In this document: positions 1-20,389 of the stretch, one piece after another
Layout of the letters: each line of letters starts with the position of its first letter
How positions within the stretch are numbered: the stretch's first letter is position 1
Source of the DNA: Promethearchaeia archaeon
GTDB taxonomy: Archaea; Asgardarchaeota; Lokiarchaeia; Sigyniarchaeales; SOKP01
Assembly (NCBI GenBank): GCA_046483985.1
Contig: JAWOCD010000119.1
Coordinates: 1-20,389 of the forward strand
Direction of reading: 5' to 3'
Length of the DNA stretch: 20,389 nt
Notes under the pieces: model-generated
What the model saw: the letters and a program-made list of their open reading frames with translations, nothing else
The model's database searches: none
Told to the model about the DNA's origin: nothing
Translations under genes and position numbers: made by a program

Positions 1-1483
1 TAATAGTTAATTTACAGAATTCATTAGAATTATCAAAATTAACCCTATAATGATTAAATTCATTATATTTAAGTATTAATGAATTAGATGTCCCGACATT
101 AGATATCTTTAACCATACATTAAAGTGAGTTGAGTTATAATTATCTGTAAAAATATAAAGATTATCTTTCCACGTACCAGTTGTTGCTTCATAAGAAAAT
201 ATACGTGTTTTATCATAATTTTCACTCATATTAAACCAAAACTCTGTTGTAATATTTCCAATATCATTATAATCCTCACTAAATTCACTTACATCTCCGC
301 TTGGATTATCCAATCTTACAATTTGGTTATGCTTATCATCATAACTATTCTCAACAGAATAGTATTCTGGATTATTATAATCATCAAACCCATCCGGGTT
401 AGAACCGATATTATCATCATCAAAATTATAAGTAGATGGGTATTCTTTATCTTGAATAAACTTAGATGATTTTATTGTAGTATAATTCCCATCTACTTCA
501 TTTAAATTGCCTTCACTTGAAACCGTGCCGTTCTGTGTCGTCCAATTGTTTTCTAAATTGTATTTCTGTATATATTCTTCTTCTGAAGGCTCTCCTTGTT
601 CAAATTTAAAGTCCACATACTCCACAAAAGACCAGTCCGTGGAGTCCTGTGCCCATAAGTCCATAGAAATAACCAAATCACTGCCGTAATTAAGGTATTC
701 GGATATATTTACTGTATAAGTATTTTCCCAAGCATCGCTCTCAATTTTGGAAAAGAGCGTGCCTAAAAATGTGTCATACGAGTCAAATGTAGCGTATTCA
801 TCCCACGCCGTAAATTTAAGTTGAATGTCGAGATCATCATCATCGTTCTCACTGATCCCACCTCGGAAAGTAAATTCGCCGTGTTCATACAGAGAAATAT
901 TGTTAAAACAGTTAGTCTCTACCAATATCGTATGTATTTTTTGGTCGTATGTATTCTGTGGGTGTAACTGCCCGTTCTCTATTTCATTATCACTTATATC
1001 TTCCCATCGACCGTATCCATCTGAGAAATCATCCCCGAATGTATAATCTTCTGGAATTTTTCCCTCACTTGCTATATTATCATCTTTTACCGTGCCGTTG
1101 TTTACATTATAGTTATCGGTACCGTAGATAGCTTCAGTCTCTTTATTCTGTTCCTTGTTATCCCAATAGCTTGTAAACGCCCGATCATCATCAAGAGTAT
1201 CAAAGTAAAACTGATTTACGGCATACCCGGAGTATGTTGGCGGTTTATTTACTCCAAAATAGTTATCTCCCATAACGCGTACATTGGACTCCATCTTATT
1301 TCTAAATTGATTAGTGTCACTTGCATTTTCGTACAGTAAATTGTTGGGATCGGATTCAATATCAAGCTGACGCGACTGCATATAATACGAATAATCTGCA
1401 CCGCCAATGTATGAGATACTACTTACTAAAAGCAATGCAAATAAGCCAAATACTAAACCAAATAATTTATTTTTTCTTTCCAT
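1..1483 (-). CDS. Large secreted/surface glycoprotein (adhesin/spike-like, LamG/ConA-like module); 3' end runs off the window
   Basis: Not in the ORF track. Manual translation from ATG 1483 (GAGG RBS) gives MERKNKLFGLVFGLFALLLVSSISYIGGADY... (signal peptide) and stays open to base 1. Acidic, with many N-x-S/T sequons and the motifs YPSTYNFDDDNIGSNPDG, GNITTEFWFN and FNHYRVNFD. Confidence 0.85.
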   Translation of the reverse strand, partial: MERKNKLFGLVFGLFALLLVSSISYIGGADYSYYMQSRQLDIESDPNNLLYENASDTNQFRNKMESNVRVMGDNYFGVNKPPTYSGYAVNQFYFDTLDDDRAFTSYWDNKEQNKETEAIYGTDNYNVNNGTVKDDNIASEGKIPEDYTFGDDFSDGYGRWEDISDNEIENGQLHPQNTYDQKIHTILVETNCFNNISLYEHGEFTFRGGISENDDDDLDIQLKFTAWDEYATFDSYDTFLGTLFSKIESDAWENTYTVNISEYLNYGSDLVISMDLWAQDSTDWSFVEYVDFKFEQGEPSEEEYIQKYNLENNWTTQNGTVSSEGNLNEVDGNYTTIKSSKFIQDKEYPSTYNFDDDNIGSNPDGFDDYNNPEYYSVENSYDDKHNQIVRLDNPSGDVSEFSEDYNDIGNITTEFWFNMSENYDKTRIFSYEATTGTWKDNLYIFTDNYNSTHFNVWLKISNVGTSNSLILKYNEFNHYRVNFDNSNEFCKLTI

Positions 1484-1492
1484 TTTAATCCT

Positions 1493-2101
1493 CTAAAAGC
1501 TTTTAATTATGATTGATCCGCCCCATATAATTAGGAGCGTACCTAAATTGTTAAACATAAATTCAATTCCAACCCTGGAATTTGATTCAAAAACATAATA
1601 TTGCAGAATCCCAGGGATAACTACATCAGTATTAAAAACAATACGAAATCCAACTGTACCGAAATTTGTTCCGAGCGTAATATAAAGAACAAAAACAATC
1701 AAAACCCATTTGACAAGGAGAGAATCGTTCTCGAATAACTTCCCAAAGGTTACATTAATCCAGACCAGAAAGAGAAGCGAGACAATTCCAGCGAACAAGA
1801 TCCCGCTATTCTTATTTCCCTCAACAATCTGTATCTTTAAAACTCTCAAGAGAAATATGAGTAAAATAGCGCAGATAATAAAAGCAAAAATAATAAACAT
1901 ATAATACGCTCTCAGTAGTTCAAGGCGCTTTTCCCTATTTTTATATATATTTATTAGTAAATAGAGCGTAAATCCGAGCAATAAAATAAATATAATAAAG
2001 AGAAACCAAGCATCGCGCACGGTACAGAAATAAATAGTCTCTTCCGCGTCATTTGGCTCCATAAGCGCGGGAATTGTCCATTCATTTTCGCTCAGCCTCA
2101 T
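1493..2101 (-). CDS. Multi-pass membrane protein (about 5 TM)
   Basis: 202-aa ORF with several long hydrophobic segments, directly upstream of the glycoprotein gene. Confidence 0.8.
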   Translation of the reverse strand: MRLSENEWTIPALMEPNDAEETIYFCTVRDAWFLFIIFILLLGFTLYLLINIYKNREKRLELLRAYYMFIIFAFIICAILLIFLLRVLKIQIVEGNKNSGILFAGIVSLLFLVWINVTFGKLFENDSLLVKWVLIVFVLYITLGTNFGTVGFRIVFNTDVVIPGILQYYVFESNSRVGIEFMFNNLGTLLIIWGGSIIIKSF

Positions 2102-2369
2102 ACTTTCGCCTCCTGTCTGCGGATACTTTAAAATAATAACCTACCTGCTTTTTCTCGATACCTTTAAGTTTTGCTTGTCTTATTAGGCTCCTTTTGGCAA
2201 TATATATAGAGATCATAAATAATAAAGTAATAGGAAAGAAAAGCGCTGTAAAAATATATGTGTATTTAACTATTTTTGGATATGCATACATTAAATGTGG
2301 CTCCATAATCAGATAGAGTAAAGTATGCGCAAAATGTACAACTGCATAAATCCAAAAACCCTTAATCAT
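2082..2369 (-). CDS. Small membrane protein (2 TM, basic C-terminal tail)
   Basis: 95 aa, two hydrophobic helices, overlaps both neighbours as in an operon. Confidence 0.7.
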   Translation of the reverse strand: MIKGFWIYAVVHFAHTLLYLIMEPHLMYAYPKIVKYTYIFTALFFPITLLFMISIYIAKRSLIRQAKLKGIEKKQVGYYFKVSADRRRKYEAERK

Positions 2370-2571
2370 CTTTTTGCCTCATTCTCTCTTCATATACAAT
2401 ATTTACATAAATTTCAAAGACTACAAAAGCAATAAAGCCAATAAATGTAATTACAATTGTATAATAAATATGGATATCTCTAATCATTCCAAGCGCGAGA
2501 ATATAGACAATAAGCGCCAGCGCTACGCGATGCTTAATGCACCAATCATTAATTTTTTCTGAAACCTTCAT
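2362..2571 (-). CDS. Small membrane protein (2 TM)
   Basis: 69 aa, two hydrophobic helices, first gene of the leftward operon. Confidence 0.7.
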   Translation of the reverse strand: MKVSEKINDWCIKHRVALALIVYILALGMIRDIHIYYTIVITFIGFIAFVVFEIYVNIVYEERMRQKDD

Positions 2572-2582
2572 AATCTAACAAG

Positions 2583-2607
2583 TTGTTAATTATATTATAA
2601 TTAACAA
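2583..2607. promoter_or_regulatory. Perfect 12-bp inverted repeat (operator candidate) just upstream of the leftward operon
   Basis: TTGTTAATTATA-T-TATAATTAACAA, ending about 12 bp before the ATG at 2571. Confidence 0.55.
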
Positions 2608-2660
2608 TTTTGATTTATTAATCTTTTCAATAATAGTTATCAAAAATATCGATAATTAAC

Positions 2661-2739
2661 CTTTCTATTAAATAAAGGATTAGGGCTTTTCTGTAAAAAT
2701 CTGTCTGACTTTAACCTAATCTCTTTAATTTTAATAAAG
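2661..2739. repeat. Imperfect inverted repeat of about 25 bp upstream of the integrase (att/recombinase-site candidate)
   Basis: CTTTCTATTAAATAAAGGATTAGG (2661-2684) versus the reverse complement of 2715-2739, CTTTATTAAAATTAAAGAGATTAGG; 30-bp spacer. Confidence 0.45.
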
Positions 2740-2933
2740 ATCTCCAAGAAATTAGGATCTTTTCAATTTTACAAAAAATTGATTTTAGCCAATAAAATAA
2801 AAGAAAAAAGTTCATAATTTACCTTTTACTTTAAAAATTAGCAAGGTATTATATTCAAATCAGAATAATATAAGATTTATTATTGTAAAAAGAATATAAT
2901 ACTTTTTATACTTATTTTTCTAATTTTTTATAT

Positions 2934-4028
2934 ATGCCTGTGGATGAAAATGATCTATTAAAAAATGCTGATTTTAAAGAATTTTGGGATCTTAAGGCGC
3001 GAAATTTAGCAAAAGGTACTCAAACCGGAAAAATGATCGCCCTTAGGCAATTCTTTAACATAGTTGGGCTAAAAAATGCAAACCAATTGCATAAAAAAGA
3101 TATAATTTCCTATATTGGAAGTGAATACTTTAGGGATCTGGGAAATAGTACAAAGAATCTAAAAATTACACACATCAAAACGTATCTAAGATATCATAAA
3201 CGTACAGATTTAATTGATAGCTTTCCAAAATATAGAGAAAAAGACAATGAATTAAATAAAAATGAATTAATTTCGCGTGAGGATCTTGAAAAACTACTGA
3301 AAGCAGCAGATTCAATCGAGCTAAAAACTATGATAATTTTGTTCTATGAGTCTGGCTGTAGAAGAGGGGAATTACTCTCTATTAGAAAAAAGGATATTAA
3401 GTTTGCGAATGGTTATGCGAATCTATATTTACCAAAATCAAAAACGAAAGAGCGAAATATTCCCTTAACAGAGTCTGTTCCCTTTCTTAGGGAATTCTTT
3501 AATGACTCTAATTTTAGTGCAGAGGATCGATTATTCCCTTATACAATTAATCATATTAATGTTCTTGTAAATCGAGTTGAAACCGCAGCAAAAGAAAAGT
3601 TTAATGATTTTGAAAAGGATCTTAATCCTCATCTTTTTAGGCATTCTCGTTTAACAGAATTAGCGACCAACCGTAGACTAAATGAGTCTCAACTAAGAAG
3701 GTTCGCTGGCTGGGCAAAAGACTCTGATCAAGTAAAAGTATATGTACATTTAGATGACTCTGACTTAAGGAATGAATTACTTAATCAAAATAATAAAACA
3801 ATAAAAAGAAAAGAAATAAAAGGATTTGAAGGATATCGGTGCCCTCAATGCGCTGAGATCAATAACAAGTTTAACGAGTTCTGTTGGAAGTGTGGCAAGG
3901 TTCTAAATACTGATCTAATTGTAGAGAAGTTTAATCTGCAAGAGAAAATAACTGAGATAAGTTCCGCAATAGATATACTAATGAAAGATGTAAAAAAGAA
4001 TACAAAAGAAATAGAAAAATTAAAGTAA
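2934..4028 (+). CDS. int: Tyrosine recombinase/integrase, archaeal type with C-terminal Zn ribbon and coiled coil
   Basis: Catalytic motifs GCRRGE (R), KSKT (K), HLFRHS (HxxR), GW and VYVH (Y); C-terminal CPQC..CWKC. Confidence 0.95.
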   Translation: MPVDENDLLKNADFKEFWDLKARNLAKGTQTGKMIALRQFFNIVGLKNANQLHKKDIISYIGSEYFRDLGNSTKNLKITHIKTYLRYHKRTDLIDSFPKYREKDNELNKNELISREDLEKLLKAADSIELKTMIILFYESGCRRGELLSIRKKDIKFANGYANLYLPKSKTKERNIPLTESVPFLREFFNDSNFSAEDRLFPYTINHINVLVNRVETAAKEKFNDFEKDLNPHLFRHSRLTELATNRRLNESQLRRFAGWAKDSDQVKVYVHLDDSDLRNELLNQNNKTIKRKEIKGFEGYRCPQCAEINNKFNEFCWKCGKVLNTDLIVEKFNLQEKITEISSAIDILMKDVKKNTKEIEKLK

Positions 4029-4316
4029 TTTTTTTCGCATTTCCTCCCCAAACTCTTTTAGATTTTTTCCTTTATATCTTTCTTTAAGTTTTTGTATAAT
4101 CTTATCTCCAAAAAAAGGATTTTCTTCATATAAAATCTCTTTTCTATTTAAAATCTCTTTTCTATTTTCTCTTTTTATTAATGCATGAAAAACATCATGA
4201 TCAGGGGAAGGTTCAAACCAGATAAATTTCAGATTATACCCTTCAGACCATTTATTTAGTATTCTTATGAAATTCTCTGGTTTTTGGCGCAATAATTTAT
4301 AATCCAACTTTCTCAC
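4020..4316 (-). CDS. Hypothetical protein
   Basis: 98 aa with GGAG-GTG start; contains an 18-bp tandem duplication (4131-4166, NRKEIL twice); converges on int. Confidence 0.7.
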   Translation of the reverse strand: MRKLDYKLLRQKPENFIRILNKWSEGYNLKFIWFEPSPDHDVFHALIKRENRKEILNRKEILYEENPFFGDKIIQKLKERYKGKNLKEFGEEMRKKLL

Positions 4317-4352
4317 CTCCTTTTTTTAAAATTGACTTGAGATCCAGGTAAT

Positions 4353-6872
4353 TCAGATTTTTTCTTTAAGATGTGTAATCTTTTTATCCTTAATTTTAAC
4401 TATTTTTTCTTTTTCTAAAGTTTTTAAAATCCCTTTAATCTCCTCTTCTGCAATATCTTCTAACTCAGTATCTAATGACCATATAAATTCATTATTGTAT
4501 TCTAAAGAGTCATCTGATGCATAAATAAGATAATCTTTTAATTGCGAAAAAATCGCTCTAACTTTAGAGTTATCAATATCCCATACTTTCTGTATTACTG
4601 TTCCTTTTTTTTTAACAGAAATCAATTGAAATCCTTTTTCTTCCATCCATTGTGTGTTATTCTCGTAAATTACTCTCAGCGGATAATTATCTCTAAGAGC
4701 TGTTCTATTAGGGATTAATTCGTCAATCTCCTCCTCAAAGGTTTCCTGAGTTTCATCAGCATAATAGTTACGCTTAATATATCCTCTAATTAATTTTAGA
4801 ATCTCATTTGTATTTATCTCTTGTTTTTTCTGTGTAATTATGAATTCTTTGAAAACTTTCTTAAAGATCTCATTTATATCAATGCTGTACTTTTGTACAA
4901 ACTGATTATCTCTAAGAGAAAGGATATACCGCGTACCATTTTTCTTAAAATAGGAAAAATCTTTGTCTTTTATTTTTTTACGTAAGTGTAATGAAGAAAT
5001 TGCGCGTAACACTTTTTCACTTGTGTTCAGAGGTCTGAGACTTACTCTGCTCCCAAAACTGTTTTCTATAATCTTATTGTAAAATTTCTTAAGAATTAGT
5101 TCGTATTTTCTTGGTATTTTTGACTTTTTGTAAATCTCTTTTGCTGCTCTCAGCCAATTTGAATGAATATAGTCTATCTTTTGCTTAGTTCTTTGTCTCT
5201 CATCTTTTATGTTTTCAATAAACTTTGGAAAAGAGAAATCTTTTATTTCCAAATCCTTTGAAATTGTTTTAAGAAGTTTATTCGCTTTGATTTTGTATCT
5301 ATTGTCCACGATCCTGGAGTCAACGAACTTGTCGGGTTTTTCAATTATATAGTACAAGTCCCAGCGCCCTAAGAGTGCTCCTATCGTTTCAGACTTCCAC
5401 CCGATGTTTTCAACAAAAGAAAACTCCGGATTATACGAACCGTCCTTTCTTTTAACACAGTTTAAGATATTTATGAGGCTTCCTTTTGTTGGAGGCTCTA
5501 CATTAATCCCATCAAGTATTATTGATGTATATCCGCGTTCTAAGCAGCGTAATGACTCAAGTATTTTTAATTTCATCTTTTGACTCTCGTCAAGTGCGAG
5601 AGTTCCGTTGGTATATTCTACCAAAAGCCCATAACGTACCGTTGGGACTAATCGATCTTCTACGCGTTGTACAGTTCCAACGAAACCGGCAGTACTCATC
5701 TTTTCGTTTATTTCTGTGAATTGCATGTGTTCGCGCCCTGCCTTTCTCTTTATGCTTTTTACAATTGAACTTTTGTAAGTAGCACCCTCTCCAGCAATTA
5801 TTATATTAAGAGTATCGCGAATATTATCTCTTTCATTCCAACTCCCCCCTGTAATTAAAGCATAACTACTAATTAATTTAATTGGATAGAAAAGATCGAT
5901 TAAATATGTTAGAGGGTGCAAAGAATCAACAAGTTTCTCAATGTATGATTGTTTTTTATCTAATTTCTCTCTTAATGTTTCTATGACTCTTTCGTCAATC
6001 TTTTTTTGCTTGATTGGGCGTATATCAATTACATTGATATATTCTGTAAACCTATTTTTATTTTTATTCTCTAATCTCAGTGCCAAAAAACCAATTACTT
6101 CTATCTCTTCTTTTATATTTATTTTATCTAATTTTTGCGAATAATAATTATATTTTGTATCTGTTTCGCATTTTAACTCATAAAAACTTTGATTCATATC
6201 TTGATTACTCATTAGAAAATAGCCATGAGCATTTCTCTTTGTTTTTTTCTGTATGATCTTAAAATCTTTCTTTGCATCTGCTTTACAACTTTTATTTATG
6301 CAAAATCTCGGATATAAAAAATCCTCTCCAACTTGCGGGATTTCAAATGTTGTCGCGCATAAAAGACATTCAAAATAAGTTACTTTCGCTCTCGTTTCTT
6401 TCCGAAGATTAAGTGAATTGTAACGCCCTCTAAATCTGCATAATTCATATGAATACGGTTCAAGATCTTTTGAAATATCTGAAATTAAGGGTATTAAATC
6501 CTTTACATTTTCATAATCGAAGAGTATGTGTACATCTCTAAAACGTTCTTTCATGATTCGATCTAAATCTTGCTCAATCTTAGCTTGAACTTTTAATTCT
6601 TTACGAATTACATCTTGAAAGGAATGTATTGCTGCCTCAGGATCTTTTCTAATATAATCAAAAAGATCTTGACTATAAGACATAACTTGCTCTAAATTAA
6701 TGGAGATAGAGGGATAAAAGTCCCCTTTTTCAACTATTTTTTTATTTATTTCTTGAGGAATTTTTTGGAAGTACAAAAATTCGCTAATTATCTCTTCTTT
6801 TGGACGGCTTGGCTTGTCAGACTCTTTATTTATCTTAAAACCAGACTCTTTATTTATCTTATTTTCTACCAT
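4353..6872 (-). CDS. mcm: MCM-family replicative helicase (divergent, element-encoded)
   Basis: Zn finger CLLC..CINKSC, Walker A GEGATYKS, Walker B LALDESQKM, Arg finger ALLGRWDL, sensor-2 SLRPL, extended C-terminus. Start placed at MVENK (6872) because of an AGGTGT RBS; the ORF track starts at 6896. Confidence 0.92.
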   Translation of the reverse strand: MVENKINKESGFKINKESDKPSRPKEEIISEFLYFQKIPQEINKKIVEKGDFYPSISINLEQVMSYSQDLFDYIRKDPEAAIHSFQDVIRKELKVQAKIEQDLDRIMKERFRDVHILFDYENVKDLIPLISDISKDLEPYSYELCRFRGRYNSLNLRKETRAKVTYFECLLCATTFEIPQVGEDFLYPRFCINKSCKADAKKDFKIIQKKTKRNAHGYFLMSNQDMNQSFYELKCETDTKYNYYSQKLDKINIKEEIEVIGFLALRLENKNKNRFTEYINVIDIRPIKQKKIDERVIETLREKLDKKQSYIEKLVDSLHPLTYLIDLFYPIKLISSYALITGGSWNERDNIRDTLNIIIAGEGATYKSSIVKSIKRKAGREHMQFTEINEKMSTAGFVGTVQRVEDRLVPTVRYGLLVEYTNGTLALDESQKMKLKILESLRCLERGYTSIILDGINVEPPTKGSLINILNCVKRKDGSYNPEFSFVENIGWKSETIGALLGRWDLYYIIEKPDKFVDSRIVDNRYKIKANKLLKTISKDLEIKDFSFPKFIENIKDERQRTKQKIDYIHSNWLRAAKEIYKKSKIPRKYELILKKFYNKIIENSFGSRVSLRPLNTSEKVLRAISSLHLRKKIKDKDFSYFKKNGTRYILSLRDNQFVQKYSIDINEIFKKVFKEFIITQKKQEINTNEILKLIRGYIKRNYYADETQETFEEEIDELIPNRTALRDNYPLRVIYENNTQWMEEKGFQLISVKKKGTVIQKVWDIDNSKVRAIFSQLKDYLIYASDDSLEYNNEFIWSLDTELEDIAEEEIKGILKTLEKEKIVKIKDKKITHLKEKI
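6818..6861. repeat. 20-bp direct repeat (24-bp period) in the MCM N-terminus
   Basis: CAGACTCTTTATTTATCTTA at 6818 and 6842, encoding KINKES twice. Confidence 0.8.
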
Positions 6873-7098
6873 TTTTACACCTTTTTTGTTTTTCATTTTT
6901 CCAATTTAATCTAACAGGGGCGCAAAAAATCTCCCCCTGTGTGAACATTCTATTTTTTATTTTTCTGGATTCTAAAACTTTATAGAGGCTTTTTCCCATT
7001 GAATCAACCCCGGGAAGAAGTTTCTCAACTTCGAGAATCCCTTTATAATAGCGCCTTTTGATTACTTTTTCTCCGAATAAATTTATCTGTATCTTCAT
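6859..7098 (-). CDS. Hypothetical basic protein
   Basis: 79-aa ORF coupled to the mcm start. Confidence 0.55.
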   Translation of the reverse strand: MKIQINLFGEKVIKRRYYKGILEVEKLLPGVDSMGKSLYKVLESRKIKNRMFTQGEIFCAPVRLNWKNEKQKRCKNGRK

Positions 7099-7153
7099 TT
7101 TTATCTAAAAACTTCTTTTTGTAGTTATCCTTTTTGCTTTTTTATGAGTTAAA

Positions 7154-7300
7154 TTAATAGTCCTCTCTCGTCTCTATATATTCTACACTTGCGCTTTTGC
7201 AACATGGACAAATCTCAGTAACCATCCCCTGTAATTCTGTGTGGATAATATCGCTATCCCGTATCTCTGCTTGACACCCCATACATTTCCAAAATCCCAT
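7154..7300 (-). CDS. Small Zn-ribbon protein (48 aa)
   Basis: Below the track cutoff. GGAGGTGA RBS, then MGFWKCMGCQAEIRDSDIIHTELQGMVTEICPCCKSASVEYIETREDY. Confidence 0.75.
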   Translation of the reverse strand: MGFWKCMGCQAEIRDSDIIHTELQGMVTEICPCCKSASVEYIETREDY

Positions 7301-7326
7301 TATTTGCTCACCTCCTTATTTTTTAT

Positions 7327-7692
7327 CTAAAAGTCCATTATTGATTTGAATAATGGTAAATCTCTCTTGTCTGAATTCTTTTTTCTGTTAATTTGGCGGA
7401 ATTTTACGATAAAACAGTATTCTCTTATATTTTCAAAATCATAAAATTTCATGGTTGTTACTATGCATTCCCTTCGCGATTTAAAGCCATCTTGTTGCGC
7501 TTCTTGTTGCGTTATCTCTTTTAGTCTTTTATGATATATCTCTATGACTTTTGCCTCAAATAGGCGCCTCTTTTTATGTTTTATCCAGATAATTTCATCT
7601 TCTCTAAAATCCGGTTTAAATTTAAGTATTTTTTGCTGTTTCTCACCGGATATTAACTTATTCAGAAACATACTAAAATTCAACGCTTTCAT
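7327..7692 (-). CDS. ASCH/PUA-like domain protein
   Basis: LISGEKQQ..., AKVIEIYHKRLKEITQQEAQQDGFKS and FIVKF match the ASCH pattern; the GxKxxTxR motif is degenerate. Confidence 0.8.
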   Translation of the reverse strand: MKALNFSMFLNKLISGEKQQKILKFKPDFREDEIIWIKHKKRRLFEAKVIEIYHKRLKEITQQEAQQDGFKSRRECIVTTMKFYDFENIREYCFIVKFRQINRKKNSDKRDLPLFKSIMDF

Positions 7693-7847
7693 AATTGTTT
7701 TATCTCCTTTATTTTATATTCGGTAAATCCGTTATCTTCTTGATTAATGAATGTTTTTGCCTTATTCTTGTCATAACAATAGCGAAATGCAAAATATTGC
7801 TGCAGCGAAAAGTCAAATTTTAATATTAAAAAAATTGTTTTGCTCAT
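7689..7847 (-). CDS. Hypothetical protein (52 aa)
   Basis: Manual translation MSKTIFLILKFDFSLQQYFAFRYCYDKNKAK...; ATGA overlaps with both neighbours. Confidence 0.6.
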   Translation of the reverse strand: MSKTIFLILKFDFSLQQYFAFRYCYDKNKAKTFINQEDNGFTEYKIKEIKQL

Positions 7848-7969
7848 TTTTGCTGCTGCATCTCCTTTATTTTCTCTCGATTTTCTTTCACTGCTTTTGA
7901 GATCTTCTGAATTTTTTCTATAATTCTTTCGATATCAATTTCAATTCTTTTCGATTTTGATTCTACCAT
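7844..7969 (-). CDS. Small coiled-coil protein (41 aa)
   Basis: MVESKSKRIEIDIERIIEKIQKISKAVKENREKIKEMQQQK; ATGA overlap with the next gene. Confidence 0.55.
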   Translation of the reverse strand: MVESKSKRIEIDIERIIEKIQKISKAVKENREKIKEMQQQK

Positions 7970-8114
7970 GCCTTATATCATCCCGAGATTGTTTCAGCCT
8001 TATCATATATAGGATGCTGTGCAAATTCACGTGCATCCTCAACCATTTTTATATATTTTTCCATTCTTTTCACATCTTTTTTTGATTTATTTTAAATTAT
8101 TTGATATATTTTTG

Positions 8115-8214
8115 CGCTCCAGAAGGGATTTGAACCCCTTTCCGTACCTCACCGCGCGCATTGGTTTTTATTAGATTTTAGACAATTATGCGCCGGATCC
8201 TAACCGCCTGGAGC
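8115..8214 (-). tRNA. tRNA-like element / pseudo-tRNA, anticodon undetermined (100 nt)
   Basis: Acceptor stem GCTCCAG/CTGGAGC with G73; T arm AGGGG-TTCAAAT-CCCTT; short D arm CGG-TTAGGAT-CCG; stem GCGCAT/ATGCGC closing a 26-nt A-rich loop; long variable region. Confidence 0.7.
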
Positions 8215-8226
8215 ATATTAAAATTA

Positions 8227-8394
8227 TCAAATATCATCAGGAAGATCCTTCCTAAATTTTTCCATAATTTTTTCATATTCTTTTGCCGGAATCCCCATTC
8301 GGGATTTTTCCTTTTCTTTCTTGGTAAATTGCTGTTCCCAGTCAAAAAAACTCTTTTTTTCTTTTTCTTGCATTTGATTGCTTAAACCTCTCAT
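8227..8394 (-). CDS. Hypothetical small charged protein (about 48-55 aa)
   Basis: Manual translation ...MQEKEKKSFFDWEQQFTKKEKEKSRMGIPAKEYEKIMEKFRKDLPDDI. Confidence 0.5.
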   Translation of the reverse strand: MRGLSNQMQEKEKKSFFDWEQQFTKKEKEKSRMGIPAKEYEKIMEKFRKDLPDDI

Positions 8395-8419
8395 TTTGAT
8401 TAAAATAAAAAAAAATTGT

Positions 8420-8659
8420 TTAAAGTGAATTTAATTCTACTTTTTTGATTTCTTTAAGCGCCGCCTCGATTGAATATATCGCTTTATTAATATATTTCTG
8501 TGGCTCTGGTACTCTCTCTAAGTCCTCGTTATATTTGAAATCTCCATAGAAGTTATCCTTGACCTTGAATAATTGCTCTTTTATGTCTATGAGCCTTTTC
8601 GATCCTCTTTTAAACTCTTGCCTTTTTTGTTTATATCTCGGATCCTCTTTTAAACTCAT
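8420..8659 (-). CDS. Hypothetical helical protein
   Basis: 79 aa, coupled to the upstream gene and followed by a T-tract. Confidence 0.7.
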   Translation of the reverse strand: MSLKEDPRYKQKRQEFKRGSKRLIDIKEQLFKVKDNFYGDFKYNEDLERVPEPQKYINKAIYSIEAALKEIKKVELNSL

Positions 8660-8883
8660 ATAAAACTCAGCTCCTTTTTTTCCTCTAAATTTCCAAGTAC
8701 AACCTTTTCATCTAAAGCAAGTTTTGGAATCTCCTTCAATGCTTTAATGTATTTCATTTTGCATTCTTTGCTGCAAAAGGTCTTATGGATTGCGCCTCTC
8801 TTGAAATAGGGATTATCGAATGTATGCATAGTTCTTGAATTAATGATTAACTTTCCGCAATAGTCACAGATCAAGCCTCTCAC
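8656..8883 (-). CDS. TRASH-like Zn-binding protein
   Basis: CDYC...FCSKEC motif. Confidence 0.75.
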   Translation of the reverse strand: MRGLICDYCGKLIINSRTMHTFDNPYFKRGAIHKTFCSKECKMKYIKALKEIPKLALDEKVVLGNLEEKKELSFI

Positions 8884-9052
8884 CCCCAGATTTATAAAAA
8901 TCGAGCAATTCTAAAGTTTCAAGTTCGCATTGGAGAAATTCGGAAATTGCAGTTCGAACGCCCTCGCTGCGATTAGGAATTATATTGAGATCGATCAATT
9001 TTTGCAGATTTGCAATGTAAATCTCCGGCAAACTAATCGAAATATTTTTCAC
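8864..9052 (-). CDS. CopG/Arc/MetJ ribbon-helix-helix regulator
   Basis: NISISLPE...LQKLID..IIPNRSEGVRTAISEFL is a classic RHH pattern. Confidence 0.88.
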   Translation of the reverse strand: MKNISISLPEIYIANLQKLIDLNIIPNRSEGVRTAISEFLQCELETLELLDFYKSGGERLDL

Positions 9053-9350
9053 TTTTTTTTCTCCTCACTTTTTCAATGGAAAACCAGCCAGATTCGCAAT
9101 GCGGACATGTAATTGCTGCAACCCATTGATTTACTTGAAATGCTCTTAGTTTTCTTAAACTAAATGTATTACCGCATTCTTGGCATTTCACTCGATACCA
9201 GTGCGTTTGCACGTTTTCCAAGGCATTCCTAATCATTTTGAGATTCGTTTGCACCAAGATCGGATCGTCTTTTGTCATCTCAAGGTTTTCCAATGCATCG
9301 TTTATTGTTTTCTTCAAATTTTCTGAATTAATTTCTTTCATTTTTTTCAC
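9033..9350 (-). CDS. Zn-ribbon protein
   Basis: CQEC...CPHC after an N-terminal helical hairpin. Confidence 0.75.
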   Translation of the reverse strand: MKKMKEINSENLKKTINDALENLEMTKDDPILVQTNLKMIRNALENVQTHWYRVKCQECGNTFSLRKLRAFQVNQWVAAITCPHCESGWFSIEKVRRKKSEKYFD

Positions 9351-9574
9351 TTTTTTAATTTTTGATAATATTTTTGATTAGAAAGGCATATTTGCCTATA
9401 GCCTCGAAATGAGGCTAATTTTGACCGAGAAAGGGAAATAACAGGGTGAGAGATACCCAAATGGTACAGGGTGAGGAGGGCAAAATCAATCGCGCAAAGC
9501 GCAATAACCAAAAGACAAAAATCCAGTGGGTTATCTCTCTTTTTAAGAAAGAGTTTACCTTTCTCGTATATCAT
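9347..9574 (-). CDS. Hypothetical protein with one hydrophobic segment
   Basis: 75-aa ORF filling the gap between flanking genes. Confidence 0.45.
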   Translation of the reverse strand: MIYEKGKLFLKKRDNPLDFCLLVIALCAIDFALLTLYHLGISHPVISLSRSKLASFRGYRQICLSNQKYYQKLKK

Positions 9575-9577
9575 TTT

Positions 9578-10813
9578 CTAATCTAATACCTCTGTGAGTT
9601 TTTTTAATCTATTTATAACTACATTAATGCTTTTGCTTTCTGGATTTTCCTTAACTCGTTTAAGACCAGAAAGCATAAAGTCTAATTCTATGCCTAAATC
9701 CAAATCAAGATTTTGATTTATCGCTTCAAGCGCCTCAGAAATCGAGATTTTAGACTCAGAAAAATTCAAGTCAAGATTTGAATTTATTCCATTTAAAAGT
9801 GAGTTTTTTAATTCTTTAATTTGCCGATTAATGCAAAGTTTTGCTTTTAGTTCCTTGACTTGTTTCTTTTTCGCTTTAAGTTCCTTGTCATAAGTCTCAA
9901 AAGGATTGTCTCCTAACCATTTTTGAATCTCTTTTTCGCAATGATTAATAGCAATATCTGGTTTTGGTAAAATTGCATTAGCTTCACATTTGCGCCTCCC
10001 ATACTTTTCGATGTAATCGCTAACATAGTCAAGAGAATCATCAGCGCGGCGTCCGGAGCCAGTAGTGAGATTATCTATCCACATAAGATTATTTTGATTT
10101 ATAAAATCAAACGTGAGACCAAATCTATCGACAACTAAATTTTTGGGATCCCACCCTGTGGCCTTCCGGAGATCGCGCAAATTTTTTTTCAATTTATCGG
10201 CAATTAAGAGCCCGGCGGGATCAAAATCTGCATAGTACATTAGGATCGGTTTTAATCCCAATTCCTCTGCCTTCTTAAAGCGCTCAGCTAATTGCGCGCG
10301 TGAGAGTATGCTTGACCACCCGCGCGCGTTCGCGATGGGAATATGATATTTACTACATATTGATTTGAATAAATTGCGGACATCTACTTTCTCTACGAGC
10401 ATCTGTATATAGACATCTTGAGTTTCCCAGAATCCAGTTCGTACGTCGTTTTCGCATTCTAAGACCCAATCGAGATTACGCCTAATGATCACCTTGGGAT
10501 CTGATTTTCCCTCTGCTAAAGGCTCTACATTAATGTAATCCCGCGCCTCATCCAGTTCCACGAAATCAACCGGTAAATAACCGCGCTTTCGACAGCGATT
10601 GATAATCTTTTGCGCATAGTCAAATTGATCTTTACTGATTAACCCCATACCCTCTAAAAGATAACACCAACCTCTGCTACTTACTTTATCGCTCATTTGC
10701 GAATCAAGTTCCATGAGTGCATCAGCGAAGTTTTGTAATTGCTGCTCATATTTTTTCTTGAATTCCTTGCTTTTCCGACCTCTGCGATTCTCTGGGAGTA
10801 CAATATCAACCAT
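9578..10813 (-). CDS. TopoVI-A/Spo11-like protein (Mini-A type: winged helix with Tyr plus TOPRIM)
   Basis: SSRGWCYLL (R..Y of the 5Y-CAP domain), FWETQ..IQMLVEK, RGWSS, LMYYADFDPAG (DxD), RFGLT, EANA. Start placed at MVDIV (10813) after GGAGATGA. Confidence 0.82.
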   Translation of the reverse strand: MVDIVLPENRRGRKSKEFKKKYEQQLQNFADALMELDSQMSDKVSSRGWCYLLEGMGLISKDQFDYAQKIINRCRKRGYLPVDFVELDEARDYINVEPLAEGKSDPKVIIRRNLDWVLECENDVRTGFWETQDVYIQMLVEKVDVRNLFKSICSKYHIPIANARGWSSILSRAQLAERFKKAEELGLKPILMYYADFDPAGLLIADKLKKNLRDLRKATGWDPKNLVVDRFGLTFDFINQNNLMWIDNLTTGSGRRADDSLDYVSDYIEKYGRRKCEANAILPKPDIAINHCEKEIQKWLGDNPFETYDKELKAKKKQVKELKAKLCINRQIKELKNSLLNGINSNLDLNFSESKISISEALEAINQNLDLDLGIELDFMLSGLKRVKENPESKSINVVINRLKKLTEVLD

Positions 10814-10970
10814 TTTTAGAATCATCTCCAATTTTTAGAAACCAGATTAATACTTCTCTGACAGCATCAGAATTGTATTCAATATTTCTAAATTTGAATT
10901 TCTTTTGAGCTGCCTTCTTTACCCTTTCAGCAAGAGTTTTCTCGAGTTTAATATTTGTTTTTTCAAACAT
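10806..10970 (-). CDS. Ribbon-helix-helix protein (54 aa)
   Basis: Below the cutoff: MFEKTNIKLEKTLAERVKKAAQKKFKFRNIEYNSDAVREVLIWFLKIGDDSKNG; overlaps the Mini-A start. Confidence 0.75.
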   Translation of the reverse strand: MFEKTNIKLEKTLAERVKKAAQKKFKFRNIEYNSDAVREVLIWFLKIGDDSKNG

Positions 10971-11137
10971 TTTTTTTATCACTTTATTTTGTTTTTTATT
11001 TTGTTTTGAATTTGATTTTCCTTTACTTTAAAGATTTTTTGGCGGCCTTCCTTGATGTTCTTTTCCGCGATTTCCTTTTTTGACATCATTTTATCTTTTC
11101 CCTCTTTTTTCGCTCTGAAAAAAAATGAGAAATAAAA

Positions 11138-11476
11138 TTATGTAATAATTTCTGAAAATTTGGGAAGGTCAGGTTTAACCTTCCCTTGGTTTTCCATGTT
11201 TTTTTTATGCAGTTTGACCATACCTTCATTTCTGGGCTCTCGGAAAATCACAGAAGGATATTCGTAATACCTTTCTGGGCCATTTCCGAGAATATTTTTA
11301 AAAGTCTCATCTTCCCAATCATGTTCGTCGCTGGGAGTAAACTCCCAAAAACCACAGTACGGGCAGAAATGAGCAAGTTTATTATCCTCGTCTGAGATGA
11401 AAAGTCCTAAATCCTTGGGAGAATATTCCCCCATGCAGTTATTGCAGACAAACCACAATTCTTCTTGATCTGACAT
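11138..11476 (-). CDS. Zn-finger protein; its N-terminal domain is paralogous to that of 13244..13831
   Basis: VCNNC...LGL...HFCPYCGFWEF. Confidence 0.8.
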   Translation of the reverse strand: MSDQEELWFVCNNCMGEYSPKDLGLFISDEDNKLAHFCPYCGFWEFTPSDEHDWEDETFKNILGNGPERYYEYPSVIFREPRNEGMVKLHKKNMENQGKVKPDLPKFSEIIT

Positions 11477-11683
11477 TTATTCGGACACCTCAATTGATTC
11501 TGACTGCATAGATTCCTCTAATAGATTTGCTAAAGGCATTTTTGCAGCTTGTTTTAGAATAAATCTAAGAGTCTCTGAATTGTTCTTTAAACCCAGAGCT
11601 TTTTTAATCTTTTTAAAATTCTGATATGCTATTCCAGATTTATTGAGGGCGACTCTTAGATCTATTGTTTTTAGATTTGACAT
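11477..11683 (-). CDS. RHH-like transcription regulator (left gene of the divergent pair)
   Basis: IDLRVAL...FKKIKKALGLKNNSETLRFILKQ. Confidence 0.8.
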   Translation of the reverse strand: MSNLKTIDLRVALNKSGIAYQNFKKIKKALGLKNNSETLRFILKQAAKMPLANLLEESMQSESIEVSE

Positions 11684-11751
11684 TATTTTATAGTCTCTTA
11701 TAATTTTTTTTAGTTTAATTTATCCAATTTTAGACATTATTATTATGGAAA

Positions 11752-11879
11752 AGTTCCTTTATAAAGTTATGGATAAAAATGGACAGAAAAAACCAAAAGG
11801 AACTAAACAAGCCAAAAACTTATGTAAGAGAAGAAGAATAGTTCCTTTATAAAGTTATGGATAAAAATGGACAGAAAAA
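11752..11879. repeat. Two exact 40-bp direct repeats, each with a palindromic TATA box
   Basis: AGTTCCTTTATAAAGTTATGGATAAAAATGGACAGAAAAA at 11752-11791 and 11840-11879; 48-bp spacer. Confidence 0.95.
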
Positions 11880-11888
11880 GATGAAAAA

Positions 11889-12050
11889 ATGGTTGTCCGT
11901 CTAATACTAAAAAAGAATCGGGATCAACCAATTTATGAGTTTTTTGAAAAGATTAAAACTCATTTAGGGTTGAAAGTAAATACAGAAGTTGCCCGATATT
12001 GTATTAAACGCACTTATGAGATGCTAAGAGAAAAAGGAAAGATTAAATAA
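11889..12050 (+). CDS. RHH-like transcription regulator (right gene of the divergent pair, 53 aa)
   Basis: Below the cutoff: MVVRLILKKNRDQPIYEFFEKIKTHLGLKVNTEVARYCIKRTYEMLREKGKIK, a clear paralogue of 11477..11683; TATA box at 11846-11853. Confidence 0.8.
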   Translation: MVVRLILKKNRDQPIYEFFEKIKTHLGLKVNTEVARYCIKRTYEMLREKGKIK

Positions 12051-12243
12051 GCGCATCTTGAAAACTGCAATTTTTTAGTGTTTCCCCTTCTTCTTTTAGA
12101 AAGTCCTCAATTTCTTTATCTATTTTCTTCCCTTTTAGAATTGCTCTTGCCTTAAAAAAATAATAACATTGTTCAGGTAGGGAAATTTCAATTCTCTTTT
12201 TATTATTAGTTTGAGACATTTTTTTGTTTTTTAACCTCCTCAT
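12043..12243 (-). CDS. Arc-like RHH protein
   Basis: RIEISLPEQCYYFFKARAILKGKKIDKEIEDFLKE; the true start may be MSQT. Confidence 0.7.
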   Translation of the reverse strand: MRRLKNKKMSQTNNKKRIEISLPEQCYYFFKARAILKGKKIDKEIEDFLKEEGETLKNCSFQDALI

Positions 12244-12446
12244 TTGTTATTCAGATAGATATTTTATTTTTTGATTTTTGAATCATATTTATCTAATAAG
12301 AAAAATGCTTTATAATATTTGACTAATATACTAATCCGGCACACACTTATCTTTAAGTAACAGAGGGAGGGAGGGGTCATTAAAAGTAAAAGTGAATTGT
12401 GTCGGAAAAAATAAAGATAAAAAAGAAAATGAAATTGGAAAATTAG

Positions 12447-12776
12447 TTATTCCAGCCCTTGGAGAAAATCTTTTAATTTTTGGGGATCGCGGTCGGCCAG
12501 CAAGGAATCAATCCTTTTTTTATGTGTTTCCCAGGTCATCTTATGAATTGGGGTCCCTAATGACTTCGAGCGTTTGCTCGAACGTTTTAGGTTAGGATCA
12601 TAGTAGTTTTCGATTTCATAAAAATAGATTTTATTCCCTGAAGGAATCGCTTCTAACTTTTTTCGTTGTATCCGGGCGGCCAAGTCTCGAATCTCCCGCA
12701 GCGCCTCCTTGGGGTCTTTAATCTTAGAGATCCGGATAACCTCTTGTTTTAATTTCTTGAACTGCACTTTAATCAC
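12447..12776 (-). CDS. Basic putative DNA-binding protein (beta-hairpin motif)
   Basis: GNKIYFYEIENYYDPNLKRSSKRSKSLG resembles the G..Y.Y.....YD.....LG motif of archaeal virus proteins and IS1634-type transposase N-termini. Confidence 0.65.
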   Translation of the reverse strand: MIKVQFKKLKQEVIRISKIKDPKEALREIRDLAARIQRKKLEAIPSGNKIYFYEIENYYDPNLKRSSKRSKSLGTPIHKMTWETHKKRIDSLLADRDPQKLKDFLQGLE

Positions 12777-12781
12777 TATAT

Positions 12782-12896
12782 TTAGAATTTGTTTTTATCG
12801 CTAAAATATTTGTCTTGGGAAAATCTTTCCTCTTCGCTACGTTTTATTCAGAAATTTGGCTGCTTCTTCCGACACTTCAATTTCGATTTTTACCAT
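12782..12896 (-). pseudogene. Frameshifted RHH-like remnant
   Basis: MVKIEIEVSEEAAKFLNK, then one extra A, then RSEEERFSQDKYFSDKNKF. Confidence 0.35.
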
Positions 12897-13019
12897 TTTT
12901 ATTTTTTCATTATTTGTAGTATTTTTTTCCCTTTTACATGGCAAGGGTATATCCCTTGTCTTATGCTTATACTCGTGCAGAGCATAAGAAACATAAGAAA
13001 GAAAATAAAAAAATTAAAA

Positions 13020-13178
13020 TTAAACAGATTTATGATGCTCCTTACAGACCGGGACTCCGCAGTTGCCGCGAAGGACAACTTGCACTGCCTTATTATTGCA
13101 TCCAGAAATAGCGCATAATCCCTCATTGATTTTCATCCGCATCACTTCATCGTTCATGCTTTTTTTGATTTCGCACAT
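13020..13178 (-). CDS. Small Cys/His Zn-finger protein (52 aa)
   Basis: GGAGGTGA RBS; MCEIKKSMNDEVMRMKINEGLCAISGCNNKAVQVVLRGNCGVPVCKEHHKSV; followed by a T-tract. Preferred over track ORF 12899..13126. Confidence 0.75.
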   Translation of the reverse strand: MCEIKKSMNDEVMRMKINEGLCAISGCNNKAVQVVLRGNCGVPVCKEHHKSV

Positions 13179-13243
13179 TTTAGTTTTCACCTCCTCTAAT
13201 TAGATTTTTATTTAGTTTTATTTATTTAAAAAAAATAAGAAAG

Positions 13244-13831
13244 TTAGGCTACCTTTTTGTAGTAGGTTTGTTCTGGAAATTTTGGAAGCCATGACTCCGC
13301 AGGTGCTCGGTAATACAGAAAATATTTTGTGTATCCGTTGTGGTATTCCTTGTCAAGTTCATAGAATTCAAAAGTCTCATTAAGGTCCGCAAACTCGGTG
13401 CGAAAGCGTTCAAAATCCTCGGAGTTGGAAACGAGAATCTCAATCTCAATCTCCTTCCATCTCTGGGCCTCCATCCATTCATAAGCTTTCTCCCGTGCCT
13501 CAATAATATGATCCCAGAACTCCCGTTCCGATTTGCGGAGGATTGTTTCAAAATCATCGCGACAATAAACATGATACTCGTTCTCAAAATGTGTCTGTGC
13601 CAATTCCTTTTTTAGATCGGTATTATGTTTGAATACTTCATCAGAATCCAGAAACTCCGTGAAATAACAACGCGGGCAATAATGTAAAATATGTCCGTCT
13701 GTATCCAGAGCCATGCCAAGGTTTCCAATTTCGTTGATTAGGCCGCAGTTCGTGCAAACTACGGATATTTGTTGGGTCTTATCATTTTCGCCAGTTTTAA
13801 GAGTTTGGTGCTCTTTTTCATTTGACAACAT
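13244..13831 (-). CDS. Zn-finger protein with an acidic C-terminal domain
   Basis: VCTNC...LGM...HYCPRCYFTEF; start moved to ATG 13831, 25 bp after a TATA box (leaderless). Confidence 0.82.
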   Translation of the reverse strand: MLSNEKEHQTLKTGENDKTQQISVVCTNCGLINEIGNLGMALDTDGHILHYCPRCYFTEFLDSDEVFKHNTDLKKELAQTHFENEYHVYCRDDFETILRKSEREFWDHIIEAREKAYEWMEAQRWKEIEIEILVSNSEDFERFRTEFADLNETFEFYELDKEYHNGYTKYFLYYRAPAESWLPKFPEQTYYKKVA

Positions 13832-13855
13832 ATAATATAATAATATCAAGGAGAC

Positions 13856-13870
13856 TATATAAAGGTTTCG
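13856..13870 (-). promoter_or_regulatory. Canonical archaeal promoter (BRE plus TATA)
   Basis: The minus strand reads CGAAA-CC-TTTATATA, 25 bp upstream of ATG 13831. Confidence 0.7.
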
Positions 13871-13925
13871 CATACGAAAATATAAACAGTACGAGTCTTT
13901 TTCACTTTTTTATATTTTCCCATTT

Positions 13926-14825
13926 TTAATCCTCCTCAAATTTTACATATATTTTAGTTCCATGGCGCTTTACTTTTGCCCCGCGTTTCCGTAATGCTCG
14001 TGCATGTCCGATTGCTGCGGGCTCGGTTTGGTGCTTCTTATGCAAAACAAAACCCTCCAAATCAGCTTTTGAATGGCGTTCGCTTTCACCCCACCATCCT
14101 CTCCCTTTTTTTGGTTTTTGCTCTTCTTTTTTACCTTTATTTAGATTTAGAGTAATCCCTTCTTCCTCCATATATTTCTTAACCTCTTCCCTTTGAATAG
14201 AGGATAAATCTGGGTCAAACTCAATATTAGTTACTTGTATTTTTTCAGGATTTTCTATAATCGCTTCATGTTCAGTTGGATATCTCACTAATTGATCTAT
14301 TGTATCTAATAGATCAATTTCCTTAATATCTATCTCAGCTTCAGCGAGATGTGTTACATATTTCATTCCCTCATCCTTAAAACCTTCAGAAGGGTCAAAG
14401 GACCATGAAGTATACTTATCTGGAGTTTCCTCGGTATAAATATTAAAAAGACGATAGATATAAATTGAATCATTTTCATCCTCAAGATAATACTTTAGCT
14501 GCTCTACGGCTTCCTTAATTTCGTTAATAGGATACTTCTCGAGCTTCTCAATTGCCTCTTTTTCTAACTCTTCCCATGCTATTTCTCGTGTGTCAGAAAT
14601 GTCAGAAATATCTAATCTTCCAACATACTCAAAATCAGCAGCTTGCGCTTTCTTGCTCCGCTTCTCATGCTCCTTTTTTGCCTTTTCTAATGAGATAAAT
14701 TCCCCGCCAAATCTCGGATTTAGAACTTTCTGTTTCCTCGAATACGAACTTACCTTTGTACCGTCTTTCCTGGTATATCCGCTTACATTAACCTTCTTTT
14801 TTACATATTTCTTTTTCTCTCTCAT
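13926..14825 (-). CDS. Putative R-S-E ADP-ribosyltransferase domain protein with basic terminal motifs
   Basis: IYIYR(125)...TSWS(139-142)...EHE(185-187)AII; N-terminal VSGYTRKDGTKVSSYSR; C-terminal GWWGESERHSKA. Confidence 0.72.
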   Translation of the reverse strand: MREKKKYVKKKVNVSGYTRKDGTKVSSYSRKQKVLNPRFGGEFISLEKAKKEHEKRSKKAQAADFEYVGRLDISDISDTREIAWEELEKEAIEKLEKYPINEIKEAVEQLKYYLEDENDSIYIYRLFNIYTEETPDKYTSWSFDPSEGFKDEGMKYVTHLAEAEIDIKEIDLLDTIDQLVRYPTEHEAIIENPEKIQVTNIEFDPDLSSIQREEVKKYMEEEGITLNLNKGKKEEQKPKKGRGWWGESERHSKADLEGFVLHKKHQTEPAAIGHARALRKRGAKVKRHGTKIYVKFEED

Positions 14826-14827
14826 CT

Positions 14828-15025
14828 TTACCTCCTCTTAGTACTTACTTTAATTTGCTCCCATTTTGGGTTCAGTCCGGCTGTCGTCTCCCGATTCTTA
14901 GTCTCTCTAATTATCTTCTTTGCCTCTTCATTAAAGTTTCGCGCGGAATAATAGAAATCTCGCTTTGCACAAAGCCTTAAAATCTCAGCATTAATTCTTT
15001 TGATTATTTCATCTATATTACACAT
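14828..15025 (-). CDS. Hypothetical protein
   Basis: 65 aa, directly after the ATPase stop; RBS-like AGGTGT upstream. Confidence 0.6.
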   Translation of the reverse strand: MCNIDEIIKRINAEILRLCAKRDFYYSARNFNEEAKKIIRETKNRETTAGLNPKWEQIKVSTKRR

Positions 15026-16288
15026 CTATGCAATTACACCTTGATTTTGCATTTCAATTTCATTTCTTGTATGGGAACTTTGCGCATTTCCCATAGATTT
15101 AATTTTAAATATATATCTTTTTTCAATATCAAACTTTTTCTTACATTTCTTACATTTGGTTCTAGGTCTTTTCAGAAGGGTATCTACAGAGTTGGGCGTA
15201 TATATCTGGTTATTCCCACATTTTGGACATTTTATAGGTATTTCCCAATTCCCATTAATTATGCTCACATTATCATTTGGCTCCATTAGATATTCTTTTG
15301 GTTGAGTTTGCCTATTTCGTTCACCAGTTTGTTCTTGCTCATTCTGGGTCTCTAATGTATCGATCGCCCTATAAATAACTTCTGTGAAACACCCGTCCGT
15401 AATATACATTTTACGCTCTAATTGTTTTAAATCATCTAACAACTTATGTAATCGCCCTTTTTGGCGTGCTCTGCTCCACTCCACAAAGTTGTCTATTTTC
15501 AGAATCTTGTCGATGAGTTTCTGTTTTTGCTTTGCCGCCATATTGTCCGCCTTGGCATATACAAATTGGATATTCTTTAAACCGCGTGTATCGGCATAGA
15601 AAAAGGTAAACATTTCGTCTTTATCAACCGCAATAGCCGTCTTACGCCACTCGTAATTGTGTTTTCTGACCGCCTCATCGTCCATATGTTTCAGTAAATC
15701 TACTAAATTATCATCCCAAATCATTTCTTCGGCTGCTTTTGAATATCCTTTGAATATGTGAAATGCACACATTTCCCGCAGTCGTTTATCAACCGCTTTT
15801 TGGTCTTGTGCTAATACGGCAAAGAATACTAATCCACCGGCGTGGCCGCTACCTTCTTCGGTTGCTCGATCTTGTAATTCGTGTCGAATTTTGTAGATAA
15901 CTTGCGACATCTTTGCATTCGCCATACTCTGCCGCGAATCTAACACATCGACCGCATCATCCAAAACCAAGAAATGAATCCACTTATTCGACCGACTTAC
16001 CTGTTCAATTGCCGCCCATACATCGTAGACTTCGCAGAAATTAACATTTCCTTCGCCCCAAATGGTATCCATTACATTTGCAAAATACCGCTTTACAAGC
16101 GTTGATTTACCGATCCCGACCGTACCGTTAGCGGTAAACGGGACAAACTCGTAATGATCCTTCGGAAATTCTTGGTTATCGGGCCATCCAAATGTTTCCG
16201 CTTCGAATTGTTCGGTGTTGCGGATAAAATCGTCTATGGTGGGCTGGTATCCTTGCATTTGACCCATCGCTTGTGTGAATTGCGCCAT
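15026..16288 (-). CDS. FtsK/HerA-superfamily (A32/Zot-like) packaging or extrusion ATPase with C-terminal Zn ribbon
   Basis: Walker A GTVGIGKST, Walker B FLVLDD, KIRH, LAQ and VDKRLRE motifs; CPKC..CKKC tail. Confidence 0.82.
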   Translation of the reverse strand: MAQFTQAMGQMQGYQPTIDDFIRNTEQFEAETFGWPDNQEFPKDHYEFVPFTANGTVGIGKSTLVKRYFANVMDTIWGEGNVNFCEVYDVWAAIEQVSRSNKWIHFLVLDDAVDVLDSRQSMANAKMSQVIYKIRHELQDRATEEGSGHAGGLVFFAVLAQDQKAVDKRLREMCAFHIFKGYSKAAEEMIWDDNLVDLLKHMDDEAVRKHNYEWRKTAIAVDKDEMFTFFYADTRGLKNIQFVYAKADNMAAKQKQKLIDKILKIDNFVEWSRARQKGRLHKLLDDLKQLERKMYITDGCFTEVIYRAIDTLETQNEQEQTGERNRQTQPKEYLMEPNDNVSIINGNWEIPIKCPKCGNNQIYTPNSVDTLLKRPRTKCKKCKKKFDIEKRYIFKIKSMGNAQSSHTRNEIEMQNQGVIA

Positions 16289-16291
16289 GTT

Positions 16292-17179
16292 TTATTTTTC
16301 ACCTTCTTTTTTTCCCTTTTTGTGTTTTTCTTCTATTTCTTTTCGTATCTCTCTTTTGTTTCCCCATTCTTCGTTTAATTTCTCTATTCGCTTTCGGTTT
16401 TTCTGCCCGATCTTGCGGTGTAGTCCACCGCCCTTTGCGGCATTTACGAATCCTTGTTCCAGATGGCTTCCTATTCCCGTCTCTGCTTGCAGCCCTTCTT
16501 CGTGTGCTTTGATTGCCAATTTATAGAGGCTTTCTAAATGCTCGAAATATTCGAATTCCCGCTCGACCGTGTATTCTTCATCTTTTGCTAAATGCTTAAG
16601 CGTGTCCATGAACGCGTCCATATGGTCGATGAATTCGCTTCGGTTGCTGCGATACGCGTCCTTCGTTTTCTCTCCGATTTCATCATCTTCGTAGCCCGCA
16701 TATTTGTATTTATAGCGCACCAAATCCCGTTTTAAACTCTTCAGTTTATTACTAATTATGAATATGCGGCATCCCTGCGGGTAGTCGGTCAGTTCGATTT
16801 CCTTTCCATGATGTCGTAACGCGCGTATTCTCTTCATATCCTCCACGGGACACGCGAATCTAACCGGTTGCAGTAGGTCTTGTAGATAGTAATAAGCATC
16901 ATCCCAATCTTCGTTCCAAATGTAGTGATCTAGAATGCGCTCGTGTGTCCCGAATCGGTTTGCGCTCAATCTACACGGTGCTCTCGGACATATATACACG
17001 CGTTTGCCGACTTTTTTGTAGCATCGCAACTTACCCCACGGGCATTTGTCGTACGCGTTTCTGCGTCTTTGCTCCGTTTTTCTCTGTTTTTCCGCTCCGT
17101 TGTTGTCGTCCGCATCTTGCTTTATTTCTTGTTTAGCCATTTGCTTTCTCACCTTGTTTTTTTGCTTGTTTTCGTTCAA
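16292..17179 (-). CDS. Hypothetical protein with a C2H2-like Zn finger
   Basis: 295 aa; YICPRAPC...F.....I..H; probable start at MAKQE. Confidence 0.75.
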   Translation of the reverse strand: MNENKQKNKVRKQMAKQEIKQDADDNNGAEKQRKTEQRRRNAYDKCPWGKLRCYKKVGKRVYICPRAPCRLSANRFGTHERILDHYIWNEDWDDAYYYLQDLLQPVRFACPVEDMKRIRALRHHGKEIELTDYPQGCRIFIISNKLKSLKRDLVRYKYKYAGYEDDEIGEKTKDAYRSNRSEFIDHMDAFMDTLKHLAKDEEYTVEREFEYFEHLESLYKLAIKAHEEGLQAETGIGSHLEQGFVNAAKGGGLHRKIGQKNRKRIEKLNEEWGNKREIRKEIEEKHKKGKKEGEK

Positions 17180-18998
17180 AATCTACCAATTTCTTTAGGT
17201 TTAGGTCAATCGGTGTGCCGTTTTGCTGTTGTTGTTCGTATAATTGGACGAGCATCTGTTTAATCTGTCGTACATCCATATCTATGTCCTTTCCTTCCGC
17301 CTTTGCGCGTGCTTCCACCAGGCGTTTCATCTCCCCAGCGAAGTCTTCTTTTGCGATGTCACCGAACATATCGACAAAGTATTTCTTAATACCGCCCCAT
17401 TTCTTATCCAGGGCACGGTCAATTTCTTTCATCGTTTCGGCATTTTCTTGGCGTATACTTTCTTTAGCAAGTTGTTTTTCCTTTTCGAGTTGTTGAATGC
17501 GTTTATTCTTTTCGTTAATCTGCGACCGCTGTTCGAGTATTAATTCGGTTAAATGTTTGTTGCGGGCTATATATGACTTCCGTAAATCTTCGATTTTGAG
17601 TTGATCGCGTTCTTTGTGGGTCTGTCCGATTTTCTCTATCGATTTTTTATCTATGCGAATCGTCTCGCTCTGCCGCATCTCTACGAGTTTCTCGTAGGCC
17701 TCTACGCGTTTGTTGTGAAACGGTTTCCAATTCTGCTCCTTTGTGCCGTCTTCGAGTTCGGTTTCGATGAGTTCTTCGCCATCCACTTCATATACATCAA
17801 TGACTTCAAACTTAGTCTCCATCGGGTTGAGATGTTTTTCCTTCTTTACCGTCTTTGTTTTCTTCTTGAAATTGACTTTGCTGTCGATGGCATACAATAT
17901 TGCTGCGATTATTAGCGACATAGGAACGGATACCGTAAGTGCGATGAGAAAATGCACACCAGAGAGTAATAGAATACCCAAGTAAATACACAGCTGGAGC
18001 GGGATGCCGTGAAAACTCCACTCGAACATTTTGATAACGAATCTCGCCAGTTTTACGGGAACCGAATAGCCGACTTGCTCCTCTTTGGCATCTACTCTCT
18101 TTTCATCCATGTATGCATTAAGGAGATACCGAATCCACAGGTAATTTTTGATGAGATGCTTGTTTTTGTAGTCCTCCATACTTACCATCGAATATAGGTT
18201 AAACCGCTTTACGCCCGACCGCATTTCGTAAATATATAACCCCCGATTCGGATCGAAGTCGGGTTTTTCGATGTTTTTCACTTCTCCTAATACTTCGAGT
18301 TCTTTGCTGCGCACTAATTCGCCTTTTTCGTTTTCCTTTACTTTATATGCTTCTATATAGACTTTTCTGCGAGCCTTCATAATCAACACTACGGTTGCCC
18401 AGGTAATGTTGCTGAAAAAGATCAGCGCCATTAGGAATACTTCGAACGACACGCTTCGGTCTTTTGCTTCATCTTCTTCCGATTCATCGGTCGTTTCTTC
18501 ATCCGCATCTTCTTCTGCGGGTGCTTCTGGCACAAACGGGTCTAATTGCATAATAAATCGCATTTGGTTTATTTCCAAAAAGACTTTGTTTCCGAAGTGG
18601 TCTCGATCCGCTTGCATTTCCAAAGTGTCGTTGTTAATTTTCGAATATACGAACATATTGTTTGTATTGCTCGAGATGTTGTATTCGGTGTCTTCATTAC
18701 CGAAAGATCCGCTTGTGATGTTTTCGTCCTTCGATTCTACAAAGAAATAATGATAATTCGCATCGTTCCCGTAGTCGATGGAAATGTTTTTCCAACTGAA
18801 TTGCTCTGAGTAGTCGGATTCCCGATTTAAATCCACTTCAAAATCGGGATAGTCGGTGTCCGCTCCAATTGCGAGTAATACGGCTGTTTCGGTAATACAC
18901 AGTGTAATTATGAATAGGAACAACACGCTTTTGAGTTTAAGCGACTTGTTCGTATTTCTGTTCTTAACGCGTATATGCGCGTTTATATATCCGTTCAT
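17133..18998 (-). CDS. Membrane protein: glycosylated ectodomain, acidic linker, about 4 TM, cytoplasmic coiled coil
   Basis: 621 aa; N-terminal hydrophobic helix, sequons NIS/NIT/NIS/NDT, EEDADEETTDESEEDE, further TM helices, long heptad region. Confidence 0.85.
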   Translation of the reverse strand: MNGYINAHIRVKNRNTNKSLKLKSVLFLFIITLCITETAVLLAIGADTDYPDFEVDLNRESDYSEQFSWKNISIDYGNDANYHYFFVESKDENITSGSFGNEDTEYNISSNTNNMFVYSKINNDTLEMQADRDHFGNKVFLEINQMRFIMQLDPFVPEAPAEEDADEETTDESEEDEAKDRSVSFEVFLMALIFFSNITWATVVLIMKARRKVYIEAYKVKENEKGELVRSKELEVLGEVKNIEKPDFDPNRGLYIYEMRSGVKRFNLYSMVSMEDYKNKHLIKNYLWIRYLLNAYMDEKRVDAKEEQVGYSVPVKLARFVIKMFEWSFHGIPLQLCIYLGILLLSGVHFLIALTVSVPMSLIIAAILYAIDSKVNFKKKTKTVKKEKHLNPMETKFEVIDVYEVDGEELIETELEDGTKEQNWKPFHNKRVEAYEKLVEMRQSETIRIDKKSIEKIGQTHKERDQLKIEDLRKSYIARNKHLTELILEQRSQINEKNKRIQQLEKEKQLAKESIRQENAETMKEIDRALDKKWGGIKKYFVDMFGDIAKEDFAGEMKRLVEARAKAEGKDIDMDVRQIKQMLVQLYEQQQQNGTPIDLNLKKLVDFERKQAKKQGEKANG

Positions 18999-19007
18999 TT
19001 TTTCGAT

Positions 19008-19619
19008 TCACACTCCTTTTTTAGCCCATTCTTGATATTTTGTCAGCCCTTGCGGGATTACAAAGAACAGAACCGAGAATATTGTTTGAGTAGCGGTGTC
19101 GAATGACAGCGTAAAACTCTGAAATACGGGTGCAATTACCCAAGTCACCAATAAGAATAGACACCATAGAATAACGATGATGCCTTTTCGGATTTCCGTG
19201 CCGTATTGCTTCCAAAAGGAAACGATCACCGCTACGATAAAGATAATATAGACCGCAAACACGATTAATTTGGTGAGCGTGACCGTGAAATCGGCATTTT
19301 TTTCGACCATCGACACTACGCCTAGCCGCCATAACGAAATCAAAAACAACAATATCCCCAATAACGCATAAAATATCTTTAACGTCACCCGTTTTGTGCT
19401 GGTATCCATACGGTTGATAAGGAATGCTATAAACTCGATGGCGCTCATTAACACTATACCCATCAAGAACGGGATGGCATCTACGGGTATGGCATGAAAT
19501 ACATTTATAAACTGCTGTTCGATCCAAGCGAACATCGCATCCAAGATCGCCCAAAAGACGAGAAATACATCGAAAAATTCTTTTCCCGCATCCGCGACAC
19601 TTCTAATATCTAATATCAT
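19008..19619 (-). CDS. Multi-pass membrane protein (about 5-6 TM)
   Basis: 203 aa, almost entirely hydrophobic helices. Confidence 0.85.
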   Translation of the reverse strand: MILDIRSVADAGKEFFDVFLVFWAILDAMFAWIEQQFINVFHAIPVDAIPFLMGIVLMSAIEFIAFLINRMDTSTKRVTLKIFYALLGILLFLISLWRLGVVSMVEKNADFTVTLTKLIVFAVYIIFIVAVIVSFWKQYGTEIRKGIIVILWCLFLLVTWVIAPVFQSFTLSFDTATQTIFSVLFFVIPQGLTKYQEWAKKGV

Positions 19620-19809
19620 TTTTTTAGTTTCAACTCTGAATTTAGTTTATATTTTTATATCTAATTTGATTTATATGATATATTTGTGATTTTTTGTGAT
19701 TTTTTGATGAATATGAATACAAAGCGATGAAAAAAACTTTGAGATTTCGGAACTTTTCGGGTATTAGAAATCATTTTGATTTTCAATCCCGATTTTATTT
19801 TTTGTCTCA

Positions 19810-20389
19810 TTATTTAAATCCTCCTTTTTTTGCTGGTTTCGCTTCTATTTTACCATCTTTGATTCTGAATTCCTGTATTTCTCCCCAATCTGCTTCATCT
19901 TGCCGTAATCTGTCGATGAACGGTTTCAACTTACTCGACAATATCTCTCCGATCTCTTCGACTATCTGTTCGTTCTTTTTCAAATAGTAATAGACTCCGA
20001 TTAACGCGCCCGCCACACCGATAAGCGGGAGACCTTGTAATAGCATCTCCAGAGGCTCCACATAATTGATATGTATCTTGACGACCGACCTCCCTTCTGG
20101 CAGTTCATTTACATAAAAGAACAGATATCCTTCGTAATCGCCCGAGTCGGAAAGTCCGAAGACCGAGGTTGTATTGCTTATGAGTTCTAAATCATGTAAT
20201 TGTGACGGGTTAAACTGATATTTAAAGTAACATTTTTGTACGTTTAAACTCGAGTTAATAGTAATCGTGATTAGATCAGTGTCTTTATTCCAATCCCAGT
20301 CAACTTTCCGAAACGGATTTACCTTGAAATGCGCATACGAATCTTCAATGCTCGGGTCAAATCCCTGTGTCCGCTCAATAGATACCAGT
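19810..20389 (-). CDS. C-terminal part of a membrane-anchored surface protein (5' end outside the window)
   Basis: The frame of track ORF 19810..20061 is open to base 20389 (LVSIERTQGFDPSIEDSYAHF...); beta-rich region with sequons, then a TM (LPLIGVAGALIGVYYYL-KK) and a cytoplasmic tail. Confidence 0.85.
   Translation of the reverse strand, partial: LVSIERTQGFDPSIEDSYAHFKVNPFRKVDWDWNKDTDLITITINSSLNVQKCYFKYQFNPSQLHDLELISNTTSVFGLSDSGDYEGYLFFYVNELPEGRSVVKIHINYVEPLEMLLQGLPLIGVAGALIGVYYYLKKNEQIVEEIGEILSSKLKPFIDRLRQDEADWGEIQEFRIKDGKIEAKPAKKGGFK

Follow-up and report, generated by a model that had tools for sequence, protein, structure and literature searches.

A conserved pair of divergent genes for predicted RHH proteins, with phased hexamer arrays between them, in an Asgard archaeal element

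In the immI region of phage P22, arc and mnt are reportedly transcribed from divergent, closely apposed promoters; arc is said to be the first gene of the operon that it limits, and mnt to stand alone and to maintain repression. The target of the two protein repressors of immI is ant (PMC2629481). A second well-described case is F55 of the archaeal virus SSV1, an RHH protein of 55 amino acids, which recognises 11-nt sites present in several copies at its own and at early promoters and keeps the virus in the carrier state (PMC9608457). The RHH repressors Arc, CopG, AmrZ and Reg576 bind as dimers, cooperatively, to repeats that lie about one helical turn apart (PMC6294495). Among the viruses described for Asgard archaea are the wyrdviruses (10.1101/2021.07.29.453957), and in the literature that we searched Asgard viruses and mobile elements are known largely from sequence, with one virus–host culture reported; the Asgard virus papers examined for RHH proteins, repressors and lysogeny contain no description of a regulatory circuit or of a module of the kind presented here.

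The window considered here, i.e. the whole stretch of DNA that was analysed, is a complete contig (C56) of 20,389 bp in a 4.06-Mb Lokiarchaeia genome with 35% GC. Circularity of the contig was not indicated: its ends share no sequence, and joining the halves of the gene that they interrupt does not restore a reading frame. The genes on which the argument turns are the following.

Type A gene (P0001, 53 aa): 11889..12050, plus strand; open reading frame with translation and RHH model, apparently with a transcript of its own.
Type B gene (P0002, 68 aa): 11477..11683, minus strand; open reading frame with translation and RHH model, first gene of the leftward block.
Gene C (66 aa): 12043..12243, minus strand; convergent with A, overlapping the 3' end of A by 8 nt.
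Mini-A gene: 9578-10831, minus strand; in the leftward block headed by B, reached without large gaps.
MCM helicase gene: 4353-6896, minus strand; PF00493 match (3.3e-17), further along the B-led block.

Both small open reading frames were found where the initial annotation had placed them, and its view of them as paralogues holds (BLASTP E 5e-9, with 15 of 36 residues identical across the helix region). Open reading frames and family matches likewise bear out its placing of B at the head of the Mini-A and MCM block and of an integrase on the plus strand, and models and structural matches its assignment of an RHH fold to both proteins. The block 3' of B comprises some nine minus-strand genes with no large gaps between them, including the Topo mini-A homologue (phrog_6247, 1.7e-60), and the integrase is of the tyrosine type. 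A second minus-strand block, from 20388 to 12043, encodes an ATPase that has Zot-type assembly ATPases among its nearest clusters in an ESM Atlas search, at lead level only, and that gave no tblastn match in GenBank phage and virus records. Small two-helix membrane proteins are encoded at 2082-2571, and a large surface protein is also present in the window; judged from these genes, the integrase and the Zot-like ATPase lead, the element would recall wyrdviruses. No Rfam family matched in the window.

The assignment of A and B to the RHH fold (a strand and two helices) comes from modelling. The AlphaFold2 models are of monomers, in which the RHH ribbon is therefore not formed; that of A has an extended N-terminus followed by helices 15-26 and 31-48 (pLDDT 96.9), and that of B an extended N-terminus followed by helices 18-30 and 35-47 and a third helix, 51-60 (pLDDT 85.3). 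When the models were compared with 48,161 PDB chains, independently of Foldseek, the best matches of both were almost all RHH proteins: for A, NikR (Z 5.4, 45 aligned, rmsd 2.0), with MazE6, PutA, TraM, AmrZ, SvtR of SIRV1, ORF56 of pRN1 and Arc also at the top, and for B, NikR (Z 4.7), ArtA, AmrZ, Mnt and Arc, the match to Mnt (1mnt_B, Z 4.1) covering 57 residues with the third helix included. Foldseek results for A were concordant, with CopG–DNA complexes near the top. Absolute Z values are low because the domain is small (about 50 residues), and the RHH fold is accepted because the list of matches is so uniform, not on account of the scores. The alternating pattern predicted for the strand, I-R-L-N/I-L in A and I-E/D-L-R-L in B, would fit the RHH strand of an antiparallel two-stranded sheet of the kind that inserts into the major groove. 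Its predicted DNA-facing residues differ between the two proteins (R, I/N and K/S in A; D/E, R and x in B), which makes identical specificity unlikely.

Sequence libraries place the two proteins less readily. Neither A nor B has a match in Pfam, NCBIfam or PHROGs, nor in Pfam's Arc and Mnt families at E up to 0.1; a PDB sequence-profile search gave nothing significant for A or B and returned neither Arc nor Mnt. With hhalign, the register against the element's own CdrS-like RHH protein was correct, at a probability of only 2.4%, and PF01402 (RHH_1) was matched by 1 of 80 aligned relatives (1e-4). Among 1.84 billion representatives searched with a profile, 186 clusters, each of small proteins, matched at E up to 0.001; the A/B family adds an RHH subfamily that is absent from curated libraries. 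In close pairs of genes dN/dS is 0.14-0.31 where A is compared and 0.18-0.27 where B is, a level of purifying selection that marks both as working genes. At 53 aa, A has no extra domain, and no sensor or cleavage domain that might account for induction.

The divergent pair, with B and A facing away from each other, was found in 11 loci, each with one A and one B, through genome searches within the same family, one scan of a genome collection and one metagenome scan. These are this contig, G012:C37, G016:C24, G073:C174, G075:C11, G077:C24, G086:C54, JANBVM010000006 and three short metagenome contigs. JANBVM010000006 is binned as Patescibacteria and is probably mis-binned. Orthologues of B thus occur in ten loci besides the window, and the nearest relative of A, 86% identical, is among ten proteins found at E up to 0.001 (query included). 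A branch with 100/100 support separates A from B in the tree; the types were labelled by sequence motif (signatures ...NTEVAR.CIKKAYE for A and ...NSEVLRFI.KQ for B), so the fairer statement is that every locus has one of each. Matches below 1e-14 are found only in the Asgard family to which the window belongs, where 10 of 135 genomes have them, and weaker relatives in three other families of the phylum. The IMG/VR viral contigs contain no relative, and neither A nor B was matched by tblastn in 50,697 phage and virus records.

The surroundings of the pair vary. G016 shares the window's overall layout: MCM belongs to the block headed by B, and the ATPase lies on the far side. In the g11 genomes the pair lies within long chromosomal contigs, among defence-type genes (reverse transcriptase, an AbiEii-like ATPase with a Schlafen domain, PAS proteins) and with no MCM. 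The module is portable and not tied to a virus, and its presence in such islands means that lysis/lysogeny, the role first proposed for it, cannot be its general one. The gene of 112 aa after B in the window is not conserved; a conserved protein of 343-459 aa follows B in four relatives, and in G012 it is 215 aa long and differently positioned. The B-led block of G012 also encodes a protein with a Bro-N domain that scores just below Pfam gathering. Gene C is adjacent and convergent to A in four element types (the window, G012, L056 and G086, by tblastn and clustering) and is possibly a third member of the module; in G086 it stands beside the second copy of A, where B is absent, and is fused to a PAS domain (PF08447, 1.6e-11). 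The suggestion that C is itself an RHH protein found no support in profile searches.

Between A and B lie six hexamers, TATCCA at 11721, TAGACA at 11731, TGGATA at 11770 and 11858, and TGGACA at 11780 and 11868. All three pairs in which the initial annotation had grouped them are present, and pairs 2 and 3 proved to be copies within a 44-nt direct repeat (43 of 44 positions identical, 88 nt apart); being inside that repeat, they point to a duplicated promoter–operator unit and not to independent operators. From the B side to the A side, the region reads as follows.

B-side hexamer pair (pair 1): 11721..11736, minus strand; toward B it reads TGTCTAAAATTGGATA, TGTCTA-AAAT-TGGATA; candidate B operator.
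Possible B TATA box: 11737-46, minus strand; TTATTATTAT, in the putative core-promoter region 11737..11766.
Central near-palindrome: 11747-57, on neither strand in particular; GGAAAAGTTCC.
44-nt unit, copy 1: 11748..11791, plus strand; part of the central palindrome, TATA, TTA, then TGGATA(11770)-AAAA-TGGACA(11780); putative distal A promoter/operator.
Putative TATA box of the distal A promoter: 11758-66, plus strand; TTTATAAAG.
Inverted repeat element: 11796..11804, plus strand; AAAGGAACT, the inverse of AGTTCCTTT at the start of both 44-nt units and 44 nt from each (repeats I11 and I16).
44-nt unit, copy 2: 11836..11879, plus strand; TATA at 11846-54, TGGATA at 11858, TGGACA at 11868; putative proximal A promoter/operator.

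Each 44-nt copy carries a palindromic TATA-like CTTTATAAAG, the 3 nt TTA, and then TGGATAAAAATGGACA, and the second ends 9 nt 5' of the A start codon; pair 1 is an imperfect copy of pairs 2 and 3 in the opposite orientation. The succession TTATTATTAT - GGAAAAGTTCC - TTTATAAAG, AT-rich boxes around a near-palindrome, would fit two back-to-back core promoters. The centre of an archaeal TATA box lies some 26 nt 5' of the start site, and by this rule both arrays fall between the TATA box and the predicted start. The region is very AT-rich, and the TATA assignments are correspondingly soft, B's most of all. As an alternative B promoter, TTATAA at 11698-11703 was ruled out, as the start site would fall inside the open reading frame.

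The window has three copies of the spaced dimer TGGAYA-N4-TGGAYA with at most one mismatch, where 0.21 would be expected, and none of 100 shuffles reached that number. A more loosely defined dimer has nine sites in the whole 4.06-Mb genome against 5.7 expected, of which only the two in this contig have AAAA as the spacer, and the motif does not characterise the genome's promoters in general. A 36-nt intergenic match elsewhere in the genome (C32:85369-85402) was dismissed as chance, lying within a membrane-protein gene. The window has no further hexamer arrays, including at 2560-2940 and 12230-12460, and no promoter-like site within one mismatch elsewhere; hence there is no evident target of A outside the A/B region.

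Hexamers as well as the divergent pair are conserved in the related elements. The A promoters read beside a B gene, and that of G030, all have the same putative layout, a TATA-like box, 3-5 nt, and then two to four hexamers in 10-bp phase pointing toward A, with the following hexamers on the A side.

Window: TGGATA, TGGACA.
G012: TGGGTA, TGGATA, AGGACA.
L056: TGGATA, TGGATA, AGAATA, AGGATA.
G030: TGGATA, TGGATA, TGGACA, TGAATA.
Four g11-genus loci: GTGATA, AGGATA, TGGAGT.
G016, more diverged: GTGTAA, GTGAAA, AGACAA.

In G030, A stands opposite a winged-helix protein instead of B and the four-hexamer array is kept; this persistence without an adjacent B argues that A binds its own array. A clear array is lacking at the second A gene of G086 and at the lone A of G096. 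When 170 kb of related loci were searched loosely for TGGATAAAAA-like units, two in phase, there were 13 hits against 3.7 in shuffles, nine of the 13 directly upstream of an A gene and in its orientation. The B-side array is shorter and more variable than the A-side one, with two hexamers that point toward B.

Four g11 loci: TGACA or TAACA, AAAT, TGGAYA, positioned as in the window and in invariant alignment blocks.
L056: GAATAA twice.

Measured between their inner edges, the B-side and A-side arrays are separated by 33 nt in the window and in the g11 loci (G073, G075, G077 and G086) and by 37 nt in the L056 and G012 types. Within two groups of loci the intergenic region is 84-86% identical, at a dS of 0.4-1.0 in the flanking genes, and the hexamers fall in invariant blocks. 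The relatives have one array per side and a single A unit, and the window alone has the A unit twice. GAGGT or GGGAG stands 5-8 nt before the ATG of B in the g11 and L056 types, which would fit a leadered transcript from the central promoter. Covariation of the strand residues of A and B with hexamer bases across the elements gave no clean pattern.

Considering what such an arrangement might do, the module probably serves as an on/off control of the element's replication genes. We give somewhat better than even weight to a model in which two archaeal promoters stand back to back and an RHH protein, bound between TATA box and start, blocks each of them. On an array, a dimer of RHH dimers would lie along a single side of the helix and deny TFB and RNA polymerase access to the promoter. 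The conserved A-side array is most likely the site of A, as suggested also by the good conservation of A together with that array, where B and the B-side array both vary, and A would thereby limit its own expression. By reaching the TGGATA on the B side, A may hold down the B-led operon, which here includes Mini-A and MCM; such cross-talk is plausible, given that the window and the g11 loci have an A-type hexamer among the two on the B side. B, as the operon's first gene, would feed back on its own promoter and perhaps on that of A, and the duplicated unit in this contig would provide two tandem A promoters. We therefore favour, from the sequence patterns, A and B as mutually aware repressors, with A in a self-limiting maintenance role and B in feedback on its own operon. 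That the pair forms a bistable switch between a quiescent (carrier or integrated) and a replicating state, with A for maintenance, B as early-operon repressor and C as signal input, is a tentative extension.

Other readings share part of this evidence. Independent autoregulation, with B as a CopG-like copy control, A acting on itself and with or on C, and no A–B cross-talk, would agree with how common RHH repressors are as first genes of replication operons (CopG, ORF56 of pRN1), with the conservation of each array tracking that of the adjoining gene, and with A and C being neighbours even without B, beside the second A of G086. It is nevertheless rather doubtful, as the pair stays together in 11 loci at a fixed array spacing of 33-37 nt, one B-side hexamer is A-type in the window and four relatives, and a regulator A that controlled only itself would be purposeless. 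The lambda-like contest of the initial annotation, in which A (lysogenic, with the integrase) and B (lytic) would compete with opposite preference for three operators and so be bistable, we hold to be unlikely. Its layout stands up in part: A on its own and B heading the Mini-A/MCM replication block fit regulation, the two regulators diverge on both sides of a shared control region, A and the integrase are the lone plus-strand genes, TGGATA-type hexamers occur on both sides in the window and four relatives, and the contig carries an integrase and virus-like genes, including the ATPase with its Zot-type lead. The three-operator model itself finds no support in the comparison with relatives, since three sites exist only in this contig, via duplication; A and B differ in the strand residues that would read the DNA, and B-side and A-side hexamers differ in the L056 and G012 types. 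The folds are, moreover, RHH and not HTH, A is without a damage-sensing domain, the module is also found in loci with defence-type genes and no MCM, and integration is unsupported for a contig that is the whole window and whose ends do not overlap.

Two further readings leave repression aside. If the phased A-tract repeats were bent DNA or origin iterons, the small proteins could be origin-binding or partition adaptors: the GGATAAAAA units would set A-tracts in helix phase and bend the DNA, the Mini-A/MCM block is headed by this region, and a long conserved protein follows B in four relatives. The fixed position of the arrays 3-5 nt past TATA-like boxes, pointing toward each gene, their retention in loci without MCM or Mini-A, and the small number of short repeats (two to four, few for iterons) make this quite improbable. 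An antitoxin role for A or B in a toxin–antitoxin pair might be read from the RHH antitoxins (MazE, ParD, TacA, VapB) among many of the top structural matches, and from a distant member in G018 that lies, by eye, just upstream of a Doc/Fic-like open reading frame; with no conserved co-directional partner of toxin size after A or B across the loci, A monocistronic and the gene after B unconserved, we regard it as scarcely credible.

The module is a small conserved circuit, of two proteins of about 6-8 kDa and some 200 bp with candidate TATA boxes and operators, and it can be tested in vitro, host culture being unnecessary. Through it the layout of promoters can be compared within Lokiarchaeia, and its two promoters are candidates for a repressible pair in genetic tools yet to be built. 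Should the bistable switch prove true, it would be the first genetic switch to be defined in any mobile element of Asgard archaea and would supply a ready set of repressor, operator and promoter for Asgard genetic tools; should the switch reading be wrong, an ordinary pair of autoregulators remains.

Set beside the described systems, the module resembles known switches of phages and archaeal viruses more than it breaks new ground. With lambda CI/Cro it shares divergent regulators and a shared control region at the head of early genes; unlike A and B, which model as RHH proteins, CI and Cro are HTH proteins and not sequence paralogues, the three palindromic operators (OR1-OR3) used by both of them are not seen here, and CI has a cleavable (S24) C-terminal domain that A lacks. 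CopG of pMV158 and ORF56 of pRN1 are, like B, small RHH proteins encoded by the first gene of a replication operon, and repress their own promoter, but have no divergent paralogue and use a single pseudo-palindromic operator. The operator geometry of RHH repressors is found again in the 10-bp-phased hexamers, in two to four copies, at the A promoters beside B.

The likeness to P22 immI lies in two small paralogous RHH repressors (Arc 53 aa, Mnt 82 aa) and in the layout, as the locus has a paralogous divergent RHH pair, one member leading an operon and the other alone, at putative promoters. It is one of fold and layout only, for no relation of A or B to Arc or Mnt can be detected in their sequences; putative archaeal promoters of the TATA type stand in place of sigma-70 ones, direct hexamer repeats in 10-bp phase in place of the palindromic operators of Arc and Mnt, the roles by size are swapped, with the lone gene encoding the smaller protein here, and no antirepressor gene was recognised in the window. 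F55 of SSV1 (T-lys) is likewise a small RHH protein of an integrating archaeal virus, and the present element resembles a spindle-virus relative; in the 20.4-kb window, arrays occur at the putative promoter of A itself and beside that of B. The differences are that F55 is a singleton acting at four promoters, against arrays at one locus only, and that its hosts are Sulfolobales and not Asgard archaea. P22 Arc/Mnt and SSV1 F55 are closer models for the A/B module than CI/Cro.

The type A RHH-fold gene of the module (53 aa in the window) is adjoined in four element types by a convergent 66-aa gene, gene C, the window and its counterparts being as follows.

12043-12243 of the window, minus strand: gene C, 66 aa, next to the type A gene
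4005-4205 of L045: gene C counterpart beside a type A gene
8166-8375 of L056: gene C counterpart beside a type A gene
8919-9488 of L048: gene C counterpart beside a type A gene

In the related genome G086, the gene C domain forms the C-terminal part of a 190-aa PAS-domain protein (PF08447, 1.6e-11), and gene C could provide a signal input to the A/B module. Genomes of the g11 genus carry the module amid defence-type genes (L050 211-6597; flanks of L049 and L048), among them genes for a reverse transcriptase (PF00078) and for an AAA ATPase of AbiEii-like type that bears a Schlafen AlbA_2 domain; its surroundings there also hold repeated convergent pairs of a PAS-protein gene and a small gene.

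The leftward block headed by the type B paralogue includes a further small gene of this fold.

8864-9052 of the window, minus strand: small RHH gene with weak matches to CdrS, the aCcr1 cell-cycle regulators and NikR

The NCBIfam E values are 7e-5 for CdrS, 1.4e-3 for aCcr1 and 7.4e-4 for NikR, and all three matches fall far short of the curated cut-offs. The gene is conserved in G012, G016 and L056, whose B-led blocks often contain it twice. The last of these (JANBVM010000006.1, 37 kb), binned as ‘Patescibacteria group bacterium’, contains the complete B/A/C module as well as CdrS-like RHH genes typical of Asgard elements, and is probably an Asgard mobile element that has been mis-binned.

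Window sequence also recurs within its own genome. Positions 7151-7326, spanning a 48-aa zinc-ribbon ORF, are identical over all 176 nt (100%) to the end of contig C34 (C34:14-189), which likely reflects either another copy of the element, perhaps in variant form, or a break in the assembly. A stretch of ~70 nt (9458-9526), within a 75-aa ORF (9347-9574), has copies of 78-89% identity in five other contigs, C45, C66, C86, C95 and C98, that in C45 including a 28-nt exact match; no tRNA was found at this stretch, which may belong to a family of short repeats or be a sequence of the attachment type.

The start codon of B is overlapped by a perfect (12/12) sigma-70 consensus, TTGACA, 16 nt, TATAAT (11677-11704, plus strand), a portion of which, TTGACATTATT, recurs as TAGACATTATT at 11731-11741. 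This consensus is bacterial whereas the element is archaeal, an odd match that may be due to chance in AT-rich DNA.

In L047 (G030:C69), the type A gene, whose array comprises four hexamers, lies opposite a winged-helix gene rather than a type B gene; an unrelated regulator has apparently taken the partner's place.

10337-10861 of L047, plus strand: 175-aa winged-helix protein, TrmB/MarR-like by weak matches

L014 (G018:C49, 998-1674, minus strand) encodes a distant family member of 98 aa immediately upstream of a 129-aa ORF with, as judged by eye, a Doc/Fic-like GNKR motif; this arrangement suggests that some relatives act as antitoxins.

Follow-up and report, generated by a model that had tools for sequence, protein, structure and literature searches.

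Is the 299-aa open reading frame on the minus strand at 13926..14825 an ADP-ribosyltransferase (ART), and what are the basic segments on either side of its core for? The window, i.e., the whole stretch of DNA analysed (20,389 nt), is the entire contig C56 of a bin of 4.06 Mb with 35% GC. The protein is a mosaic in which a minimal R-S-E domain is combined with two portable basic tags, A and B; in other elements these tags are found on many unrelated cargos, frequently as arrays of tandem genes. The preliminary description of this DNA had considered an Asgard archaeon as a possible host. This host is supported because the bin carries four actin genes, a mark of Asgard archaea, and because related proviruses were found in genomes of the same family and order. 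Among the contig's genes are those for an integrase and an MCM helicase, together with an ASCH gene and one that is topoisomerase-like. The window yielded no identified capsid protein and no recognisable HK97 or jelly-roll capsid gene; a portal or terminase was likewise not found in the element, and no head protease was present among the window proteins scanned against Pfam and PHROG. Two small two-TM ORFs (2362-2571 and 2082-2369) had no family match and were not confirmed as encoding a His1-like capsid protein; the contig may be incomplete. Neither a tRNA nor a CRISPR spacer link to the host was found for the contig. A secreted-type ORF is truncated at the left contig end (1-1490) and a C-anchored ORF enters on the same strand from the right end (19810-20389), both ends cutting a minus-strand surface-protein gene. 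These are possibly one gene of a broken circular genome, with no terminal overlap found.

The ORF is immediately preceded by an SD-like GAGGAGGT and consists of tag A, the ART-like domain, a linker, tag B and a small C-terminal module, all on the minus strand. Tag A (aa 1-62; 14640..14825) consists of a basic beta-hairpin (V-x-V-x-G-Y-x-R-x-D-G type) and, after it, a helix. Two acidic helices (aa 80-116; 14478..14588), common to the homologue P0002 described below, precede the minimal R-S-E (ExE) ART-like core (aa 117-205; 14211..14477). The linker (aa 206-235; 14121..14210), missing in P0002, contains a possible internal start at M219 with GAGGT 10 nt upstream. Tag B (aa 236-254; 14064..14120) is K-rich, of the G-W-x-G-E-S-x-R-H-S type, and is mostly N-terminal in other elements. 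The C-terminal module (aa 255-299; 13926..14063) is basic and made of a helix and a beta-hairpin, with no homologue in 161 genomes of the class. Core motifs are present at Y124-R125 (R125, 14451-14453), S140-W141-S142 (S140, 14406-14408) and E185-x-E187 (E185, 14271-14273; E187, 14265-14267), with spacings of 15 and 45 aa. Their order and spacing, and the two peptides quoted from the arms (aa 14-25 and aa 243-254), are as the preliminary description gave them, and agree with the layout of the R-S-E ART superfamily, in which R lies on strand 1, S-x-S on strand 2 and the catalytic E on strand 5. Its very basic flanks are borne out for the N-terminal arm, with a net charge per 20 aa of +8 at aa 1-20, but only in part for the C-terminal arm, where aa 241-270 are about neutral and basicity lies mainly at aa 261-299 (+7 at aa 271-290); the acidic stretch at aa 61-230 ranges from -1 to -6.

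The loose R..SxS..ExE pattern alone is weak and does not go beyond chance, being found in 6.3% of shuffles and in 98 of 5993 host ORFs. A stricter pattern, set after the protein had been seen, was matched by one of the 5993 host ORFs (this one) and by none of 20000 shuffles. Searching 1.8 billion representatives returned a sole homologue, P0002 (186 aa; 54-56% identical), from microbial-mat metagenomes, so that two sequences are known in all. It retains all seven motif residues (Y-R, S-W-S and E-x-E), and the conservation of R, S and E that the preliminary description had named as a check is therefore upheld in this single homologue. Identity to P0002 was 8/10 at aa 120-129 and 12/17 at aa 138-154, compared to 16/40 at aa 80-119. 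A second candidate, P0003, was rejected as a repeat artefact, and the weak class-wide matches to the core that were inspected were unrelated radical-SAM, cupin and similar proteins. Related-locus searches with the whole protein, the core or the leader were empty.

In the ESM Atlas, the neighbours of the window core were DUF4765/EspN (0.93) and DRAT (0.89), while those of the P0002 core were DRAT (ranked first) and DUF4765 (0.91), then Mod ART (0.84), ADPrib_exo_Tox, NarE and DUF7587. The scores overall ranged from 0.83 to 0.93 and serve as leads, given that 4-10% of shuffled proteins reach 0.9; the Pfam-named neighbours other than DUF7587 are all ART-fold families. Judged by these model-derived neighbours, it appears unlikely that two sequences would both land on several ART families by chance. 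DUF4765 is structurally ART-like, and its NAD+ binding was not detected in CNFY (PMC7883292). AF2 models were too poor for reading a split beta-sheet ART fold (pLDDT 39.8 for the full protein; 37.1 for the core with a two-sequence alignment), and Foldseek on the low-confidence model returned nothing. Pfam, PHROG, NCBIfam and PDB sequence searches of the window protein gave no ART match, DRAT and DUF4765 HMMs found nothing in its own genome (the DUF4765 control was also without a match), and no Alt or Mod sequence homology was detected in PHROG or by phage tblastn. A phage family widespread among viral contigs (L194-L311) consists of proteins of ~220 aa that terminate in a minimal Y-R-G / S-W-T / E-x-E-V domain. 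This motif-picked family had no Pfam or PDB match, its HMM gave no significant score on the window or P0002 core, and an hhalign comparison extended over the first two strands only (probability 6.7%). The 15/45-aa spacing falls in the range of the family, which had been selected for such spacing, and the residue after Y-R is Leu in the window core compared to the Gly required in the phage-family search.

The ART assignment of the preliminary description thus stands as far as motif conservation and the neighbours DRAT, DUF4765, Mod ART, ADPrib_exo_Tox and NarE are concerned, although HMM searches gave no significant match and structure prediction no confident model. We are fairly confident that the core has an ART fold, and consider transferase activity a reasonable, less secure prediction. 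In ARTs of the iota, C2, Alt and DraT types the ExE motif goes with arginine mono-ADP-ribosylation, and it is from this rule only that arginine specificity is suggested, by analogy, for the window core. R-S-E ExE ARTs include DraT (PF07357), ModA/B (PF26816), iota/C2/VIP2 (PF03496), NarE (PF21641) and the ART-like DUF4765 (PF15962). They share with the window core R, S-x-S and E-x-E in order and in a strand-like context and are its nearest named clusters by features; the window core is, however, much smaller and has no HMM match to any of them.

Tag A is the part best modelled by AF2, with strands at 7-14 and 28-35. P0002 comes from locus L007, where it is encoded by the second gene of a tandem series of four; these genes have a common ~52-aa basic leader and mutually unrelated cargos. 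The leaders are conserved at the DNA level and near-identical between copies. A leaderless relative of cargo 3 (L007:10551-11195) lies at L007 13-462 (z 7.5). Cargo 4 (L007:11188-11760) contains Y-H-T-T ... Y-M-F, by eye reminiscent of H-clade ART folds, and has no family match. The array is surrounded by accessory and methyltransferase genes, with no recognisable virion genes within the 20 kb examined. A further two tandem genes with a common leader were found at L041, in a Lokiarchaeia-class genome of the same family and another genus (G155), and an HMM of this leader ranked the window protein top of ~6000 ORFs (E 0.0015; 42% identity). Against the L007 leaders alone, the window leader gave a non-significant E of about 1.3, and its link to them is drawn because of the shared cargo and a generic phage hairpin HMM. 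This HMM, which is partly circular in that its search pattern was derived from the window, scored the window protein at E 2.7e-9 and placed the four L007 leaders among the next six matches. The V-x-V-x-G-Y-x-R-x-D-G hairpin, a mini-module without a name, is very frequent on phage contigs, where it was found at >115 loci (including L060-L139). At the 80 viral loci examined it was N-terminal in 30, C-terminal in 34, stand-alone in 12 and internal in four; it often follows a signal peptide or sits at the extreme C-terminus, and the stand-alone peptides measure 40-50 aa. Because it also occurs after signal peptides and at C-termini in many phage and bacterial proteins, the hairpin is not virion-specific. 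A metagenome search for the tag A helix with a strict pattern returned nothing leader-like.

Tag B was recovered independently of the window: an HMM built from 14 outside copies scored the window protein at E 1.8e-7, with the next match at E 5. In G400, a complete 74-kb element read in part, tag B is N-terminal on at least 22 unrelated proteins. An array of at least 10 tag B genes is present in a euryarchaeal MAG, and single tagged genes occur in Mnemosynella and Woesearchaeota MAGs. In a tailed phage, small basic tag B proteins flank the terminase and portal genes. The tag lies at the C-terminal end in one L331 gene and inside the chain in the window protein; named cargos include DUF3140 and DUF2958, and at L339 a tag B gene adjoins a gene beginning with a tag-A-like hairpin (recognised by eye). 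Two tag B cargos of G400 (L318:7651-8232 and L318:8229-8810) look ART-like by eye, one of the H-A-T type and one of the R-x-G ... F-F-S ... N-P-L type, with no Pfam or PHROG match. The swappable core that the preliminary description had envisaged was therefore confirmed in reverse, the tags recurring with other cargos. Its scaffold protein was not, as the arms are two separate portable tags and P0002 ends directly after the ART domain, where the window linker starts. Because of this coincidence, two tagged genes that used to be separate, a tagA-ART and a tagB-module, seem to have been joined in frame to give the window protein. A tidal-flat run contig matches 13890-14062 (aa 255-299; 5 differences in 173 nt) and diverges at the tag B boundary, its next ~180 nt being unlike the window, which may hint at further swapping. 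An apparent joint of 14131-15118 in run X2 was rejected; it begins in a T-rich tract and has a 25-nt side. The core was without read cover in X2 and in RNA run X3, which is uninformative.

The genes around the ORF correct the preliminary description in two respects. It had put the gene directly after the ATPase and at the end of the operon, but a coupled 65-aa ORF (14828..15025, minus strand) lies between the two, and a 209-aa Zn-finger ORF (13244..13873, minus strand; N-terminus paralogous with 11138-11476) begins 52 bp past the ART gene, likewise on the minus strand. A terminator-like site was not found in the gap, so that the ART gene may not be the last of the operon. The P-loop ATPase (15026..16288, minus strand) has a C-terminal Zn ribbon and Walker A and B motifs read from sequence, is kept in related proviruses, and probably serves packaging or extrusion. 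It had no ATPase match in Pfam or PHROG and no match among GenBank phages, and a search of viral contigs was empty; its relatives occur in genomes of the same family and order as the host. One relative, in a G012 element (L044:4202-5050), is an ORF without the N-terminal Walker A region. Genes for a 295-aa protein, a 621-aa membrane/coiled-coil protein and a 203-aa multi-TM protein (16292..19619, minus strand) follow the block order of the G051 provirus, in which a multi-TM gene, a ~630-aa gene, a ~240-aa gene and the ATPase are succeeded by a cargo-less 77-aa basic protein. Matches were to G017 for the 295-aa gene and to G051 for the 621-aa gene; the TM gene corresponds by position only. The slot behind the ATPase is variable among related elements. 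A small RHH-like protein (11477-11683) has relatives 35-49% identical in L007 and the G051 provirus, linking these elements with the window.

The layout resembles that of Wyrdviruses and other spindle-shaped or extruded Asgard viruses (10.1101/2021.07.29.453957) but falls short of the Wyrdvirus definition. Both have a lokiarchaeal host, both carry a TopoVI-A-like (mini-A) gene and an ASCH gene, and in both a soluble ATPase is encoded downstream of membrane genes and a surface-protein gene. The window, however, has three rather than five genes between the surface protein and the ATPase, MCM and integrase instead of pPolB or HUH, and no identified His1-like capsid protein. The Wyrdvirus ATPase is pI-like; that of the window is unclassified.

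In our proposal, the gene would encode a cargo effector that evolves fast and belongs to a virus-like element of the Lokiarchaeia class whose morphogenesis genes are of membrane type. Its core, to go by the motifs and the language-model neighbours, probably has an ART fold and uses NAD+; the basic tags may bind viral DNA or a common core partner; the protein would be produced together with the morphogenesis genes and carried in the particle; and the ART would be released at infection and modify a host protein of transcription or defence. As a tentative reading, to which we give slightly less than an even chance, the protein would be a tagged ART effector that can be swapped and that, like T4 Alt, accompanies the viral DNA; its delivery in virions is proposed solely by analogy and from where the gene lies. 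Phages are known to package ARTs in their virions (PMC9503650, PMC9958956, PMC5512222). The closest comparison is T4 Alt and its CTS (PMC9958956, PMC9503650), where a viral ART travels with the genome, as proposed here, and a short N-terminal peptide is common to unrelated cargos; a CTS-like feature of this kind, a short tag common to unrelated cargos, was found here. T4 is, however, a tailed HK97-type phage with a head protease, and its CTS of ~10 aa is removed by the prohead protease, whereas the window element has an Asgard host, a ~90-aa ART core and two long basic tags of unrelated sequence, with no sequence link to Alt or Mod except the 0.84 language-model match to Mod. Polyvalent and MuF-fused ART effectors (PMC5512222) are modular too: their effector domains, which belong to mobile elements, are shuffled and predicted to accompany the DNA. 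Polyvalent proteins are, in contrast, large and multidomain, occur mostly in terminase-portal phages and conjugative elements and are scarce in archaea, and their ARTs belong to the H-Y-D/E clade (PMC5512222); the window gene is a small single-cargo gene behind short tags. In the PBCV-specific basic adaptor domain of kinases A278L and A282L (PMC3281028), a small basic module is similarly placed on an enzyme and associated with virion DNA, but in a eukaryotic chlorovirus and with no sequence match to the window protein found. We have likened the window protein to T4 Alt with its CTS or to the chlorovirus adaptor kinases as working models; by sequence it falls in neither family.

Alternatively, the protein might be an active ART that acts within the cell during infection or lysogeny and never enters a particle, with the tags serving as general anchors to nucleic acid or polyanions by which cargos reach DNA, chromatin or ribosomes, e.g., for modifying nucleic acid or a DNA-bound defence protein. 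The position-independence of the tags (tag B C-terminal or internal; the hairpin N-terminal, C-terminal or alone) would fit this reading, as would the accessory and methyltransferase genes around the L007 array, the lack of visible virion genes there, and the absence of an identified cleavage site or head protease. The gene is, however, coupled to the ATPase block, a bare basic protein occupies the same slot in the G051 relative, and tag B peptides lie beside terminase and portal genes in the tailed phage; we regard an unpackaged enzyme as less likely than carriage in the particle, though as the chief contender to it.

The remaining explanations concern the core itself. An ART fold lacking transferase activity, or a domain acting purely as a NADase or as a decoy that binds NAD, to counter NAD-based defence, is improbable: R, S-x-S and both glutamates are intact in the window protein and P0002, and DRAT, an arginine ART, is first-ranked for P0002, although the nearest named neighbour of the window core is DUF4765, with its undetected NAD+ binding, and the core is minimal with Leu replacing Gly after Y-R. 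We give equally little credence to the core not being an ART at all, i.e., a chance motif in an unrelated acidic cargo, with the tags acting as recombination handles (promoter/leader cassettes). The 6% of shuffles with the loose pattern, the negative or weak outcome of all alignment-based tests and the near-identical leader DNA among L007 copies would agree with it. Conservation is, however, maximal at the R and S strands, two sequences reached several ART families in separate searches, and the tag peptides are recognisable across distant elements. A bolder form of the preferred reading, of a tagged ART carried with viral DNA, would have two interchangeable basic tags loading effector arrays into particles of non-HK97 membrane-type archaeal viruses, with one effector an arginine ART acting on a eukaryote-like Asgard target such as, speculatively, actin or RNA polymerase, two targets that the preliminary description had raised; its likelihood appears low.

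No ART in an Asgard virus was found in the open-access papers on Asgard viruses that we searched, and archaeal-virus ARTs in the literature searched are only annotations in two haloarchaeal tailed viruses. New here are an Asgard element with an R-S-E ART-like cargo, arrays of tag A genes in elements of the Lokiarchaeia class and the presence of both tags in one protein; tag-plus-cargo arrays as such resemble, by analogy, the T4 CTS system. Expressing the soluble domain of ~125 aa is easy, and from its substrate one would learn what machinery of Asgard hosts is attacked by viruses, close to the origin of eukaryotes. With both tag families on a cargo of assayable predicted activity, tag function becomes testable. 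If the actin or RNA polymerase reading were true, archaeal viruses would have in this protein their counterpart to T4 Alt and to ARTs that modify actin.

Several repeated or shared sequence stretches of the contig were also observed. Upstream of the RHH-like gene, an intergenic 44-nt direct repeat (11748-11889; copies 88 nt apart and 98% identical) is a possible origin or operator. A ~55-nt element (9473-9526) with copies 88-100% identical on host contigs C45, C66, C86 and C98 could be a mobile-element end or a shared regulatory site. Near-identical copies of 7151-7326 and 12920-13000 are present at the ends of the small contigs C34 (100%) and C121 (95%), which suggests that this bin contains related elements.
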